This document shows positions 1 through 64,000 of a stretch of 64,000 nt of DNA, in pieces. Location of the stretch: IMG/VR virus record IMGVR_UViG_3300050143_000020, positions 1,984 through 65,983 of that record. One strand, given 5' to 3'. Positions within the stretch are counted from its first letter, which is position 1. Each line of letters starts with the position of its first letter. A program made the translations under genes and the position numbers. The notes beneath the pieces are model-generated. The model saw nothing but the letters and a program-made list of their open reading frames with translations, did not search any database and was not told the DNA's origin. Source of the DNA: a virus.

Positions 1-2
1 AG

Positions 3-551
3 CAAGTAAAGTTATCAATTCCTGGATCTCAAATCGGTTCTTGGATTTATAGCTCAACAACAATCGGTCTTAGATTAACGTTCTCTCTAGGAGCAGGTTC
101 TCTTCTTCAGATTCCATCAAATACATGGAGAACAAACAACTATCTTTCATCAACTGATTCATCCAATGCATTTATGTTAACAGCAAATAATGTATTTCAA
201 ATAACTGGCGTTCAGTTAGAACCTGGATACAATGTGTCGCCGTTTGAATATATCGGAATCTCGGCAAATATATTACGAAATGAAAGATACTACGAGTATG
301 GACAGTATGTCTGGAGAGGATATGCCACATCAGGCGTTCTTTTCGGAGGTTCTGTAAAATTCTGCGTACCTAAAAGATCTGTATCTGTAAATATCACTAC
401 AAGTGACGCTTCCAATACAGGATTCCCATCTGGTTCTGTTGTAATTACTGGAACTTCTATCCCGAGTGAGGGATTTGACCTAGGAAAAATAGCAAATGCA
501 ACTCAAGCAGCCGCATATTCAGTTTATTGGTTTGCATCTGCAGAACTATAA
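3..551 (+). CDS. C-terminal part of a tail fibre/tail-associated protein, 5' end outside the window
   Basis: Frame 3 is open from base 3 (QVKLSIPGSQ...FSLGAGSLLQ...) into ORF 174..551; QITGVQLEPG...PFE motif typical of phage tail-fibre carbohydrate-binding-like domains. Confidence 0.65.
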   Translation, partial: QVKLSIPGSQIGSWIYSSTTIGLRLTFSLGAGSLLQIPSNTWRTNNYLSSTDSSNAFMLTANNVFQITGVQLEPGYNVSPFEYIGISANILRNERYYEYGQYVWRGYATSGVLFGGSVKFCVPKRSVSVNITTSDASNTGFPSGSVVITGTSIPSEGFDLGKIANATQAAAYSVYWFASAEL

Positions 552-571
552 AAAAGAAAGAATAACATAAG

Positions 572-3500
572 ATGCCATCATCTATTCCATATCGTTTCAC
601 TATCAGATCTACTACAACGAAAAATGCTCCTCTTCCATCTGATCTTTTAGAAAAAGAACTAGCTTTTTCCTTTGTTTCTGACGGATTATTTATCAAGTAT
701 CCTGACGGATCAGTCCGTCAGGTAAATCAGCCAGGTGCTGCATCATGGGGATCTTTGGTAGGCAACATCGATTCTCAATCAGATCTTGTTAGCAGACTCA
801 ACAGCAAACAAGATCTACTGAATGCATCAAACGGCGTATCTATCAATGGTAGCACGATTTCCATCGATTTTCAATATCTATCAACATATCTAGCGCTTGG
901 TACATCTGCTGTTCTGAATGTTGGAACGACAGTTGGAACAGTCGCTGCTGGTAATCACACACATACAAAAAATCAAGTTGGATTAGGAAACGTTGATAAC
1001 ACTTCAGACTTGAATAAGCCTATTTCAACTGCAACTCAAGTTGCATTGAATGCAAAACAAGATCTGCTCGTTGTAGGCGACGGAATTTCTATTGTGAATG
1101 GTGTTATTTCATCTATAGGCGGAGCCGGTGCATCCATCATTTCATGGAATTCTATCCAGAATAAACCGACGACATTTAATCCATCAGCACATGCTCATAT
1201 AAAAAGTGAAGTTGGACTTCAGAATGTTGATAACACGTCAGACTCGAACAAGCCTATTTCGACTGCAACTCAGGTTGCATTGAATACTAAGATTGATGCT
1301 AGTTTGATCGGTGCTCCAAACGGATTAGCTACTCTAGATAACACATCTAAAATTCCAGCATCCGAACTACCAGCATCAATAATTGGCTCTTTGAATTATC
1401 AAGGTACTTGGGATGCCAATTCAAACATTCCAGTTCTTTCTTTATCAACTTCATCAAACAAAGGATTTTACTACGAAGTATCGGTTGCTGGATCGACTAC
1501 ATTATCAGGAGTAACTGACTGGAAAGTTGGAGATCTTGTTGTATCAAATGGAACAACATGGAAAAAAATTCATCCGGTTTCAGACGTCACATCAGTAGCT
1601 GGAAAAACAGGAGCAGTCACTCTCGTTAAAGCAGACGTTGGCCTTGCTAATGTCGATAACACTTCAGACTTGAATAAGCCTATTTCAACTGCAACTCAAG
1701 TTGCTCTGGATGCGAAAGAATCTTCATCAAATAAGAATGCTGCTAATGGATATGCTGGACTTGATTCTTCAAGTAAAGTTTCTTACTCCAATCTCCCAAC
1801 TCTTCTTTCCAATGCTTTGGTGTTCGTCAATAATTGGAATGCGTCAACAAATATACCATCTATTCCAACAGCAAGTGCATCGAATAAATGGAATTTCTAT
1901 ATCGTATCAGTGCCTGGTACAACATCTGTGAGTGGTATTTCTAAATGGAATGCTGGAGATTGGATTGTATCCGATGGAATCAAGTGGATAAAAATTCAAA
2001 CAAGCGACTCTGTCACATCGGTAGCTGGAAAAACAGGAGATATCACTCTTGCTATCTCTGATATTACAGGACTACAGGCTGCTCTGACCACTGGTGGAGT
2101 TGTATCATCAGTAGCTGGAAAAACGGGAGTTGTTACTCTTGCTATCTCCGATATCACAGGATTACAGGCTGCTCTGACTACAGCAGGATCGGTTACATCA
2201 GTTGCTTCAAAGACAGGCGCAGTCACTCTCGTTAAAGCAGACGTTGGCCTTGCTAACGTTGATAACACTTCAGACTTGAACAAGCCTATTTCAACTGCAA
2301 ATCAAGTTGCTCTGGATCTCAAGGCAAATAATCAAGTAGCAACAACTACTTCGAATGGATTACTTTCGAATGTTGATAAAACAAAATTAGATTCAGTTGC
2401 TTCTGGAGCAACAGCTAACTCAAGCGATGTTACTTTACTGAATCGTGCAAATCATACCGGAACACAAGCTATTTCAACTGTTTCAGGATTACAGTCTGCT
2501 CTGGATGCAAAAGAATCTTCATCAAATAAGAATGCTGCTAATGGATATGCTGGGCTTGACGCCAACGGAAAGATCCTAACATCAACTCTTCCAGCTTCGA
2601 TCGTTGGTTCTTTGAATTATCAAGGCTTATGGGATGCAAGTCTAAATTCTCCTACTATCCCAACGGCAGCACTCGGTAATAAAGGATTTTACTATAGAGT
2701 ATCTGTTGCTGGAGTCACAACAATAAATGGAATTTCTAGTTGGAATATTGGAGATTGGATCGTATCAAACGGAACGACCTGGGAAAAAATTCAAACAAGC
2801 GACTCTGTCACATCAGTAGCTGGAAAAACAGGAGCTGTCACTCTTTCTAAATCAGATGTCGCATTAGGAAACGTTGATAACACTTCAGACTCGAACAAGC
2901 CTATTTCAACTGCAACTCAGTCTGCATTGAATACTAAAGCCGGAACGTCTACAGCAACAACTACTTCAAATGGATTGTTGTCAAACATCGATAAAGTAAA
3001 ACTGGACTCTGTTGCATCTGGAGCAACAGCTAACTCGACAGATTTCTATCTTCTTAATAGAACAAATCATACCGGAACACAAGCTATTTCGACGGTTGCA
3101 GGTCTGCAAGGAAGCTTGGATGCAAAAGAATCTTCATCAAATAAGAATGCTGCTAATGGATATGCTGGGCTTGACGCTAACGGAAAGATTCTAGATACAA
3201 CGCTTCCTTCTTCCTTGACAAATTCGATTACAACTATATCATCTGATGTACAGACTCTTAAACAAGGCGGATCGAATGGATCTCCTACGCCAGATGTTAT
3301 TCTTGTTCCTGGAGGAGTCACAAAATCTGGAAATATTCTAGAAGAAAAACAAATATCATCTACTCTTGCCTTATCTGTAGTAGATTTCACACTATATGGG
3401 GTGATCTATAATTCTGCAAATTCAACGCAAATTATAAATGGTGATATATCAACAGGTGGCATGTTCTTAATCGATAAGTCTCCTATCATTCCAGTAGATG

Positions 3501-6463
3501 TAACAAAATCAACAGCTACATTTTTGGCCGGATCTACTGTAACGATTAATGGCGTCGGTAGTCTATCATTAAATGCGAATGGAACTTGGACATTTGTTGC
3601 AGATGCATCTTATATTGGATCGTTCCCAACTATCAAATATAGAGTGACGGATGGAACAAATACAATCACGTATTCTTTGATACTTTTATCATCTGCTGAT
3701 TTTAGCGCTAGTGTAGGCGGAACTAATAATTCATCCGATGCATATCTTTTAGATCGTGCGAATCACACTGGAACACAGTCGATATCAACTATTTCTGGAC
3801 TTCAAACTGCTTTGAATTCTAAATTAGATTCTTCTGGAATTCCTCCACTTCTTTTAACATCATCTGCTATATCAGGCACTGCGCAACAAGGTTATACGTT
3901 GAGCAGAACATCTGGAAAATATACAGGAACTCTTCCTTTAACCGTATCTGGAAATTGGCAAAGAAATGGTGTAGATATCGCCGGGGCTACTGGATCTACG
4001 TACACACTCGCTCTAGCAGATGTTGGAACAAATGTCAGATGGAGAGATAATGTTACAAATGCGGCCGCTATAAGCGGTGTAGATTTCTATTCATCTACTT
4101 TATCAGTTACTGCTCTACAAATTCCGGCAGCTATCACATTCCCATCATACACAGGAACTGTTCAACAAGGACAGACACTAACTCTTGTTCAAGGAACATA
4201 TAGCAATCTTGGTGCCGTATCTGGAATTCAATGGACTAGAAATGGAGCTGATATTTCAGGAGCAACATCTCCAACATATGTCGCTCAAGCAGCAGATGTG
4301 GGGACGTCTTTAGCTATTAAAGTAAATGTTACCAATTCTGCCGGAACCGCATCTATTAGTTCTGTCGGAACAATAGTCCAGCCGCTAGGACTTGTTGAAT
4401 ATCATTTCTTAATCGGAGAAAATACAGGATCATCTTACACCGGCTCGATTGATTCCCAATCAACTCGTTCGAATTCTGATGCGATTTCAAATTATGGATC
4501 TGCCACAGATATAACAGTCTCAAAATGGGATACAACGAACATTTCAAATGGTTTGATAAAATTTTCTGGTATATCTAACATATCTGGACCAGTGACTGTT
4601 ACGAGTGCTAAACTTCAATTGTATTGTTCGTATGCACATCAAGAATCAGCTAACAACAATACACTATCTTTATATTCTATGATGAAACCATGGAAGGAAG
4701 GAGAAGTATCTTGGTTAGAATATGCTCTTGGGCAATCATGGCAGGCTCCTGGTGGCATTGGATCGACTGATCATGACTCTACAGCAAGTGCATCCGTAGT
4801 TGCTCCTGCTACTTCTGGATCTTGGATTGAATTTTCTGGATCCGATCTCATCGCAGATGTTCAAAATTTCATAAATGGATCGAAAGTAAATTATGGATGG
4901 TTGATCGAGAGATCTGATATAACTGGATTGCCAACATCATATACTGGAGATAGCAGAAAATTTACATCTAAAGAGGGAACGAATGGATTCCGTCCAAAAT
5001 TGCTAATCACACTATCTGGATCAAACGTGAATCTACCAAAACCCATTGTAGATTCTTCGCCTGTTATATCTGGACTGGCGTTAGCTGGACAAACATTAAC
5101 TGCATCAAATGGAACATGGTATAATTTTCCTTCGTCGTATAAATATCAATGGTACAGAGCCGGCGTTGCTATCTCCGGTGCTACTTCTAACACATATGTT
5201 TTAACAAGCAATGATGTAAATCAACAAGTGACATGCAGCGTAGAAGCAGCTAATACATCTGGTTCCACAATTGATATCAGTTCTTCTGTTACGGCTCTTA
5301 TTCCTCCGACTGCTCCTATCACAGATAACAGCATTAAATCTATGCTATCTGTACCACAACCAGCTCTGCTTGCTGGATTTAGCGATCCGGCGTTTGGTAC
5401 TTTTATCAGAAGAATAACTGATGCATCATCACAATATAGCGATCAAGTGGCAAAACCTGTATATTCTACGATTCCTACTTGGAACTCAGATGAATCTAAA
5501 ATGATCGTATGGGTTACAAGTGGTTCACAAAGCGGATTTGCTTTGTTGAACGGGCAAACATACGCATACATCAAAATGCTAAGTCTTCCTGGTATTCTTG
5601 ACATCGAGCATTTCATGTGGTCCGCTACAGATCCTGATATTATTTTCTACGATTACGCATCTGGATCGACAAAGCAATTGAGAAAAATGCACATCTCGAC
5701 AAGTCAAGTAGATGTAGTGTTTACACATCCAGCTTCTACTGGAAATGTTGGCTTTGGTGGAGATCCAAAATATTCTTCATGGAACAATAATATTTTTGGA
5801 TTCTTTGATGAAGGAACAAATAAAGCATTCACTCGAAATGTAACAACTGGAGTCGAAAGCCCAAGATATACAGCTGATGTTGCTGCCGACATCTCTCCTA
5901 GCGGAGCATATTATGTCATATCTGTAGCGGGAGTCGCGACTGCTTATAGAACATCTGATAACACTGTTGTCAGAACATTGGCATCAAATTGGTCTGAGCA
6001 TGGATGTTTCACGCAATTATCCGACGGAAGAGATGTTTGGGTATCGGCACAATACGATAACACAGTGACAGGAAATGGTAATGTTATTGTTGAATACATT
6101 GATACAGGAGAAATATATACGCTTCTTGGTGAATCTAATGGATATGGATATCCATCAGCATCAACTCATATCAGTGGATTGGCATTCAATCGTAAAGGAT
6201 GGGTTGCTGCTTCTATTGTCGGAAACATTAACCAAGCAGGACTATTGCAGAATGAAATTGTCATGTGCAACCTGAACACAAGAACATATCAAAGAGTTGC
6301 TCATATGCATACATTAGGCAACAATAATTCACATTTCATCTTTGCAGAGGCACATGCAAATATCAGTCCATCCGGTACTCGTATTGCATTTGCTTCTGAT
6401 TGGGGATCAAATGCTGATGTTAATACGTTCGTTGTTGAACTTCCACCAGCATGGCTTGTTTGA
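572..6463 (+). CDS. Long modular tail fibre/appendage protein (repeat shaft, cadherin/Ig-like modules, DNRLRE/CBM96-like domain, C-terminal beta-propeller)
   Basis: 1963 aa; repeats NVDNTSDxNKPISTATQ, VTSVAGKTGxVTL, NYQGxWDA; Ig-like WQRNGxDIxGATxSTY modules; TolB/Ogl-like propeller ending ISPSGTRIAFASDWG. Confidence 0.8.
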   Translation: MPSSIPYRFTIRSTTTKNAPLPSDLLEKELAFSFVSDGLFIKYPDGSVRQVNQPGAASWGSLVGNIDSQSDLVSRLNSKQDLLNASNGVSINGSTISIDFQYLSTYLALGTSAVLNVGTTVGTVAAGNHTHTKNQVGLGNVDNTSDLNKPISTATQVALNAKQDLLVVGDGISIVNGVISSIGGAGASIISWNSIQNKPTTFNPSAHAHIKSEVGLQNVDNTSDSNKPISTATQVALNTKIDASLIGAPNGLATLDNTSKIPASELPASIIGSLNYQGTWDANSNIPVLSLSTSSNKGFYYEVSVAGSTTLSGVTDWKVGDLVVSNGTTWKKIHPVSDVTSVAGKTGAVTLVKADVGLANVDNTSDLNKPISTATQVALDAKESSSNKNAANGYAGLDSSSKVSYSNLPTLLSNALVFVNNWNASTNIPSIPTASASNKWNFYIVSVPGTTSVSGISKWNAGDWIVSDGIKWIKIQTSDSVTSVAGKTGDITLAISDITGLQAALTTGGVVSSVAGKTGVVTLAISDITGLQAALTTAGSVTSVASKTGAVTLVKADVGLANVDNTSDLNKPISTANQVALDLKANNQVATTTSNGLLSNVDKTKLDSVASGATANSSDVTLLNRANHTGTQAISTVSGLQSALDAKESSSNKNAANGYAGLDANGKILTSTLPASIVGSLNYQGLWDASLNSPTIPTAALGNKGFYYRVSVAGVTTINGISSWNIGDWIVSNGTTWEKIQTSDSVTSVAGKTGAVTLSKSDVALGNVDNTSDSNKPISTATQSALNTKAGTSTATTTSNGLLSNIDKVKLDSVASGATANSTDFYLLNRTNHTGTQAISTVAGLQGSLDAKESSSNKNAANGYAGLDANGKILDTTLPSSLTNSITTISSDVQTLKQGGSNGSPTPDVILVPGGVTKSGNILEEKQISSTLALSVVDFTLYGVIYNSANSTQIINGDISTGGMFLIDKSPIIPVDVTKSTATFLAGSTVTINGVGSLSLNANGTWTFVADASYIGSFPTIKYRVTDGTNTITYSLILLSSADFSASVGGTNNSSDAYLLDRANHTGTQSISTISGLQTALNSKLDSSGIPPLLLTSSAISGTAQQGYTLSRTSGKYTGTLPLTVSGNWQRNGVDIAGATGSTYTLALADVGTNVRWRDNVTNAAAISGVDFYSSTLSVTALQIPAAITFPSYTGTVQQGQTLTLVQGTYSNLGAVSGIQWTRNGADISGATSPTYVAQAADVGTSLAIKVNVTNSAGTASISSVGTIVQPLGLVEYHFLIGENTGSSYTGSIDSQSTRSNSDAISNYGSATDITVSKWDTTNISNGLIKFSGISNISGPVTVTSAKLQLYCSYAHQESANNNTLSLYSMMKPWKEGEVSWLEYALGQSWQAPGGIGSTDHDSTASASVVAPATSGSWIEFSGSDLIADVQNFINGSKVNYGWLIERSDITGLPTSYTGDSRKFTSKEGTNGFRPKLLITLSGSNVNLPKPIVDSSPVISGLALAGQTLTASNGTWYNFPSSYKYQWYRAGVAISGATSNTYVLTSNDVNQQVTCSVEAANTSGSTIDISSSVTALIPPTAPITDNSIKSMLSVPQPALLAGFSDPAFGTFIRRITDASSQYSDQVAKPVYSTIPTWNSDESKMIVWVTSGSQSGFALLNGQTYAYIKMLSLPGILDIEHFMWSATDPDIIFYDYASGSTKQLRKMHISTSQVDVVFTHPASTGNVGFGGDPKYSSWNNNIFGFFDEGTNKAFTRNVTTGVESPRYTADVAADISPSGAYYVISVAGVATAYRTSDNTVVRTLASNWSEHGCFTQLSDGRDVWVSAQYDNTVTGNGNVIVEYIDTGEIYTLLGESNGYGYPSASTHISGLAFNRKGWVAASIVGNINQAGLLQNEIVMCNLNTRTYQRVAHMHTLGNNNSHFIFAEAHANISPSGTRIAFASDWGSNADVNTFVVELPPAWLV
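985..3180 (+). repeat. Intragenic direct repeats in the fibre shaft
   Basis: Five NVDNTSD modules (~988, 1222, 1648, 2254, 2870); three KESSSNKNAANGYAGLD modules with near-identical DNA (~1710, ~2500, ~3117); 87-bp tandem unit at ~2010-2185. Confidence 0.9.
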
Positions 6464-6469
6464 TAAATA
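6464..6469 (+). promoter_or_regulatory. T4-type late promoter core TAAATA
   Basis: ATAAATAG right after the stop of the fibre gene and 21 nt before the next ATG; same motif recurs before other late genes. Confidence 0.6.
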
Positions 6470-6490
6470 GATTAAACTTTTATTAAGCAA

Positions 6491-8452
6491 ATGAAACATT
6501 ACAAATATCTATTAGAGGCGTTAGATAAGCATCAAACAAGTGCTGTTGATTACTGGAAGGACATGCACGGTACAGATGCTTCTAAAGCATTATCTGACCA
6601 TGTGATGAAAGGGGAAGATACGATTCATCTTCCCCTGAAATCAAAAGAGGATCATGTTGGAGAGATTCCTTCAGATGTACACGAACATCTTAGATCGAAT
6701 GGATTTGATATTCCTTCTTTTCATGAATACAGGGCAGGATATGCAACAGATAAACATGGTCGAATGGTTTCGATCGGAAAAGCTTTAACAAAATCAAAAG
6801 CTCCTCCAGAGTTGAAGAACAAGTTTGATAACGATCCTGCTAGACAAACAAAGCAATCAGATCTTCATGTCGCTATAACTCGTGATCCATATCATGTAGC
6901 CGGTATGTCTACCGATAGAGGGTGGACATCATGTATGCATATGTATGATGGATGTAATGCCCAACATATAGAGCAGGATCTTCGACATGGAACTCATACA
7001 GCATATCTGATTCATAAAGATGATAAAAATATTGAGAATCCGATCGCTCGTATAAATCTGAAACCTCATGTCAACTATGAACACGATCACACAATTCTTC
7101 GTCCAGAAGGAACAACATACGGAACAGGAAACGATCAATTCCATTCTACTGTGAAAGAATGGGCGGAACAGCATTTTCCTATGAAACACGATGGAAATTA
7201 TCAACCGCATGGCGATGTTTATGAAGAAACCGGAGTCTGGTACAATAAAAATGCATCTCATATACCAGATCAATTCAGACATCTAACAAATCCAAAAAAT
7301 CACGATGGTAGATCTATCTTCACTGATGGCGAATTGAATGTATCTGCTAATGATTTGATAGAACATGCTCCTAAACATGTTTCATATCACATTCTGAATT
7401 CTATTAATTCTTCAAATGATTCTGATGAAACGAAGAATCATCAAAGAATGGCTCTAGCTAATCTTACTAAGCATCACGATGTAATGAACTCATCAATGCA
7501 TGGATTATCTCCTGCTGACAAACATCATATGTTAACAGGAAAATATCAATACCAAGATTCAAAATTCGCATCTCAGATGTTATCTCATGCATCTAAATTC
7601 AAGGTTGATCCAGAACATACAGGAGATGCTATCGATCATGCTTTGAAAAATGAAGGAAGTTCTTTGGATATTAAAGCCGGTAATGATGAACAAGCTACAA
7701 AAATCCTCAATAAAGTTGGAGCTAAAGACTATCTATCTCTAAGATCCGGCAAAGAGTCTAATGAATTTATCAATAAGCTTGCTAGAGATCCTGAACTAAA
7801 ACCAAATCATCTAATTGACATTGCCCATTTGTTAGATGCAGATACAATACATCATTTGATTGATAAACACGGTGGAAAGATTTCAGATGGATTTCTTCAT
7901 AACGAAATGTCAACTAATTCAAATTATGATCAATCGCATGCTGATAGAATTTCCAGTCTTTTTGATTCAAAGAGTAGAAAATATCAATATCATGCTTTGA
8001 AGTCTATTCCTGATGATGCAATGAAGAATTATCCTGGATTGGCTGAGTATGCTTTACATAATGTAAAAAATCGTGATATCTTGCATAAAGCAGTCGATCA
8101 CATCAACGAGCATGGCACATCCACAGCAGTTCCTATAAAAGCAATTAAAGCTGCTGGTGATTTTGTTGGTGATAAAAAGATAGCAGATTTCATAACACAT
8201 TCTCCTCATGTTCATAAAAATGCAATCAGTTATCTAGATTCTGCTAATGCTAACAGATTGCATATACATGCTTTGAAATCAGATAATCTGACAGCAGAAC
8301 AGAAGTATCCACACCTCAAAGCTATCATGGATACAGAGACTCCTAGATCATATCAATTTGCTGCAATGGATGTTTTGAAAGGAACTGATATGGAAGATCA
8401 AGCAAAAGCAGGATTTCGTAAAGTTAAGAATCATGATCAAGGAATGCAATGA
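6491..8452 (+). CDS. His-rich hypothetical protein, possible capsid-packaged/ejected protein
   Basis: 653 aa; N-terminal LLE motif; DPYHVAGMSTDRGWTSCM block I recall from large-phage hypothetical proteins; follows a late promoter. Confidence 0.6.
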   Translation: MKHYKYLLEALDKHQTSAVDYWKDMHGTDASKALSDHVMKGEDTIHLPLKSKEDHVGEIPSDVHEHLRSNGFDIPSFHEYRAGYATDKHGRMVSIGKALTKSKAPPELKNKFDNDPARQTKQSDLHVAITRDPYHVAGMSTDRGWTSCMHMYDGCNAQHIEQDLRHGTHTAYLIHKDDKNIENPIARINLKPHVNYEHDHTILRPEGTTYGTGNDQFHSTVKEWAEQHFPMKHDGNYQPHGDVYEETGVWYNKNASHIPDQFRHLTNPKNHDGRSIFTDGELNVSANDLIEHAPKHVSYHILNSINSSNDSDETKNHQRMALANLTKHHDVMNSSMHGLSPADKHHMLTGKYQYQDSKFASQMLSHASKFKVDPEHTGDAIDHALKNEGSSLDIKAGNDEQATKILNKVGAKDYLSLRSGKESNEFINKLARDPELKPNHLIDIAHLLDADTIHHLIDKHGGKISDGFLHNEMSTNSNYDQSHADRISSLFDSKSRKYQYHALKSIPDDAMKNYPGLAEYALHNVKNRDILHKAVDHINEHGTSTAVPIKAIKAAGDFVGDKKIADFITHSPHVHKNAISYLDSANANRLHIHALKSDNLTAEQKYPHLKAIMDTETPRSYQFAAMDVLKGTDMEDQAKAGFRKVKNHDQGMQ

Positions 8453-8952
8453 GCAAACAATTTTCCAATTTTCTGCAGACTAACAATTTCATGTTAGTGA
8501 TTCCGTCGTTTGAGGCAACTAGATTTCTTGCTACGTCCTTTGCCCTTCCCAGCATTGCTCTACCGCCTGCTGCAGCCGATACACCCTTCTCTACCATGAA
8601 ATTTGCTGGTGACAAGATCCAGTTTACGCCTGTGAGCTTCGAATTCATCATAGATGAAGATATGAAGAACTACACGGAAATCTATTCCTGGTTATCTTCT
8701 ATCTCGTATATGGAATCGTTCGATGCATTCAAGAATTATGCTTTGAAGTCAAATTTTCAACCTCTAGGCGAACAAGATATCAAGGTCATGATTCTGGATT
8801 CAAAGAATAATCCAGTTTCAACGTTTACATTTTTTAATGCTATTCCTGTCTCTCTTTCTAGTTCTGGTGTGTCTTCTACTGTGTCAGATGTCGAATACAT
8901 GAGAGCATCTGTAACATTTGATTATGATTACTTCATCATCGAAAAGAATTGA
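8449..8952 (+). CDS. gp3: Tail completion/sheath stabiliser, T4 gp3-like
   Basis: LPSIAL...TPF...GDKIQF.P....FIIDEDMKNYTEIYSW and final ASVTFDYDYF pattern. Confidence 0.75.
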   Translation: MSKQFSNFLQTNNFMLVIPSFEATRFLATSFALPSIALPPAAADTPFSTMKFAGDKIQFTPVSFEFIIDEDMKNYTEIYSWLSSISYMESFDAFKNYALKSNFQPLGEQDIKVMILDSKNNPVSTFTFFNAIPVSLSSSGVSSTVSDVEYMRASVTFDYDYFIIEKN

Positions 8953-8956
8953 CAAT

Positions 8957-8962
8957 TAAATA
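8957..8962 (+). promoter_or_regulatory. Late promoter core TAAATA
   Basis: AATTAAATAC in the intergenic gap upstream of 8992. Confidence 0.55.
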
Positions 8963-8991
8963 CATCACATTGAACTAACAGAAAAGATCAC

Positions 8992-11900
8992 ATGAAGAAT
9001 CTAAACATTCGTCCATATTTCGACGATTACAACGAAGACAAACAATTCTACCAAATTCTGTTCCGTCCTTCATATGCAATTCAAGCACGTGAATTGAATC
9101 AAATGCAAACAATCTTGCAAGAGCAGATTGCAAGACATGGAAGAAATATTTTCAAAGAAGGATCGATGGTCATTCCTGGTCAACTATCGATTGATACATC
9201 TTTGGATTTCGTTAAACTTGACTCGACGTACAACGGAACGTCGATCGATTCGTATCTTTCTTCTTTTTCTGACGAATCTGTAGAAGTAATCGGAGCAACA
9301 TCTGGTATCAGAGCTAAAGTACAAATCTTTAGAAAATCTTCCGATACAACAAATCCAACTATCTGGGTCAAGTATATTTCTTCTGGCGATTCCGTTAACA
9401 AAGGAACAGTAAAGACTTTCCAGCCAGGAGAAGTGATTTATACTTCTGATTCAGTTCCTCTTTATGCAACAGTAAAAAATGCATCCGATGCAATTGGATA
9501 TGGATCATCTGCAAACATCCAGAAAGGTGTATATTTTGTAAATTCTAGATTTGTTCTGGTAAATGCACAAACAATCTTGCTTGATGACTATACAAATTCT
9601 CCTTCATATAGAGTTGGTCTGGAAATCCAAGAAGATTTCATCACTCCAGAAGAAGACGATTCTCTGTATGACAACGCACAAGGATCTACGAATTTTTCTG
9701 CTCCTGGTGCTCATAGATACTACATCGACCTGAATCTTAAGAAATATTCGCTATCAGATGTTTCGGATAAGACATTCATCGAACTTTTAAGAGTCACGAA
9801 TGGTAATCTGAATTCTATCGTAACGACTACAAACTATTCATTGATTGCCGATGCAATGGCTCGTAGAACATACGACGAGTCTGGTAATTATGCGATTGAT
9901 ACATTCAATTCTCAAGTCAAAGAGCACAGAAACAACAATAGAGGAGACTGGTCAGCTAACACATCGTATCTGAATGGTGACATTGTGAACGTTGGATCGA
10001 TATCATATGTAGCCGAGAACAATGGCACATCTGGATTGATTGCTCCTACTCATATCATCGGATCTTCGACAAATGGAAGTATTTCTTTCCGTCAAGAAAA
10101 TTCCCCAGTATACAATCAAGGTATTCTCTCTCAAGAAAATGGCGGAGATCCATCTAAAATGGGACTTCTCATAGATCCAGGCAAAGCATATGTCTTTGGA
10201 TATGAGGTTTCAAAAGCTGGACAATCAACTGTTACGATCGATAAAGCTTCTACATATCTTCCAGTAAGAAATGCTACAATTCAAACCGATATCGGTTCTT
10301 ACATCAACATAGAGAATGTCTATGGATTTTTGGATGTAACGCAATTTCCTATCGTAGAACTTAGAGATAGATATACAACTACTCCAGGAACTTCCAATGG
10401 ATCTATCATAGGAACTGCCAGAGCAAGATACATGGAGTATCAAACAGGAACGATTGGATCATCTTCTTGCGAATATGTTCTTTCGTTGTTTGATATAAAG
10501 ATGAATACTGGTAAGAAATTCACATCAAATGTCAGACAGATAGCATTTACGAATGTGTCAGGTGTCAATTTCACATGCGACACACATCGTGATATCGCAA
10601 TTCTATCAGGATCAATCACGACCCTAACTTCATCGACTACAGTAACAGGGACTGGAACGAAATTCACAAAAGAATTGAATGTTGGTGATGCAATTGGATA
10701 TTATGTATCTGGTACATTGTATTCAATGATGATTGTTCAATCTATCTCATCGGATACATTGCTCACATTGACAGCAAATGCTCAACATGCCCTTACGAAT
10801 TCTTCTCTATATTCTGTATCGAGCACGCATTATGAAAGTTCGAATGATTCTTTAATCTTCAAACTTCCAACTCGTTACACCAGAAAAATGAAAGATGTTG
10901 ATGATGAAACATCATCAAACATTGCATACTATGTACGTCAATCATATGTATCTGGAACAGTTACGGGTGGAATAGCAACAATCGCATCTTCTCTTGGGGA
11001 GACATTCGCGTCTCCCCAACAACCAGATGCGTTCCACGTTGTATCTCCTGTTACAGGAGCAGTTATTCCTGCTACGATTACATTGAATGGAACTGCGAAC
11101 ATTGCAACGCTTAACGTTGGAACATCTTTTAATGGTGGAATCGTCAACGTAATTGCTACTGTTAAGAAGACAGCAAAAGAAAGACTGAAGAGCATAACTC
11201 GAGCGTTCTCAGAAGATATCACGGTACAAGCAAATGCGATTTCTCCTTCGATTACTCTTTCTAAAGTGGATGGCATCAGACTTCTGAAGGTTTCTGAATT
11301 CGTAGATTCAGGCGGGACTCCAATTGCTTTTGGATCTTCTATTCCCGGAAATGCGGTTGCTGTCGATATCACCTCAAGATATAAATTCGATACAGGAATC
11401 AAAGATTCTTACTACGATTTTATCAAGATAGTCAACAACACATCAATCAACCCAAGATCTCCAATCAGAATCACATATGACTATCACGAACATTCTTCAT
11501 CTGGAGACTACTTCACGATAGATTCATATCAAAAGACTATATCTGAAACATATACAAAAGCTAACGGCGAAGTATTGGATCTTTTTGATTGCGTAGACTT
11601 CAGACCATCTAGAAATGGATCATCTTTTGTGATCAATTCGATTCCTGCAATGGGATTCGACATCATCTCAGATTACACATACTTCCAACCAAGAGTTGAT
11701 ATCCTATCTTTGAATGCAAATGGGAATTTTGTTATCACCAAAGGGGTTCCAGCCGATTCTCCTGTAGCTCCTTCGATTCCTGAAAATTCGATGTTGATGT
11801 CTACTATCTCGGTATATCCTTCAATTGTTGGAACTCCTGTTATTTCTATCAAGAGAGAAAATAACAAACGATACACAATGAAAGATATCGGAAATCTTGA

Positions 11901-14900
11901 AAGTCGGTTATCTAATGTTGAATACTATACATCTCTTTCTCTTTTAGAATCTCAGACAAAGAATCTTCAGCTATTCGAAGCTAACGGAGACGTATCTTTC
12001 AAGAATGGATTCATTGTAGACTCGCTCATTGATCAATCAATTGCTCAGACGGATTCTAAAGAATTCAAATGCTCTATTGATGTAGCTAATGGTATTCTGC
12101 GCCCATCCTTTTCTAATGATAACGTAAAATTGTTTGAGAGCGTTGCATATTCTGATAGAAAATCTATGGGATATGTAGTGAACAACGGAATCGCTACCCT
12201 AGATTACACTACTGTTTCTTATATCGAGCAACCATATGCAACAAGATACGAAAGCGTAACGCCATACATTAAAATCAATTTTATTGGTGATATTTCGCTA
12301 ACACCAAGTTCTGATGAATGGTATGAAACTCAGTATCGTCCAGATATCGTTATCAATCAAGAAGGCAATTTCTCTGCTTTGGCTAATGCGTATCGTTCTG
12401 AACTAGGAACTGTTTGGAATGCTTGGCAAATTGCATGGGCAGGTGCTAGGTTTACAACTGTCAGAGGACGTATAGTTCAAATTGGCGGAGATGAGTCATA
12501 CACTCAAACAAGAACCGGAACGACAACGTATATCAAAGCTGTCTATGATACGAAGGTTATCGATGATAGAATTGTATCTATCGATATAATTCCATTTATC
12601 AGACCTCGTACGATCAGTTTCTTTGGAACAGGATTCAAACCAAATACAAAATTGTTTGGTTTCTTCGATTCGACATCTATCGATTCGTATATCAATCCAA
12701 GTTCTATCATTACACTCAGCTCCAAGAATGGAACATTTGATATGTTCACAGATGCAGGATCCGACTCTAACAGTGTTGCTAGATCTATTGCATCCGCTAA
12801 TGATGCTGTTTCCACTGGATTGAAAAAGGGAGATATCCTCCACAACGGAGCATCTGGAAATATTGCTCTCGCAACGGCAACTGCGATTGTGACTATTGAT
12901 GAAGATAGCATGATTCATGTTATCAACCAAAGAGGATCGTTTTCTGTTGGTCAAATTGTTTATGGTTCTATATCTGGTGCGAATGGTATCGTATCTTCCA
13001 TCTCTCAGCCTGGGCTTATTACGAATGCATACGGAGAGATTTCTGGAACTTTTGACATCCCATCAAATTCGAAGATTCAATTCAGAACAGGTACGAAGAA
13101 TTTTATTCTGACAGATTCGTCTTCCAATGGAACAAATTATACAACGAAAGCTCTTACAACATACACTGCAACAGGATACATGCAGAATAGAGTTCGAACA
13201 ATTGTATCTACACGAAATGGCGTTCTGGCTAAAGAAGCAGTTTCAGAATCTGTATTTGTTGAAGTTCAACCAGTGTATGCCGATCCTTTAGCTCAGTCTT
13301 TCAAGATTGCAAATCCAGATGGGATATTTGTTGATTCTTTTGATCTTTATTTCTACAGCAAGGATAGAATTCTTCCTGTAACATTCGAAATCAGAGAAAT
13401 GTCGAATGGCATTCCTACTCAGACAGTTCTTCCTGGATCTAGAGTAACGTACAGACCAAATCAAATCAATGTTTCAACAAATGCTACAAATGTAACTAGA
13501 ATCAAAACAGCATATCCAGTTTTCTTGGATGGTGATACAGAATACTGCTTTGTTCTTTCTTCAGATTCTCCATATTATGCGGTATGGGTTTGCTATGTTG
13601 GTGAGAACGACGTAACAACTGGACAACGTATTTCTAAACAACCATATCTCGGAACATTATTCAAATCTCAAAATGCTTCAACATGGTCTCCAGATCAATT
13701 CGAGGATATCAAGTTCACATTGAACAGATGTGTTTTCAATACAGCTTCTGCTAACATCAAATTTGCTAATCAGAATCTGGATACATATGCAATCAATCCT
13801 GATGCCATTTATACAAAATCTGGATCTAACTTGATTCGACTGTTTGTTCCAAATCATGGCATTCCTGTTGGATCTAACATCATTGTATCTGGATTAACAT
13901 CAAATGTAAATGGCATCCCATTTGCTTCAATTAATGGATCACATGCAGTAACATATGCAGAGCAAGATTATGTTGTTATTTCTGTTGGATCAAATGCTAA
14001 TATCACAGGCTATAGCAAACTTACTAATGTTGTGTATGTAACAAAACATGTTAAATTTGAATTGTTAAATCTTCTAGCTACTCAATTGAAATATGACAAC
14101 ACATCAATCAAGCATTTTGCTAGATGTACGGATGCAACGTATTCAATGACAAATAATGCGGTAGAATTGATTCCTCAGGAAAACACATATTTGACAGCAA
14201 GCTACCAGATAGCATCAACTTCTAATGAATCAACGTTTAACGCAAACAAGAAATCTATCGAAGTCACAGCTCAATTGGAGAGCAGCACGAATTATCTATC
14301 GCCTGTCCTAGATCTTGATAGATATTCTATTGTATGCATTGGGAATAGAATTGACACCAATCAAACGACAAAAAATATAACTGGATTAGATGATGTAACA
14401 TCTTCAATAGCTGTTACGTTCAATTCTGCTGGAACAATCACAGCGTCCGTCACTGGATCATTCAGTCAACTGAAGATCGGTCAGATCATTTCTATAAGCG
14501 GTGCAACGAATTCCACTAACAACGGTATATCTACAGTAACTTCAATAGATTCCACAGGAACAACGATCACGACAACTGATAGCGTACTGGTAAACGAAAC
14601 ATCAACTGTATCTTTTATTGCATATAGCAGATATTTTGATGAAATCTCAGAAAACGGAACATCCGAAGCAAAATATATCATGAATCCACTGACACTGACA
14701 AATCCTGCTTCATCGCTGAAAGTGTTTTTTGATGTAAATTTTGCTGCTCCTTCAGGATTTGCTCTTTACTATAGACTCGCATCAAATACAAACTATTTGT
14801 CTGGACAGACTTGGATTTTGGCTTCTCCTGTAACGTCACCAAAATATAGCAGCTCTGGTGACGTTTACTACGGGGTTGAGTATGATATATTGTCCAATGT

Positions 14901-14997
14901 GCAGTTCACATCTGCACAAATTAAGATTGTAATGACTTCTTCTGATACAAGCAATGTTCCGTCTATACAACAAATTAGAATGATTGCGACATCATGA
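8992..14997 (+). CDS. DUF4815/VrlC-like large virion (baseplate-associated) structural protein
   Basis: N-terminus PYFDDY..DKQFYQILFRPSYAIQARELNQMQTILQEQI; later RRTYDESGNY, FKNGFIVD, DPLAQSF, WSPDQFEDIKF blocks. Confidence 0.85.
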   Translation: MKNLNIRPYFDDYNEDKQFYQILFRPSYAIQARELNQMQTILQEQIARHGRNIFKEGSMVIPGQLSIDTSLDFVKLDSTYNGTSIDSYLSSFSDESVEVIGATSGIRAKVQIFRKSSDTTNPTIWVKYISSGDSVNKGTVKTFQPGEVIYTSDSVPLYATVKNASDAIGYGSSANIQKGVYFVNSRFVLVNAQTILLDDYTNSPSYRVGLEIQEDFITPEEDDSLYDNAQGSTNFSAPGAHRYYIDLNLKKYSLSDVSDKTFIELLRVTNGNLNSIVTTTNYSLIADAMARRTYDESGNYAIDTFNSQVKEHRNNNRGDWSANTSYLNGDIVNVGSISYVAENNGTSGLIAPTHIIGSSTNGSISFRQENSPVYNQGILSQENGGDPSKMGLLIDPGKAYVFGYEVSKAGQSTVTIDKASTYLPVRNATIQTDIGSYINIENVYGFLDVTQFPIVELRDRYTTTPGTSNGSIIGTARARYMEYQTGTIGSSSCEYVLSLFDIKMNTGKKFTSNVRQIAFTNVSGVNFTCDTHRDIAILSGSITTLTSSTTVTGTGTKFTKELNVGDAIGYYVSGTLYSMMIVQSISSDTLLTLTANAQHALTNSSLYSVSSTHYESSNDSLIFKLPTRYTRKMKDVDDETSSNIAYYVRQSYVSGTVTGGIATIASSLGETFASPQQPDAFHVVSPVTGAVIPATITLNGTANIATLNVGTSFNGGIVNVIATVKKTAKERLKSITRAFSEDITVQANAISPSITLSKVDGIRLLKVSEFVDSGGTPIAFGSSIPGNAVAVDITSRYKFDTGIKDSYYDFIKIVNNTSINPRSPIRITYDYHEHSSSGDYFTIDSYQKTISETYTKANGEVLDLFDCVDFRPSRNGSSFVINSIPAMGFDIISDYTYFQPRVDILSLNANGNFVITKGVPADSPVAPSIPENSMLMSTISVYPSIVGTPVISIKRENNKRYTMKDIGNLESRLSNVEYYTSLSLLESQTKNLQLFEANGDVSFKNGFIVDSLIDQSIAQTDSKEFKCSIDVANGILRPSFSNDNVKLFESVAYSDRKSMGYVVNNGIATLDYTTVSYIEQPYATRYESVTPYIKINFIGDISLTPSSDEWYETQYRPDIVINQEGNFSALANAYRSELGTVWNAWQIAWAGARFTTVRGRIVQIGGDESYTQTRTGTTTYIKAVYDTKVIDDRIVSIDIIPFIRPRTISFFGTGFKPNTKLFGFFDSTSIDSYINPSSIITLSSKNGTFDMFTDAGSDSNSVARSIASANDAVSTGLKKGDILHNGASGNIALATATAIVTIDEDSMIHVINQRGSFSVGQIVYGSISGANGIVSSISQPGLITNAYGEISGTFDIPSNSKIQFRTGTKNFILTDSSSNGTNYTTKALTTYTATGYMQNRVRTIVSTRNGVLAKEAVSESVFVEVQPVYADPLAQSFKIANPDGIFVDSFDLYFYSKDRILPVTFEIREMSNGIPTQTVLPGSRVTYRPNQINVSTNATNVTRIKTAYPVFLDGDTEYCFVLSSDSPYYAVWVCYVGENDVTTGQRISKQPYLGTLFKSQNASTWSPDQFEDIKFTLNRCVFNTASANIKFANQNLDTYAINPDAIYTKSGSNLIRLFVPNHGIPVGSNIIVSGLTSNVNGIPFASINGSHAVTYAEQDYVVISVGSNANITGYSKLTNVVYVTKHVKFELLNLLATQLKYDNTSIKHFARCTDATYSMTNNAVELIPQENTYLTASYQIASTSNESTFNANKKSIEVTAQLESSTNYLSPVLDLDRYSIVCIGNRIDTNQTTKNITGLDDVTSSIAVTFNSAGTITASVTGSFSQLKIGQIISISGATNSTNNGISTVTSIDSTGTTITTTDSVLVNETSTVSFIAYSRYFDEISENGTSEAKYIMNPLTLTNPASSLKVFFDVNFAAPSGFALYYRLASNTNYLSGQTWILASPVTSPKYSSSGDVYYGVEYDILSNVQFTSAQIKIVMTSSDTSNVPSIQQIRMIATS

Positions 14998-15197
14998 TTC
15001 CTGTTTTTGATGATTCTTCCATTGCTAGAGATGAAAAATCCAAGGCAATTGTCAATGTAAATACTGATGCATACATCAGCCACATCAATAAAAAGAAAGC
15101 GAGAGATCTCGTCAAAGATCGATTAGATTCTCTCGAATCAGACATGAAGGATATCAAAACAATGTTTTCGGTTATTCTAGATAGACTAGGAAAATAA
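14994..15197 (+). CDS. Small conserved protein usually following DUF4815 genes
   Basis: RD..SKAIVN...Y....LESDMKDIKTM pattern; ATGA overlap with upstream gene. Confidence 0.65.
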   Translation: MIPVFDDSSIARDEKSKAIVNVNTDAYISHINKKKARDLVKDRLDSLESDMKDIKTMFSVILDRLGK

Positions 15198-15198
15198 A

Positions 15199-18099
15199 AT
15201 GACAGCAATAGTTATATCACCAAAAGACGATTTCGAGCAATGGAGATTAAAGTGTAATCAAATTGCTGCGCAACTGGAATTAATTTCACCTGGATCATCT
15301 GGGATTGGTAGCTTTCAGCCTCTACTTGTTTCTGGAGAAAACATAAAGACAGTAAATGGACAGAATGTTCTAGGTCCTGGAAATTTAACCGTTATAGCCG
15401 ATGGTGTACCGCCAATTCCGCTTGCTATTCCTGGTATATCTGGCAATGCCCAAAAAGGATATACATTGAATGCAACCAGCGCGCAATGGGTTGGATTGCC
15501 TACTCCTTCGTTAAGTGGTATATGGCAAAGAAATGGGGTAGACATCCCAGGAGCAACAACAAAATCTTATACACTTGTCGCGGCCGATGTAGGATCTTAT
15601 GTTTCTTACAAAGAAATCGCGAACAATGGAGTTATATCAACATCAAATACAATATCTGTGATGGTCGCAGATTTACCTCTTCCAACTGTTCTTACAGCTC
15701 CTTATATCAAAGGAACTCCTTTCAAAGGACAGTTGATAGAATTAATCGATGGTATATATGGTCACTTAGGTCTTACTACTGGAGTTGTATGGGAGAAGGA
15801 TGGAGTTCCAACAAGCAACACTAGCATGACATATCTCATGTCTGATGCAGATACAGGATCTGTCATAACAGTTGCTTTGACAGTAGAGAATGTTTCTGGC
15901 AGTTCTGTTTTTCGTACAGCTCCTGTGACAGGAGTTGGTCCTTTATACGACGGGACAAATCTTATCCCATTAGCAGCCGATCAATTTATGACACTCGAAC
16001 ATCCTGCTGTCGGCTCTACATTCGTTGATCCTCTATACGGAATGTCTATATTGAGAGGATCGGACTATACGAATGATACAGCAGGTGCTACGTTTATAAG
16101 ACAAGCATCAAGTAGACAGCCTGTATTTAATTCTGATGCTAGTATGTACCTCGTCAAGGCATCCAATGGGTTATGGATTTTGTATGATGCAACAGCAAAT
16201 CCACTAAATGTATTAGATTTTATTGATGCCGAAGCAGAACCAATATGGGATACAACATCACCAAACCTTATCCATTACACAAATGCATACGGAGGTTTGA
16301 TATGGTATACGGTAGATGTATCAACAATGGATGTTGTCATTCTTCATGATTTTACTGTAAGTGTGACGACTATATTCCCAGAAGCTGCGAGAGTTTGGCT
16401 CCGAGGAGGATGTCCATCTGCAGATGGGAACACATGGACATTTTCTATCGAAAATGCAAATATGATACATCTTGGACTGATTTCATGGAATTTTACAACA
16501 CAATCTATCATTTCTTCGGTATCTGCATCTACACATAACGGAGGAAGTCCAGAGTGGGTATCAACATCACCATCTGGAACGTATTCCGTTATATGCTGGT
16601 CTGGAAGTAACGGCACTGTTGCATATACGGTATCGAACTTTACATCATTCAGACAAATTGTAACAAATGCTCCTTATGGAGATCTATGCGTTGGTACTTC
16701 GAATGAGGATATTTTTTGTTATCTAGACGAAGTTAACAATGCTCTCATGGGCGTAAATTGTGCTGCTGGATCTCCGTTTGTAATTATGAGTCTGACTTGG
16801 GGCATTGGGCTCTCTAAAGAGATTATGAAAGTCACGATCAGTGGAAAATCATTCGATCGTCCTGGATGGGTATTCTTATCTGGATATGGAGAGCAGTACG
16901 AAGATACGACGTATCAAGGAAAATTGAATACTATCAGAGCGCCTTGGCGTAAAGTTTTTGTTACTAAATTAGTTCCAAGCGGAATAAGCTATAGCATTGC
17001 TTATATGCAAACATCTCCAGATTATGGCGGATCGGTTGGTAGACCAGATGCAGTACCGAGTCGTGATGGAAGAAAGGCAATTTTTACATCTAATTTCGGT
17101 GGACAGGCAGATCCAGATGTTTATATCGTCAGTATTCCAGATAAGCTAGTCAAGGGAGATCCATCAGTTCCTATTTTTATGAGCGATCCATCAATTTCAT
17201 GTCCATCTGGTATCTTCCAAACAGGACAGATGTTCGTGTGTAATTCTGGTGCTGTTGATGGAGAACCATTCCCGTCTATCCACTATCAATGGAAAATAGA
17301 TGGAGTTGATGTAGGGACCGACTCTGCATCTTTTACTCCAAGCACAGCTGGGGTACTTAGCTGTTATGTAACAATCCAAAATTCACAAGGACAAGCAAAT
17401 AGAACATCTCAGTCGATATCAATAGTAGCTCCTGCACAAGCTCTGACTGTACCAAGAATCAGAACAAACTTGGTTGCTTCAACAAATGCACACGTTTATA
17501 TGCCTCCTGATATGATGCAAGTATGGGCTGATGATCTGGTTATAATATCTGCTGCATATTCGTTCGTAACAATGACTGCAGAGCCTACGATGTCAGACCC
17601 GACAGGAATAAATACAATTGTCGGCTTACCTGCTATTAAATGCCCTGATAGAAATAACATCGTGAAAATTTGGTATTGTCTTAGAGCCGCTGCTGGATTC
17701 TTTGAATTTGATATAAATTCATCAACAATCACCACGAACGCTGAGATTAACATGAGAATAAGTACATATAGTCCTGGTGCTGGTCATCATTTCGAGTTTG
17801 ATACGTATGCATCAATCGGATCTGGGTATGCATATGGTGATATCGTAACGCCTGCATTTAATACATCCGATCAGGGAGTGATATATACAGCTTTTTCGGA
17901 TGATTATTATTCTAAAGATCCATTTCCATTTCCAGCCCCCACTGGATTCACTTACTTTGCTAACATAGATCGTCCTCTAGTTGCTGCTGATATGATTACA
18001 GCAACAGCAAAATCAAATGTAGTCGGAACGAAGCCATCTGGCAATGATTATACACGAGGCGAAGTTCAATCCGTCTCCTTTGTAACAAAACCTAATTAA
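15199..18099 (+). CDS. Tail fibre/spike-like protein with Ig-like modules and beta-propeller
   Basis: N-terminal DDFEQWRLKCNQI virion-attachment-like motif; Ig modules resembling those of 572..6463; propeller from FVDPLYG to SRDGRKAIFTSNFGG. Confidence 0.75.
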   Translation: MTAIVISPKDDFEQWRLKCNQIAAQLELISPGSSGIGSFQPLLVSGENIKTVNGQNVLGPGNLTVIADGVPPIPLAIPGISGNAQKGYTLNATSAQWVGLPTPSLSGIWQRNGVDIPGATTKSYTLVAADVGSYVSYKEIANNGVISTSNTISVMVADLPLPTVLTAPYIKGTPFKGQLIELIDGIYGHLGLTTGVVWEKDGVPTSNTSMTYLMSDADTGSVITVALTVENVSGSSVFRTAPVTGVGPLYDGTNLIPLAADQFMTLEHPAVGSTFVDPLYGMSILRGSDYTNDTAGATFIRQASSRQPVFNSDASMYLVKASNGLWILYDATANPLNVLDFIDAEAEPIWDTTSPNLIHYTNAYGGLIWYTVDVSTMDVVILHDFTVSVTTIFPEAARVWLRGGCPSADGNTWTFSIENANMIHLGLISWNFTTQSIISSVSASTHNGGSPEWVSTSPSGTYSVICWSGSNGTVAYTVSNFTSFRQIVTNAPYGDLCVGTSNEDIFCYLDEVNNALMGVNCAAGSPFVIMSLTWGIGLSKEIMKVTISGKSFDRPGWVFLSGYGEQYEDTTYQGKLNTIRAPWRKVFVTKLVPSGISYSIAYMQTSPDYGGSVGRPDAVPSRDGRKAIFTSNFGGQADPDVYIVSIPDKLVKGDPSVPIFMSDPSISCPSGIFQTGQMFVCNSGAVDGEPFPSIHYQWKIDGVDVGTDSASFTPSTAGVLSCYVTIQNSQGQANRTSQSISIVAPAQALTVPRIRTNLVASTNAHVYMPPDMMQVWADDLVIISAAYSFVTMTAEPTMSDPTGINTIVGLPAIKCPDRNNIVKIWYCLRAAAGFFEFDINSSTITTNAEINMRISTYSPGAGHHFEFDTYASIGSGYAYGDIVTPAFNTSDQGVIYTAFSDDYYSKDPFPFPAPTGFTYFANIDRPLVAADMITATAKSNVVGTKPSGNDYTRGEVQSVSFVTKPN

Positions 18100-18110
18100 A
18101 AAAGGTATAT

Positions 18111-19697
18111 ATGAATATAATTTCTAAATTGTTTATTTCTTTAATTTTCTTCATAAGCTCAACATCCATGGCTGCTACTTTCTACGTCAAGCCTGGTGGT
18201 GGGTCTGCATCACAATGTAACGGACTTGCGAATACGGTATATCCTGGAACTGGAACAAACGTCGCATGTGCTTGGTCAAATCCTATGATTGCTCTTCCTT
18301 CTCCTACATTTGGAACACCAAGAATTGCTGGAGGCGATACTCTCATAGTTGCTAGAGGCAAATATCCTATCCGCAGAGGATCTCCTGGATCGGAACCATG
18401 TGGAAATAATATATGGGATTGTAACTTAGGAGTGCCTCCTGCAGGCACTCCATCAAATCCAACAAGAATACTTGGAGAAGGATGGGATAAGAGATGTATG
18501 CGACCTCCTACTTTACTCGGCGGAGGTCCAGGAGGTATGGATCATGTCGTGAATTTAATAAATACACATGATGTTGTCTTTGCTTGCTTTGAAATAACTG
18601 ATCCAAGTGATTGCATTCCAGGATATGAGGCTAAGACTGGACGATGTGGAAATACTCAAGTAGATACGTTTGCTAAAGATGGAATTCGAATTTCTGATAC
18701 AGTGAATCTGGTCATTCGAAATTTAAACATTCATGGTATGGGTGCCGGTGGGATTACGTTTGGACGTAATCAAGATTTCCTAGCAGAGGATATCAGAATT
18801 TCCGCTAATGGATGGGTTGGTATCAGTGGAGACTTGGATGGTAATACGTTAGAAGAAAGTATCAATACAGGATCTATTGTATTCCGTAGAGTTCTTATAG
18901 AGTGGAGTGGCTGTCGAGAATCTATCCCAGGCAATAAACCATTCGGATGTTGGGCTGAACCTGGATGGGGAGACGGTGTAGGATTTGATCACACTTATGG
19001 TGATTTTTTATGGGAAGATTGTACATTCCGATATAATACATCAGACGGTTTAGATATGCTGTATCACGATGGAGAAGTAGGCGATGTTGTAGTTCGTCGA
19101 GCCAGATCCGAAGGCAATGCTGGTAATCAGCTTAAAGTACAAGGAAAAAATGTCACCATTGAAAATAGTATTGTGATTGCAAATTGTAATTTCTTTGATG
19201 CTCAACCTTATACAATGCACGTTGAACATAATTGTCGCGCTGACGGAGTTGCTATAACAGCTGTTACAAAGGGTGGAGAATCATCAACCATTAAAATGAT
19301 TAACAATACTGTAATAGGCAACGGCGATTCTGCTATTAATACTTCATCAACAAATGCAACTGTTATTGTGAAAAATACCATCATGGCAGGATCTGGACCT
19401 TCTTATTTGAAGCCAGGACAACCAATGGCTGGACTTCTTACATACGATAATCCAGGTGTAGTCATAACGGACCACAACATATTGTGGAACATTCACAATG
19501 CTGGATGCGGTATACAAGGCGATTGTGTAGATCCAATGTTTGTAAATTTTTCTATGAAAAACGCAGATCTAAGACTAAGACCAGGAAGTCCAGCAATTAA
19601 TGCTGGCACGGCATCAGGAGCACCTACAACAGATTTCTTTAAAGTACCAAGAACGGCACGCGGAGGAATTGATATTGGTGCTTTAGAACTCCCATAA
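18111..19697 (+). CDS. Right-handed parallel beta-helix (pectin-lyase fold) protein with signal peptide and choice-of-anchor-Q-like tail
   Basis: MNIISKLFISLIFFISSTSMA|ATFYVKPGGG; beta-helix repeats; C-terminal DPMF...DLRLRPGSPAINAG...D....R....DIGALE. Confidence 0.8.
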   Translation: MNIISKLFISLIFFISSTSMAATFYVKPGGGSASQCNGLANTVYPGTGTNVACAWSNPMIALPSPTFGTPRIAGGDTLIVARGKYPIRRGSPGSEPCGNNIWDCNLGVPPAGTPSNPTRILGEGWDKRCMRPPTLLGGGPGGMDHVVNLINTHDVVFACFEITDPSDCIPGYEAKTGRCGNTQVDTFAKDGIRISDTVNLVIRNLNIHGMGAGGITFGRNQDFLAEDIRISANGWVGISGDLDGNTLEESINTGSIVFRRVLIEWSGCRESIPGNKPFGCWAEPGWGDGVGFDHTYGDFLWEDCTFRYNTSDGLDMLYHDGEVGDVVVRRARSEGNAGNQLKVQGKNVTIENSIVIANCNFFDAQPYTMHVEHNCRADGVAITAVTKGGESSTIKMINNTVIGNGDSAINTSSTNATVIVKNTIMAGSGPSYLKPGQPMAGLLTYDNPGVVITDHNILWNIHNAGCGIQGDCVDPMFVNFSMKNADLRLRPGSPAINAGTASGAPTTDFFKVPRTARGGIDIGALELP

Positions 19698-19698
19698 T

Positions 19699-19704
19699 TA
19701 AATA
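19699..19704 (+). promoter_or_regulatory. Late promoter core TAAATA
   Basis: TAATTAAATAC immediately after the stop of 18111..19697. Confidence 0.55.
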
Positions 19705-19728
19705 CAAAATCAACAAGAAGGAATCAAA

Positions 19729-20067
19729 ATGGCAAGTAATTTATTCAAGAACTCTACAGCAATAGCAATCGGAACTACCGATACGACACTCTATACGACT
19801 CCTGTTGGTAAGAAATCCCTCTTAACTCAGTTTGATGTTGTCAACACTACAGCGTCGCCAATCAATGTTGATGTTTATGTTTATAGTTCTGTGTTGGCTG
19901 CTAAAGTTTATCTATTCAAAGGTGTTCCAATCGCTGCCGGTTATCCTCTAGAAGTAATCACAAACGGCAAGAAGATAGTTCTTCAATCTTCTGATATAAT
20001 CGGAGTTAAGTCAAGTGTTGTATCATCGGCTAATGCGATTGCTTCGTACCTTGAAGATGTGAACTAA
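19729..20067 (+). CDS. Small conserved virion-associated beta-sandwich protein
   Basis: FKN....IGT.....YT.P......NTT...INVDV...KIVLQ.SD.I.V pattern seen in T4-like tail regions; RBS AAGGA. Confidence 0.6.
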   Translation: MASNLFKNSTAIAIGTTDTTLYTTPVGKKSLLTQFDVVNTTASPINVDVYVYSSVLAAKVYLFKGVPIAAGYPLEVITNGKKIVLQSSDIIGVKSSVVSSANAIASYLEDVN

Positions 20068-20073
20068 TCAAAA

Positions 20074-21372
20074 ATGTCTGATAAGATTATTCAAGCCGCA
20101 TATGTCAAAATGTTGGCTTTGAAAGAGAAGATTAGACGCAAACGCTTACTTCCTATTGCATATGATGGGAAGGTTGATTCAGAATATCAGAAGAAAGACA
20201 AGAAAGATGATCTAAAAGAATCTTTCTTCGGGATCAAAAATGTTCTGAGTGGCGAAGGCAGCACATCAAATAAATCCTTTGTATTGAATACATCAGATTT
20301 GAGTCTAGCAGAAAGACACGATCTTAAGAAGAAACATCTTCCAGCAGAGCCAGAGAACAAAGCATTGGAGGATCATGTCGATTCAATGATAGATTCTCAT
20401 CTTGCAGGAAATCATAATCCTAATTTATCTCTTGATATAGTTGAGGCAATCAGCAAACATTCTGTTCATGAAAACAGACTACAGATGAATGCAAAATATG
20501 GCTATGCAATAGCAAGGCAAAAAGATCCAACTCTACCAAACCCAGATAAGACACATAAGTCTGAATATACGACAGATGAGGTAAGAAATCATATCGCAAA
20601 TGGCTTCATACCTCATTCGTCTGGTGGGATTTTTCGATCTATTCATGATACGACTAATAGCATAAACTATCAGCATAATGATGGAAAATATCATCAAGTC
20701 AATAGCTTTAATTATGCTCAACTTGGAAAATTTAATGTTCCTGCAGATGAACTTAAAAAGTTCACAGATACAAGAGAATCTTTAGAAAGAATGGGTGTTG
20801 GTAATTATCAACACGAAAAAGCAATCGAAGAATATACCAGAACATCAGAGGGATTGAATAGATCTTTGATAGATTCTCATGTGAATAATACTGATCATGA
20901 AGATAATGAACATGCTCTACATAGTAAACATCTATCAGAAGCAATTCATCAAGCTACCCCAAAACCTGATTTTGACTTCCATGTTTACACAGGAATTTCT
21001 CATGAAATAAACATGAAGAAGATCATGGATGACAATAAGCATAAGCCTGTTGTTGCAGTTCACTTTCCTCCTTTCACATCAACATCATTGGTTAAATCTA
21101 CAGCATCAGGATTTGCTCATACAAAATTAGATGATCATATCAAAGGTGTCCGTCATGTTGCAGAAGTTTTGAAAATACATGTTCCTGCTGGACATAAAAG
21201 AGGAATGTATGTCGATCATTATTCATCAAATCCAGATGAACACGAATACATCTTGGATAAAGGACATGTTTTACATTTTCCTCATCAAGAACCAACATAT
21301 GAGTTCAAACATGGGACAGCTACAAGAACGTGGCATGCTCATATCAAACCGAACGGTGAAGAAGACGATTAA
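20074..21372 (+). CDS. ADP-ribosyltransferase-fold protein (VIP2/Alt-like C-terminal domain)
   Basis: YT..S..LN..L helix, VYTG, FTSTS, VLKIHVPAG, DEHEYILDKG; canonical Arg position reads Thr. Confidence 0.8.
   Translation: MSDKIIQAAYVKMLALKEKIRRKRLLPIAYDGKVDSEYQKKDKKDDLKESFFGIKNVLSGEGSTSNKSFVLNTSDLSLAERHDLKKKHLPAEPENKALEDHVDSMIDSHLAGNHNPNLSLDIVEAISKHSVHENRLQMNAKYGYAIARQKDPTLPNPDKTHKSEYTTDEVRNHIANGFIPHSSGGIFRSIHDTTNSINYQHNDGKYHQVNSFNYAQLGKFNVPADELKKFTDTRESLERMGVGNYQHEKAIEEYTRTSEGLNRSLIDSHVNNTDHEDNEHALHSKHLSEAIHQATPKPDFDFHVYTGISHEINMKKIMDDNKHKPVVAVHFPPFTSTSLVKSTASGFAHTKLDDHIKGVRHVAEVLKIHVPAGHKRGMYVDHYSSNPDEHEYILDKGHVLHFPHQEPTYEFKHGTATRTWHAHIKPNGEEDD
20149..20172 (+). repeat. 24-nt exact repeat, copy 1 (CTTCCTATTGCATATGATGGGAAG)
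   Basis: Identical to 38784..38807; both read LPIAYDGK in frame. Confidence 0.9.
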
Positions 21373-21383
21373 ATCTTGAATGA

Positions 21384-21389
21384 TAAATA
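21384..21389 (+). promoter_or_regulatory. Late promoter core TAAATA upstream of uvsW
   Basis: GATAAATAG; T4 uvsW is late-expressed. Confidence 0.55.
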
Positions 21390-21412
21390 GTTGAACCGTT
21401 ATGGAGTCAACT

Positions 21413-22921
21413 ATGAAAATCGAAAAATACAACGAATCCCATCTTAGAGTCTTTGCATCATCCGATGTTCTTTCGGAGATCAAAGACTTTTTTACATTCA
21501 AAGCTCCTGGATATAGGTGGCATCCAAAATTTAAAGCAAAACTATGGTCAGGGGATATCAGTCTGTTTAACATGCAAACGAACAAGCTTCCGTTAGGCTT
21601 GCATGACTTGCTTTTGACATACGCAGAAAAAGCAGGAGAAGATGTTGATTACATCGTAAATCCAAAATATACCGACTTCGGAAAAGAAGAAATTTCATAC
21701 GACGAACTCGTTGATTTCATAGGAACACTTCAGGTAACGAATTCAGAAGGTTTGCCTATAACCCCTAAAGACTATCAAATCGATGCAGTATACAGCGCTC
21801 TAGTCAATCGTAGACGTACTCTGTCTATGCCAACTGGCTCTGGTAAGTCTTTAACGATTTATATCATCATTCGATGGCTTCTTGCTCGTGAGAAAAGAGT
21901 ATGTCTCCTGGTTCCTTCTGTATCTTTGGTGAAACAAATGATTTCTGACTTCATCGAATATTCTATCGGAAATGGGTTTGATATAGATTCAATGTCTACT
22001 CTTCTTTTCTCTGGACAAGAACGAAATTTTGATCCTCCTATCTTGATTTCTACATGGCAGACAATCTCCAAGATGATAAAGTTATCACATGGAATGAAGG
22101 TCTTGAATTCATACGATGGGATCATCATAGACGAATGCCATACCGCGAAGGGGACTGAGCTTCAGAAAATCCTAGATTTAGCAACTGATGTTCCATATAA
22201 AATCGGTACGACAGGAACAGTCGATAAAGAAAAAATCAACGAATTATCAATCGTTGGTGCTCTAGGACCAATCGAGAAGATCATCACAACAAAAGAGCTA
22301 ATGGATAGCGGATCTCTTTCTGATATGATCATCAAAGGGATCATTCTCCAGTATCCAGAAGAAACATGTAAACTCAATAAATCTCTGGAATACCAAGACG
22401 AATTATCTTTCATATGTGCTCATAACGAAAGAAGCAAGATCATTGCAAATCTAGCTTTTGCGTCTACAGGGACAACGATGATCATGTGCAACTTTATTGA
22501 TAAGCATCTCATTCCTCTCTATGAATACATCAAATCAAGAGCAGAGAAATACGGAAGAGAAGTTTATATGATTCATGGAGGTATTTCTGCTGATGAAAGA
22601 GAACGGATCAGAAAATATGCTATCGCAAATCCAGGCATCATTCTTGTGGTTAGCTATGCAACATGTCAGGCAGGTATAAATATTCCGAACATAGAAAATG
22701 TTATCTTCGGATCTCCATCAAAATCTATGATTCGTGTCTTACAGTCAATCGGACGAGGACTCAGAAAAGTAGAAGGAAAGAAGATGACTTTGATTGATAT
22801 CGTAGATGATATGCGATACAAGAAATATGAAAACACAATCTTCAAACACTTCCTTGAAAGAATGAAGATTTACAGAATCGAAAAGTTTGACATTGAACTG
22901 AAAGAGATACAAATCAAATGA
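21413..22921 (+). CDS. uvsW: UvsW SF2 DNA helicase
   Basis: FTFKAPGYRWHPKFK..W.G.I.LF; PTGSGKS; DECH; QSIGRGLRK; start moved to the ATG after the GGAG RBS. Confidence 0.95.
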   Translation: MKIEKYNESHLRVFASSDVLSEIKDFFTFKAPGYRWHPKFKAKLWSGDISLFNMQTNKLPLGLHDLLLTYAEKAGEDVDYIVNPKYTDFGKEEISYDELVDFIGTLQVTNSEGLPITPKDYQIDAVYSALVNRRRTLSMPTGSGKSLTIYIIIRWLLAREKRVCLLVPSVSLVKQMISDFIEYSIGNGFDIDSMSTLLFSGQERNFDPPILISTWQTISKMIKLSHGMKVLNSYDGIIIDECHTAKGTELQKILDLATDVPYKIGTTGTVDKEKINELSIVGALGPIEKIITTKELMDSGSLSDMIIKGIILQYPEETCKLNKSLEYQDELSFICAHNERSKIIANLAFASTGTTMIMCNFIDKHLIPLYEYIKSRAEKYGREVYMIHGGISADERERIRKYAIANPGIILVVSYATCQAGINIPNIENVIFGSPSKSMIRVLQSIGRGLRKVEGKKMTLIDIVDDMRYKKYENTIFKHFLERMKIYRIEKFDIELKEIQIK

Positions 22922-23310
22922 ATCTAGTCAACTATGGTATATCAGACGCTACAGTTCTTTTCAAGAACATTGTACTTGCTAGACTGAAAACAGGAGAGAA
23001 TCTTATCTCCTATTCTTACCATCATTCAAATGGAATAGTTCTTTTCTTGCCCATGGAACTTGTCAGACAAGAAGATGATTCATTCAGCATGAGATCGTTC
23101 TTGCCATTTGTTAAAGAGAGAATCTTTTACATCTCGATTGATGATGTTCAACTTGTAAAGAGTAATCTCATCCAATACATCTCTGATTCATACATTAAAA
23201 TGACAGAGACTCTTTACAAGAATGATATAGATGATGTTCTCTTCTCTGCTGAATCATTCAAGCAAGTAGAAGCTGAAATAGAGTTATCATCTGGAGCTAT
23301 CGTACACTAA
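22918..23310 (+). CDS. Hypothetical protein downstream of uvsW
   Basis: 130 aa ORF with ATGA overlap; ends ..VH like proteins at this position in T4-like phages. Confidence 0.6.
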   Translation: MNLVNYGISDATVLFKNIVLARLKTGENLISYSYHHSNGIVLFLPMELVRQEDDSFSMRSFLPFVKERIFYISIDDVQLVKSNLIQYISDSYIKMTETLYKNDIDDVLFSAESFKQVEAEIELSSGAIVH

Positions 23311-23329
23311 TCTTCATGTAACTGATCAT

Positions 23330-23883
23330 AGCTACGCCCCGTCATGGTGATAAAGACCTGATTGATAGGAATTTATTGAAACCTTATGACGTGCAGTTCC
23401 TTTTATTGAGTGAGGAACTCTTAAGAAATGAATCTTATCAATTGTATCAAAAGAGAAGAATATCAGGAATGATGGAATCTGGAACGAAAGTGACAGTCAG
23501 TCAAAGATGAGGACCTCAATGCTTTTATTCTTTAGGATTTATAGTGGATTGTTCTTATTATTCTTTTATCAATCGTAGTTCGTATTCTAGTGATTTCTTT
23601 CAACTTTGTTATCAGGCGCATTTTTATTCCTCACGGAAACAGATTGCCAACTGTTACTAATATCACCAATAGAGCCTGTTTATTCTGTAGTAATCAACTA
23701 CATGACCTGCGGGGCGTAGAAGACAGTGTATAACTCACCGTCTGAACAGGAAGTGCTAATCTTTTTTGACTAAGCACAAAACTTTTCCAAAGCATTCTCA
23801 TATCTTCGGAGCTCATTTGTCTAGCATCTCTTTTCTTTCCAGCAACCGAGACATGGTTCTTTTCTAAAGGAGGAAGTCCTATG
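23330..23883 (-). ncRNA. Candidate structured non-coding transcript or origin-priming RNA
   Basis: Gene-free ~750-bp gap; minus-strand sigma70 promoter; long-range stem 23332-23346/23701-23719; hairpins with G-U pairs only on the minus strand. Confidence 0.4.
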
Positions 23884-23889
23884 ATTTTA

Positions 23890-23918
23890 AGTTTACACCG
23901 ATCCGACATCATTGTCAA
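23890..23918 (-). promoter_or_regulatory. Sigma70-type promoter TTGACA-17-TAAACT firing leftward
   Basis: Reverse complement of 23890-23918 matches the early promoter consensus used elsewhere in the window. Confidence 0.7.
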
Positions 23919-24007
23919 GCTCTTTTTGTAAAATATTTTTAATCATGCTTCTATTTACTATACCATCTTTTGATTCGAGATGAACAACAAGAAAAATCAG
24001 AAAGATC

Positions 24008-24036
24008 TTGACATCTATCAACTATTTTGTTATAGT
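24008..24036 (+). promoter_or_regulatory. Early promoter TTGACA-17-TATAGT
   Basis: Direct consensus match, divergent from the minus-strand promoter. Confidence 0.8.
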
Positions 24037-24069
24037 TATGACATTGTTTAGTTATGACTGGAGATTATT

Positions 24070-24303
24070 ATGAAAGAATTGACCTTTAAGCTGCCTAAGT
24101 TTTTTCGTAAGCCATTGGCTAAGACGTTCATCGATCTTCCTTCTGGTCATCGTATCTATAGCGAGATCTTGCGTGGTCCGAATACAGTGTGTTTCATCTT
24201 TGCTCCTGTGAAGATTTTTGGTAAGATCTTGTTTCGTCGTCCTACTTTTGTTTGGACAAATTCTATTCAAAATGCGATCGTTTGGGTGAACAACTATGCC
24301 TAA
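24070..24303 (+). CDS. Hypothetical protein
   Basis: GGAG RBS; first gene after promoter. Confidence 0.7.
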   Translation: MKELTFKLPKFFRKPLAKTFIDLPSGHRIYSEILRGPNTVCFIFAPVKIFGKILFRRPTFVWTNSIQNAIVWVNNYA

Positions 24304-24544
24304 TATTAACAGTGCATATTATTTCTTTTGTCTTGGCTTTCGTAGTGTGGTTACATACAATGATACGATTTTGAATGATGAAGATGAAGCTTGGAGTAAT
24401 GTCTTATCTGACAACACAATCGTAGCTTCATTGAAAGATTCTTCCGAAGATCGATTACGCGAAGTTGTTTTTGCTGTTCTAGAAGGATTTACAATTGATC
24501 ATACAGTAAGAAAAATGTTGGAGAAAGCATACTATGGCAACTAA
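24296..24544 (+). CDS. Hypothetical protein
   Basis: ORF track; overlapping operon packing. Confidence 0.6.
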   Translation: MPNINSAYYFFCLGFRSVVTYNDTILNDEDEAWSNVLSDNTIVASLKDSSEDRLREVVFAVLEGFTIDHTVRKMLEKAYYGN

Positions 24545-24553
24545 TCTTGTTTC

Positions 24554-24922
24554 ATGTCCTATGTGTGGAAAACGTTTATCATGAGAAATATCAACCGCTA
24601 TAACATTCAGTATTGGCTTTATGCTGTTCTAAATAAACAGTACGGCGAACTCGTTAAGTTGGATCGTTCATATGTTGCTCGTATGTATGATGTGAACAAA
24701 CACGATTTCGAGATCAACATAATTTTTAACAGAGACAACGATGCCCTCGAATCGATTCGAGATTTTCTGAATCGAAAATTGCTAGACTCTGGTTACAAAT
24801 TGACAACAGGATTTTATGAAAAGTTCTTTGGCAACAAACGCGTGGTGATTCGTTTGACTTTTGGAAAGATGCTGGATGACGAATACCATCTTTCATTGTC
24901 TTCTTGGGTGTATTCAAAATGA
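24554..24922 (+). CDS. Hypothetical protein
   Basis: ORF track; operon packing. Confidence 0.6.
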   Translation: MSYVWKTFIMRNINRYNIQYWLYAVLNKQYGELVKLDRSYVARMYDVNKHDFEINIIFNRDNDALESIRDFLNRKLLDSGYKLTTGFYEKFFGNKRVVIRLTFGKMLDDEYHLSLSSWVYSK

Positions 24923-25683
24923 AAATTCATCTGATTTCTGATCTTCATTGCGATTTTTCTCCATACAGAAATGAATTTCCAGATGAAGCAGATGTTGTTG
25001 TGATTGCAGGAGATGTTGCTGAAGACATCAAACATCTCCGTGATATCTGTAACTATAATTCGATGCATGATATTATTTTTGTTCCTGGTAATCATGATTT
25101 TTATGGTGGCTCTATAGAAGTACGTTTGATGATGTTTGCAGAACTAGAAAATGAATGTAAGAATCTGAAAGTATTGTATAATCAATCTATCACGATTGGT
25201 GACGTTGATTTCTTTGGTACGACTTTGTGGTCTAACATGAATGCGTACCCAGAACATCAATATCATATGAAGCAGTGGTATCCTGTAGGACTGAGTGATT
25301 CTCGTTACATCTATGACTGGGATGCTGATATGATGATTGCAGAGTTTAATCTTGCGAAGCGATCTATCGAAGAATTTCTCGATGCCCCTAGTCTGAATAA
25401 GAAAGTTGTAATCACTCATTTTTCTCCTTCTTTGAATTCTGTCCATGAAAGATTTAAAAATGATGTTCCTTTTAATTCATACTGGTGTAACAGTCTTCAA
25501 ACAAAACTGATCACCAAAGCAGATATCTGGATGCATGGACATGTCCATAATGTATTTGACTACGAAGTCTTCTCTTATGAAACGCTAGAATCTTGTCGTG
25601 TTGTTTGTAATCCTCGTGGTTATGTTTCAAAATATGGGATCGAGAACCTAGAATTCGATCCAACATTGATTCTGGAGATTTGA
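24919..25683 (+). CDS. Calcineurin-like metallophosphoesterase
   Basis: ISDLH, IAGD, PGNHDFY, THFSP, HGHVH, NPRGY motifs. Confidence 0.9.
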   Translation: MKIHLISDLHCDFSPYRNEFPDEADVVVIAGDVAEDIKHLRDICNYNSMHDIIFVPGNHDFYGGSIEVRLMMFAELENECKNLKVLYNQSITIGDVDFFGTTLWSNMNAYPEHQYHMKQWYPVGLSDSRYIYDWDADMMIAEFNLAKRSIEEFLDAPSLNKKVVITHFSPSLNSVHERFKNDVPFNSYWCNSLQTKLITKADIWMHGHVHNVFDYEVFSYETLESCRVVCNPRGYVSKYGIENLEFDPTLILEI

Positions 25684-25684
25684 T

Positions 25685-26083
25685 ATGGTAAAATTTCAAA
25701 AATGTCATAAAATATGGGATGATCATGATCATCCATTGGAATTCTCTGGCGTGATTGATGTCGCTTTATATGTGGGTTCATTCTTTCATGCAAATATAAA
25801 TCTTCCAGCAAGAAATGGATACGACGATACGAGCTCTGTTTTTGCAGATGATGTAATAGTTGGTTGGATTCATTACGACTATTTCGATTTCAATTCAGCA
25901 TTGACTAAATTACGCAACGGCGTAAAAATGCGAAGATCTTGTTGGTTGCATGATCGACATATTTTCATAGAAAAATTCATGACCAAAAATGTTGTGAGTA
26001 TGCAATACATTAAATGGTCAGAGGCATACTATTTTTCATTGGAAGACATCGATGCTATTGATTGGATGGTTGTCAATGAGTGA
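25685..26083 (+). CDS. Two-part protein with C-terminal DUF2829/Tad2-like domain
   Basis: DFNSALTKLRNGVKMRRSCW ... FSLEDIDAIDWMVV matches the F..AL..LK.G.K..R..W ... D..A.DW.VV pattern. Confidence 0.6.
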   Translation: MVKFQKCHKIWDDHDHPLEFSGVIDVALYVGSFFHANINLPARNGYDDTSSVFADDVIVGWIHYDYFDFNSALTKLRNGVKMRRSCWLHDRHIFIEKFMTKNVVSMQYIKWSEAYYFSLEDIDAIDWMVVNE

Positions 26084-26282
26084 TATCAAAACTAAAATTC
26101 AGTTCTGCGTTGCTATGAATGAAAATTTTGTCTTGGATTTTTGCGAGTATGATCCAAACAATATTCAGAAGATGCAGAAATATCAAGAATGGATTGATGC
26201 AAAAAGAAATGATAAGATTTTGTGGCATATCAAGACAATTTCTACAGATATCTTGTATCCTTACTCTGTAGAAACCATATGA
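26076..26282 (+). CDS. Hypothetical protein
   Basis: ORF track; internal ATG overlapping the upstream gene end. Confidence 0.55.
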   Translation: MSDIKTKIQFCVAMNENFVLDFCEYDPNNIQKMQKYQEWIDAKRNDKILWHIKTISTDILYPYSVETI

Positions 26283-26590
26283 GATATCATGTTCGTTGTC
26301 GTAAATGTCAAGCAAGAAGAGTTTTGAGCAAGCATCCAGATGCATACGCGCTTGCTCCTGTTTGCCGAAGCATTGGGTGTGGATCCAGAGCATATCGAGT
26401 CGATAAGTGGATGATGAATCGTAACACATCTGCAACAGGCCTTAATGCACTTGGATGTAATTGTGGAGGTGTTCCTTTTTCTGGTGGCGGAAATATTCAT
26501 CGAAAAGGAACAACGTATTGTTGGTTTCGTAAGGATGGATCACCCAGATATCCAGGAGATCCAGATTTTAAAGATGCTAGAGAGGACTAG
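26279..26590 (+). CDS. Cys-rich putative zinc-binding protein
   Basis: CRKC, C...GC, CNC...HRKG...C motifs; ATGA overlap. Confidence 0.65.
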   Translation: MRYHVRCRKCQARRVLSKHPDAYALAPVCRSIGCGSRAYRVDKWMMNRNTSATGLNALGCNCGGVPFSGGGNIHRKGTTYCWFRKDGSPRYPGDPDFKDARED

Positions 26591-26592
26591 TT

Positions 26593-27132
26593 TTGGCTTT
26601 TGATTTATTGCGCGTGAACTGCATGATTGACTTAGAAACACTTGCTACACATTTTGATGCAGGTGTTCTTTCAATCGGAGCTGTGAAATTTGATTACAGA
26701 GGAATTCAAGATCGATTTTACATGAATGTAAAGTTGTCTTCTACAAAGAAATATAACTTATTCATTGATCCAGATACACTTCGTTGGTGGAATGAACAGA
26801 AGCCTGGTATCATAGAATCTATGTTTGTAAAATCTGTTCCTCTTGATGTTGCTCTTCTGGCATTTTCTGAATGGTACGGAAAAGATAGCATGAACACTTG
26901 GTCTAATGGATCTGCTTTTGACCAAGTAATTCTACGGAATTGTTACAGAAAGATTGATAAGAAAGAACCTTGGGATTTCTGGCATGAAAATTGTTACAGA
27001 ACTCTGAAGGGATTGATTGATGCAGATAAGAAACTTCAACCTCCTGTCAATGAACAGCTACACAATGCAATGGCAGATGCAGAATGGCAGGCGAATCATA
27101 TGATCAACATGTGGTACGTTTGGGCTGCTTGA
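26593..27132 (+). CDS. DEDDh 3'-5' exonuclease (RNase AS/Rv2179c-like)
   Basis: MIDLETL, SIGAV, WSNG..FD..IL, CYRT, HNAMADA..QA; TTG start with AGGA RBS. Confidence 0.85.
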   Translation: MAFDLLRVNCMIDLETLATHFDAGVLSIGAVKFDYRGIQDRFYMNVKLSSTKKYNLFIDPDTLRWWNEQKPGIIESMFVKSVPLDVALLAFSEWYGKDSMNTWSNGSAFDQVILRNCYRKIDKKEPWDFWHENCYRTLKGLIDADKKLQPPVNEQLHNAMADAEWQANHMINMWYVWAA

Positions 27133-27157
27133 CATCTTGATTCGTTTTCTGTAAAAT
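27129..27157 (+). promoter_or_regulatory. Early promoter TTGACA-17-TAAAAT
   Basis: Consensus match. Confidence 0.75.
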
Positions 27158-27179
27158 ACATGAAACTTTGGAGATTATT

Positions 27180-27377
27180 ATGAACTTAACATGGAAAAAT
27201 GTAATGAACACATCCCATATTCGATATGGTTGGATCAAAGATGTCTTTGATCTGGCTCAGGAAACTGGATATCCATATTTCGTTTGGAATGATCGAGTAT
27301 ATGAATCCAAAGAAGCAAAATTTGTGAATTATGTGTATGATCGAACGTCAGACACTTTTGTGGAATATCAATCATGA
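27180..27377 (+). CDS. Hypothetical protein
   Basis: GGAG RBS. Confidence 0.65.
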   Translation: MNLTWKNVMNTSHIRYGWIKDVFDLAQETGYPYFVWNDRVYESKEAKFVNYVYDRTSDTFVEYQS

Positions 27378-27598
27378 AGCAAGCCAGTTTTGTAAACGAT
27401 TTCTTGATCAAAGCTTTTTTGAATTCTCATTTGAAATTCATTAAGAATGAGAATTTAGATGCGACTATTGTAGATAAAGGCAAAGATTCGAATGGATACA
27501 TCCAGTCATTCAAGGAACCAGCTCTTCAGCTACTTTGGAATGAATGGCAAGCAGCAGCAACTGCTGTTCTGACTGTGATTGATTGCTATCTTGAATGA
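27374..27598 (+). CDS. Hypothetical protein
   Basis: ATGA overlap. Confidence 0.6.
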   Translation: MKQASFVNDFLIKAFLNSHLKFIKNENLDATIVDKGKDSNGYIQSFKEPALQLLWNEWQAAATAVLTVIDCYLE

Positions 27599-27789
27599 TT
27601 AGTCACATCCATTACATGGAATTACCTAAAAGATATCTTGCAGATCCTGCATCTGAATTTATGTCTTTTGGTGAGTGGTTTTGTAGAAATTATTTGAAGC
27701 ATGATGATGCAGAGTTATTCTATGAAAAAGAATTGCTCAAGGCAGGTGCTATCATTGGTATGAAATACGTTAAAAAGGAAAAAGAATGA
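27595..27789 (+). CDS. Hypothetical protein
   Basis: ATGA overlap. Confidence 0.55.
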   Translation: MISHIHYMELPKRYLADPASEFMSFGEWFCRNYLKHDDAELFYEKELLKAGAIIGMKYVKKEKE

Positions 27790-28217
27790 CGTTGATTGAA
27801 CAAATTAAGAAAGACCAGCTAGATGCTCGTAAAAATCGAGAAGAAATCAAGAAGAATCTTCTGACGACTCTGATTGGAGAAGCATCCAAGATTAGCAAAG
27901 ATGCACATGGCGGAGATCCAACTGATCAAGAAGTCATTGCTACTGTAAAGAAGTTCATTAAGAATACAGATGAACTGCTATCTCATTCTCCTGGGAATTT
28001 TACTGCAATTCAAGAAAAGACTATTCTAGTTGGATATTTGCCAGCACAATTGTCTCGTTTGGAAATCATGAACATCATCATGAATGAAAAATTCAATCTC
28101 AAAGATAATAAAATCATTGGGATCGTTATGAGCTTCTTTAAGACAAATTATGAAGGTCGTTATGATGCCAAGCTTGTTCAAGAAATTCTGAAGGAACTTA
28201 AAGATACAGCATGCTAA
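27786..28217 (+). CDS. GatB/YqeY-like protein
   Basis: L.EQIK.D...ARK.......L.TL.GE......D.EV....KKFIK...E....L..YLP.QLS pattern. Confidence 0.75.
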   Translation: MTLIEQIKKDQLDARKNREEIKKNLLTTLIGEASKISKDAHGGDPTDQEVIATVKKFIKNTDELLSHSPGNFTAIQEKTILVGYLPAQLSRLEIMNIIMNEKFNLKDNKIIGIVMSFFKTNYEGRYDAKLVQEILKELKDTAC

Positions 28218-28645
28218 AACTGCTTCAAGAGCAATGGGCGAAAGATACGATCATTGACTCCGCTAACATTGATGATGAAATTGTCAAGATTCCAAAACTT
28301 CATCAGAAGTACCTGGATATCTTGACACATCTGAAGATTCATGTCTTCAAGAAACAAGCAGAATTTCTTAAGCTGAAAGGTGCCAGAACTCGTTATTATT
28401 CTGGTACAATGGGCAGAGAAGATCTTGCAGATTACGGATGGGAACAATATCAAGGTAAACAGCCATTAAAGTCTGAACTCGAACGCTTGCTTGAAGTAGA
28501 TCCAATTCTTTTGGCTTCTGAAGAAAAGCTATTCGAACTAAAGGCTTCTTTTGAATATTGTGAGTCTGTTATGAATTCTCTGAAATGGCGAGGTTCAGAA
28601 TTGAAGACAATCATGGAATGGAAACGTTTTATAGCCGGAGGTTGA
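28211..28645 (+). CDS. uvsY: UvsY recombination mediator
   Basis: W.KD.II....D.E..KIPKLH.KYL ... YYSG ... WKRFIAG. Confidence 0.85.
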   Translation: MLKLLQEQWAKDTIIDSANIDDEIVKIPKLHQKYLDILTHLKIHVFKKQAEFLKLKGARTRYYSGTMGREDLADYGWEQYQGKQPLKSELERLLEVDPILLASEEKLFELKASFEYCESVMNSLKWRGSELKTIMEWKRFIAGG

Positions 28646-28646
28646 T

Positions 28647-28988
28647 ATGACAACAAAATTCATGTGGGAAATTCTTGTTCCAACTGTCAGACCAAACACA
28701 GAAGGAACAAAGTTCTTCAAGACTCGATATCACAGAGTCTGGGATGCAAAGGTTCGAGAAATCACAGGTGGATTGACTATCATGTCTCCTGTTAAGGGAC
28801 AATGGTGTTCTTTGGATAATATTCTCTTTGAAGAAAAGATGATTCCTGTTAGGATTGTAGCAACTAGATCTGAGATTGAAGATGTGATTGCTTTCACTCT
28901 TGATTACTATGAACAGGAAGCTGTATTGGCATACAAAATCAGCGAAGAAGTCATCTTCAAAAAATCTGGATTGAAGAATTCTTCTTAG
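28647..28988 (+). CDS. Conserved phage hypothetical protein
   Basis: WEILVPT...YHRVWD.KVR...GGLTI..P.KGQW. Confidence 0.65.
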   Translation: MTTKFMWEILVPTVRPNTEGTKFFKTRYHRVWDAKVREITGGLTIMSPVKGQWCSLDNILFEEKMIPVRIVATRSEIEDVIAFTLDYYEQEAVLAYKISEEVIFKKSGLKNSS

Positions 28989-28991
28989 AGC

Positions 28992-29020
28992 TTTACTTTC
29001 TTTGATTCGTTTGTTATAAT
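28992..29020 (+). promoter_or_regulatory. Early promoter TTTACT-17-TATAAT
   Basis: Consensus-like; same form at 33582. Confidence 0.7.
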
Positions 29021-29047
29021 CACTTTATTGGAACTTAGGAGATTGTT

Positions 29048-29674
29048 ATGAGCGAACGTGAACACTTTAAAAAGCTCAAACTAGCTCTCCGCAGCCGTCT
29101 CTTGGGACTTGCTATGGGAGACGAAGATTGGTGTCGTGCGCTCGAAGCATTCGACTATGTGGAGAATATTCACACTGGCTTCCGTAAAGATGGCGAGACT
29201 CCGGAATTCATGCATCAGATTCAAATTTGCCTCTTTCTGATGCAACATTATAAGAGTCTGACAGATCCGATTGGTGTTATTGTTGCTGCTCTTTTGCATG
29301 ATACACCAGAAGACTATCATGTCGACTTTCAAGATATCGAACACAAATTTGGCAAACAAGCAATGTATGATGTTCGTTGTTTGACTAAGAAATACAAAGG
29401 TGCTGTTCGTGACAAGCAAGAATGTTTTGACGAGATTGCTTTGAGTCAGAATGCATCTATTGTGAAAGGTGCCGACCGAGTTAACAACATCTCCACAATG
29501 ATCGGTGTCTTTTCTGAAGAGAAGATTAAATCTTATTGTGAAGAGACTCGAGAATACTTCTTTACTTTCCTGAAGAAAGCCCGTAGAATGTTTCCTAAGC
29601 AGGACTCTGTTTATGAGAACATCAAATTTTGTCTTGAAATCCAACTGAAAATTTATGAAGGCCTTTTGAAATGA
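29048..29674 (+). CDS. Stand-alone HD-domain hydrolase, SpoT/Mesh1-like
   Basis: H...RKDGETP...H, AALLHDTPED, V..LTK, VKGADRVNN. Confidence 0.8.
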   Translation: MSEREHFKKLKLALRSRLLGLAMGDEDWCRALEAFDYVENIHTGFRKDGETPEFMHQIQICLFLMQHYKSLTDPIGVIVAALLHDTPEDYHVDFQDIEHKFGKQAMYDVRCLTKKYKGAVRDKQECFDEIALSQNASIVKGADRVNNISTMIGVFSEEKIKSYCEETREYFFTFLKKARRMFPKQDSVYENIKFCLEIQLKIYEGLLK

Positions 29675-30747
29675 CGTATTATTTTGTTAGCGGTAATACC
29701 GTAAATGTTGAACCATCTGATTCTTTGGATGTAGTGAATTCTTTGCCAGCTAAGACATATGTGATCAAGATGAATCCAATGGCAAAGACATATTTTTTGC
29801 AGACAACTGCTGATTTTGAATTGCCAAAGAAAATTTATGGACATCCGAATGAACGATCGTCTCGCATTATCGAGACTTTTATGTCTCGTCCTAAGTCTAC
29901 TGGCGTTCTCTTGACAGGAGACAAAGGATCCGGTAAATCATTGCTCATGAAGCTTACTGCTATTGAATTGATGAAGCTTGGTATTCCAACGATCATCGTT
30001 AATGAAGCACTATCTGGACAAGAATTCAATACATTCATCGCGAGCATCACGCAACCTGTTGTCATCCTGTTTGACGAGTTTGATAAAATCTACAAAAATG
30101 ATGATCAAGAAGCTCTATTGACACTTCTGGATGGTACAATCGAGACAAAGAAACTGTTCATGTTTACTGTGAATTCTGGTCATGTTGATCAGCATATGCT
30201 GAATCGCCCTGGTCGGATTTATTACAAGTATGATTATCGTGGTCTTGATGAAGATTTCATTCGTGATTATTGCGAAGACAATCTGAAGAATAAAGATCAC
30301 ATGGAATCTGTGATGACTGTAACGACAACATTCTCGATGTTCACGTTTGACATGCTTCAGGCTTTGATTGAAGAAATGAATCGCTACAACGAAAATCCAT
30401 TTGATGTTATGAAGCATATCAACGTAGATTTTGCATCAGAGCATGTTACATACGATATTTCAATGATGTATGATGGTCAGATTGTTTCTAACTCAACGTA
30501 TCCTAATAAGATTCGAAATAGTCCTCTTGTTGTAGAGACTGATATGACAATTTACACAGGAAAGAATGTAACATTCGATGATTCTTACGAAGAAGAACTT
30601 AACGACATCGCTTTGAATACATCTACTCTTTATAAGGTGACCAAGAATGGACAAATGGTGTTCCGTTTCAATGTTCGAGAAAAGGATCTTTTCATAACGA
30701 TTGAACGAGAAAAGCCTCGTTCGATGAACTGGAGCATTGTTGCATGA
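29671..30747 (+). CDS. AAA+ ATPase
   Basis: GVLLTGDKGSGKS, ILFDEFDK, NRPGRI. Confidence 0.9.
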   Translation: MTYYFVSGNTVNVEPSDSLDVVNSLPAKTYVIKMNPMAKTYFLQTTADFELPKKIYGHPNERSSRIIETFMSRPKSTGVLLTGDKGSGKSLLMKLTAIELMKLGIPTIIVNEALSGQEFNTFIASITQPVVILFDEFDKIYKNDDQEALLTLLDGTIETKKLFMFTVNSGHVDQHMLNRPGRIYYKYDYRGLDEDFIRDYCEDNLKNKDHMESVMTVTTTFSMFTFDMLQALIEEMNRYNENPFDVMKHINVDFASEHVTYDISMMYDGQIVSNSTYPNKIRNSPLVVETDMTIYTGKNVTFDDSYEEELNDIALNTSTLYKVTKNGQMVFRFNVREKDLFITIEREKPRSMNWSIVA

Positions 30748-30905
30748 AGAATGTTCTGGATTTATTCGATACAAAAGCAATGATTCAACCAAAGAATGAA
30801 AAAGATATCATTCGTTTACTTGATGAATTCAATGTTGAAATTGAATATTTGCAACTTAATCTTGACAAGATAGAACAAGATCTGTTAAAATTGAAGAATA
30901 AGTAA
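30744..30905 (+). CDS. Small coiled-coil hypothetical protein (53 aa, below the ORF-track cutoff)
   Basis: MKNVLDLFDTK...LLKLKNK, translated by hand; ATGA overlap. Confidence 0.5.
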   Translation: MKNVLDLFDTKAMIQPKNEKDIIRLLDEFNVEIEYLQLNLDKIEQDLLKLKNK

Positions 30906-30930
30906 TCAACAAACTATAGAAGGAGCTTCT

Positions 30931-31995
30931 ATGTACAAACTAAGAGTATTCATCGGTCGATTCCAATGTGGAATTCACAATGGCCATGTCAATACAATCA
31001 AGTCGATCTCAGATTCTGATCGTATTCTAGTTTTGATCGGATCCAGTTATCGATCCAGGTCTATCAAAAATCCATTTTCATACAGTGAACGTCGATCTAT
31101 TATTCGTAGTTGGTGGGATGCAATTCCTCGATCGACTGTCCTTGATATTCTTCCTCTCGAAGATAATCCTTACAATGATAACGAATGGATTGCAAATGTT
31201 CAGTCTACAATTTCTGCATATGTTCATAGTCAAGGATTGACGAACTTTCAGATTGAAATCGTTTGCTCTGATAAAGAAGACTCGAAATCATATCCGCACT
31301 GGTTTCCTGGATATCAAAAGAAGATCATCCCTGCTCTTTCTTTTGAGAATGGTGATATCATTTCAGCAACTGCTGTTCGTGATGATTACTATAAGGTTGG
31401 TGCAAATTGTTTAGATAAATGGAATGAATTTACCATCAAGTATGGGAATTATCTTCCTTACGAAACAATCAGTTTTCTCTACAATTTTCTTATAACTGAT
31501 GCATATCAGAATCTATACGAAGAGAACAAGTTTGTAGAAGAATACAAGAAGTCATGGAGTGTTGCTCCTTATCCACCAATTTTCGTGACAACCGATGCGA
31601 TTGTGGTACAATCAGGTCATGTTGCACTTATTCAAAGACGAGATAGCCCAGGCAAAGGCTATTGGGCTCTTCCTGGTGGTTTCTTGAATCCTGAAGAACG
31701 TATCCAAGATGGATGTATTCGAGAACTTCGAGAAGAAACTGGAATCAAAGTTCCTGTTCCGGTACTCGAAGGATCTATCCTTCGGAATCAAGTTTTCGAC
31801 AAACCAGATCGATCTTCTCGAGGAAGAACTATCACTCATGCTTTTTATATCAAGTTGAAAGATGAGCTAGAACTTCCACATATCAAGGGATGCGATGATG
31901 CAATCAAAGCAAAGTGGATTCCTCTTTCCGAGCTTTATGATATGCGAGATCAGTTCTTCGAAGATCACTATTTCATTCTGAAGAGTTTCATTTAA
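30931..31995 (+). CDS. nadM: Bifunctional NMN adenylyltransferase/Nudix hydrolase
   Basis: FIGRFQ..HNGH, GSS....KNPFS..ER; Nudix box ALPGGF.NP.E.....RELREETG. Confidence 0.92.
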   Translation: MYKLRVFIGRFQCGIHNGHVNTIKSISDSDRILVLIGSSYRSRSIKNPFSYSERRSIIRSWWDAIPRSTVLDILPLEDNPYNDNEWIANVQSTISAYVHSQGLTNFQIEIVCSDKEDSKSYPHWFPGYQKKIIPALSFENGDIISATAVRDDYYKVGANCLDKWNEFTIKYGNYLPYETISFLYNFLITDAYQNLYEENKFVEEYKKSWSVAPYPPIFVTTDAIVVQSGHVALIQRRDSPGKGYWALPGGFLNPEERIQDGCIRELREETGIKVPVPVLEGSILRNQVFDKPDRSSRGRTITHAFYIKLKDELELPHIKGCDDAIKAKWIPLSELYDMRDQFFEDHYFILKSFI

Positions 31996-32068
31996 TTCTA
32001 TTGCTTTGATAGAGATGGTTCTAATCTATTGAAGTTTTTGTTCAGAACCTTTTGAAGGAGTTTCAAAA

Positions 32069-33553
32069 ATGTGGCAAGATTACGTTTCACAAGATGGTAG
32101 CAAAAGCATTCTGAGTTCTGTTGGGTTGCTTCAAGATGTTCTTTGTTTGAAGACTGATTCTTATAAAGTCGGGCACTGGAAGATGCTCGCTGAAGACACA
32201 GATAATTTCTTCTCTTATGGCGAAGCACGCGGTGCTGGTCATGGTATCGAAAAGACTGTGATGTTCGGGCTACAAGCAATCATCAAGAAATATTTTCTGA
32301 AGAAGATCACGATGCGTGATATCATGCGAGCTAAGCGCTTTGCTGATCGTCACCTGAAGCCTGGAGCTTTCAACTACGAAGGTTGGAAGTACATTGTTGA
32401 CGAGTACGATGGCTATCTTCCTCTGGAAATCTGGGCTGTTCCAGAAGGTACTGTTTTGAATCCAAAGAATGTTCTATATTATGTTCAAGCAACTGATGCA
32501 AAGTGTAAGTGGCTCGTTAGCTACTTCGAACCTCTGTGGTTGCAAGTTTGGTATCCAATCACCGTTGCATCCCTTTCTTATCAGATTCGCAAGAATCTTT
32601 CGAAGTTCTGGCAAGAAACTGTAGATGACGATCGCATGGGCGGATTAAATTTCGCTCTGCATGATTTTGGTTTCCGTGGCGTTTCTTCTCCAGAAAGTGC
32701 TGGTATTGGTGATGCAGGTCACTTGATGAGTTTCATGGGCACTGATACCATGATGGGCATTGCTGTTCTGTACGACTATTATGGTCTGGATGAAGAAGAT
32801 GATAATTCCATGCCTGGCTTCTCTGTTTATGCTTCTGAGCACAGTGTTGCTTGTGCTTTGTCGAATGCAGAAACCAAGAATGACTATGCATATCTTGAAG
32901 CAATGGTTGCTCTTCTGGAAAAAGAAGGCGGCATCGTTTCTGCCGTAGCAGATACATATGATCCATACCGCTTCACTAAGTGGGTCGGTACTGATTTCAA
33001 GGAACGTATTGAAAAATCCGGTGGTCGTTTTGTTGTCCGTCCAGATTCTGGTGATCCGAAAGTTGTTCCTGTTCAACTTATTGAAATGCTTCTTCAGCTT
33101 TATGGATACACGATCAATAAGAAGGGATTCAAGGTTCTTCCAGATTGCATCCGAGTTCTTCAAGGTGATGGTATCACCATTGAAACAATTAATGAAATCT
33201 GTTTGGCTCTTCGTGCCAAGGGTATTTCCGTCGAGAACATTGTCTTTGGTATGGGTGGTGGTCTTCTTCAACACTGTGATCGCGATTGGTTGAAGTTTGC
33301 ACAAAAGACTACTGCTATGCTTGTTGATGATAAGTGGATTCCATTGCAAAAGGATCCTATCACAGATCCAGGTAAGCAATCCAAGAAGGGTCGAGTCGAA
33401 ACTGTTCTTCGTGATGGCGAATATACATCTATCAACTTTGAAGATCGACGCGTTACTGATGTTGAAGTTATGCAACGTGTTTTCTTTAACGGTGCTCTGG
33501 AAAACGAAGTAACTGCTCCTGAAATCCGACAACGAGTCCAAGCTACTTTCTGA
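32069..33553 (+). CDS. nadV: Nicotinamide phosphoribosyltransferase
   Basis: KTDSYK..H, LHDFGFRG, ASEHSV, VADTYD, RPDSGDP, QGDGI, FGMGGGLLQ, KDPITD.GK.SKKG. Confidence 0.95.
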   Translation: MWQDYVSQDGSKSILSSVGLLQDVLCLKTDSYKVGHWKMLAEDTDNFFSYGEARGAGHGIEKTVMFGLQAIIKKYFLKKITMRDIMRAKRFADRHLKPGAFNYEGWKYIVDEYDGYLPLEIWAVPEGTVLNPKNVLYYVQATDAKCKWLVSYFEPLWLQVWYPITVASLSYQIRKNLSKFWQETVDDDRMGGLNFALHDFGFRGVSSPESAGIGDAGHLMSFMGTDTMMGIAVLYDYYGLDEEDDNSMPGFSVYASEHSVACALSNAETKNDYAYLEAMVALLEKEGGIVSAVADTYDPYRFTKWVGTDFKERIEKSGGRFVVRPDSGDPKVVPVQLIEMLLQLYGYTINKKGFKVLPDCIRVLQGDGITIETINEICLALRAKGISVENIVFGMGGGLLQHCDRDWLKFAQKTTAMLVDDKWIPLQKDPITDPGKQSKKGRVETVLRDGEYTSINFEDRRVTDVEVMQRVFFNGALENEVTAPEIRQRVQATF

Positions 33554-33566
33554 TAAAGATCGTAAC

Positions 33567-33590
33567 AAAGCCCTACGGGGCTTTACTTTC
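33567..33590 (+). terminator. Intrinsic terminator overlapping the next promoter
   Basis: AAAGCCC-TACG-GGGCTTT (UNCG loop) followed by ACTTTC. Confidence 0.7.
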
Positions 33591-33610
33591 ATCTGATCTT
33601 TCTGTATAAT
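33582..33610 (+). promoter_or_regulatory. Early promoter TTTACT-17-TATAAT
   Basis: Consensus-like. Confidence 0.7.
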
Positions 33611-33635
33611 CAATTTATTGAAACGGAGATACACT

Positions 33636-33890
33636 ATGAGCTATATTATGCATCTGAACACCGGAAAGCTTGATTTCGATAAGAATCGTAACATGTTGAT
33701 TCTTAGGAATTACATGGATGCTTTTCCAGATGAAGTGAAGGTTGTTTCTGACCATACTGGCAAAGTTGTTCGTTTCATTGCTGATTATGAAGAGGCAGAA
33801 CGTAATGAATTCTGGGATGGCGAGATGTATCAATATAAAAGTGTTGATGATCGACATCCTGATATTGTCTTGATTTTTGTGCGAGGTTAA
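33636..33890 (+). CDS. Hypothetical protein
   Basis: GGAG RBS before ATG 33636. Confidence 0.7.
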   Translation: MSYIMHLNTGKLDFDKNRNMLILRNYMDAFPDEVKVVSDHTGKVVRFIADYEEAERNEFWDGEMYQYKSVDDRHPDIVLIFVRG

Positions 33891-33892
33891 TT

Positions 33893-34087
33893 ATGGCTAA
33901 GATTTATCTTTTGGTTAAAGAGTTCTATGGTGATTTTGACATCCATCAAGAACAAGTGATCGGAGCCAATGAATCAAGCGTATTCATTGACACAATGGTT
34001 AATCTATACAACAATACGAGAACAAATGAAGAACTTCGTCAAGAAGTTTCATATTCCAAGAAATATGTTCCAATCATCGGAGAATAA
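33893..34087 (+). CDS. Hypothetical protein
   Basis: GAGG RBS. Confidence 0.65.
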   Translation: MAKIYLLVKEFYGDFDIHQEQVIGANESSVFIDTMVNLYNNTRTNEELRQEVSYSKKYVPIIGE

Positions 34088-34089
34088 TC

Positions 34090-34542
34090 ACGAAATACAT
34101 TGTATTCATTCTGGATGACATTGAACAGATTTTTATTTTTCCACGAATAGTTGATCATGATCGGTTTGCTGAAGGAATTGAAGCTATCCGATTTGGATCC
34201 GATAGAAATTGGGAACGAAAACTTCGGACAGAAGGTACTATTATTGCTGCTGGATTCATCGACCAAGGCAAATGTTATGGTCGATCAGAGACGTTGGATT
34301 TAGATTCTAGAGGCGATCTTGATACAGCTTTGTTGAAGGCATATTTTAATTGGAGAAATATCATGGCTGCTGTTATTGGATATGATCAGATTGTTTACAA
34401 ACGTTTCACTTGCTTTCGATGTAAGGCAATTGTTGAATATCATCCACTTGATGTTGTTTTGCTAGAAAAGACAGATCAACAGAATCGACGATATGCTGTC
34501 GAATGTCCATCTTGTCATAGGTACACCGATGTAGAAATTTGA
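34090..34542 (+). CDS. Paralog of 37713..37976 with an ACG start, in frame with a downstream zinc-ribbon ORF (own ATG at 34363)
   Basis: TKYIVFILDDIEQIFIFPRIVDHDRFAEGIEAIRFG... aligns with MKYVVMGLNGQESIFLFPRHVDHDRFVEGIEAIRFG...; C-terminal CFRC...CPSC. Confidence 0.6.
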   Translation, partial: TKYIVFILDDIEQIFIFPRIVDHDRFAEGIEAIRFGSDRNWERKLRTEGTIIAAGFIDQGKCYGRSETLDLDSRGDLDTALLKAYFNWRNIMAAVIGYDQIVYKRFTCFRCKAIVEYHPLDVVLLEKTDQQNRRYAVECPSCHRYTDVEI

Positions 34543-34594
34543 CATGGTCATACTGAAAGCAAAATGCATATCAATTAACATATAAAGAGGTATC

Positions 34595-34762
34595 ATGAAA
34601 ACAGGCGATAAATTCCGAAACAATGAAGGTACGATTGCGACAGTAAATGCAATTCGTGGTAAGAAGGTTTTCTTCTCTATCTCAACTGTTCGAGATCAGA
34701 AAGACGTTGGTCAAACAACAGAAGAAAATTTCCAGAAACGTTTTCCTATCAAGGTGAGCTAA
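34595..34762 (+). CDS. Small hypothetical protein (55 aa)
   Basis: GAGG RBS; MKTGDKFRNNEG..., translated by hand. Confidence 0.6.
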   Translation: MKTGDKFRNNEGTIATVNAIRGKKVFFSISTVRDQKDVGQTTEENFQKRFPIKVS

Positions 34763-34763
34763 C

Positions 34764-34934
34764 ATGGAAAAGATCATCTGTGCTATTTTTATTGGTTGTA
34801 TTGGTGGTGCGCTTGCTTGTTTGGGTCAATCTTTTGGCTTGTATCTTGTATCTTGTTTCTACTCACTGGGCTCTTGTTTTCCTTATTGGATTTCTCATTA
34901 CACAAGTAGCTTTGCTCGGAGGAGATATCGGTGA
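34764..34934 (+). CDS. Small hydrophobic protein, possibly frameshifted
   Basis: MEKIICAIFIGCIGG...; a second hydrophobic frame runs to 34946. Confidence 0.35.
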   Translation: MEKIICAIFIGCIGGALACLGQSFGLYLVSCFYSLGSCFPYWISHYTSSFARRRYR

Positions 34935-35011
34935 CTTTTTTGACTAAAGATGAAATCATAGCTATCTTAGAAAAGCTTAAAATTATAGCATCGTTTTGAA
35001 AGCTCTAAATT

Positions 35012-35425
35012 ATGACACGCATCAATCTAATCCACCCGCATGAGCTTTGTGATAAACATCTTATGGCAGAATACAGAGAACTTATCCGTATTCCTAATGC
35101 AGTCTTCTCTGAACGTATGAAGACACGCTATGCTGATGCTCCGAAGAAATACACGCTCGGAACAGGGCATGTGAAGTTCTTTGTTGATAAGCTTCGTTGG
35201 CTACATGAACGCCATGATTCTCTTTTCTGTGAGCTATGTTATCGCGACTTCAATGTTACGATGATGACATGGGAAAATCGCCTTCTGGATTTCTTCGAAG
35301 AAAATAATCTTTATAATGACTTTACACCGAGCCCAGAAGAGGTTACAATAAACCTAGAACGGATTGTTGAACGACTTCCAAAGAATGCTCGTTGGACACA
35401 TCGAGAAGAACCTTTTTATGTTTGA
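35012..35425 (+). CDS. denV: Pyrimidine dimer DNA glycosylase (endonuclease V)
   Basis: MTRINL..P.EL.D.HL.AEYREL.RI, YTLGTGHVKFF.DKL. Confidence 0.93.
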   Translation: MTRINLIHPHELCDKHLMAEYRELIRIPNAVFSERMKTRYADAPKKYTLGTGHVKFFVDKLRWLHERHDSLFCELCYRDFNVTMMTWENRLLDFFEENNLYNDFTPSPEEVTINLERIVERLPKNARWTHREEPFYV

Positions 35426-35436
35426 AGGATAAAATT

Positions 35437-36414
35437 ATGGGTGGAAATGCACTGAGTTTTGAAACACGCCGAGTAGATCGAGATGAATATTTCGAGATCG
35501 TAAATGATCTCGAAGGAAAGATTGCTCATTCTGGAATCAAGTTGTATGCAACAATTCCAGCATATCACACAAAAGAAACATTCGGAGACATTGATATCCT
35601 AATTGTTTCCGATATACCCAATCGAGATAAATGGATCAAAGAAATGTTTGGTCCTCGAGAGATTTATCATAATTCGGATTGCTTCTCTTTTGATTACAAG
35701 GATGTTCAGGTTGACTTTATCTTCACGAAGCCTGAAAATTTTGTAACTTCTTTGTATTATTTCGCGTTTAACGACTTGGGTAATCTACTCGGACGAATCT
35801 ACCATAAGATGGGACTTCGTTTTGGACATGATGGTTTGACTTTGATTGTTCGAGATGATACGCAAGTTGTCGGAGAAATCACTCTTTCAAAGAACATCGA
35901 TGAGATTCTGGAATTTGGCGGATATGATCCAATCAGATATCATGAAGGATTTGAAACAAAGTTGGATATCTTCAAGTTCGTTGTATCGAGTCCTTTTTAC
36001 AACTATGAGATCTTTGATCTGGATAACCGTAACTATCGAGCCAGGACGCGAGATCGTAAGCGTCCAACATATACAGAATTTCTGACATGGGCTCAAGATG
36101 AAGCAAATGCAACACAATCTGGATATGAATGGAATTCCAACAAAGCAGCATATCTTCCAAGAATTCTTCATACATTCAACAAGATTGATGAATATTGTGA
36201 TTTTCTGAAGAAGCACTCTAAGAATCTGAAGGTGAAAGAACTTTTCAATGGTCAATTGGTGATGGAATATACTGGATTGCAAGGCAAAGATCTTGGAGCT
36301 TTTATGACAAGATTTAGGCAACTATTTGATCAAGATGATCTTCTGAAGATGACTCCTGCAATGATCAAGGAAGAAATCTTGAATCTTTATGATAGGATGC
36401 TACCAGATGCTTGA
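35437..36414 (+). CDS. Conserved large-phage protein, Pol-beta-like nucleotidyltransferase fold
   Basis: MGGNAL start; K.TFGDIDILIV; VQVDFI; NDLGNLLGR..HKMG. Confidence 0.6.
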   Translation: MGGNALSFETRRVDRDEYFEIVNDLEGKIAHSGIKLYATIPAYHTKETFGDIDILIVSDIPNRDKWIKEMFGPREIYHNSDCFSFDYKDVQVDFIFTKPENFVTSLYYFAFNDLGNLLGRIYHKMGLRFGHDGLTLIVRDDTQVVGEITLSKNIDEILEFGGYDPIRYHEGFETKLDIFKFVVSSPFYNYEIFDLDNRNYRARTRDRKRPTYTEFLTWAQDEANATQSGYEWNSNKAAYLPRILHTFNKIDEYCDFLKKHSKNLKVKELFNGQLVMEYTGLQGKDLGAFMTRFRQLFDQDDLLKMTPAMIKEEILNLYDRMLPDA

Positions 36415-36682
36415 TTACTTGAAAGTTTCGTATGGGATATGTGGGTTGCTTATGATCATAGCATACATTCCAACGCTTATTCAGATGTTGAAAACTGAAG
36501 AAAATGATTCATCGTTGTTTGGTTGGATGATTTGGTGGATCTCTTCTATTGTAAGCGTTTTATATGCTGGATTTGTTGTACAAGATCATCTGTTCATGTA
36601 TGTTCAAATCGGACATCTAATTGGAACGAGTTCAATTGTAACAATTCAAGTCAGAAAGAAACATTTTGTGAAGAGCTCTTGA
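36407..36682 (+). CDS. PQ-loop/SemiSWEET-like three-helix membrane protein
   Basis: Three hydrophobic segments; AYIPTLIQMLKT...S...W..W..SS.....Y. Confidence 0.6.
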   Translation: MLDYLKVSYGICGLLMIIAYIPTLIQMLKTEENDSSLFGWMIWWISSIVSVLYAGFVVQDHLFMYVQIGHLIGTSSIVTIQVRKKHFVKSS

Positions 36683-36707
36683 CATAGATTATGTTCTATG
36701 TCAAAAT
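36679..36707 (+). promoter_or_regulatory. Early promoter TTGACA-17-CAAAAT overlapped by a perfect 10-bp inverted repeat
   Basis: TTGACATAGA-ttatgt-TCTATGTCAA. Confidence 0.65.
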
Positions 36708-36726
36708 ACAATTCAACTTGGAGAAC

Positions 36727-37266
36727 ATGATGACACCTATTGATATTTTAACCAATGATTCTTTCAATAATTTTCTGATGGATTGTGGACTCATCTACCA
36801 GAAAAAGCAGACAACCGCTCTTCGCTTTCCTTCATCTGAAGAAATTGGACAGACATTGATAACCTACAAATCTGTTGATGGTGTTTTGATAGAAGAATCT
36901 CGTACAATCATCTCAGAAGAAAATGTGATTGCTCGTAATCTTAAAATTATTGGACGCGAAAGCAACGGAGATCCGATTTATAACGAATGGCAGATTCCTA
37001 TTGATGTTGCGATTGAGAATTATGGCATAGATGCTTATTTCGAAATAAGCATGACATTCAAAGAATTCAAGAAGATTGCCACTATTACAGCAGTTAAGTT
37101 GGACTCTTCTTTGTGTGAATATTTGGGCGGAGAAAATGACACCCTCTATCTGAAGGTTTCTTGGAGTGATTCTCCTATGATTGCTCATGTTGGAGACTAT
37201 CTGACATCTGGAGGTTACTCTATTGCCAAAGCCAACATGGAAGATTACGAAGAATGTGATGCTTGA
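36727..37266 (+). CDS. Hypothetical protein
   Basis: GGAG RBS before ATG 36727. Confidence 0.7.
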   Translation: MMTPIDILTNDSFNNFLMDCGLIYQKKQTTALRFPSSEEIGQTLITYKSVDGVLIEESRTIISEENVIARNLKIIGRESNGDPIYNEWQIPIDVAIENYGIDAYFEISMTFKEFKKIATITAVKLDSSLCEYLGGENDTLYLKVSWSDSPMIAHVGDYLTSGGYSIAKANMEDYEECDA

Positions 37267-37291
37267 CATTCAAGCCATCAGTTGTTAAAAT
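37263..37291 (+). promoter_or_regulatory. Early promoter TTGACA-17-TAAAAT
   Basis: Consensus match. Confidence 0.75.
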
Positions 37292-37312
37292 TACTGATTG
37301 AAATGGTATATT

Positions 37313-37513
37313 ATGAAATCAAAACATGAATTGTATGAAGAATATTTGCATCTTTCTCGAATGATTGATCGATGTAAGAAAGATATCAGAGAACAAGAAT
37401 CTGGTGGATGGGGATCATCTAATCTGAGTCTTGATCAAATGAAAAAGGTTATGGATAGACTCGAGATCAAACTCTATTTGGCTAGCATTGCTTATGACAC
37501 ATATCAGGTTTAA
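37313..37513 (+). CDS. Hypothetical protein
   Basis: ORF track. Confidence 0.6.
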   Translation: MKSKHELYEEYLHLSRMIDRCKKDIREQESGGWGSSNLSLDQMKKVMDRLEIKLYLASIAYDTYQV

Positions 37514-37515
37514 TT

Positions 37516-37710
37516 ATGCATGAATCAATCGAGAATGAATTACATCGTCGTCTTGCAGAAGCTTTGCTTCGAGCAGAATCTGCAGAACGACAACATCGAA
37601 TGCAAGTATCTATAAATAGCGTCACAGAAAATCAGTTGATGGATGCAAATGCTCTTCTGAGTTCTCTTGGATACATTCAATCTGAGAATGGATACATTAA
37701 AAAGGATTAA
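37516..37710 (+). CDS. Hypothetical protein
   Basis: ORF track; RBS. Confidence 0.6.
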   Translation: MHESIENELHRRLAEALLRAESAERQHRMQVSINSVTENQLMDANALLSSLGYIQSENGYIKKD

Positions 37711-37712
37711 TT

Positions 37713-37976
37713 ATGAAGTATGTTGTCATGGGACTGAACGGCCAAGAATCTATCTTTCTTTTTCCTCGTCATGTTGATCACGATCGATTCGTTGAAGGCA
37801 TTGAAGCAATTCGTTTTGGTTCAATTTATGATTGGGAACGTAAATTTCGATCAGAAGGTGAATTGCTTTCTGCTGGTTTTGTTACAAATGGCAGATGTCA
37901 TGGTCGATCTGAAACTCTAGATTTGGATTCCCGTTCAGATGTTGATACAGAACTTTTAAAGGTATCCTTTCAATGA
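37713..37976 (+). CDS. Hypothetical protein, paralog of 34090
   Basis: G.C.GRSETLDLDSR motif shared with the 34090 ORF. Confidence 0.75.
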   Translation: MKYVVMGLNGQESIFLFPRHVDHDRFVEGIEAIRFGSIYDWERKFRSEGELLSAGFVTNGRCHGRSETLDLDSRSDVDTELLKVSFQ

Positions 37977-38299
37977 ACAAAGAAGAATTTCGGAGAGTTG
38001 TTTGTGAAGAACTTTTTATGACAAGAGCAGGATACATTACAAATAAGTTTGCTGATCATGTCGATCAAACACCTTATGTAGATGCTCTATACGATCGTAT
38101 TTTCTCTGGAGTTTCATCAAATGAAGATGGATGGACTCCTTGGATTGAAGCAACAGAAGATCCATTTCCTGCAATCACACGTATTGCAATTGAAGCAGAG
38201 ATAGAAACATCTACTCGATTCGAACGGATATCATATCCATGTTTCAATTATTCTATCTATGCTGGCGTCTTACGTTATCGTCTAAAATTGGAGAAATAA
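37973..38299 (+). CDS. Hypothetical protein
   Basis: ATGA overlap. Confidence 0.6.
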   Translation: MNKEEFRRVVCEELFMTRAGYITNKFADHVDQTPYVDALYDRIFSGVSSNEDGWTPWIEATEDPFPAITRIAIEAEIETSTRFERISYPCFNYSIYAGVLRYRLKLEK

Positions 38300-38300
38300 A

Positions 38301-38489
38301 ATGTTTGGAATTTTTACAAATCTTACGAAGGCTGCTTTGAATGTAGCTGTTACTCCCCTTGCCGTTGCAAAGGATATTGTATCTTTGCCTGTTACAGCAT
38401 ACGAGGATAAGAATCCTTTTGAATCAACATCCAAGGTTCTCGACAACGTATCAAAGTCTCTGAACAAAGCATTGGATCCAGACGAATGA
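38301..38489 (+). CDS. Small amphipathic conserved phage protein
   Basis: MFG....L.KA.......P.A...D.V pattern; GGAG RBS. Confidence 0.65.
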   Translation: MFGIFTNLTKAALNVAVTPLAVAKDIVSLPVTAYEDKNPFESTSKVLDNVSKSLNKALDPDE

Positions 38490-38674
38490 TCGCTTTACGA
38501 TGGTTTGTCAAAGAAAACGGAGAGAAAGTTCTTCAAGTAAGAACTCAATCTGATTTTATTGGAGGAAGACCAGCATCTGATTGGTTTGATATTCCAACAA
38601 TTTATGAAAATGACACTATGAACATAAATTCAATCATGAAAGAAATCAAAGATAAGTATGACATCAAAGAATGA
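38486..38674 (+). CDS. Hypothetical protein
   Basis: ATGA overlap. Confidence 0.55.
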   Translation: MIALRWFVKENGEKVLQVRTQSDFIGGRPASDWFDIPTIYENDTMNINSIMKEIKDKYDIKE

Positions 38675-38843
38675 TATCACAGGTGATGCAATCAGAACCG
38701 ATTCTCCTTCGGATGCATACCGAGAAAACTATGATCGAATCTTCGGTAAGAAGAAAAAAGATCAACAAGAAAGTAAGAAAGATCTTCCTATTGCATATGA
38801 TGGGAAGTGCGATCTATCGGAAGAATCAACAAAGGCTGATTAA
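38658..38843 (+). CDS. Small T4-like conserved protein with an LPIAYDGK tail
   Basis: KNDITGD.I.T...SDAYRENYDRIFGKK. Confidence 0.65.
   Translation: MTSKNDITGDAIRTDSPSDAYRENYDRIFGKKKKDQQESKKDLPIAYDGKCDLSEESTKAD
38784..38807 (+). repeat. 24-nt exact repeat, copy 2
   Basis: Identical to 20149..20172. Confidence 0.9.
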
Positions 38844-40042
38844 TGGCAATTGGTTTTGGTAGTTCGATAGATGAAGATTTCCAGCAAATGGAAACTGTCA
38901 ATAAAAATAATAAGAAAGAACAAAGAATGACATTACTAGAAAAGTTGATGAAATCCGGTTCGGATCTAGTCAAGGCATCGATTCTATCAGAATCAGATTT
39001 TTTCACAGACAGAGCAGAGACTGTTACTGATATCCCGGCACTTAACATTGCCTTAGGAGGATCTGTCGCGTCTGGGTTGCAGGCAGGTTTGACAATGGTA
39101 TCTGGAGCATCGAAAAGCTTCAAGACATGTATTTCGCTTTACATGGTTGCTGCTTATATGAAGAAGTATAAAGATGCAATTTGTGTCTTCTACGACTCAG
39201 AATTCGGGAGCACACCTGCATATTTTAAGAATTTTGGTATTGATATTGATAGGGTTCTTCATATTCCAGTTGAACATATCGAACAATTGAAGTTCGATAT
39301 GGTAAATCGTTTGAAAGATGTGAAGAAGAAAGAGCATGTAATCGTTTTCGTTGATTCCGTCGGTAACATTGCTTCTAAGAAGGAAGTAGAAGATGCACTC
39401 GAAGAAAAGGGAGCTGCAGATATGACGAGAGCTAAGCAATTGAAATCTCTCTGGAGAATTACAACTCCAATGTTCACAATGCGAGACATTCCGTGCATTG
39501 CCATTAATCACATTTACATGGAACAAGGAATGTATCCAAAGGCTATTGTAAGTGGCGGGACTGGTGGTATCTATTCTTCTAATACAATTTGGATCATCAC
39601 AAAGTCACAAGAAAAAGATGGAACTGATCTAGTTGGATTCACATTTACTATTAACATTGAAAAAAGTCGTACCGTCATCGAAAAGAGTAAGATTCCTCTG
39701 ACTGTGACATTTGATGGTGGCATCAATAAATTTTCTGGTATTCTCGATCTTGCTCTAGAATCTGGCCATGTCATGAAGCCATCAAATGGATGGTATCAAC
39801 TTGTCAACAAAACTACAGGCGAATTGATCGGAGGCAAGGTTCGTTATGATTCTACTCAAAGCGATAACTTCCTTGGTACGGTTCTTAACGATCAATCTTT
39901 TGTTAAGTTTGTCAAAGACAAATATCAATTGAATTCTAAGCTCTTGACTGTATCTGAAACAACTCCATCTATTCCTTTGGATGAAGAATTAGTCGAGCTC
40001 GATGAAGAAGACATGAAGCTAGTTTCTATCACAGGAGAATAA
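38843..40042 (+). CDS. uvsX: UvsX RecA-like recombinase (conserved part starts at ATG 38927)
   Basis: T.IPALNIALGG, GASKSFKT, YDSEFG, VDSVGN.ASKKEVEDA, DMTRAKQLKS, SGGTG..YS. Confidence 0.95.
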   Translation: MAIGFGSSIDEDFQQMETVNKNNKKEQRMTLLEKLMKSGSDLVKASILSESDFFTDRAETVTDIPALNIALGGSVASGLQAGLTMVSGASKSFKTCISLYMVAAYMKKYKDAICVFYDSEFGSTPAYFKNFGIDIDRVLHIPVEHIEQLKFDMVNRLKDVKKKEHVIVFVDSVGNIASKKEVEDALEEKGAADMTRAKQLKSLWRITTPMFTMRDIPCIAINHIYMEQGMYPKAIVSGGTGGIYSSNTIWIITKSQEKDGTDLVGFTFTINIEKSRTVIEKSKIPLTVTFDGGINKFSGILDLALESGHVMKPSNGWYQLVNKTTGELIGGKVRYDSTQSDNFLGTVLNDQSFVKFVKDKYQLNSKLLTVSETTPSIPLDEELVELDEEDMKLVSITGE

Positions 40043-40044
40043 AA

Positions 40045-40359
40045 ATGAGTATCATCAAATCAATCTTGAATGCTGTGATTCCATCAAATGCAGTAAATTA
40101 TGAATTCGTAGAACGTAAAGTTGAAGGAGATGAAACAGGACTTGTTCAAGTTGCGACTCGTATCACTTATGGAAAATATGAAGGTTTGATCTTCAGCACT
40201 GGTCCTGTGACTTTCGAAGAAAACGGTCCAGAAATCAAACTCAACTATAAATTCATCGTTGAGTTCTTACCAGAGAACATGGAACTTGCATCTGACTTAG
40301 ATAACGTTGTTGGTGACATCATAATGGATGTTCTATCCAAGGAACATACCGAGGATTGA
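40045..40359 (+). CDS. gp40: Head vertex assembly chaperone gp40-like
   Basis: Position between uvsX and gp41; I..GKYEG..F..G.V.F pattern. Confidence 0.55.
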   Translation: MSIIKSILNAVIPSNAVNYEFVERKVEGDETGLVQVATRITYGKYEGLIFSTGPVTFEENGPEIKLNYKFIVEFLPENMELASDLDNVVGDIIMDVLSKEHTED

Positions 40360-40449
40360 ATAGGAATAGATCTGGTGCATTTTCTTTGATCTGATGTATG
40401 TTGATATGTCTTTTCTTGTAAAATGCATTGTAGAACGATTAAACTGTTC

Positions 40450-40479
40450 TTGACATCTGTGTTATTCAGATGTTAGAAT
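40450..40479 (+). promoter_or_regulatory. Promoter TTGACA-18-TAGAAT with an internal inverted repeat
   Basis: ACATCTG-tgttatt-CAGATGT within the spacer. Confidence 0.55.
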
Positions 40480-40508
40480 CTTAGTTGATAACAATAAGAA
40501 TAAAGTAG

Positions 40509-41927
40509 ATGTCAACATTTCACAAGATGATTCTTGCAAATCTTTTGCAGGATAAAGAGTATTTCCGTGCCGTTTCACCATACATCAAGAAAGAATACTT
40601 TGAAGACAGAGTAACATCTGTTCTTTATGAGTTGATCGATTCTTTTGCAGCAGAATACAAGAAGCCTCCTGGGAAGGAAGTTTTAGAAGTTCAGATTGAG
40701 AACTACAAAGGTCTCACCGAAAAAGAATTCAAAGAAGTTTCTACACTCCTAGAAGAAATTACTCGAGATCATACGCAATCAGATCCAAAATGGCTGCTTG
40801 ATGAGACAGAAAAGTATTGTCGAGAAAAAGCAATCTATAACGCGATTATGGATTCTGTATCCATTATTGATGGATCGGATACAAAAAGATCCGAAGGTGT
40901 GATTCCACAACTTCTATCAGATGCACTTGCTGTATCTTTTGATAAGAATGTTGGACATGATTACTTTTCATCTATCGAAGCTCGATGGGATTTCTACACC
41001 CAGAAAGAGACTAAGTTTCCTTCTTTGTTGAAGATGCTAGATAAGGTCATGCATGGTGGTGTGAGTCGAAAGACTTTGAATCTAATCATGGCTGTTTCTG
41101 GTGGTGGCAAATCTGCTGCAATGTGTTCTTTAGCTGCTAACTATATCAGTCAAGGATACAACGTTCTCTATATCACAATGGAACTCGCAGAAGAACGAGT
41201 TGCAGAACGTATAGATGCAAACCTATTGAACATTCCTATCAATCAAGTCAAAGATATACCTAAAGACTTGTATTGTAAGAAGTTGAATAAGATCAAAGAA
41301 AAATCTTTCGGTCGATTATTCTTGAAAGAATATCCTACTGGATGTGCATCTGTCAATAACTTCAGAGCACTGCTTGATGAACTATTGATCAAGAAAGACT
41401 TCAAGCCAGATATCGTTTTTGTTGACTATCTAGGTATATGTGCTTCTGCACATTATAAGTCCGGTGGATCTGCTAATTCTTACACTGTTCAGAAATCTGT
41501 TGCAGAAGAACTTCGTGGACTTGCAGTTGAACGCGATCTAGTTGTATGGTCGGCTGTTCAATCTAATCGATCAGGATATGGTAATTCTGATATGAATGAA
41601 ACATCAATGGCCGAGTCTATCGGTATTTTGATGACTGCTGATTTTGTTCTTGGATTGATTCGTAATGCTGATCTAGATGAACTTGGACAAGTCATGATGA
41701 AACAGATCAAATCTCGATATGGCGATGTTTCTTATTTCAATCGATTCATATGTGGATTTGATCGAGCAAGAATGAAACTTTTTGATATAGATGATCAATC
41801 CGGCATTGTGAATGAAAATGCAGAATCTGATCACATGAATAAGATCGCTGATTCGAAAGAATTAAGATCTGAACCGAAGAAAAAGCCTGGTCTGGATAAA
41901 TCTTCGGAATGGTCTTTTGATGAATAA
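40509..41927 (+). CDS. gp41: Replicative DnaB-like helicase gp41
   Basis: SGGGKS, ITMELAEERVAERIDANL, KEYPTG, VDYLGIC, AEELRGLAVE, KSRYGD. Confidence 0.95.
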   Translation: MSTFHKMILANLLQDKEYFRAVSPYIKKEYFEDRVTSVLYELIDSFAAEYKKPPGKEVLEVQIENYKGLTEKEFKEVSTLLEEITRDHTQSDPKWLLDETEKYCREKAIYNAIMDSVSIIDGSDTKRSEGVIPQLLSDALAVSFDKNVGHDYFSSIEARWDFYTQKETKFPSLLKMLDKVMHGGVSRKTLNLIMAVSGGGKSAAMCSLAANYISQGYNVLYITMELAEERVAERIDANLLNIPINQVKDIPKDLYCKKLNKIKEKSFGRLFLKEYPTGCASVNNFRALLDELLIKKDFKPDIVFVDYLGICASAHYKSGGSANSYTVQKSVAEELRGLAVERDLVVWSAVQSNRSGYGNSDMNETSMAESIGILMTADFVLGLIRNADLDELGQVMMKQIKSRYGDVSYFNRFICGFDRARMKLFDIDDQSGIVNENAESDHMNKIADSKELRSEPKKKPGLDKSSEWSFDE

Positions 41928-42024
41928 TCATTAGACTAAGTAGATTACCTTAATCGGTAATTTCAATAAACAGACCGTTATCGCATGAATTTGCATTAGG
42001 TCAATAACAATAAAGGAAAATAAA

Positions 42025-42984
42025 ATGGCTACTCTCGCAGAAATCCGTAAGAATAAATCCGCTTTGATGGATAAAGTGAACAAGGCTCTTGCCGGCGCTA
42101 ACACAAATGCGGATAAGAAAGAAGATGATCGCTTTTGGTCTCCAACTCGCGATGCATCAGGAAATGGAACAGCTATCATTCGTTTCTTGCCTCCTATGGC
42201 AGACGACGAACTTCCATGGGTTAAGATTTTCTCTCGCGCATTCAAAGTAGAATCTACAGGCAAGTGGTATATCAACAATGATCTTTCTACTATCGGTAGA
42301 GACGATGATCCTGTTTATCAATATATCAAGCCATTGTATGAATCTGGCGATGAAGCAAAGAAGAAGATTGCTGGTACGATGAAGCGCAAAACGCATTACA
42401 TCTCCAATATTCTTGTGATTAAAGACCCTGCAAATCCTGCAAATGAAGGTAAGGTTAAACTCTTCAAGTATGGTAAGAAGATCTATGAAATGATCATGAG
42501 CAAGGCACAGCCTACTTTTGATGATGAAGAAAAAGTCTATGTTTACGATATCGATTCTGGTGCCAACTTCCGTCTTCGTATCAAAACAGTTGATGGATAT
42601 CCAAATTACGACTCTTCAGTATTTGATTCTGTTACTCCTCTTTGCGGTGGAGATGACGATGAGATCCAGAAGGTGATCGATAATTACATTCCTTTGGCTG
42701 AATTCCTTGATCCAAAGAACTTCAAATCTGCTGAACAGCTGAAGAAGGAATTGGATCGTGCTCTGGGTAATGGTGCTCCTATTGGCAAGGCAACTGATCT
42801 TCTCAATGAAGATAAGCCAGCTAAGAAAGAATCGAAGACCGAAGAAGCTGCTCCGTGGGATGAAGAAGTGAAGGTTCCAGAAAAGAAAACAGCAAAAGTT
42901 GAAGCAAAGCAAGAAAAGGCTATTGTTCCATCTGATGATGACGATGATGACTTGGCACTTTTTAAGGAAATGCTAGGTAAGTAA
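42025..42984 (+). CDS. gp32: Single-stranded DNA binding protein gp32
   Basis: DDRFW, G.G.AIIRFLP, GKWYI, NILVIKDPANP.NEGKV.LFKYGKKI, GANFRL, acidic tail DDDDD. Confidence 0.95.
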   Translation: MATLAEIRKNKSALMDKVNKALAGANTNADKKEDDRFWSPTRDASGNGTAIIRFLPPMADDELPWVKIFSRAFKVESTGKWYINNDLSTIGRDDDPVYQYIKPLYESGDEAKKKIAGTMKRKTHYISNILVIKDPANPANEGKVKLFKYGKKIYEMIMSKAQPTFDDEEKVYVYDIDSGANFRLRIKTVDGYPNYDSSVFDSVTPLCGGDDDEIQKVIDNYIPLAEFLDPKNFKSAEQLKKELDRALGNGAPIGKATDLLNEDKPAKKESKTEEAAPWDEEVKVPEKKTAKVEAKQEKAIVPSDDDDDDLALFKEMLGK

Positions 42985-42987
42985 AAT

Positions 42988-43012
42988 AAAGCCACCAATC
43001 GGTGGCTTTTTC
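42988..43012. terminator. Bidirectional intrinsic terminator
   Basis: AAAGCCACC-AATC-GGTGGCTTTTT between convergent genes. Confidence 0.85.
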
Positions 43013-43019
43013 ATATCAT

Positions 43020-43775
43020 TTAGCCAACAAGGAAAATCGGTGGCTCTGAGAATTCTTCTCTCAATTGCTCTTCTAATCTGGCAATTTCTTGAAGAGCCTC
43101 GTTATACATTCCTTGTCCATCAAGTGTTACTCCACCGATAAGAGAAATCCCTCCAAATTTCTTAAGATTCATTCCCCATTGTTTTTCAACAAGAGCTTTG
43201 AAGTATTCTTTAACCCAGATTTGATCATAAATTTTAGAATATTCTTCCGGATCTGTTGTTACAAAACATTCAAATGCTACATATTGACCAGCAACAATAT
43301 TCGCTCCCCAATAAGCATCTATGTAGAGTTTATCGACTACTTGAGTGTATCTGAATAGAGGAACTCCATTGAATGTTTGATCTAGAAGAGCAAGATTTTG
43401 CATCAGACTTGTATAGTAAGCCATAGATCCAGTGGAAATATTCCATAAGTCTCCAAGTCTTATTTGATACTGTACAGAAAATAATCCAGAATCGCCTGAT
43501 GATGTTCCTGTCGCAGATCCTTCTACCATAGGAAAAACACGAACAATGCTTATGATATTATCTGGAATTGAGATGTATCTATTCGTCACATCTTCTGGTG
43601 TGATTTGATGAGTTATGTACATCCTCTGAGTTCCATCATAGTGATATGATCTAAACTTTTGAAGAGTATCATCAAGTCTATCAGAAAGTTGCTCTTCTGT
43701 TACATTGATCTGAGCAACTGGTTCTCCTAATGAACGAAGTGTGTAATCTATTAGATTTTGTTTAGATTGTATCAT
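43020..43775 (-). CDS. gp13: Neck protein gp13-like
   Basis: LIDY.LR.LG.PV..INVT.EQ..DR.D......YHYDG; VEKQWG.NL.KF.G..L.GGVTLDG. Confidence 0.9.
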   Translation of the reverse strand: MIQSKQNLIDYTLRSLGEPVAQINVTEEQLSDRLDDTLQKFRSYHYDGTQRMYITHQITPEDVTNRYISIPDNIISIVRVFPMVEGSATGTSSGDSGLFSVQYQIRLGDLWNISTGSMAYYTSLMQNLALLDQTFNGVPLFRYTQVVDKLYIDAYWGANIVAGQYVAFECFVTTDPEEYSKIYDQIWVKEYFKALVEKQWGMNLKKFGGISLIGGVTLDGQGMYNEALQEIARLEEQLREEFSEPPIFLVG

Positions 43776-44170
43776 TAAAATGTTCCACCGTCGATGATGA
43801 TATCTCCTGTCGATCCTCCAGTACCTCCAGATCCACCGCTTGTCACTGGATCTTTGAACTGAACACCAGGATCGACAATAGCATTTCCGTTTGCTACTAA
43901 CGAAACCTTGTTATCTATTTGGCTCTTTTTCAAGACTTCGTAAATATATGTCTTAGGTGACATATCAATCGTAACAGTAGATGATAAAGATATCGTTAAA
44001 TCTGTTGCAGATGTAGAAAGATCGAACTCCAAGAAAACATCGGCATCTTCATGTTTTCTGATGCATGCATAGAAAGAGTAATCTGATATGTCTACAATTG
44101 GATACGATTGTTCAAAGTCGGTACCTTGCTGAATGTAGATGTCAACAAGTCTATTGGGAATGGTTTGCAT
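43775..44170 (-). CDS. Small virion-associated beta-sandwich protein
   Basis: DIYIQQGTDF...D.S.Y.F.A.IRK...; ends DGGTF; coupled to gp13. Confidence 0.6.
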   Translation of the reverse strand: MQTIPNRLVDIYIQQGTDFEQSYPIVDISDYSFYACIRKHEDADVFLEFDLSTSATDLTISLSSTVTIDMSPKTYIYEVLKKSQIDNKVSLVANGNAIVDPGVQFKDPVTSGGSGGTGGSTGDIIIDGGTF

Positions 44171-44191
44171 TCATGTCTCCTGAATTTTCTT

Positions 44192-44197
44192 TATTTA
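44192..44197 (-). promoter_or_regulatory. Late promoter core TAAATA for the minus-strand neck operon
   Basis: TATTTA on the + strand, upstream of the CAGGAGA RBS of 44170. Confidence 0.6.
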
Positions 44198-44203
44198 ATC
44201 CTC

Positions 44204-44232
44204 TTGACAGCCTTGTTAGGACGTCATACAAT
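44204..44232 (+). promoter_or_regulatory. Early promoter TTGACA-17-TACAAT
   Basis: Consensus match. Confidence 0.75.
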
Positions 44233-44266
44233 AGACACATGTTGAACACTTTTATGAATTTTTATC

Positions 44267-44458
44267 ATGCCTCGTATTGATCACAATCAAGATTTTGATG
44301 ACGACTCTTCTGATGAGAACACTATTCGCATCAAGACACAGAAACCGCGGAATCCTTTGGTGAAAGAAATCTTTGATGGGAAGTTCCCACCAAAGCGCCA
44401 TAAGGATAAGCGCCGTTCTGCATCACGTTTTGATAAGCGTAATATTGAAGAACTTTAA
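44267..44458 (+). CDS. Small basic hypothetical protein
   Basis: RNPLVKE.....PPKRHKDKR. Confidence 0.6.
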   Translation: MPRIDHNQDFDDDSSDENTIRIKTQKPRNPLVKEIFDGKFPPKRHKDKRRSASRFDKRNIEEL

Positions 44459-44469
44459 AAGGAATTATC

Positions 44470-44949
44470 ATGAGTATCGAGACTTGGAAAGCAGAATTTT
44501 ATCCGGCTCCGGCCAATTCTGTAAAGACTTGGGAAGAAGCAATCGATCAAACCATTGTGAAGTGGAGTGGTCTGACAGAAGAAAATTTGAAGAAACATGA
44601 ATGCATGAAAGAAGGCACATGCATTCGAGATCAAGAGTATTATTCTCTTCAGTGCGATTACCGAATTTGTGCTCTATGCCAAATGAGCATCGATGGCCCA
44701 TCTGAACATGGATTTGTAGATTGTTCTATTTGTCCTCTTGGAATTTTGCATGGCGAATGTGAAGATGACATTGACAACGGAGATATTGATGAAGTTGATG
44801 TTCCTGATCTAGATCCATATACTGTTTGGGAAGAACTTAATAATCCTAAGCCAATGATCAATGCATTGCAAGATGTCAAGAAGTTCATTAAAATTCACAG
44901 TTTAGATAAAGAAACAAAGAAATGGATTAAGAATGACGCAACTGAATAA
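44470..44949 (+). CDS. Cys-containing hypothetical protein
   Basis: AGGA RBS; C..CALC...C..CPL. Confidence 0.7.
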   Translation: MSIETWKAEFYPAPANSVKTWEEAIDQTIVKWSGLTEENLKKHECMKEGTCIRDQEYYSLQCDYRICALCQMSIDGPSEHGFVDCSICPLGILHGECEDDIDNGDIDEVDVPDLDPYTVWEELNNPKPMINALQDVKKFIKIHSLDKETKKWIKNDATE

Positions 44950-45391
44950 GAAAGCAAAATATCTTTCTGAGATGTTAGACGAAGCAAATAAAGCAACTGA
45001 TCCTGTCCAATGCTTGAAAGATTTCATTGCACAAGATCCTCGACTAACATCCATTCTAGGATATGCAATCAATCCGAAGTGGAACATCTCAACTGTTCTT
45101 CCGGATGGGGTTCCGCCTTACACAGAATCGGATCTCCCTCTTGGTATGGCAGCTCTCGATTTGCTGAAGCTACATAGCAAGATCTACATCATGTTCAATC
45201 CTGAATTGAAGCAATTCAAGAAAGAAGAATTCTTCATCAAGTGGATAGAAAGCATGCATCCAACCGATGTTGGAATTTTTATTGCAGTGAAAGACCAAAA
45301 TCTGGAGTCTTTGTATCCAAATTTGACTAAAACTGTTGTACACTATGCACTCGGTTGGACTAAGGAACAGTTCGACTCCTTGTTTGTTTGA
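44933..45391 (+). CDS. Conserved T4-like hypothetical protein (DUF6433-like)
   Basis: LP.G.PPY....P.G; K.E.FFI...E.MHP.D....I.VKD. Confidence 0.65.
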   Translation: MTQLNKKAKYLSEMLDEANKATDPVQCLKDFIAQDPRLTSILGYAINPKWNISTVLPDGVPPYTESDLPLGMAALDLLKLHSKIYIMFNPELKQFKKEEFFIKWIESMHPTDVGIFIAVKDQNLESLYPNLTKTVVHYALGWTKEQFDSLFV

Positions 45392-45398
45392 GGTTATC

Positions 45399-45929
45399 AT
45401 GAATCTTGATCTTGTTATGAAATTTGCGCATAATCCTGTTCGTAATTATGCTATTCCTGGACTGACTTCTTGGATGATTTCGAATTCGCCAGAAGGAAAC
45501 ATCCGGATGTTTGATATGACTCGAGATCATATAGAACCAATCGTTGCTCATAGCCATCGATTCAACTTTCATTGCATTGTTCTGGAAGGCGAAGTTGAAA
45601 ATATTTTGTTCAAGCAATCTATGGATGGAGATCTTTATTCTGCTGTCTATCAAACATATAATGGCTCGATTGGTTCTTATAAGACAGAACGATCAAATCT
45701 TCATATTCGATACGTTCAAATTTCTCAGAAATACAACAAAGGAGATCAATACTCAATGTACTCTGACGAAATTCATTCCATCAGATTCAAGAAAGGAACG
45801 AAAGTTCTATTCTTCGAAGGCCCAGATGTCGATGATAAGAGTATTATCATAGAACCTATTGTTGATGGCGAACTCATCGAAACATTCAAAGTTGAACCAT
45901 GGATGTTCAAGAAAGACATTAATGAGTGA
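45399..45929 (+). CDS. Cupin-like hypothetical protein
   Basis: HSHRFNF.C.VL.G.V.N; Y.M..DEIHSI. Confidence 0.55.
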   Translation: MNLDLVMKFAHNPVRNYAIPGLTSWMISNSPEGNIRMFDMTRDHIEPIVAHSHRFNFHCIVLEGEVENILFKQSMDGDLYSAVYQTYNGSIGSYKTERSNLHIRYVQISQKYNKGDQYSMYSDEIHSIRFKKGTKVLFFEGPDVDDKSIIIEPIVDGELIETFKVEPWMFKKDINE

Positions 45930-46077
45930 AGAATTTAAAATCCTGACAGATGCACAACATGCTCTTCAGGCTCCTTATATGTACATCGGATCTACTTCTG
46001 TTGAAGAGCAAGAAGTGGTTACTTTCGGTGAGACAAAGAAATTTAACATTGTTCCTGGTCTACTGAAAATCATTTGA
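45922..46077 (+). pseudogene. Stranded 51-codon 5' fragment of the topoisomerase II large subunit
   Basis: MSEEFKILTDAQHALQAPYMYIGST...IVPGLLKII* aligns with the N-terminus of 47215..49026 and stops just before the catalytic E..N box. Confidence 0.85.
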
Positions 46078-47122
46078 ATTTACAATTTTTAAAATGATGT
46101 CTCAGCATTCCTCCTGCATATCCCTCTTTGCCGCAATGATTACATATCATCTTTTCTTTTGAATAGTTGTTTCCTTTTAGATTTAATTCTTTTATCAAAG
46201 GATCGTTTTTATTAAGACGATATCTATTTCCTTGATCATCTTTGAATATTGTTATCCCTTTCAGTTTTTCTTTGATTTTAGGAGATACCCCTTCTATAAA
46301 TGTTTCCGGTTGTTGTCCTTTGAAGTGCCATTTTGTATCTAGAGATATAGGATCGTAATACGCAGTCTTGCCATTTATACTTTTTGTGTTCGGAGATCCT
46401 AGAATCCAGTTCTCTGGTGGAGTTTTATTCTTGGATATTCTTTGTGTTTCCATAGTGTTCGGATCATACCATATTCTAGATCCATTCATAACTTCTATAT
46501 GAGACGGGTGTCCGCGTTTCCAGTTATCTGGTAGTTTTATAGAAGATTTATCTATATTTTTTGGAATACGCAATACTGTCTCTTCCATAGTGATTTCGTT
46601 GTGGATTTTGATACTTGCGTATCTAGACCCTCGTATGTAGCCTTCTGGTATTATTGCGTCTGTATCCTTCTTATTGATTCTTATGAAGTCGAATGTGATA
46701 GGATTGTAATAATGTGCAACAGAATTTGCTTTTCCTATCTTATCTCCGAAATCTTGTTTTAATTTTTCATATGTTCTAGATTTTCTGAAATTTAGTTTTT
46801 CATATTCTCTTGTATTCCAGTTGGTCATTGAATTAAATGCGTATGTCAGATCCCCGCCGTATGTTTTCCACAACATCCAATGAGCAATAAAATGTTGACG
46901 AGCAGTAAGAATAGCTTTATTCCATACGTTTTTATTTAGAGATTTATATTCGATCCACAATGATTTAGGAAGAAAATGGTGCTGTTCTATGTATCCAAGT
47001 TCTTCTTTTGTTTTCGAAGAATTTGATTGACAACAAGCATTGATAAAGTTAAAATACCTCTTAAGATAGTGATCGTTATGAGGTTTAGATGAAAGAATGG
47101 CATAAATATCTATGTTGGACAT
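46070..47122 (-). mobile_element. Free-standing HNH homing endonuclease (MobE-like) with tandem C-terminal modules
   Basis: EQHHFLPKS...N..ILTARQHFIAHWMLWK; four YxP.T...P..W..G modules; terminal CNHC...HHF.NC; opposite strand to its neighbours. Confidence 0.88.
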
Positions 47123-47159
47123 AGTTGTCTCCTTGATAACGGTTAAAGAAATGTCTAAA

Positions 47160-47201
47160 GGCCATGGGAACTGTCAATTCCGCGATGGTCATTCTTATTT
47201 A
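47160..47201 (-). promoter_or_regulatory. Late promoter TAAATA plus leader hairpin of the HNH gene
   Basis: Minus strand: TAAATA..GACCATCGCGGAA-TTGACAG-TTCCCATGGCC, then AAGGAG RBS. Confidence 0.6.
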
Positions 47202-47214
47202 GTGAAGAGGAAAC

Positions 47215-49026
47215 ATGTCAGATTTTAAAATTTTGAATGATAGAGAGCACGTGCTACTTAGAAGTGGCATGTACATTGGATCAACTTCTCTAGAAGAAGT
47301 TTTTGGTATCGTTAATTTCAAATTCCAATCAAATTCCATTGTTCCTGGATTGATAAAGTGTATCGAGGAAGGATTGCAAAATTCATTAGATGAATTTTCC
47401 AGAACAGATGGGAATTTTGCAAACAAGATTGATATTATAATCGATCAATCTAATGATTTGACAATTTCAATCCAAGACAATGGCAGAGGAATTCCTGTTG
47501 AAAAGATAGGAGATGTATATCGACCAGTTCTTGCATGGACAACATTAAGAGCGGGATCAAATTTTGATGATTCGAATAGAATTGGAGCTGGACAGAATGG
47601 GGTTGGTATTTCTCTTGTGAACATCTTTTCGAAAGAATTTATCGGAGAAACAGATGATGGGAATCAGTCACTGCATCTTAAATGCAAGAACAACATGAGC
47701 GAAATTTCTTTTGATGTCAAGAAATCTAATAATCGAAGAGGTACGCTTGTTAAATTTTCTCCAGATCTAACAAGATTTGGAATTGATAGCTTTACCTTTG
47801 ATCACACAGAAATTATCAGAGATAGACTTTACAATCTATCCATCATATATCCATCCATTGTCTTTACTTTGAATGGAGAAAAGATAAAATTCTCAACAAT
47901 AGAAAATATCGCAAAGAAATTTCATGCAAATGCTATTTCTAGTGATACGAAATCATGTAGGCTGATAATTGCTCCTTCTGGATCGGATCAAGAATTTAGA
48001 TGTATTTCATATGTGAACGGGATCTATGTTAAGAACGGAGGTTCTCATGTAGATTATATCATCAGTTCTATGATAAACGAACTGCGTCCGATGATTAAGA
48101 AGAAATGGAAAATTGATGTATCTCCTAATGGAATCAAACAACATATACTATTAGGTTGCTGGACTAGTAAATTTCAAAATTTGAAGTTTGATAGTCAAAC
48201 TAAAGAATGTATCAAAAATTCGAATCAAGAAGTTCAATCTCACTTCAATGACATTGATTTCAAGAAGATTGCCAAGCAAGTGATTGATAACGAAGCAATC
48301 ATCATGCCAATCATCGAAGCTATTCTTTTCAAGAAGGAACAAGAAGAACGTCGAGAGGCTGCTAAACTAGCGAAGCAATCTAAAAAGATTCAGGTTGTAA
48401 ATCATATAGAGGCACAATCCAAACATCCAGAAGAAAAGACATTGTTCTTGACAGAAGGTCTTTCTGCTTGTGGTCCAATTCTTGCTGTTCGGAATGCTAT
48501 GACTACTGGGTCGTATGCTCTTCGAGGCAAGGTGATGAATACATATGGAATGAAACCAGTTGAAATTCTGAAGAATAAAGAATATTTCGAACTATGTGCT
48601 GTTCTTGGTCTCGAATTTGGTAAGCCTATTGATGGACTGACATACGGAAAAATTGCTGTGATGTCTGATGCTGATCCTGATGGAGATGCAATTTTTTGTT
48701 CTTTGCTATCTTTCTTTTCTGCTTGGCCTGATCTTTTCAAGCAATCTAGAATTTACAGAGTTCGATCTCCTTTGTATGTTTGCCAGAAGAAAGGCAAGAA
48801 GAAACTATTCTATACATATGAAGAATTTCAGAAAGCAAAGCTTGATTCTTCATGGGAAGTGAATTATATCAAAGGTCTTGGTTCTTTGGATCAAGAAGAC
48901 TATGCAGAAGTGATTAATAATCCTGTGCTTGTCAAGGTGTCTGCTTTGGATGATCAAGATATCAATATGATAGATATCGCATTTGGTGATTCATCGGATG
49001 AACGTAAAAAATGGATGTTGGAGTGA
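47215..49026 (+). CDS. gp39: DNA topoisomerase II large subunit (unsplit gp39+60)
   Basis: MYIGS, E...NS.DE, DNGRGIP, GSNF, G.NG.G, LTEGLSA, LRGK.MN, DADPDG, YIKGLGS; GAGG RBS. Confidence 0.95.
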   Translation: MSDFKILNDREHVLLRSGMYIGSTSLEEVFGIVNFKFQSNSIVPGLIKCIEEGLQNSLDEFSRTDGNFANKIDIIIDQSNDLTISIQDNGRGIPVEKIGDVYRPVLAWTTLRAGSNFDDSNRIGAGQNGVGISLVNIFSKEFIGETDDGNQSLHLKCKNNMSEISFDVKKSNNRRGTLVKFSPDLTRFGIDSFTFDHTEIIRDRLYNLSIIYPSIVFTLNGEKIKFSTIENIAKKFHANAISSDTKSCRLIIAPSGSDQEFRCISYVNGIYVKNGGSHVDYIISSMINELRPMIKKKWKIDVSPNGIKQHILLGCWTSKFQNLKFDSQTKECIKNSNQEVQSHFNDIDFKKIAKQVIDNEAIIMPIIEAILFKKEQEERREAAKLAKQSKKIQVVNHIEAQSKHPEEKTLFLTEGLSACGPILAVRNAMTTGSYALRGKVMNTYGMKPVEILKNKEYFELCAVLGLEFGKPIDGLTYGKIAVMSDADPDGDAIFCSLLSFFSAWPDLFKQSRIYRVRSPLYVCQKKGKKKLFYTYEEFQKAKLDSSWEVNYIKGLGSLDQEDYAEVINNPVLVKVSALDDQDINMIDIAFGDSSDERKKWMLE

Positions 49027-49028
49027 AT

Positions 49029-49295
49029 ATGAGTGTTTCTATCTCTGCGGCTGTTGTTGTTGGTCTTCGTAGAAATGAATTCGAAGATGCTGACAAATTG
49101 GATGAATTATTGGACAACGGTGAGTTATGTATGTATGCTCCTTATTATGATGGATGGCAAGAAGCTATCATCGGTATAGAGCTTTATCGTGGACAGTTTG
49201 AATTTGATGGAGTTAAAGTCATTGAAAAATTCGTTGAATTCCATAACTTGACAGGACAACATGGAAAACTTTTCGTTGCTCCTGATGTTTATTGA
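49029..49295 (+). CDS. Hypothetical protein
   Basis: GGAG RBS before ATG 49029. Confidence 0.65.
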   Translation: MSVSISAAVVVGLRRNEFEDADKLDELLDNGELCMYAPYYDGWQEAIIGIELYRGQFEFDGVKVIEKFVEFHNLTGQHGKLFVAPDVY

Positions 49296-49304
49296 GGATT
49301 GATT

Positions 49305-50672
49305 ATGTTAGATGAGCTTTTTGAAGATGAAGCAAAGCCAGTAAAATCAGAAGTAAAGATCATTCGATCTGGAACATCTGTTAAGAGTTTGATCAATGTA
49401 GACTATCGTGGTTATGCGATGTATGTTCTTGAACATCGTGCGATTCCATCTGTGATCGATGGATTCAAGACATCTCAACGTAAACTGTTCTATGCCATGC
49501 AAAAGAATGGCGGAAAGAAGATTAAGCTAGCCGAACTCGGTGGTAGTCTTTCTTCTTATGGATATGCACACGGAGAATCATCTGCACAAGCTGCTGCTGT
49601 CAACATGTCTCAAGAATGGGCAAATAACATTGCGCCTTTCATCGGACATGGGAACTTTGGAACTCGTTTGATCCAAGAAGCAGCTGCACCGAGATACATC
49701 TATGCGACAATGAATCCTTTAGCAGAAAAGATCTTCAATGACAATGATGTTCTGAACAAAAATGAAGATCCAGATGACGTAGAACCACATCACTATCTAC
49801 CTATCATCCCTTGGGTACTTTTAAACGGGATTAAAGGTATCGCCGTCGGGTTTGCTGTTGATATACTACCTAGGACACCTAAAGCGCTAATCCAAGCCTG
49901 TAGAGAGTATATTTCAACTGGCTCTATCAAGATTGATCTTGTTCCTTCGTTCCCATCTTTCAGAGGAGAAGTTCGAAAGATTGAAGATGGCAAATACATG
50001 TCTGTCGGTGTCATTGAAAAGGGACTGCGCAACTCTTATGTGATCTCAGATCTTCCATGGGGTCATGATCGAGAATCGTACTTCAATCATCTTGTTGCAA
50101 TGCAGGAAGATAAGAAGATCAATTCTTTTGAAGATCACTGTGACAAAACTGGTTTCAATTTTGTTGTGAAGATGGATCCAGAACAAAGAACTAAAGCAGA
50201 AGTTGATCTGATCAAATACTTCAAGCTGTCTAAGATTCATACAGAAAATTACACAACTCTTGATGAGAATGGTAAACTTAGAGTATTCAATCATGTGAAT
50301 GAAATCATTGCATATTTTTGCAACTACAGAATCAAGAAGAAGAAAGAACAGCTGGATTTCAATGTTCAGAAGATTCAAGATGATCTGGATTTTTTACTTG
50401 CCAAGCAATTGTTCATAGATCGTGTTTTGATATCCGGTGTTCGTGAAGTCTCGACATGGAAGCTTGATGTATTCAAGTCTTGGATTCTTGAAATCGTGAA
50501 GAAGAAAGATTTTGTCGATTCCTTATCAAAGACTCCTGTATACAAATTCACATATGATGAAATTCAGGCTCTAGAAGATGAGATTTCTAAGAAGACTATT
50601 CTATTGGAAGAAGCAAAGCAACAGGTATCAGATAAAGTTCTTGTTGCAGAAATGATATCACTGAAAGTATGA
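49305..50672 (+). CDS. gp52: DNA topoisomerase II medium subunit
   Basis: RAIPS.IDGFK..QRK, YAHGE.S, GNFGTR...AAAPRYI, GIAVGFA. Confidence 0.95.
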   Translation: MLDELFEDEAKPVKSEVKIIRSGTSVKSLINVDYRGYAMYVLEHRAIPSVIDGFKTSQRKLFYAMQKNGGKKIKLAELGGSLSSYGYAHGESSAQAAAVNMSQEWANNIAPFIGHGNFGTRLIQEAAAPRYIYATMNPLAEKIFNDNDVLNKNEDPDDVEPHHYLPIIPWVLLNGIKGIAVGFAVDILPRTPKALIQACREYISTGSIKIDLVPSFPSFRGEVRKIEDGKYMSVGVIEKGLRNSYVISDLPWGHDRESYFNHLVAMQEDKKINSFEDHCDKTGFNFVVKMDPEQRTKAEVDLIKYFKLSKIHTENYTTLDENGKLRVFNHVNEIIAYFCNYRIKKKKEQLDFNVQKIQDDLDFLLAKQLFIDRVLISGVREVSTWKLDVFKSWILEIVKKKDFVDSLSKTPVYKFTYDEIQALEDEISKKTILLEEAKQQVSDKVLVAEMISLKV

Positions 50673-51706
50673 GTTTATTCGTTGATCAGACATACATTGG
50701 ACTGATCGGACAAAGACTAAATCTTTTCAGACAAGTGAAGTCTGATCTGTACAATTTTCGTTGTCCGATTTGCGGAGACTCGTCTAAGAACGAGTACAAG
50801 AGAAGAGCATATTTCTACAAGAATAAGTCAGGAGAAGGCTTCAACTTTCAATGTCATAATTGTGGTGGATCGCATTCTCTGTATAAATTCATTGAGATTG
50901 TCTTTCCAGAATTTATCAAGCAATACAAGTTTGAAACATTTTCATCTTCTGGAAAAAGCATTGGTCTCATAGAAGAAGCAATTCCATTCAAGAAACTAGA
51001 AGTTATCTTTGATGGAATCACGCCTATGGATCTTCTTCCTGATGATCATCCTGCTGTTCGATATCTACTGAATGAAAGAAGACTTCCTGTTTCTTTGCTT
51101 GAGAGGTTCCTGCATGTTGATAAATATGTAGAGTGGTTGAAAGAAACGACTCAGGATGAAGATCTGAAATACAAAGAACATTCCAGAATCCTAATTCCAT
51201 ACACAAACAAGAACGATCATATCTATCGATATGTTGCGCGTTCTTACGATTCCGATTACGCAGCAAAATATCTCTACACGGATCTCGATCTGGGATCTCC
51301 GATTTACAATTTCTATCATGTCGATCATGATAAGAAGATCTATGCTGTAGAAGGACAGATTGATGCAATGTTGATTGGACAACAAGCAATTGCACTAGGA
51401 AACGGAAAATATGATCAACACGACTTGACATCTTTCAAAGATTGTGTAATAATACCAGACAATGAATGTAGAAATGTTCAAATCGTGAACTCGCTTGGGA
51501 AAGCGATTGATTCTGGACTTTCTGTATGCATCTGGCCAACATTCTACGGCAAAGACATCAATGATATGATCTTGAATGGGCTAAAGATTGAAGAAATACT
51601 GGAGATTGTTGATTCCAACACATTCTCCGGAATAAAAGCAAAAATAAAGTTTCAACAATGGAGAAAAACAATAAATGACAAATCAAACCTATTCAATAGG
51701 AGATAA
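50669..51706 (+). CDS. gp61: DNA primase
   Basis: NFRCPICGDS.KN..K.R, CHNCG, VEGQIDA, PDNE.RN, KDINDM. Confidence 0.95.
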   Translation: MSLFVDQTYIGLIGQRLNLFRQVKSDLYNFRCPICGDSSKNEYKRRAYFYKNKSGEGFNFQCHNCGGSHSLYKFIEIVFPEFIKQYKFETFSSSGKSIGLIEEAIPFKKLEVIFDGITPMDLLPDDHPAVRYLLNERRLPVSLLERFLHVDKYVEWLKETTQDEDLKYKEHSRILIPYTNKNDHIYRYVARSYDSDYAAKYLYTDLDLGSPIYNFYHVDHDKKIYAVEGQIDAMLIGQQAIALGNGKYDQHDLTSFKDCVIIPDNECRNVQIVNSLGKAIDSGLSVCIWPTFYGKDINDMILNGLKIEEILEIVDSNTFSGIKAKIKFQQWRKTINDKSNLFNRR

Positions 51707-52532
51707 CACAAGTGCGACGATTATTGCAGATTCTGTAAATCAATACGGCAATCGCATCATAACATTCAGTCTCAAATACTGGCGAGCAATTCATGGAGAA
51801 GTGATGACGCATAGAGTTTTTAGCAGGAATGCTTCAAGCTCCAGAGCTATTCCAGTTGCTAAGATGATCGAACAAGTAGAGAAGAATCCTTTTATTCAAT
51901 TGAAGGTCGGAAAGAATATTCCTGGTATGCAAGCAAAGGAATATCTAGAAGGAGATGAACTTGAAGCATTTCATACTGAATGGCGTAAATCTGCTCAAAT
52001 GATGGCAGATCAAGCAAAGGTCATGAATGCAATGGGAGTTCATAAACAGTCTATTAATCGGATCCTCGAGCCTTGGCAGATCATGAATACTGTTCTAACA
52101 GCAACAGATTACGATAATTTCGATGAACTTCGAATTCATGATGATGCAGAGCCTCATATCAATGCTTTAGCTACTTGCATGAAACAAGCAAAAGATGCTT
52201 CGATTCCAGTAAAACGTGTTTCTGTGAATGATTGGCATCTTCCTTATATCTCGGATGAAGAACGTAAGACTTTGCCGATCGAAACTCTGCTTGCTTGCTC
52301 GACTGCACGCTGTGCTCGTGTTAGCTATCTGACTCACGAAGGTAAGGAACCTGATCCAGAAGCAGATAAAATCTTGTTTGAACGTCTTGTTGGTTCTCGT
52401 CCATTACATGCATCGCCATGTGAACATCAAGCATATGCATCTCCTGTCAAGGGATATGTAAAGAATTTCAACGGCTGGGTCCAGCACAGAGCATTAATCG
52501 AATCAAATCTTTGGAGCGACCTCGGGATTTGA
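51675..52532 (+). CDS. thyX: Flavin-dependent thymidylate synthase, phage type
   Basis: THRVFSRNASSSRAIP, HKQ..NR.LEP, STARCARVSY, HASP.EHQA. Confidence 0.88.
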   Translation: MTNQTYSIGDNTSATIIADSVNQYGNRIITFSLKYWRAIHGEVMTHRVFSRNASSSRAIPVAKMIEQVEKNPFIQLKVGKNIPGMQAKEYLEGDELEAFHTEWRKSAQMMADQAKVMNAMGVHKQSINRILEPWQIMNTVLTATDYDNFDELRIHDDAEPHINALATCMKQAKDASIPVKRVSVNDWHLPYISDEERKTLPIETLLACSTARCARVSYLTHEGKEPDPEADKILFERLVGSRPLHASPCEHQAYASPVKGYVKNFNGWVQHRALIESNLWSDLGI

Positions 52533-52535
52533 ATT

Positions 52536-52562
52536 TAAATATCATCCCTGGAATTCAGGGAT
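52536..52562 (+). promoter_or_regulatory. Late promoter core followed by hairpin ATCCCTG-GAATT-CAGGGAT
   Basis: TAAATA at 52536-52541; 7-bp stem 52544-52562. Confidence 0.45.
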
Positions 52563-52607
52563 CGAATTAATGCTTGTGTAACTAAAATAAAAAGAAAAGG
52601 TTAGGTA

Positions 52608-54842
52608 ATGGACATTCAAGAAGTTGGTGATATTGGTAAAGGCATGTTGTCACAATCTAAGTTTTATATGGGATATAGTAGATGGAATGACGAACTAGAA
52701 CGATACGAAACATGGGAAGAATCAGTACAACGTGTCATGCAAATGCATCGGGAGAAATATAAAGACAGGATGACTCCAGAACTCGAAGAGTTGATTCATT
52801 TTGCACAGAAAGCATATGAAGAACAATTGATTCTAGGTGCCCAAAGAGCTCTACAATTTGGCGGAGAGCAATTGTTCAAGCATGAAGCTCGTATGTATAA
52901 TTGCACAGTTAGTCATGTTGATCGCCCACGATTCTTCTCTGAAGCGATGTATATGCTTCTATGCGGATGTGGAGTTGGATTTAGCGTACAAAAACAGCAC
53001 ATTGAAAAACTTCCTAGTTTGAAGAAGAGAAGTGAAAAGAAATCCAAAGTTTTTGTCATTCCAGATACGATTGAAGGGTGGGCTGATGCTTTTGGTGTCT
53101 TGCTAGCTAGTTATTTTGATATCGAAGGAGATTTCAAAGAATATAAGGGATGTCAGGTTCACTTTGACTATAGCAAGATTCGTCCGAAGGGTGCTTTGAT
53201 TTCTGGTGGATTTAAAGCTCCTGGTCCAGATGGTTTGCGTCAGTCTCTTCAGAAATGTGAAGCTCTCATTGATTCTCTTTTTGTCGGAAACGAAACACAT
53301 GTCAAGATGCCTAGCATTGTTGCATATGATTTTGTAATGCATATGTCCGATGCTGTTCTTTCTGGTGGAGTTCGTCGTAGTGCTACCATTTGCATGTTCA
53401 GTAAAGATGACACCGATATGCTAAATGCCAAGACAGGCGATTGGTTTATTACGAATCCTCAACGTGGTAGAAGTAACAATTCTGTCATGTTGCAACGAGA
53501 TGATGTCACTCGCGAAGAATGGCATGAGATCATGAAGTCTGTGCGACAAGTTGGAGAACCTGGATTTATCTTTACCGATAATCTGGAATTCTGCTATAAT
53601 CCATGTGTAGAAATTGGAATGCTCCCAAAATCAGAAGATGATGAGAGTGGATTTCAAGTCTGTAATTTGACAGAAACAAATGGCGGAAAATGTGTTGATA
53701 GATCAGCTCTGATGCGAGCGAGTAAAGCTAGTGCGATTCTTGGTACGTTGCAAGCTGGATATACGAACTTCAAATATCTAACCGATGCATCGAAGAAAAT
53801 TATCGAACGTGAAGCCCTTCTAGGCGTTAGTATCACGGGCTGGATGAATAACCCAGATGTTCTGTTCGATGAAACTAACATGAAGGATGCTGCTGAAGAA
53901 GTTAAGAAGTGGAACAAGATTACAGCTGAACTCATTGGAATTAATCCTGCTGCTAGATGTACTGCTGTCAAGCCTTCTGGTAATGCTAGCGTTCTTCTGG
54001 GTACTGCATCTGGAATTCATGGCGAACATTCTCCTTTGTATTTCAGAAATGTTCAAATGAATGATCAAGATGATGTGCTAGGATTGATTCAGAAGAATAA
54101 TCCAGAAATGATTGAAAATAGCGTTTGGTCTTCTACTGGAACTGATAAAGTTGTGAGTTTTCCTGTTGTGAGCAAGCCTGGAAGCATATATAAGAATGAT
54201 CTTCTAGGAACAAAGCAACTAGAGTTTGTCAAGAAGGCACAACAGGTATGGATTGAGCATGGAACAAATCTTGATCTTTGTGTAGATAAACGACTCCGTC
54301 ATAATGTCAGCAACACGATTACTGTCGATGATTGGGATGAAGTAGAAGAATACATCTACGAAAATCGACGTTGGTTTGCTGGGATTTCTCTTTTATCGGC
54401 TATGGGCGATAAGGCGTATCCACAAGCTCCTTTCACTGAAGTTTTTGAAGCAAAAGATATCCTTGAAAAATATGGCAATGCAAGTATGATGGCATCTGGT
54501 CTGATCATTGATGCTCTGCACGCGTTCAATAATAATCTTTGGGTTGCATGTGATACCGTGAATGGCTGGGGAGAGAAGCTTGACGAAACCAAGAAGGAAG
54601 ATCTTCTGAAGAGGGATTGGATTCGAAGAGCTAATAAATTCTCTGTGAATTATTTCAATGGCAATCGTCTGGAAATGACGAATTGCCTGAAGGATTGTTT
54701 CAATCTTCATAAGTGGTGCACTATTTCGAATTCTCTGAAGAAGATTGATTTTAGTTCCGAACTACAGAAGAAGACCTTCGTTGATGTTGATACCCTAGCT
54801 GGAGCAGCATGCGCCGGTGGAACGTGTGAAATAATTTTCTGA
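52608..54842 (+). CDS. nrdJ: Ribonucleotide reductase, probably monomeric class II (B12-dependent) type
   Basis: YNC, GGVRRSA, NPCVEI, CNLTE, KPSG, C-terminal CAGGTCE; no beta subunit in the window; class not certain. Confidence 0.7.
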   Translation: MDIQEVGDIGKGMLSQSKFYMGYSRWNDELERYETWEESVQRVMQMHREKYKDRMTPELEELIHFAQKAYEEQLILGAQRALQFGGEQLFKHEARMYNCTVSHVDRPRFFSEAMYMLLCGCGVGFSVQKQHIEKLPSLKKRSEKKSKVFVIPDTIEGWADAFGVLLASYFDIEGDFKEYKGCQVHFDYSKIRPKGALISGGFKAPGPDGLRQSLQKCEALIDSLFVGNETHVKMPSIVAYDFVMHMSDAVLSGGVRRSATICMFSKDDTDMLNAKTGDWFITNPQRGRSNNSVMLQRDDVTREEWHEIMKSVRQVGEPGFIFTDNLEFCYNPCVEIGMLPKSEDDESGFQVCNLTETNGGKCVDRSALMRASKASAILGTLQAGYTNFKYLTDASKKIIEREALLGVSITGWMNNPDVLFDETNMKDAAEEVKKWNKITAELIGINPAARCTAVKPSGNASVLLGTASGIHGEHSPLYFRNVQMNDQDDVLGLIQKNNPEMIENSVWSSTGTDKVVSFPVVSKPGSIYKNDLLGTKQLEFVKKAQQVWIEHGTNLDLCVDKRLRHNVSNTITVDDWDEVEEYIYENRRWFAGISLLSAMGDKAYPQAPFTEVFEAKDILEKYGNASMMASGLIIDALHAFNNNLWVACDTVNGWGEKLDETKKEDLLKRDWIRRANKFSVNYFNGNRLEMTNCLKDCFNLHKWCTISNSLKKIDFSSELQKKTFVDVDTLAGAACAGGTCEIIF

Positions 54843-54859
54843 AAAAGATAGGGAAGCGA

Positions 54860-55081
54860 ATGATTGAATCGCCTTGTATCAAAAAATGCGAACTGCGTAA
54901 CAACAGATGTATAGCATGTGGAAGAACAATCGAAGAAATTTCGAATTGGAAAACTTTTACAGATGACCAGAAAGTTTCTGTTCTTGCTAGGATACGAGCA
55001 GATACATATTGGCCAGACATTTGCTTCCCTCCTATCAATCTTCTTGTTCTACATTCAGCTAAATGGAATAATTTCAAATGA
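54860..55081 (+). CDS. DUF1289-like Cys-rich protein
   Basis: SPCIKKC......CIACGRT.EEI..W. Confidence 0.8.
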   Translation: MIESPCIKKCELRNNRCIACGRTIEEISNWKTFTDDQKVSVLARIRADTYWPDICFPPINLLVLHSAKWNNFK

Positions 55082-55311
55082 CAGATATTACAATTACAAT
55101 TTCAGGTCCAGGCAAAACATTTTCTGCAGAACTACATGTTATCAAGCAAGCCCTAGAATACCTAGGTTGCATTGTTACAATTGAAGATCCGTATCAAGAT
55201 GATAGCAACGATCATTCTATCGAAGAACATGTTGATCGTATGAAAACTATGAATAAAGATAGCCCAACAAAAGTACATATCAAGGCAAATCATATGCCTT
55301 GGGGAGGTTGA
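55078..55311 (+). CDS. Hypothetical protein
   Basis: ends H.PWGG; ATGA overlap. Confidence 0.6.
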   Translation: MTDITITISGPGKTFSAELHVIKQALEYLGCIVTIEDPYQDDSNDHSIEEHVDRMKTMNKDSPTKVHIKANHMPWGG

Positions 55312-55336
55312 CTTTTCTTTATTCTTCGTGTATAAT
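55308..55336 (+). promoter_or_regulatory. Early promoter TTGACT-17-TATAAT
   Basis: Consensus match. Confidence 0.75.
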
Positions 55337-55358
55337 GTAACTTTATAAAAGGTTAGAA

Positions 55359-55652
55359 ATGAATAGACTACAATACCTTCTGATGAAGCTAGCAGAAGAA
55401 TCATCTGAGATAACTCAGATTTCTCTGAAGACTGCTCAATTCGGATATGATTCATCATGGAATGGAAGCCCAACAAATATCGAACACTGTCATAAAGAGT
55501 TGGATGATTTGATGGCTGCTATTGAAATGCTGAATGAAGAATTTGATTTCGGTTACGCTTTCGACCGCGAAGCAATTGATGCTAAGAAAGCAAAAGTGAA
55601 TAAGTTCTATCAAATTTCGGTAGATTTGAATAAAAATAATCAAGGAGAATAA
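55359..55652 (+). CDS. MazG-like nucleotide pyrophosphohydrolase
   Basis: LAEE.SE..Q...K...FG ... EL.DL.A..E.L. Confidence 0.65.
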   Translation: MNRLQYLLMKLAEESSEITQISLKTAQFGYDSSWNGSPTNIEHCHKELDDLMAAIEMLNEEFDFGYAFDREAIDAKKAKVNKFYQISVDLNKNNQGE

Positions 55653-55654
55653 TA

Positions 55655-55957
55655 ATGGCTACTTTCCCAATTCCAAGTGATCCAGTTCAGAAGGACAAGA
55701 TCATGGCTGTCGTTCGTGAGATTTCTGGGTCTATGACTCGAATCGAAGCAGAACGAGATTACATCAAGGAAGCAGTGACAGAACTTGCTAAGGATCAACA
55801 GATTCCGAAGAAGCTTCTGAATCAATTTGCTCGTGCTTATCATAAGTCGAATTTTGCGCAAGTCGTTGGAACGAATGAAGAATTCGAAGAATTGACTCTT
55901 GCTCTTCAACCAAAGGCAATTGTAGATGATTTCCAGACAGGCGATGACGATGAGTGA
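55655..55957 (+). CDS. dsbA: dsDNA-binding protein, T4 DsbA-like
   Basis: RIEAERD.IKE...L......PKK..N..AR.YHK.NF.....NEEFEEL. Confidence 0.65.
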   Translation: MATFPIPSDPVQKDKIMAVVREISGSMTRIEAERDYIKEAVTELAKDQQIPKKLLNQFARAYHKSNFAQVVGTNEEFEELTLALQPKAIVDDFQTGDDDE

Positions 55958-56168
55958 ATTTGCAATCGGGGATGTTGTATATCATCCTCATACAGGAAAG
56001 AAGATGACAGTTGAACGGCTTGGCTGGCTCGATGTTGTCGAGACTGCATGGTTTCAATTGAATGAAGCTACTCGAGAGCACGAACTAAAGAGACAAACTT
56101 TCAGAGCAGAAGATCTTCGTCATGCTTTAGCAGAAGATTTCTCTGATCGAGATATTCTTAAAGGATGA
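55950..56168 (+). CDS. Small hypothetical protein (YodC-like start)
   Basis: F.IGDVV.....G..MTV. Confidence 0.55.
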   Translation: MSEFAIGDVVYHPHTGKKMTVERLGWLDVVETAWFQLNEATREHELKRQTFRAEDLRHALAEDFSDRDILKG

Positions 56169-56423
56169 TTGATGTATTATGTCTATTTGAGTGATGTTGC
56201 TACAGCAGAATGGTATAAATTACCGTGTTGCTTCATACCTAAGCAATTGATTGGAATGTATGGGATGCTGTTTGAAATTAGAAAAGATGAGCATATCATG
56301 AAATCTCTTCTTGATGATCCGATCAAACGATCATTTGGATGGGTTATCCAAACAGAAAACGGTAAAATCATATCAGATATTCTGGAATTAGCTGCTGATA
56401 TCAAAGAAAGGATTTCAAAATGA
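56169..56423 (+). CDS. Hypothetical protein
   Basis: AAGGA RBS. Confidence 0.6.
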   Translation: MMYYVYLSDVATAEWYKLPCCFIPKQLIGMYGMLFEIRKDEHIMKSLLDDPIKRSFGWVIQTENGKIISDILELAADIKERISK

Positions 56424-56490
56424 GCATTTTAGAATTTACATTGCTTCTCATAGCAATCGTTTTCATTCGTGAATACTTTATCAGGAAGAA

Positions 56491-56856
56491 ATGAAGGTTA
56501 TCGTTGCAGGATCCAGAGATTTCAAAGATTCATCGCTAATCTTTGCTGTTCTGGATCATCTACATTCCAGACATGGCTTCACTGCTATCGTATGTGGAAT
56601 GGCACAAGGCCCAGATTTGATTGGGAAAGAATGGGCAGATTCCAGAGGAATTGAAGTTATGGAATTTCCTGCGAATTGGAAGAAGTACAAGAATGCTGCT
56701 GGTCCAATCAGAAATTCTGAGATGGCAGAAGTTGCAGATTTCTTGGTTGCTTTTTGGGATGGAGAGTCAACAGGAACAAAAGATATGATCTCGAAGATGC
56801 GTAACAAAGTTTTACATCTTCATATGATTGATAAAGAAGGTCCGATTGATCTTTGA
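56491..56856 (+). CDS. SLOG-family protein (YspA/DUF2493-like)
   Basis: KVIVAGSRDF, IV.G.A.G.D..G..WA, AGPIRN.EM, AFWDG.S.GT..MI. Confidence 0.85.
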   Translation: MKVIVAGSRDFKDSSLIFAVLDHLHSRHGFTAIVCGMAQGPDLIGKEWADSRGIEVMEFPANWKKYKNAAGPIRNSEMAEVADFLVAFWDGESTGTKDMISKMRNKVLHLHMIDKEGPIDL

Positions 56857-56894
56857 TCTTGTCTTAACATATCAACTGAATCAGTAAAATGATG

Positions 56895-56923
56895 TTGACT
56901 TGAAGCAGAACTCCTTGTATAAT
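56895..56923 (+). promoter_or_regulatory. Early promoter TTGACT-17-TATAAT
   Basis: Consensus match. Confidence 0.75.
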
Positions 56924-56959
56924 CACTTTATTGGTTAGCGAAGATACAAGGAGTTTAAT

Positions 56960-57121
56960 ATGAACATTGCAGATATCATCAACAAAGTGAATTCCCAAGT
57001 TCAGAAGGAAAATAATTCTTCGAATGATTTGCGCGATTGGGTTCGTAAAGAACACGCTAAGATTGATGATCCAAAGTTCAAGTCTTATTCTTGGATTGCT
57101 GAATTGATCAACCCAAACTGA
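56960..57121 (+). CDS. Small hypothetical protein (53 aa)
   Basis: AAGGAG RBS; translated by hand. Confidence 0.6.
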   Translation: MNIADIINKVNSQVQKENNSSNDLRDWVRKEHAKIDDPKFKSYSWIAELINPN

Positions 57122-57130
57122 AAGATTATC

Positions 57131-57307
57131 ATGACACGATATCAACATTCTTTGCTTATTACATCAATCTGTTTTCTTCTGTTCGTAACTCAAGTTATTA
57201 CTGGAGCTCATGTTTTCCATGTTGTATGGGCATTTCTTTGTGCTGGGACTTGTGCAATCTTTTCTTCGAACATCGAGCAACAAATGAAGGATATCAGCTA
57301 TGAATAA
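57131..57307 (+). CDS. Small two-helix membrane protein (58 aa)
   Basis: Two hydrophobic segments; translated by hand. Confidence 0.5.
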   Translation: MTRYQHSLLITSICFLLFVTQVITGAHVFHVVWAFLCAGTCAIFSSNIEQQMKDISYE

Positions 57308-57641
57308 AATTTATCCCAAGGATGTTACATTCATCCGTAAAATTCTTCTGAACTATGGTGAAGATCATGAAGACTTTGGTCTTTGTTACTATACAGATAA
57401 AAGAGCTTCCGTATTTGATAATATCAGTACATATCAATTTATTGGATCTTTTGTTCTGAAACATCTTCCTGGTTCGTTTGGATATACAAGCCTTCGCGCT
57501 GAATTTGCATCTTTGATCTGTGATTACATCGATCATGGATTTGAATATGGTGAATGGTATAATGGAGTGTATCGCTTCAAATCTACACCAGAAGGCGTGA
57601 AGATTCGACGCAGGATGAAGTATCTTGCTACTGGAAAATGA
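57300..57641 (+). CDS. Hypothetical protein
   Basis: ORF track. Confidence 0.6.
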   Translation: MNKIYPKDVTFIRKILLNYGEDHEDFGLCYYTDKRASVFDNISTYQFIGSFVLKHLPGSFGYTSLRAEFASLICDYIDHGFEYGEWYNGVYRFKSTPEGVKIRRRMKYLATGK

Positions 57642-57856
57642 TCTTCGATACACAGATCAGAAAAGCTAGGAAGAACCATCTTTGCACATGGTGCGGAGAA
57701 AATATTCTTCCTAGTGAATCGTATGCATGCTGGGTTTCAGTTGAAGATTCTTTCTTCTCAAACAAGATGCGCATTGAATGTCACGAAGCAACAGAAAAAT
57801 TAAACGAAGAATATACTCCGTATGAAAATCAGAGAGGAAAGTTAGAGGATGAGTGA
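57638..57856 (+). CDS. Small Zn-binding hypothetical protein
   Basis: KARK.H.C.WCGE.I...E.Y ... EC. Confidence 0.65.
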   Translation: MIFDTQIRKARKNHLCTWCGENILPSESYACWVSVEDSFFSNKMRIECHEATEKLNEEYTPYENQRGKLEDE

Positions 57857-58247
57857 AAATGTACATATCTTATGGGACGTAATAAATATCCCAGGAGTTT
57901 TGAAAGTCGATCCAACAGGAAGTCGAGAAATTTGTAATCCGGCTCCGACCGATACAGATTACGATATCATCTGCCTAGTCAATCGTGACATTCATAACGA
58001 TTTAGTTGATACAATTGGGTTTGAGCATACATCAAACCAAGAAGGATATGAAGACATTGATTCTTTTATTGATTGTTATCAATACGAAGAGATCAATCTC
58101 GTTGTGATCAGAGATCCAGATTTCTATAGGAAATTCAGAAGCGCAACAATACTTTGCAAAGCTCTTAATGTGTTGGATAAAACCAAAAGACTCGAAATTT
58201 TCGATCTGATTCTTTACAGGCAGGAAAAGTTAGATGATCATAAGTGA
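57849..58247 (+). CDS. Minimal nucleotidyltransferase-like protein
   Basis: TGSR.IC.P.PT.TDYDI (GS plus DxD). Confidence 0.6.
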   Translation: MSENVHILWDVINIPGVLKVDPTGSREICNPAPTDTDYDIICLVNRDIHNDLVDTIGFEHTSNQEGYEDIDSFIDCYQYEEINLVVIRDPDFYRKFRSATILCKALNVLDKTKRLEIFDLILYRQEKLDDHK

Positions 58248-59130
58248 TTTTTCAAAGACAGCTTACGCGTGCGTACATGCAATGGCTGATGATATCAAAG
58301 TGTCTTCTTCCGAAGAAGTAGAGAACATCCTACGTCACATGATTATAAATTCTTTCACGACAACGCAAAAGAAGTTCCGTAAAGATTATGGAAGTATGGT
58401 GATTGGTCTTGACGGTATGAAGAATTTCCGTAAAGAAATCCATCCAGAATACAAAATTCATCGAAAGAAGAATCGAGAAAATGATGGGATGCCTTGGCAT
58501 ATCATTTTTAACTGTATGGATATCATTCGCGAAGAAGCGAAGATGTACTTTCCATGGAAAGTAGTATGGTCTGATCGAGCAGAAACAGATGATGTGATGG
58601 CCGTTCTGGTTGAAGAAGTAGCTAACAAGAACATGATTCAAATTGGTGTTATCGAGGAACCAGAACCTGTACTTCTTGATACCAGAGATCATGACATGTA
58701 TCAGCTTCAGAAGTATTCAAATGTCAAGCAATGGTCTTCTGTTGATCGCAAGTTTATTCGGCCAGATAAGCCTCCCAAAGAATATCTTCGTGATATGATC
58801 ATCGGTGGCTGTAAAGGAGACGGTGTAGATAACGTTTTCTCCCCTTTGGGAAGCTATGCAAATGGAGTCAGACAGAAAGCATGTATTGCTAGCAGAGTTG
58901 CTCCTATCATCAAGCATGCGAACATCTTTGATTACAATGATGATCCAGAAATTGTAAAGCGTATTAGACAAAATTATCAATTGGTTTGCTTTGATGGCAT
59001 TCCTTTGGATGTCCGTGAAGATATCTTGGAATCATGGAACACTCGTAAGAAAAATTCCAAGATGACTATGATGAAGTATTTGAATGAAAAGAAGTGCAAG
59101 CGCCTTCTTGATTTATTGGATGATATGTAA
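58234..59130 (+). CDS. rnh: T4-type RNase H (5'-3' nuclease)
   Basis: RHMIINS, NFRK...PEYK..RKK.R, AETDDV, D.D..QLQKY, GDGVDNV.S. Confidence 0.92.
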   Translation: MIISDFSKTAYACVHAMADDIKVSSSEEVENILRHMIINSFTTTQKKFRKDYGSMVIGLDGMKNFRKEIHPEYKIHRKKNRENDGMPWHIIFNCMDIIREEAKMYFPWKVVWSDRAETDDVMAVLVEEVANKNMIQIGVIEEPEPVLLDTRDHDMYQLQKYSNVKQWSSVDRKFIRPDKPPKEYLRDMIIGGCKGDGVDNVFSPLGSYANGVRQKACIASRVAPIIKHANIFDYNDDPEIVKRIRQNYQLVCFDGIPLDVREDILESWNTRKKNSKMTMMKYLNEKKCKRLLDLLDDM

Positions 59131-59321
59131 TGACAATAGAATGCTACTTTAGTTCATGTGGACGACACTCTTGCCACTATGATCCAGACAATGGTCCTTT
59201 TTGTGATGAACCAAAATGCGTTGCTACATCTGATGAGATTGCATTCTTCGAGATAGAACGCAGAAACTTCTTAGAAAGAATTTATAATGAAAACAAAGAA
59301 ACAGGTGATTCGAGTAGGTGA
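59130..59321 (+). CDS. Small Cys-rich hypothetical protein
   Basis: C....C..H.C...GPFC.E..C. Confidence 0.55.
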   Translation: MTIECYFSSCGRHSCHYDPDNGPFCDEPKCVATSDEIAFFEIERRNFLERIYNENKETGDSSR

Positions 59322-59814
59322 TCTAGTCGAAGTCGTGAATCATCGTTGGATTGATCGAATTGGATACAATCTTGTCTGGACAGATCTAGTTGAAGAAGTT
59401 GAGAATGATCCAGTAACACATGAAGCGATGAAAATCCTTAGAATGTGGAATGGACCTACATTCTTCGAAGCTATACCTAATCACTTTCCTCGTGATTTTA
59501 TCAGAGCTATTGCTAAACATCGAGTAGATGAGCGAGGATTCGGTGGTGATGAAAGAAAGATTCATTATCTAGAATCAAAATTTGTAAATCCATTTTTTGA
59601 TAGTTATAAATGTCGCGTGATAGGGAAACGAATTGCAAAGACTGGAACATATTTTCCTCCTTGTAATCGAAGAGTTTACGATCCTTGGAATGGCGATTAC
59701 CATGATCCAACTCCTGGTGGATTAGCTGATTGCAAGACTCATATCATTCTGAAATTGGAAAATGGATGTGAGATCGAAGAATGTGACGTAAAATTGATCG
59801 AAAGAGCAAAATGA
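59287..59814 (+). CDS. Hypothetical protein
   Basis: ORF track. Confidence 0.65.
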   Translation: MKTKKQVIRVGDLVEVVNHRWIDRIGYNLVWTDLVEEVENDPVTHEAMKILRMWNGPTFFEAIPNHFPRDFIRAIAKHRVDERGFGGDERKIHYLESKFVNPFFDSYKCRVIGKRIAKTGTYFPPCNRRVYDPWNGDYHDPTPGGLADCKTHIILKLENGCEIEECDVKLIERAK

Positions 59815-60074
59815 GTTGTTTCTGTACAGGAATTTGCAAAGAATTAGGATATTGTCCTAATCATGATAGAACAGATCTAAATCCTTCAAAAATCTTTATG
59901 AATGGATACTTTGAAAAGGTTGCAGAACGAGTCGAGTGCAAGCATCCAGAACACAATCCACCAATGCACATTGCAATTCCTTCTGGATATAGATACATTC
60001 ACATCTGTCCAAAGTGTGGAGCAAACACAGTGATGCAAGATAACATGATTCAAATGAAAACTTTAGGAGGATGA
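59811..60074 (+). CDS. Small Cys-rich hypothetical protein
   Basis: C.HPEHNPP.HI.IP.G...H.CP.CG. Confidence 0.6.
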   Translation: MSCFCTGICKELGYCPNHDRTDLNPSKIFMNGYFEKVAERVECKHPEHNPPMHIAIPSGYRYIHICPKCGANTVMQDNMIQMKTLGG

Positions 60075-60075
60075 T

Positions 60076-60471
60076 ATGATAAAAAGTTCAAAAGTAAACA
60101 TGATTGATGTTTCAGATTTTGATGATCTGGTAGTGAAGACTTACGGAAGAACATATAGTTTTCAACAGCAAGATGGATGTAAAGAAAGAGGAACATATAG
60201 CTTTAGTGTTCCTATTCTTGGTCCATGTGATTTTGAGAATGATACGATCCCAGAAGAAGTAAATGGCGATGAGATGGGTGTCAGTTTCAAATCATGGCTT
60301 GAAAGAGATCCTAACCAGAAGTTGAATTCATCGGATGAATGGGAAAGAGAACATGGTCTTAATCTGTTCTGGAAGCGTAATTTCTATCCATCTGTTGATA
60401 CGGTGATTGATGATCTTTACAAGAAAGGTCTGATCGAAGAAGGAGACTATTGCATTGATATTGATTGGTGA
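60076..60471 (+). CDS. Hypothetical protein
   Basis: AGGAGG RBS. Confidence 0.7.
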   Translation: MIKSSKVNMIDVSDFDDLVVKTYGRTYSFQQQDGCKERGTYSFSVPILGPCDFENDTIPEEVNGDEMGVSFKSWLERDPNQKLNSSDEWEREHGLNLFWKRNFYPSVDTVIDDLYKKGLIEEGDYCIDIDW

Positions 60472-60474
60472 TAA

Positions 60475-62097
60475 ATGAACATTGATGAAATCACATCTCT
60501 CGCGAAAAAACACCTCGGGAAGCCTACGCCTAATCCAGGACAGATTGAGGCTATTGTAGGGGCCGTAGACGCGTTCTTGAGTGGGTATAAACATGTAATC
60601 ATCTCTGCACCAACAGGCTCTGGCAAATCCGTAATTGCAACAACGGTTCATAAGGTTCTACGAGAAATCAAAGGCAAATGGCGAACGACCCTAATCACGT
60701 CAACCAAAGGCTTGCAAGATCAGTACACAAATGACGATAGGTCTATCGTAGATTTACGAGGTAAGACGAACTACAATTGTCCTCTCGGTGTCGGTCCATA
60801 CAATTCTGGCGGATGTCGTTCTAAGATTGCAACGAATAAGTGCCAGAAGAACGTCATGTGTCCATATGTCAAGAAACGAACATACTGGTGCAATCAAGCA
60901 AATCTTCGGATTACAAATTCTTCATTTCAGATTGAAGCATGTCCTGCTATTTGCATGGAACCAGAAAATGTCGCAGATCTGATAGTTGTTGATGAGTGTC
61001 ATGAAATTGATGACTTGATCATCGAGCATACTTCGATCTCATTCAACATCGAAGATTATGTCCTGACAAGAAAGTATGGCGGTGCTGCATTTCTATCCGC
61101 TCTTGCTGGATATCTGGAGATCTTTAAGTCCATTGCAGTAGGAACAACATTTCAAGTCAATTCCGCGATGTATGAAGGGATGGAAAGATTAACAGAACTT
61201 GTTGCATCTTTAGTTGCCCAGATGGAAGAACTACTTGAAGAAGATCGTAATGATAAAGAATTGATTGGCGATCTTCTAGAAGCTTTGCAGCAGATTCAAG
61301 ATAAGACTGAAATATTTGATGCAGCTGGACATAAGGGAACATGGATTGTCCATTCATATGGTCCTGGTCAGATGGAAATCAAGCCAGTGTTTGCTTGGCA
61401 AGTTTCAAATCATTCTTTGTTTCGTAAAGCATCTTACTTCTTGCATATGTCTGCTACTGTATGTGGATATGAGCAATACATGAAGAATCTTGGAATCAAA
61501 GAAGAAACATGTCAAATTATTGAAGTTGAAAATTCAATCCCTGTCAAGAATCGAGTCGTCAAAGTTATTCCGACCCAGAAAGTTTCTGGGAACTATGACA
61601 TTGATAAGCTAGCAAAGAACATTGACATGTTGATTGGGATGAATAAAGGAATGAATGGAATCATTCACACTGTTTCGTTCAAGTTAGCAAACGAAATCAA
61701 AGATCGATCGAAGTACGCTCATAAGATGATTGTTTCTGGTGATCGAAGTGATATCCTCGAATTCTTGGATCCATCGAACAAAGGTAACATCGTTCTGAGT
61801 CCTTCTATCGTCAAGGGATATGACTTTAAAGGAGACATGTCCAGATTTCAGATTATTGCAAAGGTTCCGTTTGCATTTCTTGGAGATCCTCTAGTTGCTC
61901 TGAACGCTAAAGAAAGACCTGATTGGTATGCTCGTAAAGCAATTCTTTCATTGGTTCAGAGTTGTGGACGATCTATTCGGGGTGTTGATGATTGGGCGAA
62001 TACATACATCATTGATACAAATTTTCTTCGATTGATTCGAGACAATCATGATATCTTCCCTGATTGGTTCGTTGAATCGCTTGAAATCGTTCAATAA
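60475..62097 (+). CDS. DinG/YoaA (XPD-family) SF2 helicase
   Basis: APTGSGKS, LQDQY, L.GK.NY.C with four Cys, VDECH, HMSAT, KVPF..LGDP, QSCGRSIR...D. Confidence 0.9.
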   Translation: MNIDEITSLAKKHLGKPTPNPGQIEAIVGAVDAFLSGYKHVIISAPTGSGKSVIATTVHKVLREIKGKWRTTLITSTKGLQDQYTNDDRSIVDLRGKTNYNCPLGVGPYNSGGCRSKIATNKCQKNVMCPYVKKRTYWCNQANLRITNSSFQIEACPAICMEPENVADLIVVDECHEIDDLIIEHTSISFNIEDYVLTRKYGGAAFLSALAGYLEIFKSIAVGTTFQVNSAMYEGMERLTELVASLVAQMEELLEEDRNDKELIGDLLEALQQIQDKTEIFDAAGHKGTWIVHSYGPGQMEIKPVFAWQVSNHSLFRKASYFLHMSATVCGYEQYMKNLGIKEETCQIIEVENSIPVKNRVVKVIPTQKVSGNYDIDKLAKNIDMLIGMNKGMNGIIHTVSFKLANEIKDRSKYAHKMIVSGDRSDILEFLDPSNKGNIVLSPSIVKGYDFKGDMSRFQIIAKVPFAFLGDPLVALNAKERPDWYARKAILSLVQSCGRSIRGVDDWANTYIIDTNFLRLIRDNHDIFPDWFVESLEIVQ

Positions 62098-62112
62098 TAT
62101 ATCAGAATGTTC

Positions 62113-62140
62113 TTGACTTTTGATTTATTACGTGTAAAAT
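62113..62140 (+). promoter_or_regulatory. Early promoter TTGACT-16-TAAAAT
   Basis: Consensus-like. Confidence 0.6.
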
Positions 62141-62149
62141 AAGGATACC

Positions 62150-62596
62150 ATGACAACAGCAAATGAACTATCAAAACTCATCAAACAATATGAATTGGTC
62201 ATAACAGAACGGATCATGTCCTCTAGCTTCCAACAAATTTCTTCCATGAAAGAATCCGGATATTTTAGTTCGATGAATCCAAGGATAGAAAAAGCAAACA
62301 AGCATCTGAAAAAATTGTCTGAACAATACGAAAATCTTACACAAGAAATCAAATGTAAGTTACAATATGCTATGGAAGACTATCTGATTTCTGTTGGCTG
62401 TTGCAAAATTTCAGAACAATGGGAAATTACTCTTGATGGATATAAACAGCGTGTCGACTGCATTGGAATTTCTTATTTTTATTCCGACATGGAGTCTGGC
62501 ATGGCTAGACTTACCATCGGAAACGGATCGCAGACATATAACTTCAAAATTTTAGATAAATTCATTCGTTTTGAAACCGATAACTGTATGTATTGA
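62150..62596 (+). CDS. Hypothetical protein
   Basis: AAGGA RBS. Confidence 0.65.
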   Translation: MTTANELSKLIKQYELVITERIMSSSFQQISSMKESGYFSSMNPRIEKANKHLKKLSEQYENLTQEIKCKLQYAMEDYLISVGCCKISEQWEITLDGYKQRVDCIGISYFYSDMESGMARLTIGNGSQTYNFKILDKFIRFETDNCMY

Positions 62597-62605
62597 AAGA
62601 TTACC

Positions 62606-63046
62606 ATGAGCATCATCAGAGCAATTGAAAAAGCGTATCAAAAAGCAAAAGAACGAAAGTATGATAAGATCTACTTCTCGATTGATTTGCATGACACGAT
62701 CATCAAAGGCAACTATGTAAATGGAACCTATGATTTCATCAATGATGATGTTAAGCGATGTTTGCAAATGCTATCCAGATTTGATGAAGTTGTTCTGATT
62801 CTTTGGTCTTCTCTATTGGAAGAAGGAAAAGAAGATATCAGGACTTTCTTGGAATTCCATGGGATTTATTTTGATTACATCAATTGTAATCCAGACGAAG
62901 AAAATACTTTTTACGCAGATTTTTCACAGAAGTTTTACTTTTCTGTACTGATAGACGATAAGGCAGGCTTTGATCCTGATTATGACTGGCATTCTATTAT
63001 GATTTGGTATCAGAATCGTGTAGCAGATGTTGATTTTATATTTTAA
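62606..63046 (+). CDS. HAD-like phosphatase-fold hypothetical protein
   Basis: SIDLHDTI, LILWSS, FDYIN.NP, LIDDKAGF. Confidence 0.65.
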   Translation: MSIIRAIEKAYQKAKERKYDKIYFSIDLHDTIIKGNYVNGTYDFINDDVKRCLQMLSRFDEVVLILWSSLLEEGKEDIRTFLEFHGIYFDYINCNPDEENTFYADFSQKFYFSVLIDDKAGFDPDYDWHSIMIWYQNRVADVDFIF

Positions 63047-63058
63047 TTGGAGCTGATT

Positions 63059-63427
63059 ATGATGAATAAAGAAATTAAGACTAAGTGGCTCGCTGCTCTC
63101 CGTTCCGGCGAATACAAGCAGGGGATGGGAGCTCTGCATAACATTGCAGAAGATTCTTATTGCTGTTTGGGTGTTCTTTGTGATATCTATGCAAAAGAAC
63201 ACCAAGAATCGGAAAATGTTAGACGACCGCATCCTGATAGTGGTGAGACTGAAATGTTCTATGACGAATCAGCTGTAGCACCTGATTTGATTGTATCGTG
63301 GGCTGGAATCCAAGACGGAAATCCTTATATCAAAGTTGATAATAAATATAATCGTTCAGTTGCCGAACTGAACGATAACGGAAAAACGTTTGAAGAAATC
63401 GCAGACATCATCGAAGAACAGCTATGA
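63059..63427 (+). CDS. Conserved phage hypothetical protein
   Basis: W..ALRSGEY.QG...L....YCCLGVLCD ... LND.G.TF.EIAD.IE. Confidence 0.75.
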   Translation: MMNKEIKTKWLAALRSGEYKQGMGALHNIAEDSYCCLGVLCDIYAKEHQESENVRRPHPDSGETEMFYDESAVAPDLIVSWAGIQDGNPYIKVDNKYNRSVAELNDNGKTFEEIADIIEEQL

Positions 63428-63666
63428 TTTATTTTGTTGAAATGTTTGATGGGAATAAATATAAAGTTGAATCGGGTCATTGGATGGACATGCTTGGATT
63501 TAAAACATCGCATCAAGCAACATTCGTTTTTGATACATACTACAAACAAATTTTGAAAGATCGATTCTTTATGCCATTTGATAAGTTCTTGGAAAAGCTC
63601 CATTCTTTTGATAAAGTTCCATTCGTAACGAAAGACCAACTAGATATTTTATATGCCGATGTATGA
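63424..63666 (+). CDS. Hypothetical protein
   Basis: ATGA overlap. Confidence 0.55.
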   Translation: MIYFVEMFDGNKYKVESGHWMDMLGFKTSHQATFVFDTYYKQILKDRFFMPFDKFLEKLHSFDKVPFVTKDQLDILYADV

Positions 63667-63928
63667 TTTTCATTGCCATTCATGTGGCAACCAATTTGAG
63701 AAGATCGTAAGTTACGATATTTCTCAACTCCCTATCCAATGTCCAGATTGTGAAAAATTTGATTCTCACAGACAACCATCAGCACCTCTTCTGGGAGATT
63801 CTGATAGAATGTTTGCTCAAAAGAAGACGTCATCGGGATGGAAGGAAGTTCTCAGAAAGATCCATAAAGGATCACCAGGAAGTCGAATGACAGAAACGTC
63901 TTCGATTGATTTTAGTTCAAAAGAATAA
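63653..63928 (+). CDS. FmdB-family zinc-ribbon protein
   Basis: MPMYDFHCHSCG..FE.......CPDC; G.W.EVL.KIH. Confidence 0.8.
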   Translation: MPMYDFHCHSCGNQFEKIVSYDISQLPIQCPDCEKFDSHRQPSAPLLGDSDRMFAQKKTSSGWKEVLRKIHKGSPGSRMTETSSIDFSSKE

Positions 63929-63939
63929 TAAGGAAATAA

Positions 63940-64000
63940 ATGTCCCAATTTGATGAAATGTCCCGTTTAAATGTTGTTCTGAATCGAGCAACTGCTTTGG
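63940..64000 (+). CDS. Start of a gene truncated by the window end
   Basis: AAGGA RBS; MSQFDEMSRLNVVLNRATAL. Confidence 0.5.
   Translation, partial: MSQFDEMSRLNVVLNRATAL

What the first reader, a model, noticed from the sequence alone, without database searches (positions are those of the whole stretch)
23311..23960. Promoter-driven, structured non-coding region beside uvsW
Seen: the only large gene-free gap in the window; a minus-strand TTGACA-17-TAAACT promoter (23918-23890); a GC-rich long-range stem CTACGCCCCG/CGGGGCGTAG (23332-41/23710-19) extended by TCATG/CATGA across a 4-nt bulge and enclosing ~355 nt; local hairpins at 23395-419, 23638-655, 23686-702, 23720-743 and 23752-776. The last two have G-U pairs only when read on the minus strand, agreeing with the promoter direction. 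Established: T4 origins are promoter plus unwinding elements that form R-loops, which UvsW removes. Inference: a ~550-nt novel ncRNA or an origin-priming RNA. It does not match tmRNA or RNase P hallmarks.
Basis: partly seen in the sequence, partly recalled or inferred. Interest (0 to 1): 0.75.

Follow-up and report, generated by a model that had tools for sequence, protein, structure and literature searches.

The report
New pseudoknotted phage RNA gene
The gene-free gap beside uvsW holds the gene for a roughly 556-base, heavily knotted non-coding RNA with its own promoter; it belongs to a previously uncatalogued RNA family shared by very different uncultured phages, and its function is unknown.

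Summary
The promoter, the long-range GC-rich stem and all five hairpins are present, and all are conserved in relatives. The stem and hairpins keep pairing through compensatory changes.

The element is a gene on the minus strand, about 23882 to 23327. It encodes a roughly 556-nt RNA with at least eleven supported helices, five of them pseudoknots.

I found 5 relatives in T4-like contigs and about 16 shorter versions (about 300 nt) in unrelated GC-rich phage contigs. All share an almost invariant 5' pseudoknot and the same core topology.

Pairing counts: 97% of cells in the T4-like group, 81-95% in the GC-rich group, against 30-60% in slid controls. G-U pairs outnumber A-C mismatches 13 to 1, so the minus strand is the RNA strand. 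The overlapping 74-aa ORF is not conserved.

No Rfam 15 family matches, nor does tRNA or tmRNA. blastn found nothing in GenBank phages.

The uvsW/origin-priming idea is not supported. One relative carries the RNA beside gp55/gp47-like genes, and the GC-rich group carries it near terminase genes.

Best reading: a free-standing, trans-acting ornate RNA, a new family of the GOLLD/ROOL kind. There are no expression data.

The parts
23890..23918 (-). Sigma-70-type promoter of the RNA gene. -35 TTGACA at 23918-23913, 17-nt spacer, -10 TAAACT at 23895-23890.
   Evidence: Consensus scan, (10 of 12 matches). The -35 and spacing are conserved in L001, L006 and L019.
23327..23882 (-). Predicted RNA gene, about 556 nt. 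The start is inferred at the A of the conserved CAUAGGAC, 8 nt after the -10. The end is inferred after the conserved CUAUG that follows the closing helix.
   Evidence: Conservation with L001, L006, L009 and L019. Both ends are inferred, not mapped.
23825..23875 (-). 5' pseudoknot domain. S1: 23872-75 with 23837-40. P2 hairpin: 23855-58 with 23844-47, loop AUGUCUC. A-rich strand AGAAAAG: 23830-36. PK-A: loop UGUCUC (23848-53) with GAGAUG (23825-30).
   Evidence: on 20 sequences: 91% of cells pair, covariation score 0.405 against 0.110 in shuffles. The free N/N' pair of PK-A is Watson-Crick in 19 of 20 sequences with 4 pair types. The tandem U-G/G-U is invariant.
23786..23810 (-). P3a, a variable hairpin found only in the T4-like group (UCCGAAG/CUUUGGA).
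   Evidence: A different but self-complementary hairpin sits at the same place in L006, L009 and L019; read by eye.
23753..23777 (-).
   Evidence: GUGCU..AGCAC in the window and L001 becomes GCAAU..AUUGC in L006 and L009. The inner AGUC/GAUU becomes UGAU/AUCA in L001.
23721..23743 (-).
   Evidence: AGACGGUG/CACUGUCU in the window, GAAGAUG/CAUCUUC in L006 and L009, GGAAAGUG/CACAUUCC in L001, and shortened to GACGG-UUCG-CCGUC in L019.
23710..23719 (-). Closing helix CL, 5' strand CUACGCCCCG.
   Evidence: Group A: 49 of 50 cells pair and 6 of 10 positions covary. The homologous helix in the GC-rich group pairs in 94.6% of cells, against 51-58% in offset controls.
23332..23341 (-). Closing helix CL, 3' strand CGGGGCGUAG, followed by the conserved tail CUAUG (23327-31).
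   Evidence: A CUAUG/UAUG tail follows the helix in both groups.
23686..23702 (-). P4 hairpin (UGUAG/CUACA). Its loop bases UGAUU (23692-96) form pseudoknot PK-C with AAUCA at 23591-95.
   Evidence: P4 pairs in 96% of cells with 3 covarying pairs; PK-C pairs in 96% with 3 covarying pairs. PK-C in the GC-rich group pairs in 94%, with all 5 pairs covarying.
23591..23595 (-). PK-C 3' strand (AAUCA), preceded by the conserved joiner AUAACAAAGUUGAAAGA (23596-612).
23613..23678 (-). P5 domain. P5: CAGGC (23674-78) with GCCUG (23613-17). P6 hairpin: 23638-55. PK-D: loop GCA (23645-47) with UGC (23618-20). P6b hairpin: 23627-38 with a GNRA loop (GUGA).
   Evidence: P5 100%, P6 100%, PK-D 94% of cells paired. 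P5 90% and PK-D 95% in the GC-rich group. The P6b loop is GUGA, GCAA or GAAA in all five T4-like sequences.
23661..23668 (-). PK-E 5' strand UGGUGAUA, inside the P5 domain.
   Evidence: It pairs with 23345-52. Group A: 39 of 40 cells pair and 6 of 8 positions covary. GC-rich group: 90.5% against 54-61% in offset controls.
23345..23352 (-). PK-E 3' strand UAUCACCA, 3 nt before the 3' strand of the closing helix.
23353..23590 (-). AU-rich, less conserved 3' domain whose length varies between relatives.
   Evidence: Length differences show (the whole RNA is 429-606 nt from the motif to the end). The hairpin GUUCC/GGAAC becomes GUCC/GGAC in L006 and GUCU/AGAC in L001; read by eye.

Best explanation
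Window 23882-23327 (minus strand) is a free-standing gene for a structured non-coding RNA of about 556 nt. The RNA belongs to a previously uncatalogued family found in uncultured phages.

Transcription. A host-type sigma-70 promoter (23918-23890) points away from the neighbouring + strand promoter at 24008-24036. In a T4-like phage such a promoter implies early transcription by unmodified host polymerase. This timing is inferred, not shown.

Fold. The covariation supports three parts.
- A 5' domain: leader helix S1 encloses hairpin P2. The P2 loop pairs with GNGAUG downstream of an A-rich strand, making an H-type pseudoknot (PK-A). PK-A carries an invariant tandem U-G/G-U.
Inside it, the P4 loop pairs downstream (PK-C). 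P5 encloses a hairpin whose loop pairs with the strand just before the 3' strand of P5 (PK-D). A strand inside P5 pairs with the 3' end next to the closing helix (PK-E).
- A variable AU-rich insert between PK-C and PK-E.

Function (inferred, low certainty). The RNA acts in trans as a folded particle, either RNA-only or as the scaffold of an RNA-protein complex, in the manner proposed for the phage-borne ornate RNAs GOLLD and ROOL. The invariant 5' pseudoknot would be the functional contact site for a ligand, a metal, a protein or another RNA. The RNA is not tied to uvsW and most probably is not a replication primer.
For: Conservation and covariation in the T4-like group.
- Official count on a structure-blind MAFFT alignment of the core: 97.4% of cells pair, 12 of 24 pairs change on both sides, 0 of 500 shuffles reach this, and slid controls give 30-39%.
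- All 11 helices over 5 sequences: 97.6% of 288 cells pair and 33 of 60 positions show compensatory double changes. Slid controls give 35-42% and 2-5 positions.

The family extends beyond T4-like phages.
- Motif scans recovered about 16 distinct shorter homologues in GC-rich phage contigs.
- 5' domain over 20 sequences: 91% paired, covariation 0.405 against 0.110.
- GC-rich core: covariation 0.535 against 0.188, with PK-C 94%, P5 90% and PK-D 95%.
- Closing helix 94.6% and PK-E 90.5%, against 51-61% in offset controls.

Strand: 13 G-U against 1 A-C, plus the invariant U-G/G-U.

Promoter: with a conserved -35 in relatives.

Not coding: the 74-aa ORF has no Pfam or PHROG hit. Its homologous segments in L006, L009, L019 and L001 carry 1-7 stops in every frame and indels that are not multiples of three.

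Not a known family: Rfam 15 at gathering and at E-value thresholds on the window and 13 loci; ARAGORN.

Independent module: different neighbours in L019 and in the GC-rich group, and no protein family shared next to the RNA.

Copy number: single copy in the 70.7-kb record.
Against: - No expression data exist, and neither the 5' end nor the 3' end is mapped.
- No intrinsic terminator follows the RNA.
- Only five T4-like sequences are available, and L006 and L009 are close to each other.
- Family members were collected with a sequence pattern that I fixed, so the apparent invariance of the 5' motif is partly built in. A relaxed scan found no true variants.
- The equivalence of the T4-like and GC-rich cores rests on my helix-by-helix comparison. 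A covariance model built from the GC-rich core does not detect the T4-like members.
- Some helices (P4 and P6) score poorly because of alignment register.
- No promoter could be recognised in the GC-rich group.
- The proposed function is analogy only.
Confidence: 0.8

Rival explanations
1. Origin-priming RNA. The promoter-driven transcript forms a persistent R-loop that primes leading-strand synthesis, as at T4 oriF/oriG or with ColE1 RNA II. UvsW, encoded next door, would later remove it.
For: The RNA has its own promoter and lies in a gap next to uvsW in the window and in L001. Its length is close to that of ColE1 RNA II, which is also structured (my own knowledge). The 3' domain is AU-rich. 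Several GC-rich homologues lie near replication-initiator genes.
Against: The link to uvsW is not conserved: L019 has the RNA beside gp55/gp47-like genes, and the GC-rich homologues lie mostly just before HNH/terminase genes. The promoter is a -35/-10 type rather than a MotA-box middle promoter. Selection acts on a knotted tertiary fold with loop-to-strand pairings and a GNRA loop, which a primer does not need. The AU-rich part is the least conserved.
Confidence: 0.07
2. Cis-acting or antisense regulator. The RNA is a long leader (riboswitch-like) for downstream genes, or its read-through transcript silences the convergent uvsW operon.
For: In the GC-rich group and in L019 the RNA points the same way as the ORFs that follow it within 20-100 nt. 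In the window it converges on ORF 22918-23310 with no terminator in between. The H-type pseudoknot with an A-rich strand resembles small ligand-binding aptamers (my own knowledge).
Against: The downstream genes differ from locus to locus. In the window and in L001 no co-oriented gene follows. At 300-600 nt with five pseudoknots, the RNA is far larger than known leaders.
Confidence: 0.08
3. Divergent member of a catalogued RNA family (GOLLD, ROOL, an HDV-like or pistol-like ribozyme, RNase P, tmRNA) that the models fail to recognise.
For: Like GOLLD and ROOL it is phage-borne, large, pseudoknotted and has a variable internal linker (PMC12286853). The topology of the 5' domain (hairpin loop pairing after an A-rich linker) recalls pistol or HDV-type nested pseudoknots (my own knowledge).
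Against: No hit to any of 4227 Rfam models, even at E up to 5-10 on short stretches of 14 members. ARAGORN finds no tRNA or tmRNA. The order of helices does not match RNase P, group I introns or tmRNA as I recall them.
Confidence: 0.04
4. Protein-coding gene. The minus-strand ORF 23694-23918 (74 aa), which public gene callers annotate (72 aa in L010 and L011), is the real product.
For: The ORF is open in the window and was called in JGI records.
Against: Its TTG start lies inside the -35 hexamer. It has no Pfam or PHROG hit. Homologous segments in four relatives have stops in every frame and frame-breaking indels. Substitutions are compensatory across helices rather than concentrated at third codon positions.
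Confidence: 0.01
5. DNA-level element. The inverted repeats are ends of a small mobile element or a protein-binding or recombination site, not an RNA structure.
For: A perfect 10-bp inverted repeat flanks about 370 bp. The element occupies different genome positions in different phages.
Against: G-U against A-C asymmetry of 13:1 and invariant G-U pairs would be mismatches in DNA. Eleven helices, including loop-to-strand pseudoknots, covary. A conserved promoter reads into the element. No target-site duplication or transposase was seen.
Confidence: 0.02

Closest known systems
ROOL and GOLLD 'ornate' large RNAs of phages and prophages (Weinberg et al. 2009 and 2017, PMC5737381; cryo-EM structures in PMC12286853)
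   Same: Encoded by phages. Several hundred nucleotides long. Many helices and several pseudoknots supported by covariation. No obligatory neighbouring protein gene. A poorly conserved internal linker of variable length. Function unknown.
   Different: No sequence or profile similarity (Rfam scans). Different helix order. No tRNA genes nearby, except one about 5.5 kb away in L019. An almost invariant 5' H-type pseudoknot that I do not know from those families (my recollection, not tested here). Oligomerisation is untested.
T4 oriF (uvsY) and oriG (gene 34) R-loop origins, and the ColE1 RNA II pre-primer
   Same: A promoter-driven non-coding transcript in a gap of a T4-like replication and recombination gene region. 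Length similar to RNA II.
   Different: A sigma-70 -35/-10 promoter rather than a MotA-dependent one. The position relative to uvsW is not conserved. A knotted fold is under selection. Homologues occur in non-T4-like phages near terminase genes.
H-type pseudoknots with an A-rich third loop (the preQ1-II, SAM-II and pistol type of architecture)
   Same: In the 5' domain a hairpin loop pairs 6 bp with a strand that follows an A-rich linker, and there are invariant loop and wobble nucleotides.
   Different: Here the motif is only the first roughly 50 nt of a 300-600-nt RNA. Part of the linker pairs with the 5' leader (S1). There is no match to those Rfam models. The resemblance is recalled, not tested.

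Membership tests
GOLLD / ROOL (Rfam ornate large RNAs) | Match to the family covariance model | tested here: not met
   cmscan against all 4227 Rfam 15 models. No hit at gathering score over the 64-kb window. No hit at E up to 10 on 23000-24300, at E up to 0.1 on 7 loci, or at E up to 5 on 6 short loci.
GOLLD / ROOL (Rfam ornate large RNAs) | Frequent location next to tRNA genes or arrays in phages and prophages | tested here: not met
   ARAGORN finds no tRNA in the window or in 18 of 19 loci. The single tRNA in L019 is about 5.5 kb from the RNA.
GOLLD / ROOL (Rfam ornate large RNAs) | Homo-oligomeric RNA-only cage | not testable with these tools
   Needs in vitro transcription followed by native gel, SEC-MALS or cryo-EM.
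T4-type R-loop replication origin (oriF/oriG) | MotA-dependent middle promoter (MotA box near -30) driving the primer transcript | tested here: not met
   The promoter is TTGACA-17-TAAACT. The GCTTGA upstream overlaps the -35 but lies 19 nt from the -10, not the 11-13 nt of a MotA box (spacing read; the consensus is from my own knowledge).
T4-type R-loop replication origin (oriF/oriG) | Fixed genomic position, with conservation of promoter plus unwinding element rather than of an RNA fold | tested here: not met
   The position varies. The fold covaries. The AU-rich part is the least conserved.
T4-type R-loop replication origin (oriF/oriG) | Replication initiates at the transcript | not testable with these tools
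   Needs nascent-strand or R-loop mapping.
tmRNA / tRNA-like RNAs | Acceptor and T-arm module, and a tag reading frame | tested here: not met
   ARAGORN finds nothing in the window or the loci, and there is no Rfam tmRNA hit.
RNase P RNA | Match to the Rfam RNase P models, with the P4 pseudoknot and its conserved CR-I/CR-V sequences | tested here: not met
   No Rfam hit. The helix order differs from my recollection of RNase P.
Protein-coding gene (ORF 23694-23918) | Reading frame conserved in relatives | tested here: not met
   Stops in every frame and frame-breaking indels in L006, L009, L019 and L001. No Pfam or PHROG family.
Structured non-coding RNA gene (generic) | Helices maintained by compensatory changes, strand-specific G-U pairs, and its own promoter | tested here: met
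   for the pairing; for the promoter.

The most novel reading that the evidence does not exclude
The RNA does something by itself. Either it is a new natural ribozyme whose invariant tandem U-G/G-U pseudoknot with the A-rich strand forms the active or metal-binding site, or it self-assembles into an RNA-only multimer as ROOL and GOLLD do, with the variable AU-rich insert as the flexible linker. It would be used early in infection by very different phage lineages.
Probability: 0.15. Interest if true: 0.9.

Novelty: new variant of a known kind. Interest (0 to 1): 0.7.

Why it matters
Large, intricately folded RNAs without a known function are rare. Each has turned out to be unusual biology: ribozymes, riboswitches, RNA cages.

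This family has several features that make it worth study.
- It is present in a distant T4-like lineage and in unrelated GC-rich phages.
- It keeps five pseudoknots and an almost invariant 5' motif across that distance.
- It is not tied to any neighbouring protein gene.
- In the T4-like group it has what looks like an early host-type promoter.

Together these point to a portable RNA tool used during infection. It is a defined, compact target (about 300 nt in the short form) for structure determination and for tests of binding, cleavage or assembly.

There is also a practical point. Public gene callers currently annotate a spurious 72-aa protein over it, so annotation pipelines should mask this locus.

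Tried and rejected
- blastn of the gap and of three GC-rich members against 50,697 GenBank phage records: no match.
- Pattern CTTTTCTT..GACATGG found only L001's own contig.
- Pattern CGCCNGATAAYA..GTTGAAA gave three chance hits, L014-L016.
- Motif scan of 185,579 species genomes: one real hit, a 2.9-kb MAG contig nearly identical to L036, and one chance hit, L040, which model R2 does not recognise.
- Relaxed scan freeing three PK-A pairs: only chance hits in a coding region, L044 and L045.
- Sequencing runs: no RNA holder was listed, and all listed holders are leaf-litter DNA runs.
- Covariance model R1, built from the GC-rich core, does not detect the T4-like members. I had hoped for one joint alignment.
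- MFE folding z-scores are uninformative: -0.18 and -0.52.
- Search for a protein family always encoded beside the RNA: none. The top clusters are spurious ORFs over the RNA itself.
- Earlier notes of this scan, looked up by sequence with three members: nothing related.
- Two literature searches found no description of this family.
- A 15-bp alternative pairing between P4 and the 3' flank is specific to the window and was not pursued.

Full report
**What is there**

The window is part of a 70.7-kb uncultured viral record, about 41% complete by CheckV. It belongs to a distant T4-like lineage. ORF 21401-22921 is UvsW (Pfam UvsW_N, ResIII, Helicase_C). Its nearest cultured relatives are cyanophage and Pelagibacter T4-likes at no more than 40% identity.

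Between the + strand ORFs 22918-23310 and 24070-24303 lies a 759-nt gap. It is the largest gap in the window but not the only one.

The gap holds two divergent sigma-70-like promoters. TTGACA-17-TATAGT on the + strand (24008-24036) faces the downstream genes.

**Relatives**

- A UvsW-based search found L001 (UvsW 65% identical), which has a syntenic gap.
- blastn aligns window 23548-23885 with L001 7573-7912 at 67% identity.
- Homologues of the 130-aa neighbour protein led to short Logan contigs. These gave two more versions, L006 (identical to L007 and L008) and L009, at 73-75% identity.
- Identical copies of the window sequence occur on many contigs. All sequencing runs listed as holding it are leaf-litter DNA runs.

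From the four-way alignment I took an invariant block, RNA sense CCAUGUCNCGG-N8-AAGAAAAGNGAUGC, and used it as a search pattern. In IMG/VR and JGI metagenomes it recovered a fifth T4-like member, L019. It also recovered about 16 distinct shorter members in GC-rich phage contigs. I call the T4-like members group A and the GC-rich members group B.

**Structure**

All sequences below are read on the minus strand of the window. The two groups share one architecture.

*5' domain*
- A leader strand pairs with the linker after hairpin P2. This is helix S1 (window UUCC/GGAA, L006 UUCCG/CGGAA, L019 UCCG/CGGA, L001 UCCU/AGGA).
- P2 (NNCC/GGNN) has the loop AUGUCNC.
- Six loop bases pair with GN'GAUG, which follows the A-rich strand A(A/G)GAAAAG. 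This is pseudoknot PK-A.
- On a MAFFT alignment of 20 sequences, 91% of cells pair. The covariation score is 0.405 against 0.110 in shuffles and at most 0.054 in slid controls.
- The only position my pattern left free (N/N') is Watson-Crick in 19 of 20 sequences, with four pair types.
- PK-A contains an invariant tandem U-G/G-U. A relaxed scan that freed three PK-A pairs found no genuine variants.

*Core*
It reads CUACGCCCCG/CGGGGCGUAG in the window, AACCCUCCCG/CGGGAGGGUU in L001 and GCAAUCCCG/CGGGAUUGC in L019.
- In group B the homologous helix has its 5' strand inside the loop of a short hairpin, P3. It pairs in 94.6% of cells, against 51-58% in offset controls.
- In both groups CL is followed by C-UAU-G.
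- Hairpin P4 sends its loop to a strand after the conserved joiner UUGAA. This is PK-C (UGAUU/AAUCA, UGACU/AGUCA, UGAUC/GAUCA, UGGCU/AGCUA).
- P5 (CAGGC/GCCUG, CCGGC/GCCGG, CGAGC/GCUCG) encloses hairpin P6. The P6 loop pairs with the bases just before the 3' strand of P5. This is PK-D (GGCA/UGCC, GACA/UGUC, GCG/CGC).
- In group A a further hairpin, P6b, always carries a GNRA loop.
- A strand inside P5 (UGGUGAUA) pairs with UAUCACCA, 3 nt before the 3' strand of CL. This is PK-E (CCUCGAUA/UAUCGAGG in L006, UGGUCAAA/UUUGACCA in L001).

*Official and scripted counts*
- Group A core on a structure-blind alignment: 97.4% paired, 12 of 24 pairs changed on both sides, 0 of 500 shuffles as high, slid controls 30-39%.
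- Group B core on a model-fitted alignment: 80.8% paired, covariation 0.535 against 0.188, with PK-C 94%, P5 90% and PK-D 95%. P4 and P6 suffer from register shifts.
- My own count over all 11 helices in group A: 97.6% of 288 cells paired and 33 of 60 positions with compensatory double changes. Slid controls give 35-42% and 2-5 positions.
- PK-E in group B: 90.5% against 54-61%.

*Group-specific parts*
- Group A has three extra hairpins (P3a, P3b, P3c) between PK-A and CL.
- Group A also has a long AU-rich, poorly conserved insert between PK-C and PK-E.

**Strand, coding potential and ends**

- G-U cells outnumber A-C cells 13 to 1. The invariant U-G/G-U would be mismatches on the other strand. 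The RNA is therefore the minus strand, in agreement with the promoter.
- The 74-aa minus-strand ORF starts inside the -35 hexamer and has no Pfam or PHROG hit. It is interrupted by stops and frame-breaking indels in all four relatives.
- JGI gene callers nevertheless annotate it as a 72-aa protein.
- The start is inferred at the A of the conserved CAUAGGAC, 8 nt after the -10, near 23882. The end is inferred after CUAUG at 23327.
- No intrinsic terminator follows. The 3' end may come from processing back to the closing helix; this is inference.

**What it is not**

- No Rfam 15 family matches, at gathering or at permissive E-values.
- ARAGORN finds no tRNA or tmRNA.
- A model of the 5' domain finds a single copy in the 70.7-kb record.
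- The motif is essentially absent from 185,579 prokaryote species genomes.
- blastn finds nothing in GenBank phages.

**Context and the origin idea**

- In the window and in L001 the RNA converges on the uvsW operon.
- In L019 it lies beside gp55- and gp47-like genes, in a contig with no detectable similarity to the window.
- In group B it lies between replication-initiator, ParB-methylase or Mom-like genes and HNH or small-terminase genes, pointing the same way as its neighbours and usually just after a terminator-like hairpin.
- No protein family is consistently adjacent.
- The promoter is a -35/-10 type rather than a MotA-box type.

A knotted fold under selection, variable position, and presence in non-T4-like phages together argue against a uvsW-linked R-loop origin. 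A primer role cannot be formally excluded.

**Most likely mechanism**

*Shown*
- A conserved, promoter-equipped, minus-strand multi-pseudoknot RNA gene.
- It belongs to a new family shared across phage lineages.

*Inferred*
- Early transcription by host polymerase.
- Folding into a compact particle in which S1, P2 and PK-A form a stacked three-helix 5' domain.
- The A-rich strand probably lies in a helix groove.
- PK-C, PK-D, PK-E and CL lock the core.
- The AU-rich insert is a flexible linker.

By analogy with ROOL and GOLLD I take it to act in trans, as an RNA-only particle or a ribonucleoprotein scaffold. Those RNAs are phage-borne, pseudoknotted, have variable linkers and no fixed protein partner (PMC12286853). 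The invariant 5' pseudoknot would be the functional site. Function itself is untested.

**Novelty**

This is a new RNA family with no detectable relation to catalogued ones. It is of the same general kind as the ornate phage RNAs.

This scan has reported other new large phage RNAs in other genomes. Look-ups by sequence with three members of this family found none of them related.

Noticed in passing
window 23694-23918 (-); L010 and L011 3777-3995: Public gene calling (JGI) annotates a 72-aa hypothetical protein over the 5' third of the RNA gene. The frame is not conserved in relatives, so this looks like a mis-annotation.
   Followed up: yes
window 24008-24036 (+): A strong TTGACA-17-TATAGT promoter with a TG extension faces the short ORFs 24070-24922. 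It lies about 90 bp from the RNA promoter and points the other way, so the gap is a divergent promoter region.
   Followed up: partly
window 23919-23925; L001 about 7937-7945; L019 upstream of 7204: The bases just upstream of the -35 (AAGAGC before TTGAC/TTGAT) are conserved in the window, L001 and L019. L006 has AATGC there. This could be an UP-like or regulator site.
   Followed up: no
window 23309-23326 with 23688-23702: In this phage only, the 3' flank of the RNA (UGAUCAGUUACAUGA) can form a 15-bp helix (3 G-U) with the 5' side and loop of P4. This alternative pairing is absent from L006 and L009. It may be chance or a lineage-specific switch.
   Followed up: partly
L001 7018-7366: The relative L001 carries an extra small + strand ORF (67 aa, 7163-7366) between the uvsW-neighbour gene and the 3' end of the RNA. 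Its stop codon abuts the RNA's CUAUUAG tail.
   Followed up: no
window 33890-34294, 34542-35012, 38299-38843: These are further ORF-poor gaps of 400-540 nt. No Rfam family hits them at gathering score. I did not examine them for conservation.
   Followed up: no
Group B loci, 20-60 nt upstream of the RNA (for example L021 about 1985-2015, L027 about 1480-1510): A terminator-like hairpin followed by a U-run sits just before the RNA in most GC-rich members. No sigma-70 promoter is recognisable between it and the RNA. The bases before S1 (GGUAC) resemble the GGAC at the inferred 5' end in the T4-like group.
   Followed up: partly
L028 12164-12244 and L031 1255-1371: Covariance model R1 gives weak secondary matches (E 0.024 and 0.063) elsewhere in two GC-rich contigs. 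They are probably noise.
   Followed up: no
window 20074-21372: An ADP-ribosyltransferase gene (Pfam ADPrib_exo_Tox) lies 2.5 kb from the RNA gene. T4 ModB-type enzymes attach NAD-capped RNAs to host proteins (my own knowledge). Any link to this A-initiated RNA is pure speculation.
   Followed up: no

Follow-up and report, generated by a model that had tools for sequence, protein, structure and literature searches.

Organization of the Topoisomerase Locus

The window, a 64,000-nt stretch of DNA from an uncultured T4-like phage, contains three adjoining features: a topoisomerase stump, an HNH gene and a complete topoisomerase gene. The stump (45922–46077, + strand) comprises the first 51 codons of a topoisomerase II large-subunit gene of the resident, clade C type and encodes MSEEFKILTDAQ...IVPGLLKII*. 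It matched PHROG 543, 'DNA topoisomerase II large subunit' (E = 1.4e-11), and shared 23/48 identities (48%, E = 2e-13 for the pair) with the N-terminus of the full gene downstream. The ATG of the stump is overlapped by 8 nt by the stop of the upstream ORF (45399–45929, + strand), which encodes a 176-aa protein of PHROG 8313 (function unknown) and occupies the position of thioredoxin in relatives. The last resident codon of the stump is ATT (46072–46074) and its stop codon comes from the DNA of the cassette that follows.

The HNH gene (46070–47122, − strand) codes for 350 aa and its stop codon (TCA on the + strand, 46070–46072) lies inside stump codons 50–51. A leader of 92 nt (47123–47214) separates its start from that of the divergently oriented topoisomerase gene (47215–49026, + strand), which encodes a protein of 603 aa with HATPase_c, DNA_gyraseB, Toprim and TOPRIM_C domains. 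The stump is redundant, since the downstream gene is complete. The sequence-only reading of this DNA had described a 51-codon topoisomerase stump, an inverted HNH gene ending within it and a complete topoisomerase gene with its own ribosome-binding site and a divergent N-terminus, and all three were borne out.

The ribosome-binding site, AGAGGA, is located in the leader. Two blocks of the leader (23 and 27 nt) are identical in a related phage, phage B (L006/L007 plus L003), in contrast to the flanking coding DNA, which is only about 70% identical. The predicted fold of the leader RNA was no better than that of shuffled sequence (z = 0.30). A candidate sigma-70-type promoter of the restarted gene, recognized by its match to the consensus (TTGACA-17-TAAAAT, 11/12), was found at 47027–47055 on the + strand, within the HNH ORF of the opposite strand; phage B retains the -35 hexamer and has TAACAT at -10. 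The 94-aa ORF located 3′ of the topoisomerase gene showed no detectable relation to the 92-aa ORF found at the same position in L014.

Identical or near-identical copies of the arrangement were found on six contigs from four JGI samples and two Logan runs. The stretch was present in at least 24 leaf-litter runs, probably representing one campaign.

Analysis of the HNH Gene

The HNH protein consists of an N-terminal HNH domain, four YDP...P.GW-like repeats and a C-terminal CxxC...HxxxC zinc finger. In the alignment of 37 homologues, residues E46, H48, H49, P52, N68, Q76, H77 and H81 were invariant, so the HNH catalytic motif, with its general-base His, its Asn and its metal-binding His residues, is present. 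In profile searches, the protein matched PHROG 655 'homing endonuclease' (1e-28) and PHROG 12434 'HNH endonuclease' (3e-9), the latter being matched also by its counterpart from phage B (1e-12), and no match was obtained among Pfam, NCBIfam or PDB sequences. AlphaFold2 predicted residues 1–100 with pLDDT >90, with strands at 45–49 and 69–73 and a helix at 74–88, i.e., the model places a beta-beta-alpha fold around the HNH motif. The model found no match in PDB at E ≤ 0.001 with Foldseek and none with Z ≥ 5 with VIA-align wide. Its best match in AFDB/Swiss-Prot, a weak one (probability 0.97, E = 0.037), was the psbA intron-1 ORF of Chlamydomonas moewusii, the H-N-H enzyme I-CmoeI.

The Rfam search of the region 45000–49500 gave no match at E ≤ 1 and hence no intron. 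The HNH gene is free-standing: it lies antisense between two ORFs, no Rfam family matches the region and the gene downstream is complete. The idea that the C-terminus of the HNH protein is merely the antisense of leftover N-box codons was discarded, as homologues encoded elsewhere share the zinc-finger ending.

Variants of the locus show decay of the HNH gene. One extra C in the C-run at 46287, detected in 14 contigs, causes a frameshift that cuts the protein to 281 aa with the loss of the zinc finger, and L011 carries a further deletion of 25 nt. In the low-coverage contig L028, the whole HNH gene is deleted between 9-nt repeats and the stump is short by 13 codons with no obvious harm. L028 was brought up by a phmmer search with the stump.

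Two Ancestries within One Topoisomerase Gene

Over residues 52–330, the complete topoisomerase shared 47% identity with clade C and 57% with 27 other lineages, whereas residues 345–560 showed the reverse relation, with 72% identity to clade C and 49% to the other lineages. The cumulative identity switched at residue 348. The last 40 residues or so differ from those of all relatives. In the tree of the 5′ part, the window and phage B were paired (support 99) outside clade C (support 100); in the tree of the 3′ part, both fell within the clade C group. The separate phylogenies, which the sequence-only reading had put forward as a check, together with the identity profiles, thus reveal a chimeric gene, with an imported 5′ segment of non-clade-C ancestry (47215–48258, + strand, codons 1 to about 348) and a resident-type 3′ segment (48259–49026, + strand, codons about 349–603). 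The earlier proposal that a new 5′ gene segment had been brought in holds in kind but not in size, the segment comprising about 348 codons instead of about 51.

A tree in which the window and phage B form the deep sister group of clade C was not rejected by the AU test of the 5′ part (p = 0.46), so the word 'foreign', as applied to this segment, should be read as outside the sampled clade and not as demonstrably distant. A protein search restricted to this region for a donor revealed, phage B (76–77%) aside, nothing closer than 60%. The backbone of the window belongs to clade C, with L005 as the nearest relative according to neighbouring genes and the gp52 tree. No cultured phage was matched by the region in a megablast search, and the nearest cultured topoisomerases were about 44% identical.

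Relatives at the Same Slot and the Resident Allele

In relatives without the HNH gene, thioredoxin is followed directly by the topoisomerase gene, with overlapping stop and start; the slot is free of an endonuclease gene in L002, L013, L015 and the P0004 contigs. It is occupied by the HNH gene in the window and in phage B, which has the order thioredoxin, 50-codon stump, HNH gene (65% identical to that of the window) and chimeric topoisomerase gene, and the nucleotides of the left junction are identical in the two phages. The flank of phage B shares 91–94% nt identity with L005 and its 3′ gene part 88–97%, with values of 83–97% per 60-nt window past codon 355, whereas its 5′ part has no BLASTN match in L005 before about codon 288. 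The slot of L005 contains a different homing-endonuclease-like gene (DUF7487, PHROG 3339) behind a stump of 5–8 codons, whose first 16 nt are those of the phage B stump. Presence, absence and swap of the endonuclease gene at one locus among relatives, accompanied by a co-converted tract of about 1 kb, is the pattern of a free-standing homing gene.

The five best matches of the stump were the N-termini of the five HNH-free clade C members (57–67%), and the new N-terminus of the window was 47–55% identical to the same five sequences; the stump is therefore the closer of the two to HNH-free relatives, as the sequence-only reading had anticipated. A minor contig from the leaf-litter run X14 (depth 9.4 vs. 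342–379) matched the last 64 nt of the stump (46011–46074) at 58 of 64 positions (91%) and ran past 46074 into N-box codons, GAAGAAATATACCAGAACGCCGTCGATGAA (EEIYQNAVDE). The uninterrupted window-type allele is known from these 64 nt and 30 nt only: exact-pattern scans of IMG/VR and JGI metagenome contigs, from which records close to the window may have been withheld, detected no such allele, and the 30-mer of the X14 contig was absent from IMG/VR. No closer intact N-terminus was returned by phmmer for the 51-aa stump among 1.84 billion representatives, which are clustered at 50% so that close kin are hidden.

Proposed Origin of the Arrangement

The reading that we consider very probable is that a Mob-like HNH homing cassette, composed of the reverse-oriented HNH gene, a conserved leader that contains the ribosome-binding site and a gp39-type 5′ portion of foreign origin, restarted the topoisomerase gene. 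The event appears to be one of intronless homing with co-conversion of about 1 kb. The cassette would have been copied into the resident phage when a double-strand break in the topoisomerase gene of that phage was repaired, the HNH enzyme presumably breaking this gene near codon 51 and the imported allele escaping its cutting. The left junction follows resident codon 51 and abuts, on the upstream side, the tandem Glu codons (EE) opening the GHKL N-box. The insertion had been placed earlier at the ATPase E..N box, which proved right in that the junction adjoins the box, though it does not lie inside it. The right crossover is likely to have taken place near codon 348, where the alleles first reach a DNA similarity sufficient for recombination. 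The favoured repair route begins with synthesis-dependent copying at the right end and closes on the left by an illegitimate or short-homology join. The end of the stump could mark an illegitimate join instead of the cut site. Such a course of events would leave a redundant 51-codon stump followed by the endonuclease gene and by a topoisomerase gene that is chimeric but intact, making an intron, an intein or a gene split unnecessary.

The same arrangement in the window and phage B could also go back to a single insertion long ago, inherited vertically, with the stump kept because of its use as a translated 51-aa peptide or as a left homology arm by which the cassette stays mobile. This would account for the identical junction nucleotides, for the similar identity between the two phages in the 5′ (76%) and 3′ (77%) parts of the gene and for the ATG of both stumps still overlapping the stop of the upstream gene, and it agrees with the dN/dS of about 0.09 between the stumps (pN 0.26, pS 0.74). 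A low dN/dS is, however, equally expected from divergence while the sequences belonged to working genes. Moreover, the stumps are 56% identical mutually and 57–76% identical to different intact clade C genes, as expected for remnants of two different residents, and L028 lacks 13 stump codons, with the low-coverage contig betraying no damage. At least one recent exchange has to be assumed in any case, since L005 is about 90% identical to phage B in nucleotide sequence in the flanks and has neither the HNH gene nor the foreign 5′ part. One old insertion is thus regarded as unlikely. A related view is likewise considered unlikely: the stump would be a maintained part of the element, and the slot a site of repeated overwriting by two families. 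If so, a translationally coupled 51-aa peptide, corresponding to the N-terminal arm of the GHKL ATPase, would interfere with the topoisomerase of a competitor or, alternatively, the stump would serve as an obligatory left homology arm, and in the thioredoxin–topoisomerase slot each of the two endonuclease families would time and again overwrite the alleles imported by the other.

It seems very unlikely that the 5′ half was exchanged by ordinary recombination of diverged phages, with the HNH gene as a passenger having no causal role. T4-like genomes are mosaics, and the right crossover falls at the first conserved stretch as in any recombination event. A plain homologous swap, however, would leave no stump. 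Two unrelated endonuclease families occupy the one slot, with a separate stump and a separate imported 5′ segment for each, and the junction adjoins a catalytic motif. Catalytic motifs are typical homing targets. Two copies of one gene start lying 1.3 kb apart might further suggest a diverged local tandem duplication as the source of the stump, or an assembly chimera. Both were rejected and are considered highly improbable: the two copies come from different lineages, being 48% identical to each other with the stump on the clade C side; phage B resembles L005 closely in its 3′ part and gives no BLASTN match in its 5′ part; and the arrangement was found again in many independent assemblies.

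Relation to Known Systems

The homing cassette favoured here has its closest counterpart in the 'gene hybrids' formed by mobile ORFs (mORFs) in fungal mitochondria, described for atp6 of Allomyces macrogynus and for atp6, atp9, cox2 and nad3 of Glomus (PMC3630166). In both situations an endonuclease ORF within a protein gene brings a foreign, expressed gene end, the native end is left alongside as a remnant, and the native piece groups with close relatives while the inserted one does not (PMC3630166). The phage locus is a gene hybrid of this type mirrored to the 5′ end. Since the 5′ end is replaced here, what the element must provide is a ribosome-binding site, and probably also a promoter, in place of a stop codon. 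Unlike in fungi, the endonuclease gene is antisense with no in-frame fusion, and the host is a dsDNA phage with a replication gene as the target. About 1 kb was imported, compared with 50–300 bp in fungi, and the enzyme is of the HNH type, whereas fungal mORFs are LAGLIDADG or GIY-YIG (PMC3630166).

The free-standing endonucleases SegB, SegF, SegG and MobE of T4 are known for intronless homing, marker exclusion and co-conversion (PMC2330249, PMC2790892, PMC2988022). The window shares with them a T4-like host, a free-standing endonuclease gene beside a conserved gene and co-inherited flanking DNA, and its HNH domain is similar to that of HNH homing enzymes of phages, the Mob type among them. 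The T4 endonuclease genes lie between genes and have homologous DNA on either side, so that no remnant is left (PMC2330249, PMC2790892, PMC2988022); here, the left boundary lies inside the target coding sequence and a stump remains.

Mob- or Seg-type genes also reside within the reading frames of essential replication or nucleotide-metabolism genes, as in the gene-splitting insertions of T4 mobA in topoisomerase gene 39/60, which concerns the same subunit as in the window, Aeh1 mobE in nrdA and a seg-like gene in gene 43 of phage 25 (PMC2988022). Two complementary polypeptides reassemble in those cases (PMC2988022), whereas in the window the upstream piece is redundant and the gene is not split, the downstream ORF having its own residues 1–50 and all four domains. 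The literature searched contained no description of a homing-driven replacement of a gene start with a stump in a phage. Events of this kind are well documented in fungal mitochondria.

With a replacement gene start, an essential phage gene can accommodate an insertion in a third manner, with no intron, intein or protein split. Such cassettes drive the replacement of about 1 kb in a core replication gene between diverged phages, and single-gene phylogenies of phage topoisomerases can therefore mislead. The relatives form a natural series of clean, HNH-invaded, HNH-decaying, HNH-deleted and second-family-invaded states, which opens the life cycle of the homing endonuclease and its target site at the ATPase N-box to direct testing.

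Organization of the topoisomerase locus

The locus lies within a T4-like phage record of 70.7 kb in IMG/VR and comprises three parts, as the sequence-only reading had described. A plus-strand ORF of 51 codons (45922–46077; MSEEFKILTDAQHALQAPYMYIGSTSVEEQEVVTFGETKKFNIVPGLLKII*) is followed by a reverse-strand ORF of 350 aa (46070–47122), the stop codon of which (46070–46072) is located inside codons 50–51 of the former. A 92-nt leader containing the ribosome-binding site AGAGGA then precedes the plus-strand gene for a topoisomerase large subunit of 603 aa (47215–49026), downstream of which a 94-aa ORF and the gene for the gp52-type subunit are found. Judged by similarity, the 51-codon ORF is a genuine topoisomerase N-terminus (the stump), since it resembled the product of the long gene (23/48 identities, E 2e-13) and matched PHROG 543 'DNA topoisomerase II large subunit' (E 1.4e-11). 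The 603-aa protein showed a complete HATPase_c, DNA_gyraseB, Toprim and TOPRIM_C architecture and no intron was present in the region, in line with the suggestion that an intact gene had been obtained without splicing. Four JGI samples and two Logan runs yielded contigs with the same arrangement, identical or nearly so, and it was present in at least 24 leaf-litter runs, probably of one campaign; an assembly artefact was therefore ruled out.

The reverse-strand gene

The reverse-strand protein gave no match in Pfam, NCBIfam or PDB sequence searches. It matched PHROG 655 'homing endonuclease' (1e-28) and PHROG 12434 'HNH endonuclease' (3e-9), and its N-terminal third was found by tblastn in genes annotated as homing endonucleases, including a MobE-annotated gene and I-LimIII, which lies antisense between fragments of the DNA polymerase gene of LIMEstone1. 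Residues E46, H48, H49, P52, N68, Q76, H77 and H81 were invariant across 37 homologues and lay on a strand–strand–helix unit (45–49, 69–73, 74–88) of the AlphaFold2 model, with pLDDT above 90. Among Swiss-Prot models, the psbA intron ORF of Chlamydomonas moewusii matched best (probability 0.97, E 0.037). On the basis of these matches, residues and the modelled unit, we call the gene a putative Mob-like HNH homing endonuclease gene, PDB fold searches with the model being uninformative. The C-terminus of the protein is a CxxC...HxxxC zinc finger common to homologues elsewhere.

The resident allele and its clade

Relatives at 55–58% topoisomerase identity (L002, L013, L015 and P0004 contigs) shared a neighborhood of gp32, a gp13-like gene, small ORFs, DUF6433, thioredoxin, topoisomerase and gp52, with the thioredoxin stop overlapping the topoisomerase start in all of them. 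Together with the L005 contig they were defined as clade C. The window backbone is assigned to this clade because its gp52 was 65% (MAFFT alignment) or 68% (BLASTP) identical to that of L005, 54–58% to other clade C loci, 38–45% to loci outside the clade and 28% to L023, the most distant locus, and because the gp52 tree grouped the window with L005 and L013.

The sequence-only reading held that an HNH cassette had replaced the 5' end of the topoisomerase gene and left the old start behind, in which case the stump should be closer than the new N-terminus to HNH-free relatives. Among 35 N-termini, the best five matches of the stump were all five clade C members (57–67%); it averaged 42% to other lineages and 48% to the N-terminus of its own gene, close to the half estimated by eye, and the best matches of the new N-terminus were non-clade-C sequences. 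The stump is accordingly the remnant of the resident allele. Logan contigs from four runs were aligned to the region, and run X14 contained a 906-nt minor contig (depth 9.4 vs. 342–379 for the main phage), which differed from 46011–46074 at 6 positions (58/64 nt identical) and past 46074 read GAAGAAATATACCAGAACGCCGTCGATGAA, encoding EEIYQNAVDE. No other sequence found came nearly as close to the stump (≤68% nt), and the contig represents an uninterrupted clade C type allele, which the sequence-only reading had proposed to rebuild from HNH-free relatives. The two sequences diverged exactly after codon 51, directly followed by tandem Glu codons opening the GHKL N-box motif. The insertion had been placed at the E..N box; the N-box was confirmed, and the junction was refined to precisely before these Glu codons. 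The final sense codon of the HNH ORF spans the junction, and the stop codon of this ORF consists of resident DNA.

To the left of the stump, a 176-aa ORF (45399–45929; PHROG 8313, function unknown) fills the place of thioredoxin in every relative examined. In the variant contig L011, 12 substitutions and a 2-nt insertion were bunched in the last 50 nt of this ORF (45833–45880), with none elsewhere, which looks like another recombination boundary, immediately left of the stump.

Recurrence in related phages

The nearest HNH homologue was P0122 (349 aa, 65% identity), found in loci L006/L007 of phage B in the order thioredoxin, 50-codon topoisomerase stump, reverse HNH gene, leader, topoisomerase; L003 (P0001) carries the full gene of this phage (94% nt identity over the overlap). 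The junction nucleotides were the same as in the window (ATC A; TCA being the HNH stop) and two blocks, of 23 and 27 nt, were identical in both leaders. A leader hairpin (47160–47190; GGCCATGGGAA / TTCCGCGATGGTC) kept both arms in phage B with a different loop; its folding energy was no better than that of shuffled sequence.

The upstream flank of phage B was 91–94% identical (nt) to L005, the match stopping after the first 16 nt of the stump. BLASTN gave no match to L005 before about codon 288, and identity per 60-nt window rose from 63% to 97% at codon 355. The L005 slot is occupied by a different reverse-strand gene (L005:2917–4066; 376 aa, DUF7487, PHROG 3339 'homing endonuclease' at 1e-11), located antisense just upstream of the topoisomerase gene and behind a 5–8-codon stump, MTEEF(SI)KIL, the first 16 nt of which are those of the phage B stump. 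Near codon 237, L005 went from about 60% identity with L013 to about 80%. The DUF7487/PHROG 3339 family appears to work in the same way as the HNH cassette, and the L005, phage B and window loci together indicate that two endonuclease families each overwrote the topoisomerase gene start in clade C.

In other phages (L029:1021–2717; P0225, P0229), topoisomerase N-terminal ORFs end or change frame at the same PGLLKI/N-box position or just beyond it. In L029, which lacks the ATP-binding segment, the ORFs are 78 and 466 aa long. Further scars at the N-box site, or sequencing errors, may account for such ORFs.

The chimeric topoisomerase gene

Residues 52–330 of the window protein were 47% identical to clade C (range 46–49) and 57% to 27 other lineages, with clade C and those lineages showing 45% to each other; residues 345–560 were 72% identical to clade C (range 69–75) and 49% to others. 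A cumulative score changed sign at residue 348. In separate phylogenies, as had been advised, the window and phage B were paired (support 99) outside the clade C group (support 100) for the 5' part, and both fell within that group for the 3' part. By these comparisons the gene is a chimera of a non-clade-C 5' part and a clade C 3' part. For the 5' part, the AU test did not reject a position of the window and phage B as deep sister to clade C (p 0.46); 'foreign' therefore refers to a place outside the clade as sampled. When the search for a donor was restricted to this segment, nothing closer than 60% was obtained.

The final ~40 residues of the large subunit (48900–49026) were only 46–51% identical to any relative, and the 94-aa ORF (49011–49295), which has no family match, lies between both subunit genes, at a position without an ORF in clade C relatives; a second exchange may have occurred at the 3' end. 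Contig L004 equals the window except for a 44-nt deletion (48553–48596) splitting the gene into 454-aa and 145-aa ORFs. Either a defective variant or a fault of assembly could explain this, and run X24 contigs break at the same place. Logan contigs of runs X20 and X24 broke at about 45826, 46605–46722, 47977, 48273 and 48590, with depth between the breaks (45826–48594) roughly half that of the flanks, which hints at co-existing haplotypes differing across the cassette.

Number of insertions and decay of the endonuclease gene

The window and phage B stumps were 56% identical to each other but 57–76% identical to different intact clade C genes. Between these HNH-linked stumps pN was 0.26 and pS 0.74, a ratio of about 0.09, equal to that among working clade C N-termini; their divergence therefore arose under protein-level selection, and a single old insertion followed by neutral decay was rejected. 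The pattern fits two residents truncated separately, and also a stump itself under selection. For the 3' part, pairing of the window with phage B was rejected by the AU test (p 0.018). Their common right crossover, near codons 348–355, falls where the best-conserved DNA stretch begins; the shared position therefore need not be inherited.

An extra C at 46287 in 14 contigs shortened the HNH protein to 281 aa and removed its zinc finger, and L011 additionally lacked 46147–46171. In L028, a 542-nt phage B type contig with 1.6x coverage, stump codon 37 was joined over a 9-nt repeat (T[T/C]CGCGATG) to the leader, of which the final 25 nt remained, and the entire HNH gene was gone. Frameshift, deletion and gene loss are the late stages expected in a homing endonuclease life cycle.

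Proposed mechanism and known counterparts

The HNH enzyme would cut endonuclease-free clade C alleles near codon 51, and the right end would be resected to the first stretch similar enough for donor invasion. Leftward copying would then take in the foreign 5' segment, followed by the leader and the HNH gene, and the left end would be joined with little loss, retaining codons 1–51. Around the junction the imported allele reads KCIEEGLQNSL and clade C KIIEEI(Y/I)QNSV; with further silent changes it differs from all clade C alleles, and these differences could confer cleavage resistance on it.

Such a process corresponds to intronless homing with co-conversion as described for T4 (PMC2330249, PMC2790892). 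It differs from the insertion of mobA in 39/60 and that of mobE in nrdA, both of which split the gene (PMC2988022). A 2010 review of T4 mobile elements presents intragenic endonuclease genes as splitting insertions only, duplication or remnants not being mentioned, and no phage description of such an arrangement was found in the literature searched. The nearest described kind is the fungal mitochondrial mobile-ORF gene hybrids (Allomyces atp6; Glomus atp6, atp9, cox2 and nad3), in which a foreign C-terminal piece borne by the endonuclease ORF displaces the native one, which remains and clusters with close kin (PMC3630166).
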